Assembly: GCA_964016885.1 (NCBI GenBank)
Contig: OZ024742.1
Location: 249,178,001-249,242,000, forward strand
DNA: 64,000 bases
DNA from: Eledone cirrhosa
Taxonomy: Eukaryota
Direction of reading: 5' to 3'
Shown here: positions 1 to 64,000 of the stretch, piece after piece
Position numbering within the stretch: position 1 is the first letter of the stretch
Layout of the letters: every line of letters begins with the position of its first letter
Program-made: the position numbers and the translations under genes
Notes under the pieces: generated by a model
The model's input: only the letters and a program-made list of their open reading frames with translations
What the model was told of the DNA's origin: nothing
Database searches by the model: none

Positions 1-2235
1 CCTCGACGGCCTGCCGCGTCTCTCGAACATGGACGCCGAGTTCTGCGAAGGACCGATCACGGACACTGAGATACGGGACGCTCTGGACCGTTGCGGGAAG
101 CGCAAGTCACCCGGTCTAGATGGTCTACCCTACGAGTTTTACATAGGCATGCCAGACTTGTTCTCTGGCGTCCTCGAAGCCGTCTACTGCAATTGGCAGC
201 AGAACGGGAGAATTCCCAGTTCTGCAGGCAAGGGTGTAGTAATGCTGATCAGGAAAGACGAGAACAAGGGGGACGAAATTAACAACTTCAGGCCCATAAC
301 TCTGCTCAAGACAGAGTTAAAGATTTTGGCCAAGGTGCTAGCGACGAGGTTGGCGCTTGTCGTCGAGAACCTGGTAGGGAAAGCGCAAACATCTGCAATC
401 CCGACCAAGTCCATACACGACAACATCCACCTCATGCGATACATCATAGAGAGGGTGGGTAGTAAACCCGGCTTCGGTGGGGCTCTGATCAACTTGGATC
501 AGTCTAAGGCATTCGAAAGGGTCGACCATCGATACTTGGAAGCGGTTCAGAGGATGGATCGAGGCGATGCACACCAGCATCTGCTCGAGGGTCAAGGTCA
601 ACGGCTACCTATCGAAGCCGTTCGCAATCACGCGTTCCATTCGACAGGTGTGCCCTCTCTCCTCCATTCTGTATGTATTGACTCTAGAGTCACTACTGCG
701 CAAAGCGGCGTCGGCTTATGCCGACGACGTGAAGGTAATGGTGTCGAGCCCCTCGGAAATCGGGGTGATCGGCAAATTACTGAAAGAATACGAAACGCTA
801 ATGCGAGCAAAACTAAACCCGGACAAGTCTGTCGGTTTGCAACTCGGTACGTGGAGAGGCAAACCGATGACGTCTGACAGCGTCGGTGGACGCTGGACGG
901 ACGGACCGGTTAAATTGCTCGGAGTCTGGTTCGGTCCAGACCTCCGGGTGGAGAAAAACTGGAACGAGGTCACGGCCAAGGTGTTTGCACTCACTCAGAA
1001 GTGGGCAGAGTGCAAACTGTCCTTGAAAGGTCGAGAGGAGGTTGCGAACACTTTCATAGCGTCCGTCATCTACCACCGCTTGACTGTCGTGCCTTGTCCC
1101 CGTGAAAACCTCGCCAAGATGGAACGCATGCTCTTCCAGTTTCTGTGGAAGAAGCAGGCTCCGCTGGTGAGGAGATCCGTCTGCTGTCAGCACCCTCCAA
1201 CGGAGGGCTGGGAATGCCGTGGCTGATGATGCGCAAACATGCGCTGAGGCTGCGGCATCTCCAGGTATTCTTCACCGACTCCCAACCGGTGTGGGCACCG
1301 TTTGTGAGACAGGCTTTCCCACAGCTCGTCTCGCTGACGGAGCTGCAGTCCTGGGTGAAGAAAAGACCGAAAAGGATGGGCGCCTGGCACATTGAATGCG
1401 CTCAGGCGCTCACAGTCCTCTGGCAAGCGGGCGCAGCAATCAGTGGAGACCTATGTACAACTTCCAGAGGTCCCTGGCCTGGCAGTGATACCGAGGAGCT
1501 CTACCGGTTCGTGACAAGATCTACAGGCACGGACGCCCAGGCAGGGATCCTTCCAAGAGGACGTGTCCAAGATGCGCGCAGGACATTGAAACAGTCCTGC
1601 ACGCAATTGTACACTGCCCGGGCGTAACCGACTTGTGGAACTATGCAGAACAACTGCTGTCGCGTATGGGACAAATCCAGTTAACTGCCGAGTCCATAGT
1701 AAGGATCAAACCGCCAGTCTCTTTCAAAAACGAAAGAGAGGTGGTTTTCCTCTGTACGGTGGCTATGGTGAAAGAAGTTATATGGTGGACGAGGTTGAGA
1801 GGACTGAGGACAAATGCCTTTCTCTCCGGATAACAATTGATTCCCTTCTTTAAGTATCACTTTAGAAGGAAAATCAGGGTGGAGAGAGAGGCACTGCACC
1901 CCAGTAAATTTACTGAAAGGTGGATGAATGAAGCGAAAATGGCCAGAGTGATTAGGCCTTCTCTGTTTATAAGCCTGTAGGTTGGAGAAGAGAGCAAAAG
2001 GAAGAAAGGGGCACTTGCACAATACACTCCTGGAGTTGAGGGTTGTTCTATCGACGGGGTATTAAACAACCCATTTGTGGCGCCTCCCCCCTATTGGGGA
2101 TTTCGATTGTTGTAATTGTTTGTTTTTATATTTTTTACACGACTGTATGTAAAATCCCCGGCATGTCTTTGTATTGTCCCTTGTTCTTGTTGCGCCCTTG
2201 TGGCTAATAAAGAAATCTATCTATCAATCTATCTA
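1..2235 (+). mobile_element. Tx1-clade (L1/Tx1) LINE, 3' portion, frameshifted (RT + C-terminal zinc motif), with (ATCT)n tail
   Basis: ORFs 29-877, 567-1226 and 1145-1627 give KSPGLDGLPYEFY, NFRPITLL, LDQSKAFERVDH, AYADDV and GGLGMP. It ends CTTGTGGCTAATAAAG plus ATCT repeats. Same family as 55237-60642. Confidence 0.93.
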
Positions 2236-2237
2236 CT

Positions 2238-2320
2238 CGCCTGATAAAAAGCATTCGCAAGTTTGTCATATTAAAGCTTTATGACTAATGCAGGGGCATG
2301 ATTCGAAACATAAGGTAGCG
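2238..2320 (+). ncRNA. Decayed hammerhead-like motif (core CUGAUAA, extended stem II)
   Basis: cgc-CTGATAA-[gcatt..gtcata..tatgac..aatgc]-GAAA-cataagg-TA-gcg. Stem I cgc/gcg. G8 of the core is replaced by A. Confidence 0.35.
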
Positions 2321-3439
2321 TCAAACTGTGCATAAGTGTGGTTTTGCATAACATTGAGCCTGACCTGCTCGAAGACGTAAAACAAGGCGCCGGACAGATG
2401 CTTATGAGACAACATAATAACATAGAAACAGGTGACAAGTAACTATGCCAGAATGCTGTACAAAAACAACGCCATAAGGAAGGAAATGTAGATAGACTAT
2501 CGTCAGAAAAGAGGAGAGCAAGTGAGAAAGAGAGACAGAGTGAACCATCTCGGTGGGTATACACGTATGTGTGTATATGTTTATATGTAAACATACATTC
2601 ATAATACACACATCATACATACATAAATTCATAATACATGCATACATAAATTTATACAAACATAAATACATGCATACATACATATATACATACATGCATA
2701 CATACATACAAAAATATGCATTCATACGTGCATATATACGATATTGTTACATACGTTTTTAAACTCATAATAACATACATTTATATGCGAACACGGTGAT
2801 GTAACGTCACATATATTAAGAAATGAGCCATGTAACGCTTCAAAACAATTTTCCACCCCACACTACATATGTTGCTTTAAATACACGTAGAATTCTAATT
2901 ATTATGAAAAAGCCTTATCCATGTTGCAAAGATATTTGAATTCAATTGTGACAAAACTTTCTCGGGAGTTTTAAAGAACAGCATCGTTTATTTTTAAAAT
3001 TTATTATAAATATCTGATCTAATCGTATAAATTTCTATCGAACAAATCTTGTTTATAATCGCACAGGAGCTACCACATAAACAAAGATTTATATGAATCA
3101 CGTATACAATCTGAGCTTAGAAATTCGGTTTTATACAAAGGTTAAAAAATCTGTGGAATTTCAAAAACCCAGTGTTTAATCTTAGCTCAAAACATATACA
3201 TGACCAAAGCAAAATGTATCAATAGCTGAGACTCATTACGTTTAACTGCCGAGCTATCTGATTCAAAGTAGGCTAGCATTTCAAAGGAAGCGATTAAAGA
3301 TTACCATTAACATAAACGAACCAGTAACAGCGTCAAAACTACCACCGAAGATAAAACAGAATGCTCAACTAAATATAGCAATAACCAAAAATGTTGCTCT
3401 ACTTCACAAAAACAGGAATACGGAAAACTTTCCTACACT

Positions 3440-5740
3440 TTTTAAGTGATCTGGCATGTATGATTCAGCAGATTGACAAACTTGATTTGAATGACAGGGC
3501 ATACAACACCAATATAAGTAAAGTAGGTTCTACATTAGAACTAGAATTAGTAAAATGCAATCATCTGAAAGCAACACAGTCAACAGCTGTGAAAACAACA
3601 TGCAAAACCATTATCATCTTCATATAGGTGCTAGCTATCCCATTGCTAGCACCTATATGAAGTTGAGTTCTTGCCATGCAGTCAAGATACAAGCATAAGA
3701 CGTTTTATTCATGCGAAGTAGTATTTTCCAGATCCTTGAAATTAGGAAATGTAACGTAGACAGTATCAATCTGATCTTGAAATAACAGAAGACCTGAACA
3801 AGATGGGGGGGGGGGGGGGAGGATGTGCGTGTCATTATAGAGCAGCTACTAATTAACATAATAATCCAGCAAAAAAGTAAAGAGCAGCAGGATTGTGACT
3901 GAACTACCAGAAGGCCTTTAATAGTATGTCTTATGTTTGTATTATCAATGACCTATCCTTAGCTACAACCACAAGTAACTTCTATCCAACGCTTGAACAA
4001 GAATTGTTACACCAATTTACATCATAGGAGTGATAAGAAGCAAATTAAATCTGATATCATACACTAACAAAGGGTATTTGGCAGGGCAATCCCTTGACAG
4101 TGCTACTATTCGTCTTCTCGTTATACCTACTACCATACCTGTTCAATACACAATGATCATAAATATGCATCCAGAGGTTTCTCCCACCTTTTATTTCTTC
4201 TTGATTTGAAGTTGTATAGGTCAAATAACTACAACACCAAAAGACAATTGGATCTCATTATTCAAAGCATATGGCCTAGTGGTAAGGGTTTGGACTTACG
4301 ATCGTAATGTTGTAGGTTCGATTCCTTGGCTGGGTTGCGAGTTGTGTTCTTGAACAAAACACTTCCTTTCATGTGGCTCCAGTATACTCAGCTGAAAATG
4401 ATTACCAGCAATAGCTGGGGGTTTAACCCTGCGATGTGGCGGTGGCGTGTACTCTCAGTCGGTTGACGCCATGAAACCGGGATAAGCACCGGGTCAGCGC
4501 GCTGCTTGCAGTACACAGGGGCATGCATGCATTCAATTCTACACAGACAATGGAATAAAATTTAGCGATTTTAAATGTGCATATTTATTGAAAAATGTGA
4601 GCTCACCTTCAAAAATCTTCACAAACCACTTGATGATACAATTACATAAATCAAATGACAATTACAGGATAAGAAAGTCAGTTATGATGGACGCATAGAT
4701 ATGACAAGGACTTGGAATGTATACTTAAGGATACGAAAGCAAATAAGTTCATCAGACCAGCCAGTGTGCAACAAACACATTGCCTACAACACTTTTGCTA
4801 TGCCCATCTAACATTTGGTATGCTGAACTAGTCATTGCAAGAAATAAATGAGATGGACGGGAAATATTAACATCAATGAGAATGTGGAGAAACTATATTT
4901 CCCACCCAATGACGGGGCCTATAATCCATATGAACGCATGGTACTAGAGCCGGTTAGCAAAACTGAAGCAACATTTTCAACATAAAAAAAAGTCAGTAAC
5001 TATTTTACCCAGGTTTATGAGCAGGAATATAACAAACATTGTTAAGATAGCAACTGATCAAGAATAGAGACATGAAACAAACGCTGACACAGATCTGTCA
5101 TCCTAGAACTTTGAAAAACTCTGCTCATTGCTCGAGCAAAATAAAAATTAAACTAGTTCACCGAGTAAGTTTTACATAAGTACGTGACACAAAAAACGCA
5201 GACCATATAGGAGATAAACCACACAACAGTCTGACATGAAGCTCCGGCAAATTTATAACATCCCGTCTAGAAAGATACCTACATGCAATCCAGAAATTAA
5301 AAAAATCTCCTCCTTGAATATACTGTACAAAAGATGAAAGTCATCAGTTGATAATAAATGAGGCTGTGCAAAAGAAAGACCGGAGATATTAAACACATTG
5401 TTGGCAACTGTCAAAGATTGTTACTATTGTAACTTGTTACTACCTTCCCATAGGCAGGATGATGTAGCCAGAACAATCTAGAATGCACTACGGAAAACGA
5501 AAGTGAGAAGAATATATTGAAACTGATGGCTCAAAGTAATATTGGAAAAACCTAAAAACAAAAACCGCCACTAAATGCAAGCACTCCGGGCTGATATTGT
5601 TGTTTGCTGAAAATGTACTCTGATATTGTTGGCTGAAAATGTACTCTGTAGTAGAAGTCAGCTGCCCACTCGCTGCTCATGTACTAAGAAATATACCATA
5701 GAAAGAGGTTATCTACGGATCATAAATAAAGAGTAACTAG
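3440..5740 (+). mobile_element. Highly decayed R4/Dong-like RLE non-LTR retrotransposon
   Basis: Manual translation gives GIWQGNPLTVLLFV (~4073), HLLFLLDLKLY (~4186), NTFAMP (~4787), YLP..DDVARTI*NALRK (~5440) and EVSCP (~5655). These are colinear with the better-preserved copy at 34461-36130. The left boundary is approximate. Confidence 0.75.
4267..4500 (+). mobile_element. tRNA-derived SINE inserted in the R4/Dong-like LINE
   Basis: A-box TGGCCTAGTGG and B-box GGTTCGATTCC, followed by the TGTGTTCTTGAACAAAACACTT body. Related copies at 16720-17020 (-) and 17284-17385 (+). Confidence 0.8.
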
Positions 5741-5825
5741 TATCAAAATTCAATTTCACACATATGTTTTGAGATACGTATGACAGAACTTAGATTGTTG
5801 AAGAAAAAATGGCCATAATATATGA

Positions 5826-5944
5826 CTTCTTTTTCTTTTTTTTTTCCTTTTTCTTTTTCTTTTTCTTTTTCTTTTTCTTTTTCTTTTTCTTTTTTCTTTT
5901 TCTTTTTCTTTTTCTTTTTCTTTTTCTTTTTCTTTTTCTTTCTT
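5826..5944. repeat. (TTTTTC)n microsatellite
   Basis: Direct reading. Explains the poly-K/E/F ORFs. Confidence 0.95.
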
Positions 5945-7100
5945 CCAGCGGTACCTGTCAGAAGCAACCAAGATCATGGCTGTTATCCAACCGTCAATAA
6001 TGTCGGAGCTGTGATCTCTCTATTCTCAGAACTATGCAATCTATCGAGTAAGGATACTGCGAAGACCCTTTGGAGGAACCCCATTTCGGCAGCTTGTATT
6101 TGCGATCGTATTCTTTCGGTCATTACCCAATATTCATGACCATAGGTTAGGGTTGGCACAAATACTGAACTAAAGATAGCGAGTTTGGCTTTTTCGCCCA
6201 CCTTCCTTCTGATTACTGACTGCAGAAACTGGCGCATTACTGCACCAACTCCTGAAATTCTTGCACTTAATTCAGTCTCCTGCCTTCCAACGTAAACATG
6301 ACCCCGGGATACTTGAACTTCTCTACTTGCTTCAGTGGAACTCCATACAAATGTAGAGTTTACAGCGCAGGCTTCCTTGAGAGGATGAGTGTCTCAGTTT
6401 TCGAAGCACTAATTTTCATTCCAGCCATGCAGCACTCGGCATCAAACCTATCAAGGGCAAGTTGTAGATCACCTTTCTGTCGCGTCTGCAAATTCCAGCC
6501 GACTGATTCTACACCCGCCAGTCATGACACCACTTCCAACCCGGCTGCGCATATCAATCCTGTTCATGTAAATAATTGTTTCTACATTTGGCACAAGGCC
6601 AGCAATTAACCAGTGTATTACTGGTACTTTATTTCATCGACCCCGTAAGGATGAAAGGAAAAGTTAACCTCGGCGTTTCGATTTAGCACCATTTATCCGA
6701 ACACAAATACACGGGCATTCGTATAGAAACATCAGGGCATCAAGAAACTGACCTTCGACCCCATACTCCTGCAGAACCTTCCACAGCAGTTCCCGGGCAA
6801 AGCGGTTATATGCCTTTTCAAGGTCGAGAAAATAAGAATATACCGAAGTGTGAATATTTAGTCTGCTGTGCTACGTCCTCGGTGAAAACTGCACTCTTCA
6901 TCAGTTAATTCGGACAGTCTTCCTGCATCTCTCTGCCTTTACTCGCCTCGTCATAGCCACGTCACTGGATTCTGAGAGTTTTCTTGGGAGCTACAGGTGT
7001 CACCTATTGCGTCATCTTCCCTTATAATTTACCGCTAAGATACAAAGGGTAAACAGTTGCATAAAAACAATGGAAATTCCCTTCCCTTTACAAACATACT
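5945..7100 (-). mobile_element. RTE-clade (Expander/Rex3-like) LINE fragment, interrupted by a SINE
   Basis: ORF 5983-6237 AKLAIFSSVFVPTLTYGHEYWVMTERIRSQIQAAEMGFL. KFKYPGVM at ~6300-6320 and FLDLEKAY at ~6808-6831 on the minus strand. Confidence 0.8.
6573..6675 (-). mobile_element. SINE 3' fragment (family of 52267-52815)
   Basis: Reverse complement of GAGGTTAACTTTxCCTTTCATCCTTACGGGGTCGATxAAATAAAGTACCAG...GCTGGCCTTGTGCCAAAxGTAGAAAC. Confidence 0.85.
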
Positions 7101-7145
7101 GCTGGGAAGGTGGCCGATAAAATAACCTCGAAGTTAAGAGAAAAC

Positions 7146-10100
7146 ATACATACATACTTACATACATACGTGATGATGGCTGCCCACTCGTTATCGAGTA
7201 TGGCCATTGCACGAGAAAAAAACCCCCATAATAATAACAATAATAATAATTGTTTCTACTTTTGGCACAAGGCCAGCAATTACGCAGTACATTACTGGTA
7301 CTTTATTTTATCGACCTCGTAAGGATGAAAGGCAAAGTTAACCCCGACGGGATTTGAACTCACACCGTAAAGGGACGTAACTATGGTGGAAAGCATGGCG
7401 TCCAACCCTCTACCGATACTGCCAATTCACCGCCTAACAATAATATTAACGACAGCAACAACAATAATAATATACATATATATATATATATACATACACG
7501 CGCACACACATAAACATATCTACACACACACACACGATAGCAATTAACAGCGCTGCGATCAAATGTAGCTTTTTAGCCCAGGCAATGATCTAAAATGTCT
7601 TGCACAGAGTTGGCAACCAATACATACATTGGGAATAGCCCGCTATGGTTGGAGTCATGTACGTTTGAGCCCTCCTGCTGATTTACATTCTCTACCACAT
7701 GCTTGGCAAGCATGAGTAGCCTCCCCAACAGCAGCCTGGTAGTCAACCAGTGGTCTTTCTTTATGACTGCGAAGATTACTTTCGAGTCCAGCTTTGCTTA
7801 GGCAGAGTCCTGCACAGACGCTGCATGTCAGCGCCATAGGAGGACCTTCGCCGTCTGGAAATGCAGCAGCAATGCCCTTCCTCACATCCCGCTTTACTTT
7901 CTCGTATACGATTCGAGATGCCTCAAAGGCAACTTTCCCCTCCTATACAGTCTTCTCCATTTATTACGATCGGCAGCAACATTTTCCCATGTATCAGCAG
8001 AGATGTTAGCGTCTTTCAAAGAGGCTTTCAACGAATCCTTATACATCTTTTTTGGTTTATGTGGCGGTCGTTTTCCTTTAACTAATTCTCCATAAAAGAG
8101 TTGTTTTGGTATTCTAGAATCCTTCATCCCGGCAAGGTGACCACTCCATCGGAGTCGTTGCTTAAGCACAAGAGCTTCTATACTGTCACACAGAGAGCTT
8201 TCCAAAATCTCGACATCACTGATGTGGTCCCTCCAGTGAATGCCATGGATCCGTCTTAGACACATCTGATGGAAACGCTCCAATTGCTTAAGGTGGTGTC
8301 GATATGTGACCCAGGTCTCGCAGGCATAAAGAAGAGAAGAGAGCACACATGCCTTGTACACCTTTACCTTTGTCTTCTTGCACATGTCTCGCCGACCCCA
8401 GAGTCACGTTTCTAGCTTTCCGAAAGCATCACTTGCTTTCCTAATCCTGAGTGGGATTTCATTATCAAGGTTACTGTATCGATTGACAGTGCTTCCCAGG
8501 TAGACAAACCGATCAACCACTCCAAGTCGTTTACCATACACATAGATGTTTGGTTCAGTGTACTGCTTACCAGGGGCAGGTTGGTACAAGACGACGGTTT
8601 ACTTGAGACTGACAATCAATCCTAGGGCAGTGCAAGCATCAGAAAATGCATTCAAAATGTGCTGCATATCACTCTCTGTGTGCGCTACAAGATCGCAATC
8701 ATCTGCATACAAGAGGTCTCTTATGATTGATGTAAATACTTTTGTTTTTGCAGCAAAGCGCCTGATGTTAAATATGCTGCCTGAAGTTCGATATCGGATG
8801 TAAACACCATGCTAACAAATCCTGAATTCAATAAAGAAAACCATTGCAAAGTATATGGCAAACAAGGTCGGTGCTGGAATATCCCCCCGTTTCACTCCAT
8901 TTTTTACTGATAGGACCCGACATGTTTCCTCCGACATTGACCCAAGCCTTCATATCGTCATGGAAAGACCTAACTAAAGCAAGGAACTTATCCGGGCAAC
9001 CAAGTTTCTGGAGAACCTTCCATAATGCATTTCTGTTAACAGTATCGAAAGCTTTTGTCAGATCGACAAAAACTTGATACAGATCCAAACCTTGTTCCAT
9101 GCACTTCTCCTGGAGCTGTCTAGCTGATAAGCTCATATCAGTAGTGCCGCTTCCAGCACGAAAACCAGATTGACTTTCAGGAAGAACACAATCTGCAATG
9201 TGTGTCAGCAGACAGTCCAGAAACACCCTACATAAAACTTTCCCTACGACAGAAAGCAATGATATACCTCTATAGTTCCTACAATTATTCCTCTTACCCT
9301 TTCCCTTGTACAAGACCACCATTACTGCATCTCTCAAGTCCTCAGGTACGGATTCATTATTCCATATCCTGCCAAACAAAGAGTGAAGATGTTGAAGGAG
9401 TCTCTCACCACCATATTGTAGGAGCTCTGCATGTATGCCATCCATACCTGGAGACCTTCCACTGTTCAGCTTCGAGATAGCCACTGCAACCTCCACAAGC
9501 GTCGGAGGTTCTGCGAGAGCTACCTTCACAGGTTTTTCTGGAATGAGATTGAGGAAATCTTCATTGACGACAGACGGCTGATTCAAAAGCTCATGAACGT
9601 GCTCTCGCAACCTTCGTAGAATTCCTTGTGAGTCACGAAGAAGTTCTTTGTCATCCTTGCTGCGAAGCGGTGTCACCAGAGAAGTAGACGGTCCATAAAC
9701 TTCACGCAAGAGCCTGTACAACAACTTTGTGTTATTGGAATCTGATGCAGTTTGTATCTCATCAGCCTTCTCACTCCACCACTGATCCTTCATCTGAGAA
9801 AGACTCCGCCTAACACATGATTTCACATCATTGAGTTCCTTATGCAACATATTCTTCTCCTGTAGTTTTGCCGTCAAGTAGCGTGACAGAGCAAGCATCT
9901 TATCAGCCAACAAGTCTTCTATATGTTCATCATTCTCATTAAACCAATTTTGATGATTTCTCTGCACCAATCCCAGAACACGCCTGCCTACATCATATAC
10001 CGACTTTTTAAGAGTCGACCAATCCTCACCAAGATCTGCAACCTGCATCTCTTCTTGCAATGTTCTCTTTATCCTTAAGACGAGCAGCATTCAATCTTCT

Positions 10101-10990
10101 GGGCAGGGCAACATAAGGAGCCCGGATTTTACGTTTAGTGATTAGTTTCACTTTTGCGCGTACCAGGCGGTTGTCCGTCCAGCACTCAGCTCCACGAAGA
10201 GCACGAACACACTGCACATCCCGTCTGTCAGGCATCCTGACTAGGACGTATTCCAAAAGATGCCATTCCTTAGACGCAGGATGCATCCATGTAGTCTTAA
10301 ATTTGTTCATTGTTGGAACATGGTGTTGGTAACACACAGATCCAGCTCCTCACACATCTGCAGCAGGAGCATACCATTGTTGTTACACTTTCCCACCCCA
10401 TGCCTTCCGATTACGTTCCATGTGTTAAAATCCCTACCCACTCGTAACATTAAAGTCACCAAGCACGATGACTTTGTCTGCTTGGGGGATATTTCTTAAA
10501 ACCCCTTTCAAGGCATGGTAAAATGACACTTTTTCTTCATCGACAGAATTCATAGTTGGAGCATACACACTCACCAGGGTAGCATATCTTCCTTTGTCCA
10601 GCAGAATTCTCATGGACATAAGACGTTCACTAATCCCTACTTGGAATACTTCTAATTTATTCACAAGAACAGTCTTAACAGCAAATGCTACCCCAGCCTC
10701 TCTCCTGGTTCCTTCATCTCTTCCTTTCCAGAAGAATGTATATTCTCCACAAAATTCTGTAAGATGACCATCTCCAGCTAACCTCGTCTCAGATAAAGCT
10801 AGGATGTCAAGATCGTAACGTCGAAGCTCCTTTGCAACACGAGCGGTCCTTCGTTCAGGACGTTCCAAGGAATCCCTGTCAAGCAGCGTCCGTACGTTCC
10901 AGCAGCCAATACTAAATACCTTGTTTAGCTCAATTACAGTGGCACGATGACGAGCGGGCCCAGGCTGTGATAACCTGGGGGCCCTGCCCT
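7146..10990 (-). mobile_element. Near full-length RTE (BovB-like) LINE, decayed: APE + RT + three C-terminal C2H2-type zinc fingers and 3' tail
   Basis: APE IGCWNVRTLLDR..LALSETR (10434-11144). RT SPGMDGIHAE, NYRGISLLS, FVDLTKAFD (8828-10090) and LLYADD (~8700). RLRWSGH (7894-8385). CxxC fingers at 7559-7885. The 3' tail ACTCGATAACGAG..GCAGCCATCATC at 7160-7212 is assigned to this copy by inference. Confidence 0.92.
7245..7436 (-). mobile_element. Full tRNA-derived SINE (Meta/MESC-like core) inserted in the RTE 3' UTR
   Basis: Minus strand GGCGGTGAATTGGCAGTATCGGTAGAG..GAGTTCAAATCCC..TTTGCCTTTCATCCTTACGAGGTCGATAAAATAAAGTACCAG, with an (ATT)n tail. Confidence 0.88.
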
Positions 10991-11109
10991 TATTGCCAAT
11001 TATCTCTTTTGTTCCAGTACCCTTATTGCAAATTATCTCTCTTATATTGTTTTGGGACATCATTGAAATGGGAAAAGAAAAAAAGAATGTAATAATAATA
11101 GTAACAATA

Positions 11110-11216
11110 ATAATTGTTTCTACTTTTTGGCACAAGGCCAGCAATTACCCAGTACATTACTGATACTTTATTTTATCGACCCCGTAAGGATGAAAGGCAA
11201 AGTTAACCTCGATGGG
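11110..11216 (-). mobile_element. SINE 3' fragment (same family as 7245-7436)
   Basis: Near-identical to 7245-7345. Confidence 0.85.
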
Positions 11217-11219
11217 ATA

Positions 11220-13686
11220 ACAATAATAATAATAATGATTTCATTTATTAGCCACAAGGGCCGACATGTAGGGGACAATACAAAGACAGGGACAGTAGGG
11301 GTTTACAATAAGGTCGAGTGCACAATGGCAAGACTAATTTAACAATGAAGATATAAGAATATAAAATAAACTATGCATAAATATAACAAAATAAATTCCC
11401 CTATAGGGGTGGACGACCCAGGGGTGACTCAGGTACCCCACCAATCCTGAACTACCCTGCGCTTCTAGGGAACCCAGGGAGAGCACCCCTCTCCTCAAGT
11501 TAGCTAGCCTATAGGCGCATGATCAGAATAGGCCATTCACACGGGCCATTCTCGCCACATTCATCCACTTTTTAGCAAATGTACTGGGGGGAAGCACTTC
11601 TCTCTCCACCCTCACCTTCTGTTCCAGGTGAAACTTGAAGAAATTGATGAGGGATTCGCCGAAGAGAAAAGTGTTTGTCTTCAGTCCTTTTAATCTGGTC
11701 CACCATATAACCTCTTTCGCAACTGCCACCAGACGGAGGAAAATTGCCTGCTCTTCCTGACCTAAGGAAAACGGCGGAATGATCTTCACTATGGACTCGG
11801 CCGAAAGCCGGATCCGTTCCACACGCGACAGTAGCTGTTCGACATAACTCCACAAGTCAGTAATGCACGGACATTGGACAAGTGCGTGCAGAACGGTTTC
11901 GTCGCTCTGTGCGCATCTTGGACAGGTAGACTTTATCTCGAACCGACAGTGCCCCTAGGTAACACTGCCAAGCGAGGGATTTCTGGAAATTGTCCATCGT
12001 CCCTGGCTCGAAAGTCCTCCGGTATAGACTGTCCAGTTCGACTTCGTCGAGGCCCAAGCTTCTCCGAGTGCGTCATCGCACTTGCCCACCACTAATCCTC
12101 TATAGCACTCGAGAGCGGAAGTTCCACGGATCGCATTGCCCGCTTGGTAGAGTGCAGTGAGTGCCTGGCAACATTCCAGGTGCCAGTCACCCAGTCTCGG
12201 TCTCTTCTTGACCCAGGACTGCAGCTCAGACAAAGTAGCGAGCTGCGGAAAGGCCCGTCTGATAAACGGCGACCACACCTGTTCACCGTTTAGACAGAAT
12301 ATCTGGAGATGTCGCAGCCTCAGGGCATGTCTGCGCATCATTAACCACGGCATGCCCAGCCCTCCGCGTAGAGGGTGCTGGCAGCAGATGGACCGCCTCA
12401 CCCACGGAACTTGTCCTTTCCACAAGAATTTGAAGAGGAGCCGTTCCAACTTGACGAGGCGTGGACGGGGTCAAGGCACAATGGTCAGGCGGTAGCAGAT
12501 GACGGACGCGATGTACGCATTCGCCACATCCGCACGACCTTTCAGTGATAGCTTCCTCCCAGCCCATTTTTGGGGGAGACTGGTTACTCTGCTCGTTACC
12601 TCGTCCCAATTCTTTTCCACCTGGAGGTCTGGTTCGAACCAAACCCCGAGCAACTTTACCGGTCCGTCCGTCCAGCGCCCCGCGTCGCTGTTGGACGGCA
12701 TAGGCTTGCCTCTCCAGGTTCCGAGCTGCAAGCCCACCGACTTTTCCGGGTTAAGTTTAGCTCCTGTCAACCTTTCATATTCCTTCAATCAGGTACCGAC
12801 AACCTCGATTTCTGAGGTGTCCGACAACATCACGGTGATGCGTCCGCATAAGCCGACACCACCTTTCCACGTCCCGGATCTAGTGGGATTCCCTGCAACA
12901 GCTCCAGCTTCCGCAGTAAAGGCTAGAGAATCAATACGTACAGAAGGGAAGAGAGAGGTAACCCTAGACGGACCGATCGGTAGAGCCGAAATGGTTCCGA
13001 GAGGTGGCCATTAACCTTGACCACCGAGCGTGTGCCGCTGTGCATTGCAGCGATCCAGCTTCTGAAGACAGGGCCGAATCCAGCTGCTTTGAGGACAAAC
13101 TCCATATACCGATGGTCGACCCTATCGATTTATTTACCTCCCGGGGTCTTGTGAAGGTCGGGTGGTTCAACCTCCATGGTTGGTGGGGTTTCTTTTGGGA
13201 ACCCCTTTAAAAATCTTGATGTGGGTTTCACGTTCTGGGTTCCCACGTCTTGAAGAAAGCTCTCTCGAATTTCTTTGTAGGAATTGAACGACATTCGCAC
13301 CAGAAGCAAATCTTCTGGCACGCAAAATGTGTTCAGTTCAAAGATCTCCCCCTCTGTTTGGATGTCCTCGCGTCGTGCTAAGAGAGCCATCAATTTATCG
13401 TTGGCCCTTCTGACAAACACGAAGTTTTTAATGTTTTGTTGGTGTGGTTGTATTTGTTTTCGTTTTGATGACTGTGGTGGTAATGGTTTTGGTGGTGTTG
13501 TCTCGGGTATGTCTGTGTTTGTTGTAGGAGTGGTGTCTGCAATTTTAGGTGCCTGCGTGTTTATTTGTTCTTGAATTTGTTTAGGTTGTTTGCGTTTCGG
13601 GGATTGTGGGGTTGGTGTTGTTGATGTTGGTATTGATGTTATTGGGGGAAGTGTTTGCGTTAGTGGTGTCTGTATTTTTGTTGTGT
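11220..13686 (-). mobile_element. Tx1-clade LINE with internal deletion (ORF1 C-terminus joined to mid-RT), (ATT)n tail
   Basis: ORFs 11523-11855, 11955-12449 and 12471-12788 match the Tx1 ORF2 of 55237-60642. ORF 13130-13708 resembles the ORF1 C-terminus (56260-56922; both end ..GK*). Tail CTTGTGGCTAATAAATG followed by (ATT)n. Confidence 0.9.
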
Positions 13687-14215
13687 ATTTCCGACGAGAC
13701 AGTCGCAAAGGTTGAGGAAAACATGAGTAAAGATCGGCGGATCCTCTGGATGCTCAATGCATTTTGGTTCCTGAAGTTTCCCGAAGCACCATCCACACGA
13801 TTTTAACGGAAAAATTGCTACTGTCTCGTCGGAAATTGACGGTCTCACGCTCCTTTGTTCGTCGTGAATTTCAGTACGACCAGCTGTAAACTTTCTACAC
13901 CACTTGCGAACGTGTTTGACATCCATGCACGACTGTCCATACACTTCCGTCAATTGGTGATGAATTTCAATCGGTTCAACGCCTTTTGCATTCAAAAACA
14001 GAATAACTGCGCGAACTTCGCACTTTGCGGTAGCGTTCAACGGGAGCTCCACTCTCAACGGATTCCAAGCCAAGATTGATCATCCCACCGAAGCGCGCGC
14101 ATGCTTGTTCGGGAGTGGGGAAGCACCAATCACAACAGTGTTGCCAACAGCCGTACGAACAGTTTCTCTGCGTCCCCATTACTTTGGAGACCTTACTTTT
14201 GGGATTACCCTCGTA
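13687..14215 (-). mobile_element. mariner transposon 5' fragment (TIR + HTH region), with an internal inversion
   Basis: TIR TACGAGGGTAATCCCAAAAGTAAGGTCTCC (rc 14186-14215). ORF EVRAVILFLNAKG..EIHHQLTEVYG..VRKWCRKF..DEQRSVRPS. Confidence 0.88.
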
Positions 14216-14218
14216 CAT

Positions 14219-14310
14219 ACATCTATAAGCTCTCTCCTACATACATACATACATACATACATACATACATACATACATACATACATACATACATACATAC
14301 ATACATACAT
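14219..14310. repeat. (CATA)n microsatellite
   Basis: Direct reading. Confidence 0.95.
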
Positions 14311-14926
14311 GATGGAAGAGCGTAAAGGCTGCAACAATATCCTTATGGTACGATACTTCTAATTTACAAAAACGAGGAGTGGGAACTTTTTTTTTTGTTT
14401 TAGATGAGATAACAGCTGCTGCTGCTGTTGAATGACGAGTGAATTCATTGGTAGGGTGTAGTATAGCGCTTATATCATCAGTTCAAACGTCAACCGGGAA
14501 GCTAATCTACTGTAACGAGCCGTTAGTTACAGCAATAGCTATTTCTACTGCAATATACCGCCATAGTAGCAAACACAACTAAGCTTCTACACCATCTGCA
14601 TTGCCACCCTTACCTCCTTACCCTTCCAGCAACTAAATTAGTTAACTAGCATACATCTCATAATCCTCAACACTGTGTGACGTCTGCATTTCTAACGGAC
14701 TGATGTGCTGATGAGTAAATAAAGGGGATACGTTGATGATTACCTAGATACACACACGCATGCATGAAGTTATATCTATATATATAGTAAGTGAAAGGGT
14801 GTCAGTGAGATTAAGAGAAAGACAGATGGATAGATGGACAAATAGATATACAGAATTGGTGATGAGATGCATGCGCACAAATACACATATATACGGACAA
14901 TCCCAAGCGCACACAGCCCCCCCCCC

Positions 14927-15020
<94 letters not shown>

Positions 15021-15051
15021 ATATATAAGAATAGAGGTGTAACAAGTTATG

Positions 15052-15678
15052 ATATATTGGTAAACAGAAAAGAAAATGCTGACAAATTGTTCACAGTGAA
15101 AAATAGTTTAATTAGGAATAAGTGAGAATTAGTAATAGTATTGGTTAGTATTCAGTTTTTGGTTTTAAGTTTTACCGGTTGCGCATTTCTAATGCTTTTC
15201 AAAAATAATTTTGAGATAGAGCGTCCGTGATGTTTGCTGTGATCTGATTAGTTTTGGAAATTCTACCTGTTTTTATGTTAAAAAAGTGGCTCCAGCAGTA
15301 TTAAAATAAGTTATGCGCCAATTAGTGTTGCAAAAATTCTTGTGGTCAAAACAATTTTGATTGGTCGGTAGAGGTCATGTGAATGTTAAAAATTGATTTT
15401 GCGCTAAATGTAGGTTTGTGTCGGCTGATTGAGAAGTCACTGAAAAATAAGTCTTTTTTAACATAAAAACAGGTAGAATTTCCAAAACTAATCAGATCAC
15501 AGCAAACATCACGGACGCTCTATCTCAAAATTATTTTTGAAAAGCATTAGAAATGTGCAACCGGTAAAACTTAAAACCAAAAACTGAATACTAACCAATA
15601 CTATTACTAATTCTCACTTATTCCTCATTAAACTATTTTTCACTGTGAACAATTTGTCAGCATTTTCTTTTCCGTTTA

Positions 15679-15687
<9 letters not shown>
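15052..15687. repeat. Fold-back element: 235-bp inverted repeats around a 166-bp spacer, in (TA)n
   Basis: 15052-15286 is the reverse complement of 15453-15687. I count 3 mismatches by eye. Confidence 0.93.
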
Positions 15688-15736
<49 letters not shown>

Positions 15737-16174
15737 CATATGTGTGTGGTGTATATGTTCATATATGTATACATGTACATGTATATACGTATATATATAT
15801 ATATATCTTATTCTTCCTGGTAATGATGTCGCTGATAACTTTAAAACTGATGTGTCATTGGAATGATGGATGCAGCGAGATTCGGCAGGGTGGCCATTCG
15901 ATTTTGTAGTAGGTGTTCACCGCCAAACGTATACTCGCAGAAAATCCGTCTAGATAACAGTCATTTACATATATGTGTTTTGTGCATAGAACAATAAAAA
16001 CAGAAGTCAGGCGTTGGTAGATAATTATTTCATTTTTTTTTACAACCGTTTCAGAGGGTAGATTATTCAGTGAAGATTGATGTATTGACTAGCATGGTAG
16101 TGGTTAAGTTACTACCTATTTCTAGTTTCGTAAACCCCTTCAGAAACATTAAACTGATTATATATACTATACAT

Positions 16175-16261
<87 letters not shown>

Positions 16262-16287
16262 GTATATATATATATATAAATATATAT

Positions 16288-16501
16288 GTAGATAAATCTA
16301 CCAAGAGTTTACGGTAGTGTCCAATCCTACCAATTTTGGTAGTTTGTACAATTTTGTATAATTTTGTACATAGATCTGTTGAATATGCATGCCAATTCTA
16401 ACACATATATATCCTAGAAACGATCGTTAAATAATGAACTTTTTTTGTTTAATATAAGGAACTGTTTCATTGTTTTATTCATTATTTTTTTAATATTTTA
16501 T
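16288..16501. repeat. Short dispersed repeat, partly inverted relative to the copy at 47736-48039
   Basis: 16288-16327 equals 47736-47775 (direct). 16332-16501 is the reverse complement of ~47870-48039. Confidence 0.9.
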
Positions 16502-16719
16502 ATAAATATATATATATATACGAAGTTATGTGGCCAGTCACGGCTTCATCATCATGATTGTTGTGAGTTTACTTCTACTACATCATTCTGTATAGACATA
16601 TATATCTGATACAGATTTTTAAAAAAACCCAAGACAAGAGTTAGAAGCTGAGAAGCGTTTGTTTGTAGTTTATCCTGGCTTCGATTTGATATATATTATA
16701 TACGGCATTTGGTCAGAAA

Positions 16720-17020
16720 TGACTATGGAATTTGCACAAAGCAAGTTTCTCTTCCCAGACATTAGCCCTGGCAAGGTTGTTTGTGGAAGATGAGCAGTCG
16801 TCCATGTATACCAGTCTCCCCTTTCCACGCCACCGATGTTGTCCAAGAGAAGGGCCGGGACAGCTTGCCACCAGTAACGTCGCAACTCATTCCTACATCT
16901 CAGTAAACAGGAGAAACCTGAAATAAAATGCTTTGCTCAGAACACGACGCATTGCCCGTTCCGGTATTCGAATGCACAACCATACGATTCTGAATCCGAT
17001 GCTGTAACTATGTGCCTATG
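16720..17020 (-). mobile_element. Decayed tRNA-derived SINE (family of 4267-4500)
   Basis: rc ..CATTCGAATACC..GTCGTGTTCTGAGCAAAGCATTTTATTTCA.. resembles the body of 4267-4500. Confidence 0.65.
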
Positions 17021-17283
17021 GAATACATGATGGCTATATATACAGTACAAGAAATGAACACGAATCAATGTTCTTAGAGTACTGCCTAATTGTCTGAAAC
17101 ACTAACTTCAGGAACGTTAAAAACTTGATCATTTACCGATTAGATGAATATACAAGTTAGACAGAGTTCATAATCGCTAGCAAATAAGATAGACAGATAA
17201 TTGTGAATACAATGTCTTTTCCCAAGTAGGAATGTATCATCGTCAGACTAGTGATTAATGATTTCAGTATAAGATCTAGTGAA

Positions 17284-17385
17284 AGCATCTGGCCTAATAG
17301 TTAGGGTATTGCGCTGCCAATAATAAGGTCGCTGGCTCGATTCCTGGACTTAGTGGCATGTTGCGCATGTTAGCAACATGCATTA
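17284..17385 (+). mobile_element. SINE tRNA-head fragment
   Basis: AGCATCTGGCCTAATAGTTAGGG..GGCTCGATTCC parallels 4267-4325. Confidence 0.6.
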
Positions 17386-17518
17386 TCTCCCATACCTTTT
17401 CATGGTAGGACTAGGGCGTAAATCGTTAAAACACCTCAGAATTCATATATAGGTTCCAATCCCATTTGTACTAAGAAGAAGAAGAAGAAGAAGATCTACT
17501 GATTCTGACAACCCTAAT

Positions 17519-18772
17519 TGTTGGGCTGAGTCATAAATAATTCACGTTGTAACTTGTAACTATGCATTTCTAACTTCTAATTTTTAAACGCATCCAGAAA
17601 TTACATGATTAGAGAGAGTCTTCATCGGTCATTCTTATTTTATTTGTGAAAGAGTGCGCATCGTAATTTAATCTATGATTTCACGCATCTAAAATGAAGG
17701 AACTGAAAGTGTCTATTCGACACGTAATGTTGCTGGAGTTTACGCTACAGAAACAGCTAAGAAAAATTTGTAGTGTTTATGGCCAAGGTGTCATTACTAA
17801 CCACCAAGTCCGAAACTGGTTTTCAAAGTTTCGTTTTGGGGGTTATTTTATTAAAGGGTGAACCGTGATCAGGACGCTCATCAGACCTCGATCAAGATGC
17901 TTTAAGAGAATTGGTTGAATGCAACCAGAGCAAATGTACCCGAAAATTAGTACTTGACCTCAATATATCCCAATCCACAATCTTCCGCCACTTGCAAAAG
18001 ATAAAAAAAAGCGAGCAAGCTGGGCGTTTGGGTTCCTCATACTCTTAGTAAGAAGAATGAGAAAGATTGCATATCCACAGCGACAAGTCTTCTGTCAAGA
18101 CAGGGGAAATGACCCGTTTCACAGGAATATCATTGTAGGTGGTGAAAATGGGGTCTTTTATGACAATGTTCAACGCAAGAGGCAGTGGATTGATAAGTAT
18201 AAAACTCTGCAGTCTACCCCAAAGGCGGAGCTTCATAGAAGAAACATTATGCAGTGTTTATGGTGTGATCTCCACGGTATTATTCATTTTGTGTTTTTAA
18301 ACTGCAATCAGACACTCAGTACAGACTTATCCTTTCAAGAGCTGCAACGTGTACATGGACATTTTCTACGAAAACGCCTTGCACTCGTTAACAGGAGAAA
18401 CTGTGCTTCTCCATGATAACGCCAAGCCAAATTCAGCAAGAATCATTCAGAAAAAAATGTTGGATTTAGGCTGGTCTGTACTACCCCATCCATCATATTC
18501 ACCACACATTGTACCAAGTGATTTTCATTTTTTCGTTCTGTACGACATGCTCTGAATGGCAACAATTTTTCTCCGGAAGATCATGTGAAAACGTTTGTGG
18601 GAAACTTCTTAAGCTGTAAACCAGCTGGGTTTTACTTGAGAGGGATCAGCAAGCTACCTGATGAATGGCAAGACATGATTCAAAGTAATCACGAATATAC
18701 TATTGATTGAAATTAACTCATTGTTAAATTATTCACGAATATAACGAAACTTATCTATAACTCAACCAAATA
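17519..18772 (+). mobile_element. Full-length decayed mariner (DD34D-type) transposon
   Basis: WVPH at ~18029, LLHDNAKP and LPHPSYSPHIVPSDFH (18349-18555). Imperfect TIRs TGTTGGGCTGAGTCATAAATAATT and rc TATTTGGTTGAGTTATAGATAAGTT. About 1.25 kb. Confidence 0.9.
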
Positions 18773-19256
18773 TTTAATTCACTAGATCAGTGATGATAAT
18801 GGCTTCTAGCATAGACAAAAGCCCTAACATTTTGTAAGAGGGATGTAGTCAGTTCACCTCAGTAGTTGAGTGCTATCTATTTTAGTGAACTAGAAGTATG
18901 TGTGTGTTTGTTTGTGTGCATGTATGTGTGTGTGTGTGTGTGCACGCGCGCGTGTGTGTATAATTCGTTTTTGAATTTATTTTGCGAGATTTCTTATCTG
19001 AAAACGCGTGTTGAAATAGTAATTAAGGACAAATTGATAACATACACACACACACAAACCAAACTAACAAAACAAATCAGACACACACAGATAGAACAAA
19101 CAACCAACTAGTAACAAGTAAATAAACACATAAATTAATAAAACAAACACACACTCTCGGATGTAAGGTATGCGCAAACTAAGCACACAACACACAACAT
19201 ACAAAAACAAGATGGTGTAGGACAGAAAAATGAGAGACACACAAAATAAAAATCTA

Positions 19257-19296
19257 GTCACTGAGGTCACAGAATATGTGACGAAAGAGCTTTGAC
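19257..19296 (+). ncRNA. Decayed minimal hammerhead (core shortened to CUGAG)
   Basis: gtca-CTGAG-gtcaca gaata tgtgac-GAAA-gagctt-tgac. Stems I and II are perfect, with a palindromic AGCT loop. It follows a CA-rich segment like other Penelope 3' UTRs in this window. Confidence 0.6.
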
Positions 19297-19424
19297 AATG
19301 TATAAACAACCTTCCGGTTATCGAACCAACAAGCCAATCAACCAACCGGAGACTTATAACAAATTAAAGTGAAACTTACAGGGGCGTGTGTTTTTATTGG
19401 TAGCCTGACACTCCCAAAGTATAA

Positions 19425-19831
<407 letters not shown>

Positions 19832-19843
19832 TTAATATAGATG

Positions 19844-19894
19844 ACATTCTACAGAACTGGAACTGTTTCATTCTTTAGAAATCATCAGGAATCT
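19844..19894 (-). ncRNA. Type I hammerhead ribozyme (family of 26907-26957)
   Basis: rc agattc-CTGATGA-tttctaaagaat-GAAA-cag ttccagtt ctg-TA-gaatgt. Confidence 0.82.
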
Positions 19895-19974
19895 GGCTTC
19901 CAAAATAAATGTTGTGGTATTTTATATATATATATATATATTTGTGTATGTGTATGTGTGTATATATATATATA

Positions 19975-21290
19975 TGAGACGTTCAACAACACGGACGAGA
20001 ACATTGACTTCAGTGTTGAACACCCCCAACGAAGACGGGTCACTTTCCCTCCTCGACTTCCGAATCAACATCACGGAACAGGGAAGGATCCACTGCAACT
20101 TCTACCGAAAGGCAGCCTGCAGGGACCTGTTCGTTCACTACAAGTCCGCCCTCCCTAACAGTGCGAAAAGAGGATACATCACGAACGAGATCGCGCGAAT
20201 CAAAAACAGATGCAGCGATCCCACGAGTGGTATCACTCATACCAAGCGATTCCTCGAGGTGCTGGAGACGAACGGGTACCCTATCTCGATCACAGACAGA
20301 ATAGGAGACACACGACACAAGAGACAGAGAGGCACCCAAGGCAAGTGCTTCCTTAAAATGCCACACCTGGGCGAGAATACCACCAACGCTATCCGCAAGG
20401 CTATACGGAGGGATGGCCTCGACATCCACCTGGCCACTCGGGCCCCTCCCTGTGAAGATGCCTCTCCAGGAAACCCGGGAAATCTACTGACGCATGCTCC
20501 CTCAGAGACTGCCCGATACGCCATGCGAACTGTTGCCTACGAACATACGTCGTGTATAAGATAGAATGTGACAGGTGCAACCAATACTACATAGGTAGCA
20601 CAATCCAACCTTTGCACATCCGGATCAAGGAACACACTAAAACCAGGGCCTCGTCTTTCCGGAAACACATAGATAAATGCGGAAACAAAGACGGAAGGCC
20701 CATTGTCACAATTCTAGCGACTGAAAGAAACATCGGCACGTTACGTATCAAGGAAGTGCTTTTTATCAAACGCCAGCAACCGCAAATAAACAACCGATCA
20801 GAGAGAAGCGAAATGAGATGGCTGGTTTAAGTTAACAAACGATGCAGCAACACACAACACACGCACACACACAAACGAGACAACTACACACACACAGGCA
20901 CACACACACAGTAGCATTCCACCATACGAACATACTACACTGCCAATACAGAGGAACAAGGCAACAACACACGCACACACACATACACTCAAGCGAGACA
21001 ACAACACACGCACACACACAGTAACACTTAACAAACAGGCAGAGAATGGACTGACAGCTAGCGCCACCCAACTCTCTCATTCGGCCGCTGACCTCTGCCC
21101 GACCGACCTCATTTCACGCGCACGCGCGCTCTGCCGAATACCTCAGATATTCAAAACAACAAACAGCGGAGGACGCGTTTCGCACCTGTCCAACAGACAA
21201 CCTTTCCCCCACCCCGGAAAAAACCCCAGTTGATGGATGTGAATCGGAAATATATAGGGACTATTAAATCTCTCCCAAAGTAACTCTCTC
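19975..21290 (+). mobile_element. Penelope-like element, 5'-truncated (RT thumb + GIY-YIG + 3' pLTR region)
   Basis: SLSLLDFRI..FYRKAA..HYKSALP..NGYP (19914-20564). VYKIECDRCNQYYIGST..RIKEH..KEVLFIKRQQPQIN (20552-20830). Confidence 0.92.
21224..21259 (+). ncRNA. Decayed minimal hammerhead of the Penelope pLTR
   Basis: ccc-CAGTTGA-tggat GTGA atcg-GAAA-tata-TA-ggg. The core has 2 substitutions. It lies ~400 nt after the GIY-YIG stop and is followed by ATTAAA. Confidence 0.55.
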
Positions 21291-21530
21291 TTGTGTTGTT
21301 ATTTTTATTTTATCCTTTATACTCGTCCCTTCATTCTTCTACACATCTTACACATCTTATACACACCACGCATCTCAGCGTACACCCACTTACATCTCTC
21401 TCTTCACCACCGGATCTTGTTACCCGGAGATTTACCCATTTGCATTGTCGAGGCTTCCAAACGACTTAAAGATATTTACTTATTATTCCACAATGCTTCA
21501 AGCAAACTTCAATACTCTCTTATATATATA

Positions 21531-21581
<51 letters not shown>

Positions 21582-21599
21582 GTGTGTGTTTATGTGTGT

Positions 21600-21649
<50 letters not shown>

Positions 21650-22408
21650 GTATATATACATGTATGTGTGTGTGTGTGTATATGTATGTGTTTATATATA
21701 TATACATATATATGTGTGTATATGTATATATATATGTATACATGTGTGTGTGTGTGTATGTGGACCCCACAACTTACCGTGGATATCTCTGTGTATATAT
21801 ACATATATATATATATATAAATAAAGTCTAGCTATTGAGCAGTTAATTTTATTGATTTTTTTAGTTACTTCTATTGACTGTTGAATAGCTCTGTTATATT
21901 TAACCATTCTGTCGAGAGCTTTATTCGATTTGTGATATTTTGCATTCTCGCAATATTATACGCAACTGAATCATTCGCCTAATAGAGGTGTTGCCTCCCT
22001 AGCTGAATCCCACGTGGGGTCAGTAATAGCCACACTATCTATAGCATTTTGGAGCAAAACCCGTTGATAACGCTACTTCCTTGTTCATCATCTCACCAGA
22101 AGCCCAACATTCTTTATGTAGGCGGACAGTACTTGATTTTGGAGTCGCAGAAACCAATACTGGATTTTACCATCAGTCCAGGGTCCGGGAAAGTATCAAC
22201 ACATATATTTTTATTGTTTGACCCGAATTACTTGGTCGTTTGTTTTGGCTGTGCGGATGATATGTTTAACCACCATCTCAGCGTGTTTGGCCCTTAACGA
22301 CGTATGTTGTAGCTCTGATTCACATGAATCATCGAGCGCTTGCAACACATATCGGACGTTGATTTTCATTAATTCCTGAGCTGAAAACGATTCTCAGTAA
22401 TTTATATT

Positions 22409-22490
<82 letters not shown>

Positions 22491-22563
22491 ATGTGTGTAT
22501 GTATATGTATGTATACATGTATATATGTATATCTCTCTCTCTCTATATATATATGTGTATGTA

Positions 22564-22623
<60 letters not shown>

Positions 22624-22742
22624 AGGTGAGTTTTATTGCAGCACAATAAAGCAATGCAAATATCGGATAAGTAGCACTCAACAGTTTATAGGACTGGAGT
22701 ATAAATAATATAAAATCAAAAGATGGTTCAAAGAGTTCCATG

Positions 22743-22813
22743 TATTTTATTATGTGCATTTCAAAAACAAATATCATCATGGGATGATATTTGCGTTCTC
22801 ATCAGATAAAATA
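22743..22813 (-). ncRNA. Minimal type I hammerhead in the downstream pLTR
   Basis: rc tattttat-CTGATGA-[gaacgcaaatatcatc cc atgatgatatttgttttt]-GAAA-tgcaca-TA-ataaaata. Stem I is 8 bp. Confidence 0.85.
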
Positions 22814-25523
22814 GGGGGACATGATATGAAGCTTAAAAAACACTTGCGAGCAGTGAAGTGTTAAATCAACATATGAAAAATAAAATAAGAGGGATAGATG
22901 AGATTGGAAAAAAGGAAAGGAAGGGGGAAAGAAAAGGTAAGGAAGAGGGAGAAAGAATATAGATAGAAGAAAAAAATATAATAATAAGGAAAGGATGACG
23001 GAGGAGGAGTATAAGAAAGAAGGAGGAGAGGGGAGATGAAAATGAGTGAGTGAGAGAGATAACCTTTAACATTGTGAAACACTGTCTCACAGAGAAAAAT
23101 AAAAAAAAACCGTTGTAAGATAATACATAATTTAAAAAAATTAAGAAATTAAAAGTTAATGAGGTTTATGAATGTGGATGCTTATGATTAAAGAAAAAGG
23201 AATTAAGATTACTATTTATTTAAAGGGTTTAATAAGATGTGCGAAAAGGAATTTATTAAAATGTATTATTAAAATAAAATATATTAAGAAGATAAGGTGA
23301 ATGAAGATAAGGTTAAATGAATTATGAACTTAGAGGAATTATTTAGGGTCCAACTTTGTTTCTATATATTGTAATAGGAAAAAGTAAATAATAGATTTAA
23401 TACGAACATGGAAGGAGAGAAGAATGAAAAATTCAAGGAAGAAAAATATATATAACGTCAAAAAAATATGTTTACAAAATTTCTCTCATGGTAATGTTAG
23501 TATATATTAAAAATAAAAATGTGTATGGCCGAGAATATAAGGAAAATGCTATAGTGAATTGTAAGATGAATTAAGAAGTAATTAAATAGTAAAAGTTGCA
23601 GATTAAAGATTATAAATTCAAAAAGAAGGAAATTAGGAGACCGCTAAAGATATAGTATGAGTAATATTGTATAATATACTGAAATAAGGTACAAAGATGG
23701 GTATATTTATAAAAAATATAAAAGTGTTTGAGAAAAAAAGATTTTAAACTAATTAGGTAGTAAGAGCTGTATACTTTGTGGAAAGTTCTATGGAAGTTAT
23801 GCAAGCAGAGCAAAAATAAATCCGTACGTATATTTATTATAGAATTAAAATTAGAGATAATGGTAAATTTCTCCGCTAGGCAGAGATTACATGTTCTGGA
23901 TAGGGAAGATTTAAGGTAAGGAGAGGCGTTGCAAACCTTTCTCCAAGAAATGTTGTAGTTAATATTGTTGTCCTTTAAGGACCATATGAGTTCTGAGAGT
24001 GCTGTGTTAGTTCTTTTAAGTTGGTATTTAAAAGAAGAATTGTGATTATAAAATCTTGCCTTAAAGGAAGTGGAAGTGGAACCAAAATAGGAAAAAGAAT
24101 TAGTACCTTACATTCATACACTAAATTGTTATCAAGACGTTGGTTACTAGGAGGAGATTTAGTTCTAATAGGGCAATTGCAATACGATTAGAGAAATCAC
24201 CAGAGTTATTAGCAAGTGATCCAGTATATTTATAGAAGGAATTGGATTGGAGAAGTTACTTACGATAGGTGCTAAAGTTTCCTGATTTAGATTGGTATTA
24301 TGAACATTCGACAAAGTTACGTTTGACGTCGTATTTAAATTTATGGAATCTAGCCTAGAGTTAACATTGACGTCGGGCTTACTATTGTTATTATTATGAC
24401 GCTCAGTGTTGGATGGATATGATTTATTACTTAATATTTTAGTATTATGTTTTGAGATAATGTTAGAGATGTTGGAAGTGGTGGAATAATATAATTTAAT
24501 TGTATGCTTATTAAAGATCTTACTATAAATATGTAAAGGAGGGAAGCATTTATCTAAGGCCCTAAAAAATAGTTTAGGAATATTACTAATAATAGATAGA
24601 GAAAAAGGAGCGTTCTACCAAATTATGTTTTTATATCTAGGTCTTTTTGTATGCTATTGGAATGCTTATAACTAACTATATTACTATAAGTTCCTCCATG
24701 ATTGGTTTCTTTACTGTATTTAATTTTGTCAGGATAACCGGCTCTGGGAAGCGCATTGTTGTAATAATTGGCTTTAGCGTCAAGATAAGTTTATTAGAAG
24801 ATAGATTTGAGATTCTTTTTTTCAATATTACTGACTATAGCATTTTTAACGTTAATAGGGTGGTTAGATTTAAAATTAACATAATTTAGATTCTCATTGT
24901 CTTTATGGTAAGGGTAATATAGGCCGGTGTCAAAGAAGTTAGCTAGTTTGACGTTGTTTTCAAATTCAATTTTAAGGTTATAGTGCTTAAATAGATCAAG
25001 TATATTATTCTTAATAATATTAAGGTTAACAAAGTTACAGTTTAAGACAGTAAAAAGGGCATCGTCACGATAAATTCTACCGCGAAGTTGAGGAATTTTC
25101 CGATTTAAAGAATTCAAAATAAAGATTCCAATCAAGTCCGTCAATTGCGCTGAATCTGACGAACCCATTGTGATATCAAAATTGTTGGAAGTATCAGCTC
25201 TAGTCCAATATTCGTTGTTGAATTCCAGGATAGTTTTTCTTGCGGTGAGAATGATGTACAGTTCATCTGTGGTGATGTCAGAATATTTAAATGCAAAAGA
25301 AAGAGTGTTGTTGAGGAGTGAAGGCGAAATAGAAGAGTAGTAACTGGCAATGTCAAACTAAATAATTTTTTGTTTGTTTTTTTATTCAGGTCATTGAACC
25401 AGTCAATTATATCAGATGTACCAATCCATAAATTTAAGTTAGAAATAGAGCAATTAGAACGAACCTGTGGGATAATTCTATCGAAGATGGATTTACTAAC
25501 AACCCCCAGGTTTTATATGATTT

Positions 25524-25609
<86 letters not shown>

Positions 25610-25639
25610 AGATCAAAAGATGGTTAAAAGAGTTCCAAG

Positions 25640-25707
25640 TATTTTATTATGCGCATTTCAAAAACAAATATCATGGGATGATATCTGCGTTCTCATCAGA
25701 TAAAATA
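25640..25707 (-). ncRNA. Minimal type I hammerhead in the upstream pLTR (palindromic TGCGCA)
   Basis: rc tattttat-CTGATGA-stem II-GAAA-tgcgca-TA-ataaaata. Confidence 0.85.
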
Positions 25708-26594
25708 GTGAGACATGATATGAAGCTTAAAAAACACTTGTGAATAGTGAAGTTTTAAATCAACATATGAAAAATAAATTAAGATTGATGTATGAGATTG
25801 GGAAAAAAGTGAGGGGGGAGGTTGGAAAAGGTAAGGAAGAGGAAGAGATGAGAGTAAAGAATAATGGGGGAGGAGTATAAGAAGGAAGGATGAGAGAGGA
25901 GGAGAGATGGGTGATAGAGAGAGAGAGATAGCCTTTACAACTAAGAAAAATATATATATTATCTCACAGAGAGAAATTAAAAAGCCGTTGGAAGATAATT
26001 GATAATTTAAAAGATTTTGAAATTAAAAGTTAATGAGGTTTATGCATGAAGAAAAAGGAATTAAGAATAGTATTAAATTAAGGTTTGTATATAGAAGGGT
26101 TTAATAATATGTGCGAGGAAAAGAATTTATTAATATGTATTGTTAAAATAAAAATAAAAATATTAATGTTATTAAGGATATAATGTGTTAAGAAGGAGAA
26201 GAATGAATGAGTTATGAATTTAGAGGAATTAGTTAGGGTTTAAGTTTGTTTTTATGTAATGTAATATGTGTACGTAAATAGTTTGTTTAAAAATGAGCGC
26301 GGAAGGAAAGAAGAAAAGAATGTTTAAGGAAGAAAATATCTAACATCAAAAAGTATATATGTTTACGAAATATTTTCTAATGGTAATAATATAATATATT
26401 AAAAGAAATTAGTTAGGGTTTAAGTTTGTTTTTATGTATTGTAATATGTAAAAGTCAAACTAAGTACTAGTTTAAAACGAGCATCTTTTGATGTTATATT
26501 ATTTATACTCCAGTCCTACAAACTGTAGAGTGCTACTTATCCGATATTTGCATTGGTTTATTGTGCTACAATAAATATTGTAGCACAATAAACC

Positions 26595-26648
<54 letters not shown>

Positions 26649-26659
26649 GTGAATGTGTA

Positions 26660-27045
26660 TGTTGACACTTGGAATATACCTTAAGAGAAACATGGCAATA
26701 ATGATAGGCACTCAATATTTGAACTGCTTTATAGAATTCTCTTGGCCTTTATTACTCTAAGTAGAGCTTTATAGAATTAGCTTTTAAAGAATTAGCTTTT
26801 AATGAATTCCCTTTTCTTTCAACCAATGACCTCCACCCATCCCACTCCCCACCCTCTCCTACTACCTGAAAAAATATAAATACCACAATATTTATTTTGG
26901 ACAGCCAGATTCCTGATGATTTCTAAAGAATGAAACAGTTCTAGTTCTGTAGAATCTCATCTATATTAAAACTTTTATACTCTGCTATGTATTGAGTACT
27001 TTACTTACTGTGGTTACCTCCGATTCAACCCGGAATAACTTACCT
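26660..27045 (+). mobile_element. Solo pLTR-like / retrozyme-like element (CCAAT, TATA, hammerhead, ATTAAA)
   Basis: CCAAT 26823, TATAAATA 26875, HHR 26907-26957, ATTAAA 26965. Flanked by microsatellites. Boundaries are approximate. Confidence 0.6.
26907..26957 (+). ncRNA. Type I hammerhead ribozyme with GUA cleavage triplet
   Basis: agattc-CTGATGA-t ttc taaa gaa t-GAAA-cag ttctagtt ctg-TA-gaatct. Stem I is 6 bp, stems II and III are 3 bp. Confidence 0.87.
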
Positions 27046-27078
27046 ATATATATATATATATAGTTATATATATATATA

Positions 27079-27518
27079 TTGCCGACAGTGCTTAATGGGA
27101 GTGAGACCCGGAAGAGTACGGCAAAAATAGAGAGACGGCTGAACGCTTTCCACCAGCGGTGCCTGCGAAAGATCCTTCGTGTGTCCTGGCGCGACCGAGT
27201 ACGAAACGAGGAGATCTTGCGGAGGGCCGAGTCGTGGACGCTACAGAGAGTGGTCACGGAGCGTCGGTGCCGTCTGGCTGGCCATATTCTGCGTCTGCCA
27301 AATGAACGGCATTCGAAAACAGCGATGGACTGGACTCCGCCTAGCGGTAAACGTAGGCGGGGTTGCCCAAGGATCACCTTCCGACGAACGTTCCGGAAGG
27401 GCCTGATGACAGCCAACATCACCTGGCACGGCCTTGAAAAAGTTGCCGCTGATCGTGACCGTTGGCGAGTACTTACAACTCGATGCGCCGAACGGCGCGG
27501 AAGAATCTAAGACTAAGA
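27079..27518 (+). mobile_element. RTE LINE 3' fragment with (CTAAGA) tail
   Basis: LNGSET..RLNAFHQRCLRKILRVSWRDRVRNEEIL..LAGHILR..GKRRRGCPRIT. Ends AATCTAAGACTAAGA. Confidence 0.9.
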
Positions 27519-27562
27519 TATATATATAAAACTGTTGTTGTCTCTCTCTGTGTGTGTGGGGT

Positions 27563-27600
<38 letters not shown>

Positions 27601-27790
27601 TCATTTTTGCAAAGTCTATACAAATCCACATTTCATTCTCCGATTGACTTCAAACTTGCATTTATATATTCCTTGCGGTCTAAAGATATTAACTGCAGCT
27701 TTTATTTTTCAATTTTATGTTGTTAAAGGAGTGTTAGGCACCGGTTATCCATCTCCGTCACGCTCTTATAATATCTGTCTGTATGCCTAG
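27519..27790 (+). mobile_element. Probable non-autonomous Helitron-like fragment
   Basis: TATATATATAAAACTG-(TG)n-..CCGATTGACTTCAAACTT start parallels 28018-28240. Ends in CTAG without a clear hairpin. Confidence 0.4.
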
Positions 27791-28017
27791 CTGTCTGCAT
27801 TACGACGAACATTGATGACGTATTATGTTCGTTATTATCCATTCATTGCCAGGGAACGTCTTCACGAACCAAAGTATCGTCTTCCTGTTTTCCTTCGGTT
27901 GCAACGTTTTTCGAAATATTTACTTCTGCGTTCACAGATTGATGTGTTTAGTTTCAGAAGATCCCGTTAATGGTGAAAGCAACGATTCTTTGCTTAAACT
28001 TTAATCTGTGATTTTAA

Positions 28018-28125
28018 TCTATATATGTATATATATAAAACTGAGGAAGGATGTATGTATGTATGTACGTATGTATGTATGTATATGTGTGTGTATGTAT
28101 GTATGTATGTGTGTGTGTGTGTGTT

Positions 28126-28207
<82 letters not shown>

Positions 28208-28762
28208 CCGAGAAGTACCCAACCGATTTTTTTCAAACTTTACATGTGTAGTACTTATGTTTCAGGGAGTGTTATGCAATAAAAAAATTCACCTAGGTGA
28301 AAAACTGCGTTTTTTTTTCAGCGCTTTATGTTTTTTTTTTAGGCGTTACGTCAGACCGATTTCCTTGAAATTGTAACTATGTAGTAGTCAGTCTCTTCTT
28401 CAGACCGTGAGGAAAGAAAATCCAACTTTTTTATGGCCTATGGCCCGTATTAGGTGAAAAGCTTCATTTTTTCAGCTGTTTAGGGCTTTTTTGAGGCGTT
28501 ACGTTTAGCCGATTTTCCGGAAATTTCAAGGCATATTATGCACATAAAAAAATTCATTTTCTTGATCCCCTAGGGCCCGCATTAGGTGAAAACCTGCATT
28601 TTTCCTGCTTCATCGAGGAAAATCTTAGATTATCCTGCCATCAGAGTATTCGGTTTATTTTCTTGACATATTTTCCAGGCATGCAGTTTTTCCACGATTA
28701 GGTCTGTTGGCGGCCCGCGTTCCAAAATACCTTATCCGGTACAATGCCGGTTACCACTGCTA

Positions 28763-28763
<1 letters not shown>
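28018..28763 (+). mobile_element. Non-autonomous Helitron (A|TC...hairpin...CTAG|T)
   Basis: 5' TCTATATA after A. 3' hairpin CCGGT-ACAAT-GCCGG 9 nt before CTAG|T. Internal ~130-160 bp subrepeats beginning TAGGTGAAAA. The 3' end is shared with 39995-40119. Confidence 0.8.
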
Positions 28764-28849
<86 letters not shown>

Positions 28850-29160
28850 ATGGCCAAATGAATATGCACGTGTGTTCTTTTCTCCCCATCTTTTTAACAT
28901 TTTCCTCGTTCCTTACTGTCACCAATTTTTGCTTTACATGTATCTTCTATTTCTAACTTTATCTTCTGATGAAAGGCTAGTGTCCCTACGTTAAGACTCT
29001 CTTCCTGCTATTTCAAGCGTTAAACTAATATATTTCTTCCATATACTGTGCCATTTGTTTTGCTATTTTTTGTTATTATACTTTTTACCCACCCCACTAT
29101 GTATGTATGTATGTATGTATGTATGTATGTATGTATGTATGTATGTTTGTATATATGTAT

Positions 29161-29520
29161 GTTCTTCTAGTTTTATAATTTCACAAATTTTACCAATAGA
29201 GAGAGAGAGAGCCGGTTTCTAACATAGATACAAGACTCTCTCATTGGAATTTACACAACATCAACTAGGTAGATATGTATGTGTGGATGTGTATGTTTTG
29301 AGTTGTATGTGTTCATGTGCATATGCTTGGTATCTGTACAAGTGTATATGCAGTTATTAGATACAGAACTTTTGGAATGTTTTACATATTTTTACTGTTC
29401 CAGTAATGGATTGTACTTGTAATTTCCTCACTAGTCGTGTTCTTCCTGTTTCTGTGAAGCCCAGATTTTCAAGATTTGTATGTGTCAGGCTGCTCTCGAG
29501 TGCTACTGGTAACATGTAAC
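29161..29520 (-). mobile_element. R4/Dong-like LINE 3' end, next to (TATG)n
   Basis: LVRKLQVQSITGTVKICKTFQKFCI* and a 3' UTR near-identical to 34461-34800. Confidence 0.88.
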
Positions 29521-29529
29521 CCAGTACTA

Positions 29530-32500
29530 CCTGTCTCATGGTCGGGTCGTCGGCCACTAAACCGGCAACCCCACCAAGTTTGCTTGGTGAGGAGGGTGAT
29601 ATTTGGACACCCTACGGCATGAAATACAAGATTCGGCAAAGGGCGTAGGAACTCAGCAGAGTCAACGTCTATCCAAATAGTACTTTTTCTCTTTTTTTTT
29701 ACCTGGGAGTGAAGGGCCCCCAGTTGTTGTCACAACACCTTTCTAGGAGGGAACCTCTTAAAAGAAACCTGCAGCTTCGGAAGCATCCGATGATGTTGAC
29801 CAGTTCTCCTTTTCGAGTAGTGTTTTCGATGGTCAGAGAGTGGGATTGGTCGCGTGCAAGGCCTTTCCCCACTTAAAAAACCTTCAACGCACAGGCATCG
29901 CTTGTTCAGAATCTGTTACAGGTTCGTGTGGCTGGCCGTAGCCTAAAGGTGCACCAAACTCTATGATGACAGATGATAACCTTGAAGTCAATGGCATTAA
30001 GGGCTCTAGAACTTATTGTGAAGGGGTCTACCCAGCAGGTGTCCCATGGCTCCGCAGCGTGGGCCCCGTCGTCATACTACAACTGCAAGGAGGTTCAAAC
30101 CTCTGAATATTGGATGCTGGAATGTAAGATATTTACTGGATTCCCAGTCCAGTAAAACTCGCCCTGAAAGAAGATCTGCTTTGGTGTCGAGGGAACTCAA
30201 TCGCTATAGCATGGACATCGTTGCTCTTTCAGAAACGAGATTAACAGGTGAGGGTCAATTCACAGAGCAGAATGGAAGATATACCTTCTATTGGAGTGGT
30301 GGAGCAGAGGGTTGTAGGAGAGAGGTAGGGGGGTCGCATTTGCTGTCAGGAGTGGAATCGTCTCAATGCTGGAAATCTTCCTTGTGGATTCTATGATCGG
30401 ATAATGCCCATGAGAGTCCCTCGGATTCAAAACCGCTTTGTGACTCTGGTCAGTGTGTACGCTCCTACCATGTGTGCCAGTGAGGATGAAAAACTAAGTT
30501 TCTACATGTCTTTGAGAGAGGTCATCCATGGTATACCTTATGCAGACAAGACTGTCATCCTTGGTGATTTTAATGCACGTGTTGGTAATGACTGGGAAGC
30601 GTGGTGAGTGATGGGCAAACATGGAGTAGGTAAGTGCAATAACAATGGCCTACTTCTGTTGCAGATGTGCACTGAGATGGATCTTGTTGTTGGGAACACG
30701 CTCTTTCAGCAGAAAGACAAATATAAGACAAATTGGATGCATCATTTTAACGACAAAATGTGATATCAGGGATATCACGTTGGTTCGTGTATTGCGAGGC
30801 GCGGCATGTTGGACTGATCATCGTCTGGTGCGCGACAAATTTCAATTTGTTGTGAATCCCAAAGTAAGGGGGAAGAAGTTTGCACTTCCAAAACAACTAA
30901 ACGTGGCTCGTCTGAAAACAGAGAAAGTCAGAGCTGAGCTCTCGAGGTCCCTTGAGTCCATGGAATGTGTAAATACTTGGGAATCATTGAATAAAACCGT
31001 CTATGATGATAGTGCTGGAGTTTTGGGTCATACCAATAGAAAGCATAAAGACTGGTTCGATGAAAATGATCCAGTGATCCAGACCTTGCTTGAAGAGAAA
31101 CAAAAAGTGCTGACATCATTGTCGTGTGAGACACGTTCTGACAGGAGTGACCGGACCTTCAGGCAGATCAAGGCACGTGTGCAACATCGATTGAGAGCCA
31201 AGCAGGATACCTGCTGGAGCCAAAAGGCTGATGAAATCCAGAAGGCCTCAGATAGACATGATACAAAGCTCCTATACAGTCTTCTCAGGGAGGTGTGTGG
31301 TCCGACCGGTTCTCAAATATCACCACTTCGCTCAGGGGACGGCAAGGAATTGCTGAGAGATCCGAAGGAAATCCTGATCAGGTGGCATGATCACTTTGAT
31401 GAGCTTCTCAACAGACCATCAGAAATTAATGATGAGTTCATCCGGTCGATTCCATCCAGACCTAGAAAGCTGACAATGGCTGATCCTCCTTCATTTGATG
31501 AGGTGGCGAAGGCCATTGCCAAATTAAACAGCGGTAAGTCACCTGGAATGAATGGACTGAGTGCCGAGATCTTCAAGTGTGCTGGTGATAACTTCTTAAA
31601 CCGCCTCACTGATCTCTTTGTGAATGTTTGGAATGAAGATGTGCCACAGGATTGGAAAGATGCATAGATCGTGGTACTTTACAAAGGAAAGGGAGCCAAA
31701 GATGACTGTGGCAACTACAGAGGTATTTTATCTGTGGCTGGGAAGATCTTGTGAAAGATATTGTTGGACAGATTGATACAGCACATTGCTGTTGAGGTAC
31801 TTCCTGAGTCCCAATGTGGCTTTAGGAATGGCAGAGGGACTGTTGACATGATCTTCTCCGCCAAACAACTTCAAGAGAAATGCATTGAGCAGTGCATAGA
31901 TTTATACCAAGTTATTCTCGATCTGACCAAGGCATTTGACACCGTTAATCGGAAGGCTTTGTGGGTTATTTTGGAGAGATCGGGCTGTCCTGAAAAGTTT
32001 GTGAACATTCTGAAACTCTTCCACGATGACATGCAGGCATGGGTGAATGCTGGATCTAAACTGTCTGAACCAATCTCGGTTGAAAATGGTGTCAAGCAGG
32101 GTGATATACCTGCACCGACTTTGTTTGCCTTGTATTTCGCGATGGTGTTCTTCATGGCCTTCAAGGATTGTCAACACGGTATCTATCTCAGATATCGCAC
32201 TTCCGGCAAGCTGTTTAATCTTAGGCGTCTCACTGCCCAAACTAAGATACTGAGTACCTTGATCAGGGAATTTTTATATGCAGATGATTGTGATCTCTTT
32301 GCACACTCCCAACGTGACATGTAACACCTTATGGATTTTTTTTCCAAAGTGTGCAGTGCTTTGGGACTGACAATCAGTCTGAAGAAGACTGTCGTCATGT
32401 ACCAACCTGCTCCGGTTAAAGTTTTCAATGAACGTATTCATATACGTATACGGTCAAAAGCCTGAAGGCTGCTGACACATTTGTGTATTTGTGGAGTACT

Positions 32501-33400
32501 CTGAGTGTCGCCTGCTCCCTGGATGCAGAAGTTGGTCTATATGTTAGTAAGGCAAGTGAGTCATTTGGAAGTCTCAACGACCGTCTTTGGTGCAGGCGAG
32601 GAATCACAATGAGGACCAAGGTGAGAGTGTATGCTGAATGCGTACTGTCAGCTTTGCTGTATGCATGCGACATGGGTTGCCTACAAACGGCATATCCACA
32701 GACTGGAACGGTTTCACCAGCAGTGTCTCAGAAAGATGCTCGGTATCAAGTAGCAGATGAATGTGAGTGATGTTGAGGTCCTTGAGAGAAGTGAGTGTCG
32801 GAGCATTGAGAGAATCATCCACCAACGGCGTTTGCGATGGACCGGACACCTCTGCAGAATGGAGGATGATTGAATCCCAAAACAACTCTTGTATGGCGGG
32901 CTCCGATTCAAGGATTGTGTAAAGGACTCATTGAAAAAAACTGGTTTGATGATGGCTGACTGGGAGATAGAAGCTCTTGAAAGAGAAGCTTGGAGTGGAA
33001 TGGTGAATGATGGGTCCATAATTTTGAGGACGCATAGGGCACGAGAAGATCAACTTGGATGTGCGTAAGCAATACCCTGGTGTATCTCTTGAAACGATCT
33101 GTGTCTCCATTGAATTGAAGTGCCCTGAGTGTGGAAAAATTTGCTTGAGCAAATCTGGTCTCAGGAGCCACAGTCGCAGCCATGTTCAAAGAGAACCAGT
33201 GAAGTATGATCTCCACGGTGTTGTGAGGGTTCACGAACAACATTATGCAGGACCTCAAGATAGGAAGATCCATAGTTGTCGTCAGTGTGTGAAGGAGTGC
33301 AAGTCTCTAGCAGGCTTGAAAAGACATATCCGAGCGTCACACATCTGAATCTGAGAAGCGATTGCAATATTGTTGGCAGAGTTTGCGGGACGGGCGGGAC
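29530..33400 (+). mobile_element. Near full-length RTE (BovB-like) LINE with 5' UTR, APE, RT and two C2H2 zinc fingers; decayed
   Basis: LNIGCWNVRYLLD..LSETR, LGDFNARVG, KSPGMNG, LDLTKAFD, GVKQGD, FLYADD, CPECGKICLSKSGLRSHSRSH and CRQCVKECKSLAGLKRHIRASH. Confidence 0.94.
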
Positions 33401-33859
33401 GCAATTGGAAAAAATGTCTTTAGATAAAAATATCAAGTCCATTCATGTGACATCTCATGCAAAACTGTTGGTGCTGGCGTTTTGTGTATGAATTGTTTTT
33501 TAGAAAAGTAAATGATGGTGCGCGTCTACCTGAAATGGAAAAAAAAAACGTGCGTAAGCATGAGTTTGTATGCGTGTGTGTGTGTTATTATAGATCTGTA
33601 CGAAGCTAAGAAGAAATATGTCTGTATATGTGAGTAAAAGAGTGTGTGTGTGCATGTAAGTACGAAGCAATGAGCAAAAGTATGTTAATATAAGGGTGTG
33701 TATCGGCATGTATCAGTAGTAAGACAAGCTGCTAATGATCAAGAGAAAACGATAGGAATCTAGGGGTGTGATAATGGACGGGGTATTAGAGAAATTGGGG
33801 AGGTGAGTTGAGTCCAAAAGGGGAATAGGGCCCAAGACGGTGAATCAGACATTGTTCAA

Positions 33860-34195
33860 TCCTGGTACGCCAGGCCTGTTATCCATGATGTGCATGTGTA
33901 TGTGTATGCCCGGGGGCATAGAAATAGTCGGGCTGGATACCCGGTCGCGCGGTTAGACCACTTGGAGTGAAGGACCCCTACCCTGTGTCAGGGAATTCTT
34001 CTATGAAAAGGCAACTCAAGAAATTGGGATAACTCCGACATAAAACATGCAGCTCAGTAGTTACCGATGAAGTTGATATTTTCTTTTTTTCGGGTTATAG
34101 CTACTGTTGCTCAGAAAGTGGGATTGGCCCAGTGCTATTAATAATGTTATATTATGCTATGGCCATACTCGATAACGAGGGAGCAGCCATCATGT
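33860..34195 (+). mobile_element. Non-autonomous bipartite RTE derivative (RTE 5' UTR-like + RTE 3' tail)
   Basis: GGAGTGAAGG..AAACATGCAGCT..CCGATGA..CAGAAAGTGGGATTGG matches the RTE 5' UTR at 29705-29860. Ends ATACTCGATAACGAGGGAGCAGCCATCATG. The left boundary is approximate. Confidence 0.72.
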
Positions 34196-34239
34196 ATATA
34201 TATATGCATGTATGTATGTATGTTTGCCATGTATGAGCC

Positions 34240-34350
34240 AAATGGTTCAAGTCTTTGGCTGGTTTAAAGAGCCATATTCGTGCTTCACATTTTTTAGCAT
34301 TTTATCGGGCGATGGCAATGCTCGAACACGAGTTTGCAGCCATAATGTAT
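34240..34350 (+). mobile_element. Very short 5'-truncated RTE 3' end
   Basis: AGLKSHIRASHF* (cf. 33310-33348), then the GCTCGAACACGAGTTTGCAGCCAT tail. Confidence 0.8.
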
Positions 34351-34460
34351 GTTTGTATACACATATGCAGGTATGTATGTATGTATGTATGTATGTATGT
34401 ATGTATGTATGTATGTATGTATGTATGTATGTATGTATGTATGTATGTATGTATGTATGT

Positions 34461-36130
34461 TCTTCTGGTTTTATAATTACACAAAGTTTTACCAGTAGAG
34501 AGAGAGTCTGTTTCTAACAGACACAAGACTCTCTCATTGGAATTTACACAACATCAACTAGGTAGATTATGTATGCATGCATGCATGTGTAGATATGGAT
34601 GTTATTGTATATGGGGATATGTATGTTTTCAGTTGTATGTGTGCATGTGTATATGCTTTGCATCTGTACATGTGTATATGCAGTTATTAGATGCAAAACT
34701 TTTGGAATGTGTTACATATTTTTACTGTTCCATTAATGGATTGTACTTGTAATTTCCTAACTAGTTGTGTTCTTTCTGTTCCTGTGGAGCTTAGCTTCTC
34801 AGGATTTGTATTGAGGCAGTTACTAACATACCCCAGTGCCCCAATAATCACAGGCATAAATCTGAAGGTGTAATCAGGGTGGAGTATCTGCAGATTTCTC
34901 ATCAGTTCTGATAAATATTCTCCTTTTCACTAATCTTTGATATTATATTGGCTTCTGCTGGGCAGCTAATTTCCACTACTGTGCATGCTTTCTTCTCCCT
35001 GTCCTATATCATAATATCTGATCTGTTATGCCTGCATTTTATTGGGGTTTTACTGGAACATTCCACCAGTACTCTTTCATATTATGTTAATAGATGTCTT
35101 CCACATTGCTGTAGCTTTTAATGTGTTTATTATCGGGGCCATCTTTTTTACGAACTGCATTGTACAGTGTTTTGGCCACTACATCATGCCTCATAGGTAG
35201 ATAGTACCGCGATGACATCTTTGGACAGCTGCTGCTGACATGGGTGATATCTTCGATGTTAGTTCTGCAGAGTCTGCACTTGGTATCACATCTAAGTGTT
35301 TTGTTTGCATCCCTATCTCTTTTGTGAATCAGGTATTTCGTGTTAATCTCCTGTTCTTGGATTGCAAAAGCGTATCCTTCAAAGTGGGAGCCAATATAGT
35401 AGTCGTTGGTCCAAGATAGACTACTTTCCTTATCTATATTACTCTCACTCTGGAGCTTCCTGGCAACATATCCATGCATGAGATTTTGCTGATAAGCATG
35501 CAGTTTATCATCCATGGATTCACTGCGATACTACTGAGCGACTTCCCTGGGTGTGAGTTTTTGATTATCACACAGGGAATATCTCTCGAGGAGTTCCTTC
35601 CCAACTCTCATGAACTTATCTGTTTCATGCAGATAGACTTGCTCGAGAAACGGGCTCCTACGCTTCGAGGTTCATAGATGTAGTCGGAGAGATATGATGC
35701 GATATTCAAATGTTGTCTGGACTGATGTTAGGCCTCTGCCTCCCTGCTTACGTTTCAAGTAAAGGCACTCTATGTCACTGTTGATGTGGAAGTTTCCGGT
35801 GTTGTTTAGTATTTTTCGAGTTCCAACATCAACTGCTCGGATTTCGTCTATCGTCCAATTGAGTATTCCAAACGTTGGTGTTAGGACAGGCACAGCAAAC
35901 ATATTGTGAGCCACTGTTTTGTTTTGTGCAGAGAGTTCCGATGACCAGATCTTTTATAATCGGGTGTAGTATTTCCTGGTTACGCGTTCTTTATTACAGA
36001 TACCATTATAGGATATGTTCTCATCTATCCCCAGGTATCTGTAGCAGTCCTCATTAGATATCGGTGAAATAGTTAGGCCATTGATGACAATGTTGCTAGA
36101 TTGGGTTGTTGTTTTCCCCGCTTTACAGTC
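34461..36130 (-). mobile_element. R4/Dong-like RLE LINE, 5'-truncated, embedded in (CATA)n
   Basis: YRYLG (~36030-36045), AVPVLTPTFGILNWT, GGRGL, AIQEQEINTK, CRLC..EDITHVSSSC..RHD, and the RLE-like HNRSDIMI..VEISCP. (TATG)n on both flanks. Confidence 0.92.
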
Positions 36131-36189
36131 ATGTATGTATGTATGTATGTATGTATGTATGTATGTATGTATGTATGTATGTATGTATG

Positions 36190-36460
36190 CATTCTTCTAA
36201 GAGAAGGCAACTCAGGAAAATGGGATGACTCCGATATAAAACCTGCGGCTCAGTAGTTACCGATCATGTTGATCTTTTCTTCTTTTCGGGTTATAGCTAC
36301 TGTCGCTCAGAGAGTGGGATTGGTTCAGTGCACAGTCTTTCCTCACTTTAAAAAATACCTTCATGCACAGGCATTGCACGATAGAATTAATTAATAATTA
36401 TTAATAATGGTATATCATACAATGACCATACTCGATAACGAGGGAGCAGCCATCATCATG
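36190..36460 (+). mobile_element. Second copy of the bipartite RTE derivative
   Basis: Matches 34000-34195 and the RTE 5' UTR 29766-29902 (CAGAGAGTGGGATTGG..CTTTCC.CACTT..CCTTCA.GCACAGGCAT). Same 3' tail, then (TATG)n. Confidence 0.78.
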
Positions 36461-37199
36461 TATGTATGTATGTATGTATGTATGTATGTATGTATGTATG
36501 TATGTATGTATGTATGTATCTATGTATGTATGTATGTATGTATACACGTATGCAGGTATGTATGTATGTATGCATGTTTGTATGTATGTATGTATGTATG
36601 TATGCCGAGGCTTCGATTGCCTTAAATATTTTCGGGGGACAAACCAACATTTGTTGATTCTGAATGGAGCATAAATTGCTTATGGTGCCTTTCCCAGACC
36701 CTATCACATAAGGAACATTTTACACTAATTAAATTTTATATATTGAAATGAAGTTCAAATTTAAAACAGAATTTATTATATCAAATAAACAAAAAATAAA
36801 ATATGGACGTTTGAAAAAGTGAAGAGGGTGGACGGACTTATCCCCTGGTACCCCCCAGAAACAAGGCCCCTGTATGTATATATGTAAACGGTAAACAGCA
36901 ATAACAAAGCAAACGACAATGGTGTCGTTGGAGTTGGTATGGCAGTATGGAGTTATATCAACGTTGCTAACACAAGGAATATTTTGCATGTAACAAATAA
37001 ATCATTTGTCATTTTTTTTACTTCCACCCAATTCCCCCCCATCACCAATTCTTATTTCTTGTCCTACCACCAACGTTCTTCTCCTTCACCATCTCCCCCC
37101 CCCCCTCTTCTTCATTTTTCCTTTTCATGCTTTTCCGTCTTGATATTATTGTTGATGTGATTTTTGTAGTTTATATTTTGTTTTTATTAACTTTGTCAT

Positions 37200-37668
37200 T
37201 GTTATTGTTGTTGATGCTGATGCTGTTGATGTTGTTCATGTTATTATGTCGTGGTCTTCTTCTTCTTCTTCTTCTTCTTCTTCTTCTTCTTCTTCTTTAG
37301 TTCTCCCCCCCCCTATGTTTGTGTTATTTTAAAAGTTTTTGTTAATTGTATTATAGTTGTTGTTGTTGTTGTTGTTGTTGTTGTTGCTGGTTCTAATGTT
37401 GTTGTAATGGTGCTATTGTTGTTGTTGCTGGTTGTAATGTTGTTGTTGTTGTTGTTGCTGGTTGTAATGTTGTTGTAATGTTGTTGTTGCTATGTTTGTT
37501 GTGTTGGTGATGTTCACGAGATGTTATATTTAGAGTTGTTGTTAATGGTGGCGATGTTAGTGAGGATGGTGTAGGAATTGGTGTTTTTTGTTTCTTTAAA
37601 TGGGCTGATGTTGTTGTCCTTATTGTTGTTGTTTGTGTTGCTGTCGTCGTCGTCATTGTTGTCTTGTC

Positions 37669-37702
<34 letters not shown>

Positions 37703-37740
37703 CTTCTTCTTCTTCTTCTTCTTCTTCTTCTTCTTCTAAC

Positions 37741-37776
<36 letters not shown>

Positions 37777-37800
37777 TCTTCTTCTTCTTCTTCTTCCTCG
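37200..37800. repeat. Compound trinucleotide microsatellites (GTT, TTC, CTA, ACC)
   Basis: Direct reading. Confidence 0.9.
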
Positions 37801-38113
37801 TCCCCTTCAACTATTTTCTAAACTACTCCTCTTCCTATTTACCATTTAACCTCTTCCTTCTCCCACAGTTCTGTACCCAAAACATTCCTCACGACAACTA
37901 ACTGTCAGCAATCTTGTTCTCTGATATCTATTTCCTGATTGATGTCGGAACAACAACAACAACAACAACAACATAAACATAACATAAACATAAACATAAA
38001 CATAAAATAAATACACTAACCCCGACAGAAACAACAAACTAACAACTGCATAACTGATATCAATAGAATAACTACTGGATAATATATGTGTATATACGCA
38101 TACACACACACAG

Positions 38114-38155
<42 letters not shown>

Positions 38156-38202
38156 AAACACCCACACAAACACACACACACACAGGCAGACACAAACACA
38201 CG

Positions 38203-38246
<44 letters not shown>

Positions 38247-38289
38247 GAGAAAAATAGAGAGGGGGCGAAAGGATTGAGAAAGAGCAAAA

Positions 38290-38323
<34 letters not shown>

Positions 38324-39232
38324 ATATATATATATATATATATGCTGACCATAATTCTTAAAAGTATTACCCAAACAATCATACGCAAGTGATTTTCCTA
38401 TCTCGTCCGTGTTGCTAAAATAAGAAGTACGCTTCCCAGTTACAACTGACTGAATTCAAACCCGACATTTTTCACTGTAAATAGTTGTTTCTCAAAAGTT
38501 TCTCATCAATTTAATCTGGTACGAAATTTGGTTATATATGCCGAGCATTTAATTAATGATATCCTGAAAATAAATTACTAACATATCATTCATATAACTA
38601 ATCACCTCCACGTGTCATTAATCAACATGAACTAAACGACATATTCAAGGCAATATCTTAATTTATCTAAACGCAAATTTGCAAGTCTTTAAGATTTTCC
38701 ATACATCTAATAACCCTGATGACAGATGTCTTCTGGACTGAAAATATCAAATACATTCAACAACATTGCCCTTATTATTGACGGCACGATTTCACTAGGA
38801 TATATATGTTATGCATGTGTGTACGTGTACGTATACGTGGACGAATATGTTCAATGCAGGTATGGATATAGAATATGAATACAAATGCAAAAGATATTGC
38901 TGACAATTAGTCTTTTACCTTAAATTTGTTTGAATATCCTTAATTTTCGAATTAATATCTCTTCTTCAGAGGGAAGTAAAGGGGTTAATCCAGTGTCATA
39001 CTGACAGGAAATATATATATATATATATGTAAAATTCGGCCGTTTCAACAGCTATATACGAACATATTACTCACTCTATTACCCCAAGTATCGAGTACTC
39101 TGGGGCGTAATTGTCTAACTGTTTATATATATATATATTTATATATATATATATTTGTGTGTGAATATATATATATATGTATACGTACAAACATACATAT
39201 GAATATATACATGCATACGTATATATATATAT

Positions 39233-39337
<105 letters not shown>

Positions 39338-39411
39338 CATACATATATATATACAAACACACAAACAACACACGTTCACACATAAACACACACACACACA
39401 CACACACACAC

Positions 39412-40119
39412 GCCGGGTCAGTGTATGGCTGTTAAAGGGGCCGCGAATACATTCTGATTCATTCTAAAGGTTACCAGTGGAAGCAACCGTAACACCCTCC
39501 TCCAAATTTCAGAGAACGCAGTCAAAGTTAGTATTAAGGGCTACAAGTGAACGTTCACATGGCCCTTTTTAGGGCCACCACTTGAAATTGTTGATGGTTA
39601 TCCCTCCTTACTGGAGTCTCAGTGAACGGCTTACAAGGCCCTTTTAAGGGCCATTGAAATAACTGATGGCGACCCTTTCGTTTAGGGCTGCCAGTGAACA
39701 TGCACACGCCTCGGGGTCCATTTTATTGCACCATTCCTTTTAAAATGTGTTAAATTATACTCACAGTTTGGTAAACGTTTGTCCAGTTGCGTTACTTACT
39801 AAGGTGCGGTGGACTCCTTCGAGAAGGCTCCACATGCTGTCCGATTGCACGTCATGCCTTGCTCAAGCATTGCAGACTTCCCTCTGACATAAGTGATGAC
39901 ATCTGTCCTGCTGACTCATGCCACTTTATTAAAGTACAAAAGCACCAAGCCGATTTTCTCCACGTGGAAGGAGAAGCATACCTAATACTAATTGCATCAG
40001 AGCATTCGGTTTATTTTCTTTACATATTGTCCAGGCATGCAGTTTTTCCACGATTAGGTCTGTTGGCGTCCCGCGTTCTAAAATACCTTATCCCGTGCAA
40101 GGTCGGGTACCACTGCTAG
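39412..40119 (+). mobile_element. Helitron-like non-autonomous element (3' end secure, 5' extent uncertain)
   Basis: 39995-40119 is near-identical to 28640-28763, with hairpin CCCGTGCAAGGTCGGG and CTAG|T. Confidence 0.65.
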
Positions 40120-40526
40120 TATACCATATATATATATTTCGGTGGGTGTGTGTCTGTGTGTAAACATACATATACAAAAGTGAAAACATGAAGAATTTCT
40201 TTTTTACTGTGCTATTTTATCCAGAAGTATATCTTTACCGAAATACTACCAACAGAGATTCTATAGCAAGAATTGTAAGGAATTATGCCAGAAACTATTC
40301 CATTAGCTAATACAGACGTAACACACAACCACAGATTCTTATAGACCAACAAATTTGACATGCTTCGTCTCTTCCATATACACCTTCATTTTTCACACAT
40401 TTATTAACTAAATTGTTTTTGTTGTTATTGTAGCTGTTATTGTTTTCGTAGTGTTTGTTCTTGTTATTGCTAATATAAATGTGTTAGTGTGTTGGTATAT
40501 GTTATTTTGTTCTTCATGTAGCTATA

Positions 40527-40562
<36 letters not shown>

Positions 40563-40570
40563 CTCTCTCA

Positions 40571-40603
<33 letters not shown>

Positions 40604-41031
40604 GCACATACACACACATACACACGTACATACACACACATATATATATGTATATATGTATATACAGTACATATATATAAACATACACCCCTCCCCCACA
40701 CACACATATATAATCGCAGCTATATATAAATATATATATAACGTGGGTAATAATAAATATTGCCTAATCACAAATATGAAAATAGCTTAATGTAAATGAC
40801 AATAAAAATGTGTTTAAAACATTTAATCACTTACTTAAATTTCATACATACTTATATTTAAGTATCAGCCGTACTAAGAGTGAGAAATGAAATTTCATTG
40901 TTTCCATTTAGCGATTTCAGTACGCCCGGCCGACTAACTCACTTGATATGCAAATTAGGCTGTTCAGCCGTTAATATGCATAAGGAAAGTATATACTTTC
41001 AAACGTTCAATCAAATGACAGGAAGGTATAC

Positions 41032-41070
41032 GGTGCTGATGACAGCTAATAAGCTAGAAACTAGTTCATC
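41032..41070 (+). ncRNA. Minimal type I hammerhead (palindromic CTAG, GUU triplet)
   Basis: ggtg-CTGATGA-c agct aata agct a-GAAA-ctag-TT-catc. Confidence 0.78.
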
Positions 41071-41277
41071 ATTCCTTTGTCACTGTTGAACAAAATGGCA
41101 ACGATGGTTGCCGAACACTGTACGGCTAATAATTCGGGGTGTTTGTTTACCAACAAACCGAGCATTATAATAAATGTTCGGTAAACCCATACGTACATAT
41201 ATATATGTTTGCATGTATCTATGTATATACATACTACTATACGTCTGTATACATATATGTATGTACGTATACATACT

Positions 41278-41376
<99 letters not shown>

Positions 41377-41404
41377 TTATATATATATATATTTATATCA
41401 TATA

Positions 41405-43670
41405 GTGGTTGAACACTATATCCGTGGTAAGTAGAGCACTCAGTGCGTGGGAGGAGTTTAGTATAATGTTAGTTCCGCAAAAGTTTGCAAACCATATTTC
41501 ACCTCGAGTTAAAAATCCACTAGGTGAAACACATATCGTCGAAAACGGTTGTGGAGCTAACTTTATATATATTATATATGATGATATGAACCGACATCCT
41601 AAAACCAAGTAGACGCAAAGCAAATAATTTCCAAGCCTCTAACAAGGACATACCACACTTGTATGGACTCCGCAAAGACCATAAAACAACTAACGACCCT
41701 ATCACATGACAACCAACAAGACCTGTATGCGGAGCCAATATTGCTAGCAACTACAGTATACCTTACTTCCTCTCTATGATCGTACGCCCCATAATTAAGA
41801 TGTCCCCAGATGTATGTGACAGCACAGAGGACCTCCCCAGCACAATCAATGAGTGCAACAACGAAGACTTAACAAACTGCATAATAGACATTATGGATGT
41901 TGTGACCCTATACCCTGTGTGGAAATAATCAATGAGAGTGAGGTAGAGTTCTATGACGTTGATACGGATGAACTGGGTCTCCTATTTAGACTTAGATGTG
42001 ACAATGAATTCTTAAATAATTACGACCTTAGTAGTTTCTGCCGCAGTAGACCAATAACAGGTATACCCCCGCCCCACCATAACTTCAATGGTTAAAAGAC
42101 TCCCATGGAAAGATGGAATGGGTGGACCAAAGTCATACGGACACTCAAGAACAACGATCAGGTGTGAAAAAATGATCGCACATGCGGTAGGGGCTAGTAT
42201 TAAAACTACCCTAAAGGGCCTCATGTTTAAATTTAATGAGAAAATTTACACTCAGGATGAGAAAGCAGCCATTGGTATCAGCATAGCTAGTGATGTTGCC
42301 AACCTATTTTATGTTATCGTGGGAAATGAGACTCAGAGTACGTCTCGCATAGAACTCCATAGCCCTCGTCATGTACTCTCGTTACGTAAATGATATCAAT
42401 AGAGTAATAAAAACACCCCCACAACAGAGTACCAATTAACCCGATTTTGAAACTAACACAATGGAGAGCATCCAGCAAATAGCTAATTCCATACACCAGA
42501 TCATAACAGTAACTATCGACTACTCTTCCAAACAACCTAACAATAGACTAATAGTACTAGACACAGAACTTTAGTTAAACAATATAAACGAGAAAACCCA
42601 AATTCTCCACTCACATCATGCTAAATCCATGGCCTTCAAATACCTTATACAAAAACCTCAGAGATGTCCAATAGTGCTAAGTTTAATATTCTGATCGCAG
42701 ACTTGATAAGAGTGATGAAGAATGTGACCCGCAAGTGTAATTCAACTGAACTGGAGAGACACGTACAACACTTCATCAATCGCATGCAGTTCTCTGGCTA
42801 CAACCAAAGAGATAGAATCAGTGTATACAAAGGAGCCACGGAGAAATATGTCTTCAAAGAGATGAATATGAAAGGAATTTGCCCATTGTACAGGAGCAAA
42901 TCATGGAATAGCATAGATAGGACTAAACATAAGATAGGGAAAGCCACTTCATGGAACGAAAACCAGAGACACCAGAGTGTCATGTTCGTGGATACAACCC
43001 CAGGAGGTGAGTTATCTATCCAATTTAGAAAGGCCCTAAGAAAGACGCATTTAAAGATTAAAGTGGTAGAAAAGCCAGGAACTACCATCAAATCCCTGAT
43101 CAGCAAAACTTATCCCTTTAAGAAAACCCACTGTACTAATAGGAAATGTGTTATATGTAGAATAAACTCACGGCTAATAATTCGTAAAACTAGAAATGTA
43201 GTCTATAGCAAAAGATGTACAGAGGGCAATTGCAGAAACATGACAACGATATACATAGGTGAGACAGCTTGGTGCATAGAGGAGGGATAGACCAACACTG
43301 GGGGGAACTAAAAGGACAAAAAGACGGTTCGGTACAACATGAATACGCCAGACGAAGACATGATGGTAAAATAGACAACATAGAAATTAAAATAATATCT
43401 AAACATAGAAATGACTTAACAGGTAGACAAATCAGAGAGGCAACTGAAGTAGAACTAAGAAAACCGAAGTTGAAGAGAAAAAAATGAATGGAATAACAAC
43501 AACAACCATACACGAACATACAATAGTGACCTAAGATAAATATAAATGAATATACATAGGTACAATATCAATCACATATAAACATACAACGGATAAACTT
43601 ACAACGAGTGGAAGTATAATAGTATCACTGCTGATGCCACAGGTGTGTGATGAAAGAAATTTGATAGACC
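41405..43670 (+). mobile_element. Penelope-like element, decayed (RT + GIY-YIG + HHR)
   Basis: PHLYGLRKDHK..RPVCG (~41650-41735), FKFNEKIYTQ..AIG, RYVND (~42380), FSGY, and RNVVYSKRC..C..IYIGET (42664-43290). Confidence 0.9.
43623..43666 (+). ncRNA. Decayed minimal hammerhead at the Penelope 3' end
   Basis: tatca-CTGCTGA-tgc cac aggt gtg tgat-GAAA-gaaatt-tgata. A6 is replaced by C. Confidence 0.6.
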
Positions 43671-43704
<34 letters not shown>

Positions 43705-43957
43705 TTTTAACCATTGGTCAATCAATGATAAACATTAAGTGCCAGCTTAATTAACTCTGGAAATATAAAATATACAGAAGCGAAAACCAATCCAAACCAA
43801 AGAGTAAGTGTGTTTTAGAAAGCATTATTTTTTCCAGCAATGTTATAACAATAAGACCCTCTCCAAAAAGAAACAATATTTATTTCAACACACGATTTCA
43901 TATCAAAAACCTTTCAAAAAAAATATTCATAATCGTATATTCGTATATATCTATTCC

Positions 43958-44485
43958 TTAGTTAAGCAAAACAAGACCACAAATTTCACAAGGATGACAT
44001 TATTAAAAGATTGTCAACATATTTTAGTTTGATGTAAGGAATGTAGAGAATAATAATAATAATATTAATAATAATAATGTTACCATCTTGTTACCCATAG
44101 GCAGATCTCACACAAAGCAGCCTCGACAGATGAATACTGCTTGATTATGGCTGACAATTGATACAACCAGGACACCATAGTGAAATACCAATATATGGAA
44201 CATTACATTATGTAACATTCTCTCCTAATTTTAATTTATATTCCTTTGAAGTTCTGATGAGCCGCTCTGTTTTTAAATATGTTAATTATTTTCAACTGAA
44301 CCAGATCAATAATGATATATAGTCATCTGATCCAGAAATATTATATGGAGTAGCGAAACAATTGTAAACGAACATTATTATTATTATTATTATTCTCTAC
44401 ATTCCTTACATCAAACAAAAATATGTTGACAATCTTTTAATAATGTCTTCCTTATGAAATTTGTGGTCTTGTTTTGCTTAACTAA
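43958..44485. repeat. Fold-back cassette: ~106-bp inverted repeats around a spacer holding a hammerhead
   Basis: 43958-44063 is the reverse complement of 44380-44485, with a few mismatches. Confidence 0.9.
44251..44369 (+). ncRNA. Minimal type I hammerhead with a 94-nt stem II region
   Basis: gtt-CTGATGA-gccgctctg...tggagtagc-GAAA-caattg-TA-aac. Palindromic CAATTG, GUA triplet. Confidence 0.72.
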
Positions 44486-44655
44486 TGAATATTTCCAGCT
44501 CTGCGCACCTAACTTCTGCATGAACCCAACCACCTAGCTGCTTTCTACTGCATATTGCACATTGAGCACATGCCTTTACGCTTTGGCTTCTAACTAATTC
44601 ACCAATCTCTCCTCTCCTATCTCCATCTTTCTCTTTAAGATTGGTAACTCTTGAA

Positions 44656-44704
<49 letters not shown>

Positions 44705-45109
44705 TGAAATATATATATATATGAATGAAAATAGACTGAGCAACAGGAATGTCCATCATGAGTAGTCTGCTGATTATCATTGGTATTTCTTCGCATTAAA
44801 GACTAGCTACCTAAAATCAGTGCGAGCGATGACTAAGTAAAGTTATCGGGACAGAGCGATACATATATATTTATTTATTTATTTATTTAGTTATACATAG
44901 ATACATCCATCCATCCATCTATACATACATACATACACATGTACGCGTGTTTTCCCTCTTCATATTCTCGTGTTCCCCTGCAAAAAGAAACAGAATCCAG
45001 TTTGTTTTTTTCTCGAAGTAAAGCTACCCACTCTTTGTTTGGTGTTACAATAATATTTTCAGCTATCTGGAGTTGGGGAGAAAAGGAGAAACCCTATCTC
45101 TCACTTTTC

Positions 45110-45184
<75 letters not shown>

Positions 45185-45229
45185 ATATATGTATATACAT
45201 GTATATATATATGCATATATATATATATA

Positions 45230-45310
<81 letters not shown>

Positions 45311-45982
45311 GCAAATATCGGATTTCGGCTGTGGTCGAAAACAAAGCGAAACGCAATATCCGAGTTATGCTGGCAAGCGCTCCATGGATCAATAAAGACC
45401 AGAGCAATAAACATAGGTTATAAAGGCCATACAAAGTGAGACGGCCGTCAAGAAGCCATCAACCACCTAAGCCAAAAAGACGAGGCAAGCCAAACAGGTC
45501 AAAGAAAATAATTGAATATTTACCCGGACCCGTGGAAAAGATGGTATAATCAAGTAAAGGGTTTCTGCGACACCTAAATCAATTATACTGCCTGCTTAAA
45601 TAATAAGCTTTTGGTATAATGATCGAACAAAGCTGTGACTTCGTATTTTGGTATTTTGTTCTACGCCAGCATGCTGGATCACACAGTGGTATGTAGTAGT
45701 AAAACCACGTGTGTAACTCAGCAAGGGAGAAAACACCAGATTATGGCAGATGAATTAAGTAAGTGTAAAATTAATGCAATAATTGCAAAATGTACACAAA
45801 TCGAATTAATGTCTCGACCGAGTAGTTTTTAAAATAAACTTAAGCAATTAATCAGTGAATAGAATTATCTAAAAAAATAACTGGTTAATTGCTAGACCCG
45901 GGAGATTAATACAAATATAATTTCAGCGAGATCGGATTTCGGCTGTGGTCGAAAACAAAATATATATATATATATAATGTAC

Positions 45983-46095
<113 letters not shown>

Positions 46096-46119
46096 TATAG
46101 TATGTATATATAAATATAC

Positions 46120-46640
46120 TAATAAAAAAGCCAGTTTATTGTAGTTATTTTAAAGTTTATTGATTACATTTTTACAGTTATATATATTTCGATGTTATCT
46201 ATTACGTAATAGATAGGATCTCATCAGGCAGCTATTGTATAAACGTGTACCTAATGTGTGATATGTCCCAGGCATGTTTTGATGTTAGTCAACTACGACC
46301 CGGTTAGGGTTAGGATTCAGTAAAAGACATTCAGCTGTCATCACTAGTTAGGCGTGTTGATGTATCTGATTGGTTGATTCTCCCTACTCATCATTCCATT
46401 TTTGTTAAATGTTAATTTGACCTAGATGTCAGAATTGGTCCCGTGATCGTTCAGAAATGTTACTTTTGAAGTAAACTTGTTCAGTGAAGGGGTATGTTTT
46501 TCTTCACATTTGATTGATTTATGAAATTACTTTCATTGTGCTTCAAAGTCTCGCTATTTGGGGTTGTTTGGTGATAAATCTGACTGGTATCCTAGAATAG
46601 AATGATTATTTATGTTTAGTGGGATGTCTTATTAAAAACT
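46120..46640 (-). mobile_element. Penelope-like 3' end / pLTR relic
   Basis: rc ..ESNFINQ..PSLNK (GIY-YIG C-terminus-like), then CCAATCA, the HHR and AATAAA. Confidence 0.55.
46173..46236 (-). ncRNA. Minimal hammerhead with a palindromic stem II
   Basis: rc gc-CTGATGA-gat cc tatctatt acgt aatagata ac atc-GAAA-tatata-TA. Stem I is weak. AATAAA lies downstream. Confidence 0.72.
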
Positions 46641-46711
46641 TAGTTTGTACCAAATATATATATATATATATACATATGTATACACATATACACACACACA
46701 CATACACACAA

Positions 46712-46741
<30 letters not shown>

Positions 46742-46743
<2 letters not shown>

Positions 46744-46960
46744 CATCATCATCATCATCGTTTTTACGTCCATCTTCCACGCTAGGATGGGTTAGACGGT
46801 TTTGTTCTATTTGATGCGTGAATGGTCGGGAGACCATGTCTCGCTCGCACGGAAGCGTCTCTGGCACGTTTTGCTTACAGCTGGATGCCCTTCCTAACAC
46901 CAACCACATTTACGGTATGGACTGGGAGCCTTTTCACCATGTCTCCTACACGGCCACCTT
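46742..46960 (-). mobile_element. RTE-related SINE-like 3' portion with (ATG)n tail
   Basis: rc GGTTGGTGTTAGGAAGGGCATCCAGCTGTAA..CCGTCTAACCCATCC..GGACGTAAAAACGATGATGATG. Confidence 0.65.
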
Positions 46961-47079
46961 ACAGTGTAGACTGTTGAGTCATCGATACAGTGGACAGAAC
47001 GGGAGAGGGGGGATAGGGTAGGGTGTGAGGTGGGGTGTACATTGGGTTAAGAGGTGCCTACTGACTGTAGGTTTCTATG

Positions 47080-47700
47080 CAATGGCAGTCGGGTCTTCTG
47101 GACAACTGCATGGTGCCAAAGGTCTCGATCCAGTGTCATTGTCTTAAGAGAGGTGTAAGTGAGCAAGGTCAGTTTTTATCACCTCGTCCCAGGTTTTTCT
47201 TGGTCTACCCAGTCCGGAGCTTCCATCAATTTTCATTGCCCTGCACATTTTTATACAGCTGTCGTCCTTCATACGCATCACATGTCCATACCAACGCAAT
47301 CTCCTCTCCAGAACACATTTGATACCTCTTAAGCTTAGTCTCCCTCTTAATTCGTTTACACTTCGCCTTTCGCGCACCTTACTACTATTACACATCCATC
47401 GGAGCATGCAAGATTCATTTCTTTCTAATCTACACAGGTCTTCAGCACACAACGCCCAGGTTTCACTACCATGTAATATCGCCGTTCGTATACATCATAC
47501 AATCTGCCTTGCATTTTTAGAGAAAAAAAACATATTGGCCAACAGCGGTATTAGCTCTCTGAACTTTTTCCATGCCGCTCTAACTCTGGCTACTACACTT
47601 TCAGAGCACCCTCCTCTACTGCTGATTTTGTCACCCAGGTAACGGAAGGTGTCTACTATTTCTATAGAACCATCTGGGCAGTTGAAGGAGATATCAACAG
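47080..47700 (-). mobile_element. RTE LINE 3' fragment
   Basis: TFRYLGD (~47630-47655), HGSETW, RRLRWYGHVMR and GRPRKTWDEVI (47144-47452). Confidence 0.9.
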
Positions 47701-47735
47701 CCCATAATATATATATATATATATATATATATTAT

Positions 47736-48039
47736 GTAGATAAATCTACCAAGAGTTTACGGTAGTGTCCAATCCGTATGAAGAACTCAATGTAATCCGG
47801 ATATCATGGAAAGAAGAGATGCAATGAAAAATCACTTTCGGTGAAAGATAAACGGAATACAGAGTCAAGATAAAATATTAAAAAAATAATGAATAAAACA
47901 ATGAAACAGTTCCTTATATTAAACAAAAAAAGTTCATTATTTAACGATCGTTTCTAGGATATATATGTGTTAGAATTGGCATGCATATTCAACAGATCTA
48001 TGTACAAAATTATACAAAATTATACAAACTATCAAAATT
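47736..48039. repeat. Dispersed repeat in (TA)n; longer, colinear version of 16288-16501
   Basis: See 16288-16501. Confidence 0.85.
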
Positions 48040-48152
48040 AAATATACATACCAAACACATATATATATGCCGTCTTCAGAAATAATAATATATATATATA
48101 TAAATTATTCAGAATATTAATAAATGAAGACATTCACATAATCAAAATATGC

Positions 48153-48212
48153 TTTATTATATATATTTCGAAGGTACTGTGCTGTTTTTTCAGTACGTCC
48201 TCGTCAGATAAA
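48153..48212 (-). ncRNA. Minimal type I hammerhead (CUGACGA)
   Basis: rc tttat-CTGACGA-gga c gtactg aaaaaacagca cagtac c ttc-GAAA-tatata-TA-ataaa. Confidence 0.82.
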
Positions 48213-48365
48213 ATACATGAATTGATGTATGACATACCTCAACGGTATTGATGGCTCAATTCCAGTACTGCCAATACTGGAATTGAACCATCAAGACAGT
48301 TGAGGTATGTCATACATCAATTCATGTATTTTATCTGACGAGGACGTACTGAAAAAAACAGCACA
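48178..48365. repeat. Near-perfect ~90-bp hairpin with a 7-nt loop, overlapping the hammerhead
   Basis: 48178-48267 is the reverse complement of 48275-48365. Loop CTGCCAA. Confidence 0.93.
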
Positions 48366-48402
48366 ATTCATTGAGTAATCAATGAACCATATTAATCTTT
48401 GG

Positions 48403-48469
<67 letters not shown>

Positions 48470-48550
48470 TATACAGACATACATATATCTCAAGTATCAT
48501 GTACTCTGATAGGAATGGTGTAACTAGTTTAAAACGGGTTCTATCCTCAA

Positions 48551-48585
<35 letters not shown>

Positions 48586-48600
48586 GTTTTAATATAGATG

Positions 48601-48650
48601 AGATTCTACAGGACTAGAACTGTTTCATTCTTTAGAAATCATCAGGAATG
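48601..48650 (-). ncRNA. Type I hammerhead (third copy of the 26907 family), ~65-bp insert in (TA)n
   Basis: rc attc-CTGATGA-tttctaaagaat-GAAA-cag ttctagtc ctg-TA-gaat. Confidence 0.82.
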
Positions 48651-48741
48651 TATATATATATATATATATAAAGTATATATAAATGTGTACGTGTATATAT
48701 ATATATAAAGTATATATAAATCTGTACGTGTATATATATAC

Positions 48742-48792
<51 letters not shown>

Positions 48793-48819
48793 CGCGTGTG
48801 TGTGTGTGTATGTGTGTGC

Positions 48820-48894
<75 letters not shown>

Positions 48895-49611
48895 TATGTT
48901 GCATTCTCACGTGCATGTATATGAGGGTTCTCTGTCTTTCCAGCTGAGTGAATGACTGAAGTTTTAGAATGTTAGGCAATATTGCAGTCATGTTCAGTGA
49001 CTCCAGCAGTTTGACGTTGCTCCATAAGCAATTACTTATGCAACGTTGTTTGCCTATTGTCATGGCCATAAACTCCTATTCATTCTGGCAGCTATTGTTA
49101 TTACTAACTAAAACTGGTGTTAAGGTAAAATAATGGCACTTATATATTTTCACTAAAGATGTCGTAAATATAGTTACAATATGTCTAGATACTCTTGCAT
49201 GAAATTGTACTGAACTGTTGTTGAAGAATGAAGCGATTTCTCTTAGTTATTATGTAGTAATTGTGTGTGTATCTTAGTCAGACAAAGAGTACTAGTGTAA
49301 ATGTGTGTTTTTTTTACATAGAGCATGCGAGACTGGTGCTGCTGGTGGTAGGAAGGCGAGCCAGTGACGATGATTTTTAAAATAGAATTTTTGAAACTTG
49401 TCAACGTGAGAAACACATACTTATTGCAGGACAGATTGCTTGCAATAGAGTGGGATAAATGTAAAGAAAAAAAATTTGGTGATCGTTTTACATAGTGCCG
49501 TAGACTGGCGTTAGAAAGAGATAAACACATACAATGTAGGGATAAATGGCTGCACCAGCGTGGCCACTGTTAAACACGCACGAGTAGCAGTTTGTGGTGT
49601 TACATCTATGC

Positions 49612-49880
49612 AATGGGCTTCCCCTCAGTTTTCTGTCGACCGCATTTCACTTACAAAGTCTGTCACAAGATTTTGTAGTTATTACATTTTCACCTCTTTC
49701 AGATTATCTTAAAGAGATTAATGTAATGAAAACATTTCCTTGAAAACTCTGAAATAATTTAAACGAATTTTGTATTGGCTTGAGGCATTAGTAGATATCA
49801 TTTGACAAAGGTGCCACGCAATGAGACCGAACTCTGGATCAATTGATTTCGAAGTGATCGTCTTAGTGACACAACTATTT
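49612..49880 (-). mobile_element. Decayed tRNA-derived SINE (octopus-type, interrupted)
   Basis: rc GAGTTCGGTCTCATTGCGTGGCACCTTTGTCAAATG..CTACTAATGCCTC and ..TTGTAAGTGAAATG..AAAACTGAGGGGAAGCCC. Recognised from memory of abundant octopus SINEs. Confidence 0.55.
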
Positions 49881-50223
49881 CTGTGACTCATTTATATTCG
49901 ATCAAATGGTAAGTTCGTTATCATCTCTTTGGGATCGTTAAAATAAATAGAGTTAAATCAATTCAGTCGCTTAAATACACAGAAAATGAACCGTACAATC
50001 ATAATGCATAATGTTCCGTAATATATTTCACTTGTTTATCACAATTCTGGAAGACCTCAGGCCAACAAGAGAGTCTATAAGAATTGTGTCAAACAAAATT
50101 TGAGGACGAATTTCAAACAAAATACTGCAACAATGATTGCCTCAACACTTCTCTGAGATCGATATTTTAGATTAATATATCATGGTAAAATGTCAATATT
50201 CCACAATTGAATTCAGTGCGATA

Positions 50224-50960
50224 TAATCCTATAAAACCGAAGGGTTTTAGGGGCTTTGTAAGCCAGAGGTATGGGGCTCCCAGAGACACCCCCACTCGCT
50301 TTATTTCAGAAACATTAACACCCTGACAATGAAACTTGGCACAAGTATAGACCATCGAAAATCATACCTTTTTGCATTACGAAAATGTTGCCGACTTCAT
50401 AATTTTTTTGACGTAATCATTTCAGCGCAGATGTGTTAAAATGTATTACTTTTATAGAGTTCAAAGGGTTTGCAGCTGTGACCATCAAACTTAGCAGGAG
50501 GATATAGGTGCTGCATATAGCCAATGTCATGTACCTCCTCTTTGCCATGTTTACTACTAAATGAAACAACAAAATGCAAATTCAAAAATTTGGCAAAATC
50601 GATTATAAAGATTGTTGCTATGGTAAGCACGTGGTTGCCGTAACAACCGTTGCTATAAATTAGATTTGTAACGTTGTTTGGTGATATTGTTTTGGTTACA
50701 AAGTCTGTATTTTCAAATCTTATGAAGAAATAACATCATTTTACACTCCCAGTTTAACTTCTGTCGTTTCCATGACAACGGGGAAAATCCTTTTAAAAAA
50801 TCAGTTATGCGAGTATTTATCAGGATTAGTTGGAGGAAAATTCACCGAATTTCATAAGAAAATCTGCTTCCTTTCGAGAGTTATGACCCCCCCCCCCCCC
50901 CAATAAAAAACCATCACACGAGGCTCTGATAGCCCCCCTTACAAGGCATAATATGGTTCA
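50224..50960. mobile_element. Decayed non-autonomous DNA transposon (TTAA/CCC-type termini, piggyBac-like)
   Basis: Ends TAATCCTATA.. and ..TATAATGGTTCA resemble TTAACCCTAT/ATAGGGTTAA. Internal AAACTTGGCACA and subterminal G/C runs. Confidence 0.4.
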
Positions 50961-51196
50961 GTTGTATATGTTTATTATTTCTTTCTGTGTTATCTGTTAT
51001 GTTATATTGTTGATGTCATTGTTATTGCTGCCGTCACTATTCCTGTGTGGCGGTTGTTGCTCTTGTTTTTCATTTTCCTCCAGATCAACTCTCATCAAAT
51101 AAGTTTCAGCTGTGACCAACTTGTATATTTTTAATACTAATACAGTTTTCGACTGTATTGGCTAACATGCCATTTTCGTTTGTTTTTACTGTCTGT

Positions 51197-51480
51197 CATC
51201 ATCATCATCATCATCCGGTGGCCTCAGCCGAAATGGACTCAACAATTGATCTCCACGTGGGTCTGTCGTTCATTGCCGTTACCAAGTCCCGGATTTCAAT
51301 ACCAGAATCTCTGGAGATGACATCGAGATAGGAGAGCTTGCGTCCCCTGTTATTAGTGACTGCTTGTTGTTTCCAAACACTAATGGGGACACAGCCTCAT
51401 AGGTGACACGATAGCAGTGACCAGCAGATCTCACTCTCCTTTTACGTACAACGTCTATCATAAGGAAGTGTCCCAAACAG
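51197..51480 (-). mobile_element. Decayed RTE LINE 3' fragment with (ATG)n tail
   Basis: RKRRVRSAGHCYR (51279-51476), AMNDRPTWR, and a (CAT)n tract at 51197-51213. Confidence 0.7.
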
Positions 51481-51539
51481 TCTCCAATATATATAAAATG
51501 TGTAGACGTAGCAGCAGTTGTTGTTGCTGTTGTTTAGAC

Positions 51540-51719
51540 CAGGCATGCCAAACATGGGCCCTTTACAGGCACAAATGCGGCCCGCACAAAGGTTTTTACA
51601 GCGCGAGCATGTTTTATCTTGGTAAAATTAGTTGTAATATGAGCAATTAGCTGTCGTATGTGGCCCTCAACAGAACATTCTCATGTGGCCCTCAGAGGAC
51701 CTTCAATTTGACATGCCTG
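51540..51719. mobile_element. hAT (Charlie-like) MITE, 180 bp, with 8-bp TSD
   Basis: TIRs CAGGCATGCCAAA / TTTGACATGCCTG. Perfect TSD GTTTAGAC at 51532-51539 and 51720-51727. Subterminal TGYGGCCC motifs. Confidence 0.92.
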
Positions 51720-52266
51720 GTTTAGACCTTGTCAAATCCCGATCAAATGTATTCAGTTGCGACCATCCTTTCTTTTTGCGTATCAAGGATATTTTTTTTA
51801 TGATGCTATGTGTATAAGTTGAGGGATATTTGGTTGATATGTCTTACATGCTAAGCCACAGCGTTATGGCTCCCACATTATGGCTCCCACGTTGTTAGGT
51901 GAATTTTATTGATCAAAACTTATGTGTTTATGTTTGACGTGTGTATTTTATTGTCGTTTGTTTTGTGTGTTACCGTTAGTGTTGTGTTGTTACTGTGTTG
52001 TGTTGTTGCATGTGTTGAATGTTTTTGTTTTTGTTGTTGTATGTGTGGTGCATATGTTTTGCATGTTGTTTTAGTTGTTGCTGTGTGTCTATGTGCTTTA
52101 ATATCCTGACTCAGTTGTGGTGTTTTTAAAGCACGTGTATTGTTATGTTCATTATATAAGTGTTGTTGCTGTTGTTGTTGTGTGTGTGTATTAACATCTT
52201 TGTTTTGTTTTGTTATATATGCCTGTCTTTGGTTGTATTATATCTTATCTACTGTCGTTATTAGTA

Positions 52267-52815
52267 GGGGGTGGATTGGCAGTATCGGTAGAGAATCGGA
52301 CAACATGCTTTCCAGCATAGTTACGTCCCTTTACGGTCTGAGTTCAAATGCCGCCGAGGTTAACTTTGCCTTTCATCCTTACGGGGTCGATAAAATAGAG
52401 TACCAGTAATGTACTGGGTATTTGCTGGCCTTGTGCCAAAAGTAGAAACAGTTATTAGGGTCAAGGCGGTGAATTAGCAGTATCGGTAGAGGGTCGGACG
52501 TCATGCTTTGACGCATAGAGTTACGGCCCTTGCCATTCTGTGTTCAAATCCCGTCGGGGTTAACTTTGCCTTTCATCGTTACGGGGTCGATAAAATAAAG
52601 TACCAGTAATACACTGGGTATTTGCTGGCCTTGTGCCGAAAGTAGAAATAGTTATCAGGGTGGAGGATTGGCAGTATTGGTAAGGTGTAGGACAACGGGT
52701 TTTACAGCATACAGTTACGACCTTTCACGTTATGAGTTCAAATCCCGCCATTAATGCACTACGGTTAATTTTACCGACATTCCCCTCTCCCAAAATTGTT
52801 GGCCAATCAGAAACT
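52267..52815 (+). mobile_element. Head-to-tail array of three tRNA-derived SINE units
   Basis: Units at 52267-52456, 52457-52656 and 52657-~52815. Each has TTRGCAGTATYGGTA (A-box) and GTTCAAATSCC (B-box). Confidence 0.88.
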
Positions 52816-53147
52816 GTTAAGTCTCTGTTGTCTTTTTTGTGTGTGTTTTGATTGTTTTTTTACTGTTTGATCGTTAATTTGGCCAGTAAAGTTATTCCTG
52901 TTTACAGTACCAGTTAGTGAAATTTTCCATTGAAAATTGAAATCTTTCAAATAAATGACTTAAAGCAACATGTCTACTATTTCAATAGGCAATCCTCCTT
53001 TCTTATTCATTCTCTTTTGTATCCCGTCTGTCTTTCTTTCCTTCTCTCCTCCTTCCTCCTTTTATCTTCCGTGTTTTTTTTATGTTTTCCATTTCCTTTT
53101 CCGTTCAGTATTTGAATACATTTTCAGTCACTTTAAACGTCTATGTG

Positions 53148-53405
53148 TCGCTCTCTCTTTCGCTCCTCTCTCATTCTTCTCCTCTCGCTCTCTTTCGCTC
53201 CTCTCTCATTCTCCTCTAATTCTCTTTCGCTCCTCTCTCATTCTCCTCCTCTCGCTCTCTTTCGCCCCTCTCTCATACTCCTCTAATTCTCTTTCGCTCC
53301 TCTCTCATTCTCCTCCTCTCGCTCTCTTTCGCCCCTCTCTCATTCTCCTCTAATTCTCTTTCGCCCCTCTCAAATTCTCCTCTAATTCTCTGTCGCTCCT
53401 CTCTC
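53148..53405. repeat. Pyrimidine-rich ~32-bp minisatellite (CTCTTTCGCYCCTCTCTCATTCTCCTCTAATT)
   Basis: About 7-8 tandem units by direct reading. Confidence 0.85.
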
Positions 53406-53458
53406 GTTTTCTTTCTCTTTCTCTCACTCTCTGGATTGTATTAACAATGAAATACGAA

Positions 53459-53494
<36 letters not shown>

Positions 53495-53543
53495 TCGTCT
53501 TCTTCTTCTTCTTCTTCTTATTATTATTATTATTATTATTATA

Positions 53544-54448
53544 ATCGGGCAATGTGATCGGTGGAAACTCCACCTTGGCGTTCTATAGGGGATTAGTGGA
53601 GGGGAAGAGCGACGACGTACTTGGAGAAACTCTAGGCGTCGACGAAAATCAACTAGCCAATCTCTTCGGAAGGACTTTCGGGCCGGGGCCTATGGACAAC
53701 TTCCAGAAATCCCTGGCCTGGCAGTGCTACCGAGGAGCTTTGCCAGTTCGGGATAAACTCTACAGGCATGGAGGTGCCGTCAGCCGGGCATGTCCGAGAT
53801 GCGCGCAGGGCGACGAAACCGTCCTGCACGCACTCGTCCAGTGTCCGAGCATTGCTGACTTGTGGGTTTATGTCGAACACCTGCTGTCACGTGTAGGACC
53901 TATCCAGCTATCAGCTGAGTCCATCGTGAGGATTGCCCCGCCCCCTTCCTTTAGCCTGGAAGGGCAGGCAGTTTTTATCTGTCTGGTGGCCATGGCGAAA
54001 GAGATAGTATGGTGGACACGTTTGAAAGGGCTGAAGATGAGCACTTACCTCTTCGGTGATGCCCTGATTAACTTTTTCAAATTTCATTTGAAAAGGAAAA
54101 TCAGGGTAGAGAGGGAAGTGCTCTCTTCCCAGCATTTTGTTGAAAGATGGGTGAGAGAAGCAAGTATGGCCCGAATGAATGGGCCTTCTCTGAGTATGTG
54201 TCTGTAAATTAAAGGTGGAAAACTGGGAGAGGGCACTTGCCCTGGTGGTCAGGGCCACTGTGGTCTTTTAATGGGCTTTCTCCACAAATGTCCCTTGGAA
54301 GTCTCCCCCTATTGGGGAATTTTTCTTTGTTATTTTATTTCAACCTCTGTTTTTTTACACGCAGAAATGCCCATTTGTACCGTCCTGTATTGTCCTGTAC
54401 TGTCCTTAATGTCTACTTTATGTGAACCCTTGTGGTTAATAAAGAAAA

Positions 54449-54449
<1 letters not shown>
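53544..54449 (+). mobile_element. Tx1 LINE 3' fragment flanked on both sides by (TTA)n
   Basis: Intact ORF 53554-54207 with CPRCAQGDETVLHALVQC. Ends CCCTTGTGGTTAATAAAG. Confidence 0.92.

Positions 54450-54511
<62 letters not shown>
54450..54511. repeat. (TTA)n tract shared by the Tx1 3' end and the Dong-like 3' end
   Basis: Direct reading. Confidence 0.95.
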
Positions 54512-54512
<1 letters not shown>

Positions 54513-55238
54513 TGAGTCTCAGTCATTGATGTTAGTTAACTGGAAAGTTTGTTGAAATGAATATCAAGCCACTACCTGCAGCCTCAGATATTCAGGACGT
54601 ATCGGAGGGTTCTTGCTGTTCCCAGCAAGCATGCCTTTTGAAGCGTTCCAAAAAGCGTGAAGGGGCCAATTTTCTTTGACCATCCCTGGAAACTTTTTCA
54701 GATAGTCCCTAGTGCGCCTATGACAATCGGGATCACTTTGACTTCATGGCAGTTCCAAATCCTTTTCACCTCCCACTCTAAGTCCTGGTATCGGTTAATT
54801 TTCTCCCTCTCCTTCTCTTGCACTCTCGTGTCGAATGGGCAGGACACATCCACAGTCAGGCACGATCTTTTTTCTTTGTCCACAACCACGAGGTCAGGTC
54901 TATTGTGTTCCAGTTTCTTGTCCGTCTGTATCCTAAAATCCCACAGCACCTTCACCTGATCGTTTTCTATCACCGCCTCTGGCTTATGCTCATACCACTT
55001 CTCAGAATGTGGTAAATTGTTTACTTTGCATAGGTGCCAGTGGATCACCCTGCCCATCACATCATGTCTCTAGCCCTTATAGTGAGTCTGGGCTAGGTGT
55101 TTACACTCGGATACAATGTGAGCCACAGTCTCCTCTCTCTCTCCACAGATCCTGCACAGTGGGCTAGCCTCCTCCTTGTAAATATGGTGTTTCAACCACT
55201 TCGTTTTGAGGGCCTGCTCTTGCGCAGCCATTAGCATT
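54512..55238 (-). mobile_element. R4/Dong-like RLE LINE 3' fragment (second family), ending in (TAA)n
   Basis: AAQEQAL, CRIC..ETVAHIVSEC..RHD, LWDFRIQTD..HNRPDLVVVD..DVSCP..EK..Y and PIVIGALG. Confidence 0.93.
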
Positions 55239-58200
55239 CCTTTTGTAGCCAACAACACCAACAACTGTACCAACGAAAACAAAAACAATGACACCGATAC
55301 CTGTAATAGCGATCTCAGCACCACCAGTAAGACCAGTAGCGGCAGCAATAGTGGTGCTGCTGAAAAAGGGACCACTTCTTATGCAGGTGTAGCCCGAAAT
55401 ATCGAGACAGTGTTAGTCACAGAGGAGGAGATGGCAGTCGAAGGGCCATGGTGACAAGAAGCTCCAATAGAGTTTCCTTGAAACCTCCACCCGATTTTTC
55501 AAGGACCAGCAGCTACGGACGGTGACTTACCGCACCGTAAGCAAAATCTCACATCGAGTGGAGAGAGCCACGGAGGCTCAAATCCAAAAGACCTTGAGGT
55601 TCGTCTGGGCACGCAAAACCCACATCACCCGAGGCAGAAAGTACGCCACAGTAGACGTACTTTTCGCCACCCCCCTGGAAGCAAAGTCTCACTCTTTGGA
55701 AATCCTAAAGAGTGAGGAGATAGCCTTGTTGCCCTCCTACTGCGGGCAGAAAATTGTGAGGGTCAAAGTGACCTAGGTCCCACCCGACGTGCCCATACCT
55801 TGGCTGGCCGCATCTGTCCTTGCTGGAATCGAGAACAGGACGACCATGCTGCAAGTAGAAAAAATAGGGAGAGAGAACTGGTCAGGTATAGGCATGCAAA
55901 TGCTTATACAAACTGACCAGGAATGTATCGACGCTATCCCCGATATCATAGACATCGAGGAAGGACTCCAACTCCCTATAAGTGTAGGAGGAAGACGGCC
56001 AAAATGTTATCTCTGTGGGTCGAAGGGTCACCTCAGGGCCTTTTGCCCGCAGAAGACAGCGAAGAAGGCCCCCTCTCCTTCCAATACCTGGTCCGCTGCT
56101 ACCAAGAGCAGGGCAGGCAACAAACGAAGAAGCCCCTTCCACGGTGAGTAGGAGGGCAACGTCCGTAGCACCCGTACCAAGGCCACGGACAACTAAAGCA
56201 GCATCACAGTAGCGGCAACACCAATAGCTACATTTGAAGTAGCTACAACAGCAACAAAATTGCCGAAGAGGGCTCCACTACCACCACCAACAGCCGTGAA
56301 GCACATATCCCTCCCAGACGCCACAGAATCCGACATCGAGTTTGAGGCGGGTGTGAAGTGGCAAACGGTCTGCCACAAAAAACAAAAAAGAAAAAAACCC
56401 CTTAGATTCACCTTCCAAAAGCGAAGGCATACAAAGAGGGGTAAAGGCAGCAAGGAAACTTGCAGCAACACCACCACCATCACCACCACAAGCACCACTA
56501 ACAACAACAACCAGACCACCACCAGCATCACCAAAAACACCAACAACGCAAACACAACAAGACACACACACCAAACAGCAACAAGAAGAAAACAGCAACA
56601 AAATCACCTCTTCCCCCCAAAAAAGTACACAGCCATAAACATGGCAAAAAAACAACTCATACAATATATAAAGCAGCACACAGACATCACAGAAAAAAAC
56701 TACTACACCCCACCAACACCAAGAACTCTCCCGACAAACATAAGCATCATCGAAATCTCAATAGAACAGTACAAACCTTTAAAACAAAAATTCCCCAACG
56801 CAGTTGGAGACTTCAGAGGGTCGGTTACCAAGAGGATGTACACTGACATCCTCTTGGAAACACCCATGACCAGCGAAAGGGACGGTTCTACTGTCTCTTC
56901 ACCACACGAACAAGGTAAGTGACCCTTTCTCACTTGCCCCGTTTCTCATCCAACATGGCCGTACTCAGAATAGGCAGTATAAATGCACGTGGCCTGGGGT
57001 CATCTTGGAAGCAGGGTCACCTGCTCAACGACCTCAGGTCACTAAACATAGATGTGGTGGCCATCAGTGAAACCAGAATCTCCGAAGCACAAGCCTTCGC
57101 ACAGATCTTCGGCGGCTACGATGTATACGCATCTCCCAGCCGTCTAGGATCGGGGGGAGGGGGCGCCGTCCTTTTTCGGAGAGGCTTGGATCTCGCGATA
57201 CGGGCCATCTTCCTAGACCCAGAAGGTAAGTCGGTGGTGCTGGACGTGACCGGCAGCGAAGTCAATGCTTTCAGGCTAGTAGCCGTCTACGCCCCAACAA
57301 GGGCAGCACGGCCAGATTTCTTAAGACGTCTAGAGACCTTTCTTGGAACGTCCCGCTCTTTAGTGTTAGTGGGCGACTGGAATGGTATCTTGGATGCACG
57401 CTGGGATCGTGTGGGGCTAGCGGATAGGGGAGGAGGGTGCAAGAGCCTCACCAACCTGCTCAGACGTTTTGAACTGTCTGACAGGTATCGACTGGATCAC
57501 CCGAATGCGCCAATGTGGACAAGGACAAACCGCATCGGGTCATCCAGATCGTATCACGATAGGGTATTCTGCATGGAACTAGATAAGGCTAGTATAAGTT
57601 GTCCACAATTTAAAATAGTCAACTACACAGACCACAAATTTGTGATCTGTGAGATCGACATAAACAGACTTCATAGACAAGGGCCTGGTTACTGGAAGCT
57701 GAACGCGTCTTTCCCGGCGCGCAAAGCCTACAGAGACCGGATTTGCGTATTATTTAAGCGGGCGTTGACGGGAGTGGTCGTCAACAACTGGTGGTGGTTC
57801 GCCCTTAAAAGGGCAATTAAAGTAGAGTCGATTAGGTTTAGCAAAGGAGTAGTGAGAGAGGAAAATAGAGTAGAGGGAGAGCTAGTCAGAAAGCTAAAAG
57901 AGGCGTTTAGGACAGGCATCGCAACCGACGTGCTTGCGGCGAGATTGGCACTCGACCAATTCTTCAACGCAAAACACGAAGGCTGCGTTGGCAGAGCTAG
58001 AGCACGTGCTCTGAAACACGAGGGGACAAAAGCCGTTAAATGGGCCCGGGTGACAGAGGCGCGACGTGGCAACAAAGCCACAATTCGGTCTTTGTCTGAC
58101 CAAAACGGGTGCGTGATGTTCGAAGCCGAGCGGATGTGTGAAGCTTTTCAGCAGTACTTTGCTGAACTGTTCGGGAGCGGCGGCGGGTCGGATCGGGGCA

Positions 58201-60642
58201 TGGATTTCAGTGCATACCTCGACGGACTGCCTCGGCTCTCGACGACCGCAGCACAGTGTTGCGAAAAGCCAATAACAGCCGGTGAAATACGGGAAGCAAT
58301 GGCTACCTGCACAAGGGTAAATCGCCAGGTTTGGATGGTCTGCCCTACGAGCTTTATGCATTTATTCCAGACTTGTTCGGTGACCACTTGGCAGACGTCT
58401 ACTGCAACTGGCAGCAGAACGGGAGCATTCCCAGTTTTGTGAGCCGGGGAGCAGTGAAGCTGCTGAGAAAAGACCCGAACAAGGGGGATGTTATCGATAA
58501 TTTCAGGCCCATAACCCTGCTAAACGCAGATTTCAAGATTTTGGCCAAGGTGCTAGCAACGAGGTTGGCGCTTGTCGTCAAGTGTCTGGTGGGAGAGGCG
58601 CAGTAAGCGCCATTCCGGACAGATCCATACACGACAACATCCACCTCATGCGATACATCATGGAGAGGGTGGTTAAGGAATCTGGCACGGGTGGGGTCCT
58701 GATCAACTTGGACCAATCCAAAGCATTCGATAGGGTCGACCATCGGTACCTGGCGGCGGTCTCGCGGCAGGGGGTTCGGGCCCGTTTTCAGGGGTTGGAT
58801 CGCAGCAATGTACAGCGACATCTGCTCAGTTGTGAGGGTGAACGGTCACCTGTCGCAGCCGTTCAGCATCATGCGCTCAGTCCGCCAGTGTTGTCCCCTC
58901 TCGTTCCTCTTGTACGTATTGGCTCTCGAGCCGTTACTGCACAAACTGGGGGCGATGAGGAGTGTCCCACGCGAACTAGGATGAGGGAAATCCGAGTCGA
59001 CTTACACTGACGACGTCACCATGGTGGTGTCGAACACCAGACACGTCCAGATGATATGCACCGCTCTCAAGGAATACGAAGCGGTAACAGGAGCAAAGAT
59101 AACCAGGAAAAGTCGGTGGGCTTGCAGCTTGGCACCTGGCGAGGCAAGTCCATGCCGTCTGACAGCGTCGTGGGGCGTTGGACGGACGGACCGGTTAAAT
59201 TGCCCGGGGGCTGGTTCGGACGGACCTCCAGATGGAGAAAAACTGGAACGAGGTGACGAGCAGAGTGGCCTCCCTCACCCAGAAATGGGCCGAGAGGAGG
59301 CTGTCCCTGAAAGGCCGGGCGGACGTGCTGAATCCGTACATCGCATCCGTTATCTGCTGCCGCCTCACCGTCGTCCCTTGCTCCAGCCCAACTCTCTCCA
59401 AAATGGAGCGCCTCCTCTTCCGCTTTTTGTGGAAGGGACGCGCTCCCATGGTCAGACGATCCATCTGCTGTCAAGACTCGTTGCGTGGAGGACTGGGCAT
59501 ACCATGGTTGATGATGCGCAAACATGCGCTGAGGCTGCGACATATCTGGTGCTTCTTTGATGGTGAACAGGCGTGGTCGCCGTTTGCTAGACGCGTCTTT
59601 CCCCAGCTCTTCTCCTTGACGGAGCTGCAGTCCTGGGTCAGAAAAGCGCTTGGAAACTGTAATGTCTCCAGGCGCTCACTTCCCTCTGTCAGCTGGGCAC
59701 CAGTATCGGCGTTCTATAGAGGACTAGTGGAGGGGAAGAGGGACGGCACTCTCGGAGAGATCCTGGGCGTTGAAGAAGATCAGCTGTTTGCTCTCTTCCG
59801 GAGAACTTTCAGCCCAGGGTCTATGGATACCTTCCAAAAATCATTGGCCTGGCAGTGCTACCGGGGTGCGTTGCCGGTTCGAGATAAGCTCTACAGACAC
59901 GGAAGTGCCGTCAGCCGAGCCTGTCCGAGATGCGCTCAGAGCGACGAAACCGCCGTGCACGCACTCGTTCAGTGTCCGAGCATTGCTGACTTGTGGAGCT
60001 AGGTCGAACAGTTGCTGTCGCGTGTAGGACTGATCCGGTTGTCGACTGAGTCCATTGTGCGATGGTCTCGGCGTCTTCCTTCGAGGAGGAAGGGCAGGCG
60101 GTTTTCATCTGCCTGGTGGCTATGGCGAAAGAGATTGTGTGGTGGACAAGGTTAAAAGGTTTAAAGATAGACACTTTCCTCTTCGGCGAATCCCTAATTA
60201 ACTTTTTTAAGTTTCACTTGAAGAGGAAAATCAGGGTGGAGAGGCAAGTGCTGCCTTCTAGCAAGTTTGTTGAAAGGTGGGTGAATGTAGCGAGAATGGT
60301 CTGAATATACGTCTGTAGTTTGAGAGATGGAAACATTGAGAGAGGGTGCTTGCCCTGGTGGTCATGGTGGCCGTGGTCTTTGTGTGGTTTTCGCCACGAG
60401 TAACCCTCGGAGGTTTTCCCCCCTAGTGTGGAATTTGTCATTGTTTCAATTTTCATTTTTATTGTTTATATATATATATGTTTCTATGTCCTTTTTTTTC
60501 TTTTCTTATATAAATAATAAAAATATTTACTCGCACAAACCCACATTGTACCGTCCTGTACCGTCCTGTGCCGTTTGTAATGTTTTTCTTGATGTTAGCC
60601 CTTGTGGCCAATAAAGACATTATTATTATTATTATTATTATT
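55237..60642 (+). mobile_element. Near full-length Tx1-clade LINE: ORF1 (CCHC knuckle) + ORF2 (APE, RT, Cys motif), (ATT)n tail; frameshifted
   Basis: CYLCGSKGHLRAFC. LRIGSINARG..ISET, VYAP, VGDWN, TDH and GYWKLN (56919-58442). DGLPYELY, LDQSKAFDRVDH, YTDD (~59004) and CPRC..HALVQC. Confidence 0.95.
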
Positions 60643-60659
60643 ACACACACACACACACT

Positions 60660-60735
<76 letters not shown>

Positions 60736-60946
60736 GAGAGATATGTAAACGATTTTGTCCCTTCCCGGTCTAGCGCATTTCCCCTCACCCCCTCCCATCA
60801 TCACTTCATTTTCCTTCCTGATTTGTTTTCAAACATTCATTACATATTACATTAAACACCTCTTTATTTATTTAGCCTCCTCCTCTCCTTTCATCCCTCC
60901 CCAATATATATATATATATATGTATATATAAATATATTTATATATG

Positions 60947-61009
<63 letters not shown>

Positions 61010-61033
61010 GTATATAATATATATTTATATATG

Positions 61034-61082
<49 letters not shown>

Positions 61083-61103
61083 ATGTATATTTAAATATAT
61101 TTA

Positions 61104-61140
<37 letters not shown>

Positions 61141-61155
61141 GTAATATATATATAC

Positions 61156-61287
<132 letters not shown>

Positions 61288-61370
61288 GGTATATATGTAT
61301 GTATATATAAATATATGTAAATATATGTATGTATATATATAATGTATATATAAATGTATGTATATATATA

Positions 61371-61408
<38 letters not shown>

Positions 61409-61413
61409 TATAC

Positions 61414-61469
<56 letters not shown>

Positions 61470-61591
61470 AACCCTTTCATTTTATCCTCTTCCCCCTTTA
61501 ATAATAATGCAGCAGATAGACAAAATAGATCCACACACACATCTCCTTACAGATATATATGTACAGTTAAATATAAGTATATGTAAACAGA

Positions 61592-62302
61592 TTGATGGTG
61601 GTGGTAGCTGAGGTGGTGTTAAGGCTAGCAGATGGCTCGCTGGTGGTGGTGGTGATGCAGCTAATGGTGGACTTGGTGATGGCGTCGGTGTTGATGGTAA
61701 GGATAATGGCTGGTGGTGGTGTTGTTGTTGTTGTTGGTGGTGGTGGTGTTGGTGGTGGTGGTGGTGGCGTTCGTGGTGGTAGTGTTGTTGTTGTTGTTGG
61801 TGGTGGTGTCGTTCGTGGTGGTGGTGGTGGTGGTGGTGTTGTTGGTGGTGGTGTTGTTGGTGGTGGTGGCGCTCGCGGTGGTGGTGGTGTTGTTGTTGTT
61901 GGTGGTGGTGGTGGTGGTGCTCGTGGTGTTGGTGGTGGTGGTGGCGCTCGTGGTGGTGGTGTTTTGTTGCTGTTGTTGGTGGTGGTGGCGTTCGCGGTGC
62001 AGGTGGTGTTGTTGTTGTTGGTGGTGGTGGTGGTGGTGGCGCTCGTGCTGGTGGTGGTGGTGGCGCTCGTGGTGGTAGTGTTGCTGTTGTTGGTGGTGGC
62101 GCTCGTGGTGGTGGTGTTGTTGGTGGTGGTGGCGGTGGTGGCGATCGTGGTGGTGGTGTTTTGTTGTTGTTGTTGGTGGTGGTGGCGTTCGCGGTGGTGG
62201 TGGTGTTGTTGTTGTTGCTGGTGGTGGTGGTGGCGCTCGTGGTGGTATTGTTGTTGTTGTTGGTGGTGGTGGTGGCGGCGCTCGTGGTGATGGTGGTGGT
62301 GG

Positions 62303-62333
<31 letters not shown>

Positions 62334-64000
62334 GGCGTTCGTGGTGATGGTGGTGGTGGTGTTGTTGTTGTTGGTGGTGGTGGTGGTGTTGTTGTTGTTG
62401 GTGGTGGTGGTGGTGGTGGTGGCGCTCGTGGTGGTGTTGTTGTTGTTGTTGGCGGTGGTGGTGGCGCTCGTGGTGGTGGTGTTGTTGTTGTTGTTGGTGT
62501 TGGTGGTGGTGGTGGCGCTCGTGGTGGTGTTGTTGTTGTTGTTGGCGGTGGTGGTGGCGCTCGTGGTGGTGGTGTTGTTGTTGTTGGCGGTGGTGGTGGC
62601 GCTCGTGGTGGTGTTGTTGTTGTTGTTGGCGGTGGTGGTGGCGCTCGTGGTGGTGGTGTTGTTGTTGTTGGCGGTGGTGGTGGCGCTCGTGGTGGTGTTG
62701 TTGTTGTTGTTGGTGGTGGTGGTGGCGCTCGTGGTGGTGGTGTTGTTGTTGTTGTTGGTGTTGGTGGTGGTGGTGGCGCTCGTGGTGGTGGTGTTGTTGT
62801 TGTTGTTGGTGTTGGTGGTGGTGGTGGCGCTGGTGGGTGTGTTGTTTTTGGTGGTGGTGGTGGTGGCGCTCGTAGTGGTTGTGGTGGTGTTGTTGTTGTT
62901 GTTGGTGGTGGTGGCGGTGGCGCTCGTGGTGGTGTTGTTGTTGTTGTTGTTGGTGGTGGTGTTAGTGGTGGTGCTGTTGTGGGTTGTGGTGGTAGTGGTG
63001 GTTGTGGTGGTAGTGGTGCCCGTGGTGTTATTGCTGGTGGTGTTGTTGGTTGTGGTGGTGGTGCTGTTGGTTGAGGTGGTAGTGGTGGTGGTGGTGTTAG
63101 TGGTGGTGGTGCTGTTGGTTGTGGTGGTAGTGGTGGTAGTGGTGGTGGTGGTGTTAGTGGTGGTGGCGTTGTTGGTTGTGGTGTTAGTGGTGGTGGTGCT
63201 GCTGGTTGTGGTGGTAGTGGTGGTGGTGCTGTTGGTTATGGTGGTAGTGCTGCTGGTGGCTGTAGTGGTGGTGGTGGTGTTGGTTGTGGTGGTAATGGTG
63301 GTGGTGGTGTTAGTGGTGGTGGTGCTGTTTGTGGTGGTGGTGGTGTTAGTGGTGGTGGTGCTGTTTGTTGTGGTGGTAGTGGTGGTGGTGGTGTTAGTGG
63401 TGGTGCTGTTGGTTGTGGTGGTAGTGGTGGTAGTGGTGGTATTAGTGGCCGTGGTGTTGTTGTTTGTGGTGGTGGTGTTAGTGGTGGTGGTGTTAGTGGT
63501 GGTGGTGCTGTTGGTTATGGTGGTGGTGGTGTTAGTGGTGGTGGTGCTGTTGGTTATGGTGGTGGTGGTGTTAATGGTGGTGGTGTTAGTGGTGGTTATG
63601 TTAGTGGTGGTGTTAGTGGTGGTGGTGTTGTTGGTTGTGGTGGTAGTGGTGGTGGTGGTGTTAGTGGTGGTGGTGTTAGTGGTGGTGGTGCTGTTGGTTG
63701 TGGTGCTAGTGGTGGTCGTGGTGTTAGTGGTGGTGGTGCTGTTGGTTATGGTGGTAGTGGTGGTGGTGGTGTTAGTGGTGGTGGTGTTGTTGGTTGTGGT
63801 GGTAGTGGTGGTGGTGGTGTTAGTGGTGGTTGTGTTGTTTGTTGTGGTGGTAGTGGTGGTGGTGGTGATGGTAGTGGTGATGGTATGGTAGTGTTAGTAG
63901 TGGTGTTGTTGGTTGTGTGGTATGGTGGTTATGGTATAGAGTTGTTAATAGTGGTATAGTATGGAGTTGTTAACAGTCGTGTTGTTGTTGGTTGTGGTAG
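61592..64000. repeat. Long (GGT/GTT)n trinucleotide-derived low-complexity array with GGCGCTCGT-punctuated higher-order units
   Basis: Direct reading. The poly-V/L/G ORFs are a consequence of the repeat. Confidence 0.92.

What the first reader, a model, noticed from the sequence alone, without database searches (positions are those of the whole stretch)
48153..48365. Hammerhead overlapped by its own antisense arm
Seen: a complete minus-strand HHR (48153-48212) whose 5' half and upstream sequence are duplicated in inversion, forming a ~90-bp hairpin with a 7-nt loop. In a minus-strand transcript the antisense arm is made first and would sequester CUGACGA. Inference: a snap-back (self-primed) reverse-transcription product that also silences the ribozyme and could be a Dicer/ADAR substrate or DNA cruciform.
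Basis: partly seen in the sequence, partly recalled or inferred. Interest (0 to 1): 0.75.

Follow-up and report, generated by a model that had tools for sequence, protein, structure and literature searches.

The report
Head-to-head Penelope retrotransposon end pair
This hairpin is two back-to-back ends of a Penelope-like jumping gene, one long and one short, an arrangement repeated at dozens of other places in the genome and likely left when both strands of the target DNA were used to copy the element's RNA; trapping of the ribozyme is probably a side effect.

Summary
The hairpin and the hammerhead are real. They belong to a high-copy Penelope-like (PLE) family with Hydra-clade protein motifs. 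The locus is a head-to-head pair of pseudo-LTR (pLTR) ends inserted in (TA)n, a structure already described in print. The same 7-nt-loop junction occurs at 58 places, so it is not a one-off chimera. Across the family, pairs join one long ('tail') end to one short end (53 of 62 pairs, none long+long). Arms start preferentially at an initiator-like site 30 nt behind a TATA box and share subfamily. In 20 of 52 pairs neither arm is a subset of the other, which a snap-back copy cannot give. Best reading: both target strands prime reverse transcription at two internal sites of the uncut 5' leader, and the cDNA ends then join. A brief snap-back may seed the junction. The arm would block the ribozyme in a read-through RNA, but the insert has no promoter, is decaying, and expression is untested. 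This is an ordinary dead copy; the family-level rule is the useful part.

The parts
48088..48102 (.). (TA)n target, left side
   Evidence: sequence
48104..48267 (-). Short arm: element positions +9 to +174 (+1 = inferred start site), ending at the short end, with the whole hammerhead
   Evidence: locus L213 is this window
48152..48213 (-). Type I hammerhead motif: core 48207-48201, stem II 48200-48170, GAAA 48169-48166, palindromic loop III 48165-48160, predicted cut between 48158 and 48157
   Evidence: not found by Rfam; activity untested
48178..48267 (.). Left stem of the hairpin
48268..48274 (.). 7-nt loop, element positions +2 to +8 of the long arm; recurrent junction
   Evidence: 58 exact matches genome-wide, reversed-pattern control 0
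48275..48365 (.). Right stem of the hairpin
48267..48405 (+). Long arm: element +1 to +98/99, then a 132-nt deletion at 48365/48366, then +231 to +270 (tail end). Holds only the 5' half of a hammerhead (core at 48335-48341)
   Evidence: deletion junction found once in the genome
48404..48473 (.). (TA)n target, right side
   Evidence: sequence

Best explanation
The locus is a decayed head-to-head pair of Penelope-like pLTR ends, one long and one short, in a (TA)n target, likely made when both target strands primed reverse transcription on the element's uncut 5' RNA leader and the two cDNA ends then joined. Shown: family membership, the two fixed ends (+176 and +268/270), their pairing one-to-one, the 5' hot spot at +1, subfamily concordance of arms, and that both end sites lie inside full-length elements upstream of the ORF. 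Inferred: (1) +1 is the transcription start; (2) the GIY-YIG nuclease nicks both strands of (TA)n; (3) one primer starts at +268, the other at +176, most likely on one RNA or on RNAs from one source copy; (4) both cDNAs run off at or before +1; (5) they join through the imperfect palindrome in the first 9 nt, either by direct end-to-end annealing or after a short snap-back extension of one cDNA end; (6) the 132-nt deletion is a private later or insertion-time event. Blocking of the ribozyme is predicted only for read-through RNA and is incidental.
For:: 1543 candidates in the genome (40 scored); 62 head-to-head pairs among 110 loci: 53 long+short, 6 long+other, 2 short+other, 1 short+short, 0 long+long; 61 of 84 distinct anchor sites had such a partner; 50 of 104 arm starts at -1 to +8, 2 of 104 near the ribozyme cut; 20 of 52 pairs non-nested; 8 pairs overlap by 24 nt or less; TATATAAA at -32 to -25 in 33 of 47 matches (loci not de-duplicated); exact-junction loci with both ends classed: 18 long-at-+1, 12 short-at-+1, 1 long+long, 1 short+short, of 56 examined; arms in the same subfamily in 43 of 44 classable loci, 1 borderline, none A with B; private variants in one arm 75, in both 4; self-duplex of the cDNA end -5.2 kcal/mol against +3.1 to +4.2 for its hairpin; the tail runs on into the ORF in 11 of 30 loci fetched by ORF start; second family shows the same pattern (11 of 12 pairs long+short). 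PMC11167929 (main text read): a PLE protein nicks and extends both strands, starts at two internal RNA sites that match the tail, and needs no ribozyme cut.
Against: No biochemical or RNA data for this family. For this one locus (long arm at +1) snap-back plus later deletion cannot be excluded. L029 and L173 carry short sense pieces that only the long arm's own cDNA could template unless a later deletion occurred, and L204, L207 and L032 have fold-back extensions. A crossover between arms could flip the loop and turn one junction type into the other. Central deletions of palindromes could create non-nested pairs. Samples are top BLAST hits, two of three sets anchored on the tail, and BLAST starts over-extend at palindromic junctions. 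24 of 56 exact-junction loci were not classed automatically. In vitro, PMC11167929 saw no strand preference for start site, so the one-long-one-short rule has no biochemical support yet. The second family has the TCA initiator but no TATA box.
Confidence: 0.7

Rival explanations
1. Snap-back: one target-primed cDNA (long end) reaches +1, folds back and copies itself; the copy is cut or joined at +176. Loop flips and central deletions later produce the other forms.
For: Arms always share subfamily. Self-priming was proposed for such head-to-head palindromes in PMC3846280 (passages seen). Short fold-back pieces at L029, L173, L204. Short+short loci L191 and L199 have mirrored flanks.
Against: 20 of 52 pairs non-nested, 8 with overlap of 24 nt or less, several with the short arm starting at +1 to +3. 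12 of 30 have the tail on the would-be copy. The 9-nt hairpin primer is unfavourable. Joining by microhomology would favour the TATATA of loop III over +176, yet ends sit at +173 to +176.
Confidence: 0.15
2. Two separate insertions, or a later rearrangement, brought two pLTR ends together back to back.
For: PLE ends cluster in (TA)n; several families sit within 3 kb here. L017 has arms differing at three shared variant sites.
Against: No target DNA lies between the arms. The exact junction recurs at 58 places. No pair mixes subfamilies A and B although both are common (19 AA, 21 BB).
Confidence: 0.06
3. The hairpin is a selected regulatory RNA that silences the ribozyme or feeds small-RNA or editing pathways.
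For: A 90-bp duplex is predicted in any read-through RNA (-165 kcal/mol).
Against: Arms differ at 3 of 90 sites, like the family average of 3.7%. Private deletion. No promoter in the insert. Rare A-to-G changes in arms (3.7 per 1000 A) are no more frequent than other changes.
Confidence: 0.06
4. Assembly or library fold-back chimera.
For: No read or contig spanning the whole stretch was found; L191 and L199 look like fold-backs with mirrored flanks.
Against: The arms differ by 3 substitutions, an indel, a 132-nt deletion and their 3' ends, and have unrelated flanks. The junction recurs on many contigs.
Confidence: 0.03

Closest known systems
Inverted pLTR pairs with a one-sided tail in EN+ Penelope-like elements (Adineta vaga Pen2a, PMC3846280; review of structure in PMC8557442)
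   Same: Head-to-head inverted pLTRs, tail on one end only, TATA box plus TCACT initiator-like motif, palindrome at the junction, AT-rich targets.
   Different: Here the insertion is only the two pLTR ends; the tail is about 94 nt rather than 30-40 nt; that paper proposed self-priming, which the non-nested pairs here do not fit as a general route.
Poseidon PLE of Anolis (PAc, PMC11167929)
   Same: Two internal start sites bounding the tail, located 3' of a hammerhead near the ORF start; uncut RNA as template; AT-rich target.
   Different: Different clade. The main text I read does not discuss inverted pairs or exclusive pairing of the two sites, and reports no strand difference in start site.
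Hydra clade of C-terminal EN+ PLEs (PMC8557442, section 11 read)
   Same: RW(R/K), DKT, CxCx5C linker, CxxC and CxH around the EN's E and N, canonical hammerhead, (TA)n insertion.
   Different: No tree was built; element length not measured exactly and may exceed the <3 kb typical of the clade.
LINE-1 twin priming (recalled, not read here)
   Same: Two target-strand primers on one RNA give an inversion.
   Different: In L1 the two pieces mostly do not overlap and the internal site is not fixed; here both sites are fixed and arms often overlap by up to 176 nt, which needs the RNA to be copied twice.
Metazoan type I PLE hammerheads (PMC4209133)
   Same: Short stem I, long stem II, minimal stem III with palindromic loop; dual motifs 100-700 bp apart on opposite strands were noted there.
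   Different: A C-Y mismatch at the fourth position of stem II is shared by three families in this window; I did not check whether it is described.

Membership tests
EN+ Penelope-like element | RT followed by GIY-YIG endonuclease in one ORF | tested here: met
   Linked copies encode RT pieces with a Y(R/G)DD motif and a C-terminal YIG-containing domain. Support from libraries is weak: Pfam RVT_1 E=0.019, no GIY-YIG hit; Atlas clusters at 0.92-0.97 with RVT_1 in 11-27% or GIY-YIG in 11% of members. All copies seen are broken.
EN+ Penelope-like element | pLTR present both before the ORF start and after the ORF end | tested here: met
   3' of EN; 5' of ORF in 11 of 30 loci.
EN+ Penelope-like element | Inverted 5' pLTR and one-sided tail | tested here: met
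Hydra clade | RWK-like, DKT, CxCx5C linker, CxxC/CxH motifs | tested here: met
   Read by eye in translations; RWR in place of RWK.
Hydra clade | (TA)n targets and canonical hammerhead | tested here: met
Hydra clade | Placement in the clade by RT phylogeny | not tested
   No reference sequences were fetched.
Type I hammerhead ribozyme | Core CUGANGA, GAAA, NUH with three stems | tested here: met
   N7 varies C/T and a stem II G-U becomes G-C in one lineage. Rfam models do not detect it.
Type I hammerhead ribozyme | Self-cleavage | not testable with these tools
   Monomer fold is marginal (-1.2 against -10.2 kcal/mol for the alternative); only 2 of 104 arm starts lie near the cut site.
Snap-back (self-primed) duplication | One arm is a subset copy of the other | tested here: not met
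   As they stand, each window arm holds sequence the other lacks; only a later deletion would rescue it for this locus. Family-wide 20 of 52 pairs fail.
MITE or miRNA hairpin | Terminal inverted repeats with fixed TSD, or Rfam miRNA match above threshold | tested here: not met
   Arms are unequal retroelement ends; miRNA matches at 48228-48313 score far below gathering.

The most novel reading that the evidence does not exclude
Penelope inverted ends obey a one-long-one-short rule because a dimeric RT-nuclease engages two fixed internal sites on a single uncut leader RNA, one per target strand; both cDNAs run off at the transcription start and are joined by a palindrome encoded in the first 9 nt, so each insertion is a two-primer event that seeds the genome with promoterless 90-170 bp hairpins.
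Probability: 0.45. Interest if true: 0.6.

Novelty: new member of a known kind. Interest (0 to 1): 0.38.

Why it matters
The locus itself is a dead, ordinary copy. The family data bear on an open question: how Penelope-like elements make inverted ends with a one-sided tail. Papers seen here propose self-priming (PMC3846280) or nuclease resolution (PMC8557442) and call for mechanism. The counts here tie the two in vitro start sites of PMC11167929 to a near-strict pairing rule in two families, and give a direct in vitro test. If many such hairpins lie in transcribed regions, they would also be a bulk source of double-stranded RNA, which is untested.

Tried and rejected
Rfam: no hit at gathering score in the window; only sub-threshold microRNA and snoRNA matches at E up to 10 in 45900-48800. 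Pfam on broken ORF pieces: nothing above cut-off. Sequencing runs: no RNA holder listed, which says nothing about expression. Laying four DNA or unlabelled runs showed the family is abundant but no piece spanned the stretch, so the locus itself is not read-confirmed. Spliced-form idea for the 132-nt deletion: junction is unique and the deleted stretch does not end in AG. Ribozyme-cut RNA as template: 2 of 104 arm starts near the cut. ADAR hypermutation of templates: no A-to-G excess, at most 3 per arm. Post-insertion homogenisation as the cause of arm similarity: private variants are mostly unshared (75 vs 4). The intermolecular energy evaluation of a fixed 8-pair structure returned an invalid value and was not used; the duplexfold value was. 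Earlier scan notes: none found. Literature searches for twin priming or two-strand priming as the cause of PLE inverted ends gave no paper stating it in the listings or passages seen; subscription papers and supplements were not seen and may do so.

Full report
Observation. The window holds a hairpin with arms 48178-48267 and 48275-48365: 87 matches, 3 substitutions and one 1-nt indel, around a 7-nt loop at 48268-48274. On the minus strand, 48213-48152 has the layout of a type I hammerhead, with a predicted cut after 48158. Rfam does not detect it. Three other motifs in the window (46227, 25699, 22805, all minus) share the layout with different sequences: three pairs then a C-Y mismatch in stem II, a long distal stem, and a loop III that is palindromic in two of them. 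I take the ribozyme motif as real and its activity as untested.

What it belongs to. The sequence has 1543 candidate matches in the 3.0-Gb genome (40 scored). Longer copies continue upstream into an ORF with RT and C-terminal GIY-YIG-like pieces. Library support is weak, but the motifs RWR, DKT, CxCx5C, CxxC and CxH match the Hydra clade of Penelope-like elements as described in section 11 of PMC8557442. I numbered the repeat on one real copy (L023), with +1 at the A of TCACT. The hammerhead core starts at +69, copies end at +176 (short) or +268/270 (long), and both ends abut (TA)n. In 11 of 30 loci fetched by the ORF start, the long end is not an end: it runs on into the ORF. So the pLTR plus tail is also the 5' leader of the element's RNA, and both end sites are internal in it.

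Anatomy of this locus. The minus arm is +9 to +174 with the short end (48267-48104). The plus arm is +1 to +98/99, a 132-nt deletion, then +231 to +270 with the long end (48267-48405). The deletion junction occurs once in the genome. It removed the second ribozyme's 3' half and shortened what would have been a stem of about 165 bp to 90 bp.

Family survey. Among 110 loci from four searches there were 62 head-to-head pairs: 53 long+short, 6 long+other, 2 short+other, 1 short+short, none long+long. Two of the search sets were anchored on the tail, so long+long pairs would have been easy to see. After dropping one duplicate (L042), 50 of 104 arm starts lay at -1 to +8 and 2 near the ribozyme cut; BLAST over-extends a few bases at these junctions. 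TATATAAA lies at -32 to -25 in 33 of 47 matches. PMC3846280 reports the same TATA plus TCACT arrangement in a rotifer pLTR. Some junctions carry repeated pieces of +1 to +20 (L083, L085, L171), as expected if the enzyme sits at the physical end of its template. I infer that +1 is the transcription start and that templates were uncut. A second family in the window behaves alike: of 12 pairs, 10 are long+short, 1 has a long arm cut slightly short, 1 is complex with two long ends (read from the table; the script's own short-end threshold was set too low). Its 5' hot spot is also the A of TCA, about 70 nt before the core, but without a TATA box.

Snap-back or two primers. A snap-back copy must be a subset of the first arm. 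In 20 of 52 pairs the short arm starts 10 nt or more upstream of the long arm, while the long arm has the tail, so neither contains the other. Eight overlap by 24 nt or less. The window's exact junction occurs at 58 places in 56 loci. Of 32 loci with both ends classed, 18 have the long arm at +1, 12 the short arm at +1, 1 is long+long and 1 short+short; 24 were unclassed because of deletions, insertions or repeated starts. By eye most of 19 of those printed also pair long with short, and one more is short+short with mirrored flanks (L199). Arms share subfamily in 43 of 44 classable loci with 1 borderline, although two subfamilies are equally common, while private variants are mostly unshared (75 vs 4). 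So both arms come from one RNA or one source copy. The first 9 nt form an imperfect palindrome: two cDNA ends can pair at -5.2 kcal/mol, whereas the hairpin costs +3.1 to +4.2. Replication of such a heteroduplex would give both junction types, as seen.

Against this reading. L029 and L173 have short sense pieces that fit a brief fold-back on the long cDNA, and L204, L207 and L032 have extensions on both ends. So snap-back may seed the join even if the arms are primed separately. Recombination between arms could flip the loop, and central deletions could make non-nested pairs. For this single locus snap-back plus deletion cannot be excluded. L017 has arms differing at three shared sites, so two RNAs may sometimes be used.

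Ribozyme silencing. In a minus-strand read-through RNA all seven core bases pair with the arm, and forcing the hammerhead costs 55 kcal/mol. But the monomer fold is marginal on its own, a PLE minimal hammerhead showed no monomer cleavage (PMC4209133), and the PAc ribozyme cut only with protein and was not needed for insertion (PMC11167929). The insert begins at +1, so it lacks the TATA box. Arm divergence matches neutral decay in the family. No A-to-G excess was seen. Expression is untested (one search listed no RNA holder).

Comparison with print. Head-to-head pLTRs with a one-sided tail are described (PMC3846280, passages; PMC8557442, passages and section 11). Opposite-strand dual hammerheads were noted (PMC4209133, first part and passages). 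Two internal start sites and extension of both strands were shown in vitro (PMC11167929, main text and part of methods). A preprint on retrozymes (10.64898/2026.07.22.740005, passages) did not address inverted pairs in what I saw. Four searches showed no paper stating exclusive long+short pairing by two-strand priming; supplements and subscription papers were not seen.

Verdict. Real, known in kind, and a dead copy. The transferable result is the pairing rule and the two-primer model, at about 0.7 for the general mechanism and 0.45 for its strict one-RNA form. Interest 0.38.

Noticed in passing
window 46172-46235 (-): Another type I hammerhead motif with the same layout (long stem II, C-C mismatch at position 4, loop III TATATA) but a decayed stem I; probably a pLTR of another PLE family.
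   Followed up: partly
window 22621-25760 (-): Second PLE family: a short-ended pLTR copy (core 25699) in (TA)n, then a 5'-truncated broken RT-EN body and a long-ended pLTR (core 22805). Same long+short rule in 11 of 12 genomic pairs; some junctions are perfect palindromes around ATAT.
   Followed up: yes
window 48587-48645 (-), 26913 (+), 19888 (-): Three copies of a repeat with a minimal hammerhead-like core next to (TA)n; likely a third PLE family.
   Followed up: no
window 47737-48085: High-copy repeat directly left of the short end, with (TA)n junctions at about 47737 and 47870 in laid reads, suggesting another family with a long and a short end.
   Followed up: no
window 19845-20830 (+) and 42625-43290 (+): Broken ORFs with YIG-like endonuclease motifs, by eye further Penelope-like remnants.
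   Followed up: no
L191, L199 (G000:C8:26246242; C15:25112461): Short+short hairpins whose flanks are mirrored too; later fold-back duplications, true snap-back products or assembly artefacts.
   Followed up: partly
L118, L120, L124, L125: Asparagine-rich stretch between RT and EN, recalling the N-rich inserts in rotifer PLEs described in PMC3846280.
   Followed up: no
L116, L119, L124: Long insertions also pair a short end with a long end in inverted orientation, 2.7 to 9 kb apart.
   Followed up: partly
window 61482-64000: Long low-complexity GGT/GTT-rich array with extreme strand skew.
   Followed up: no
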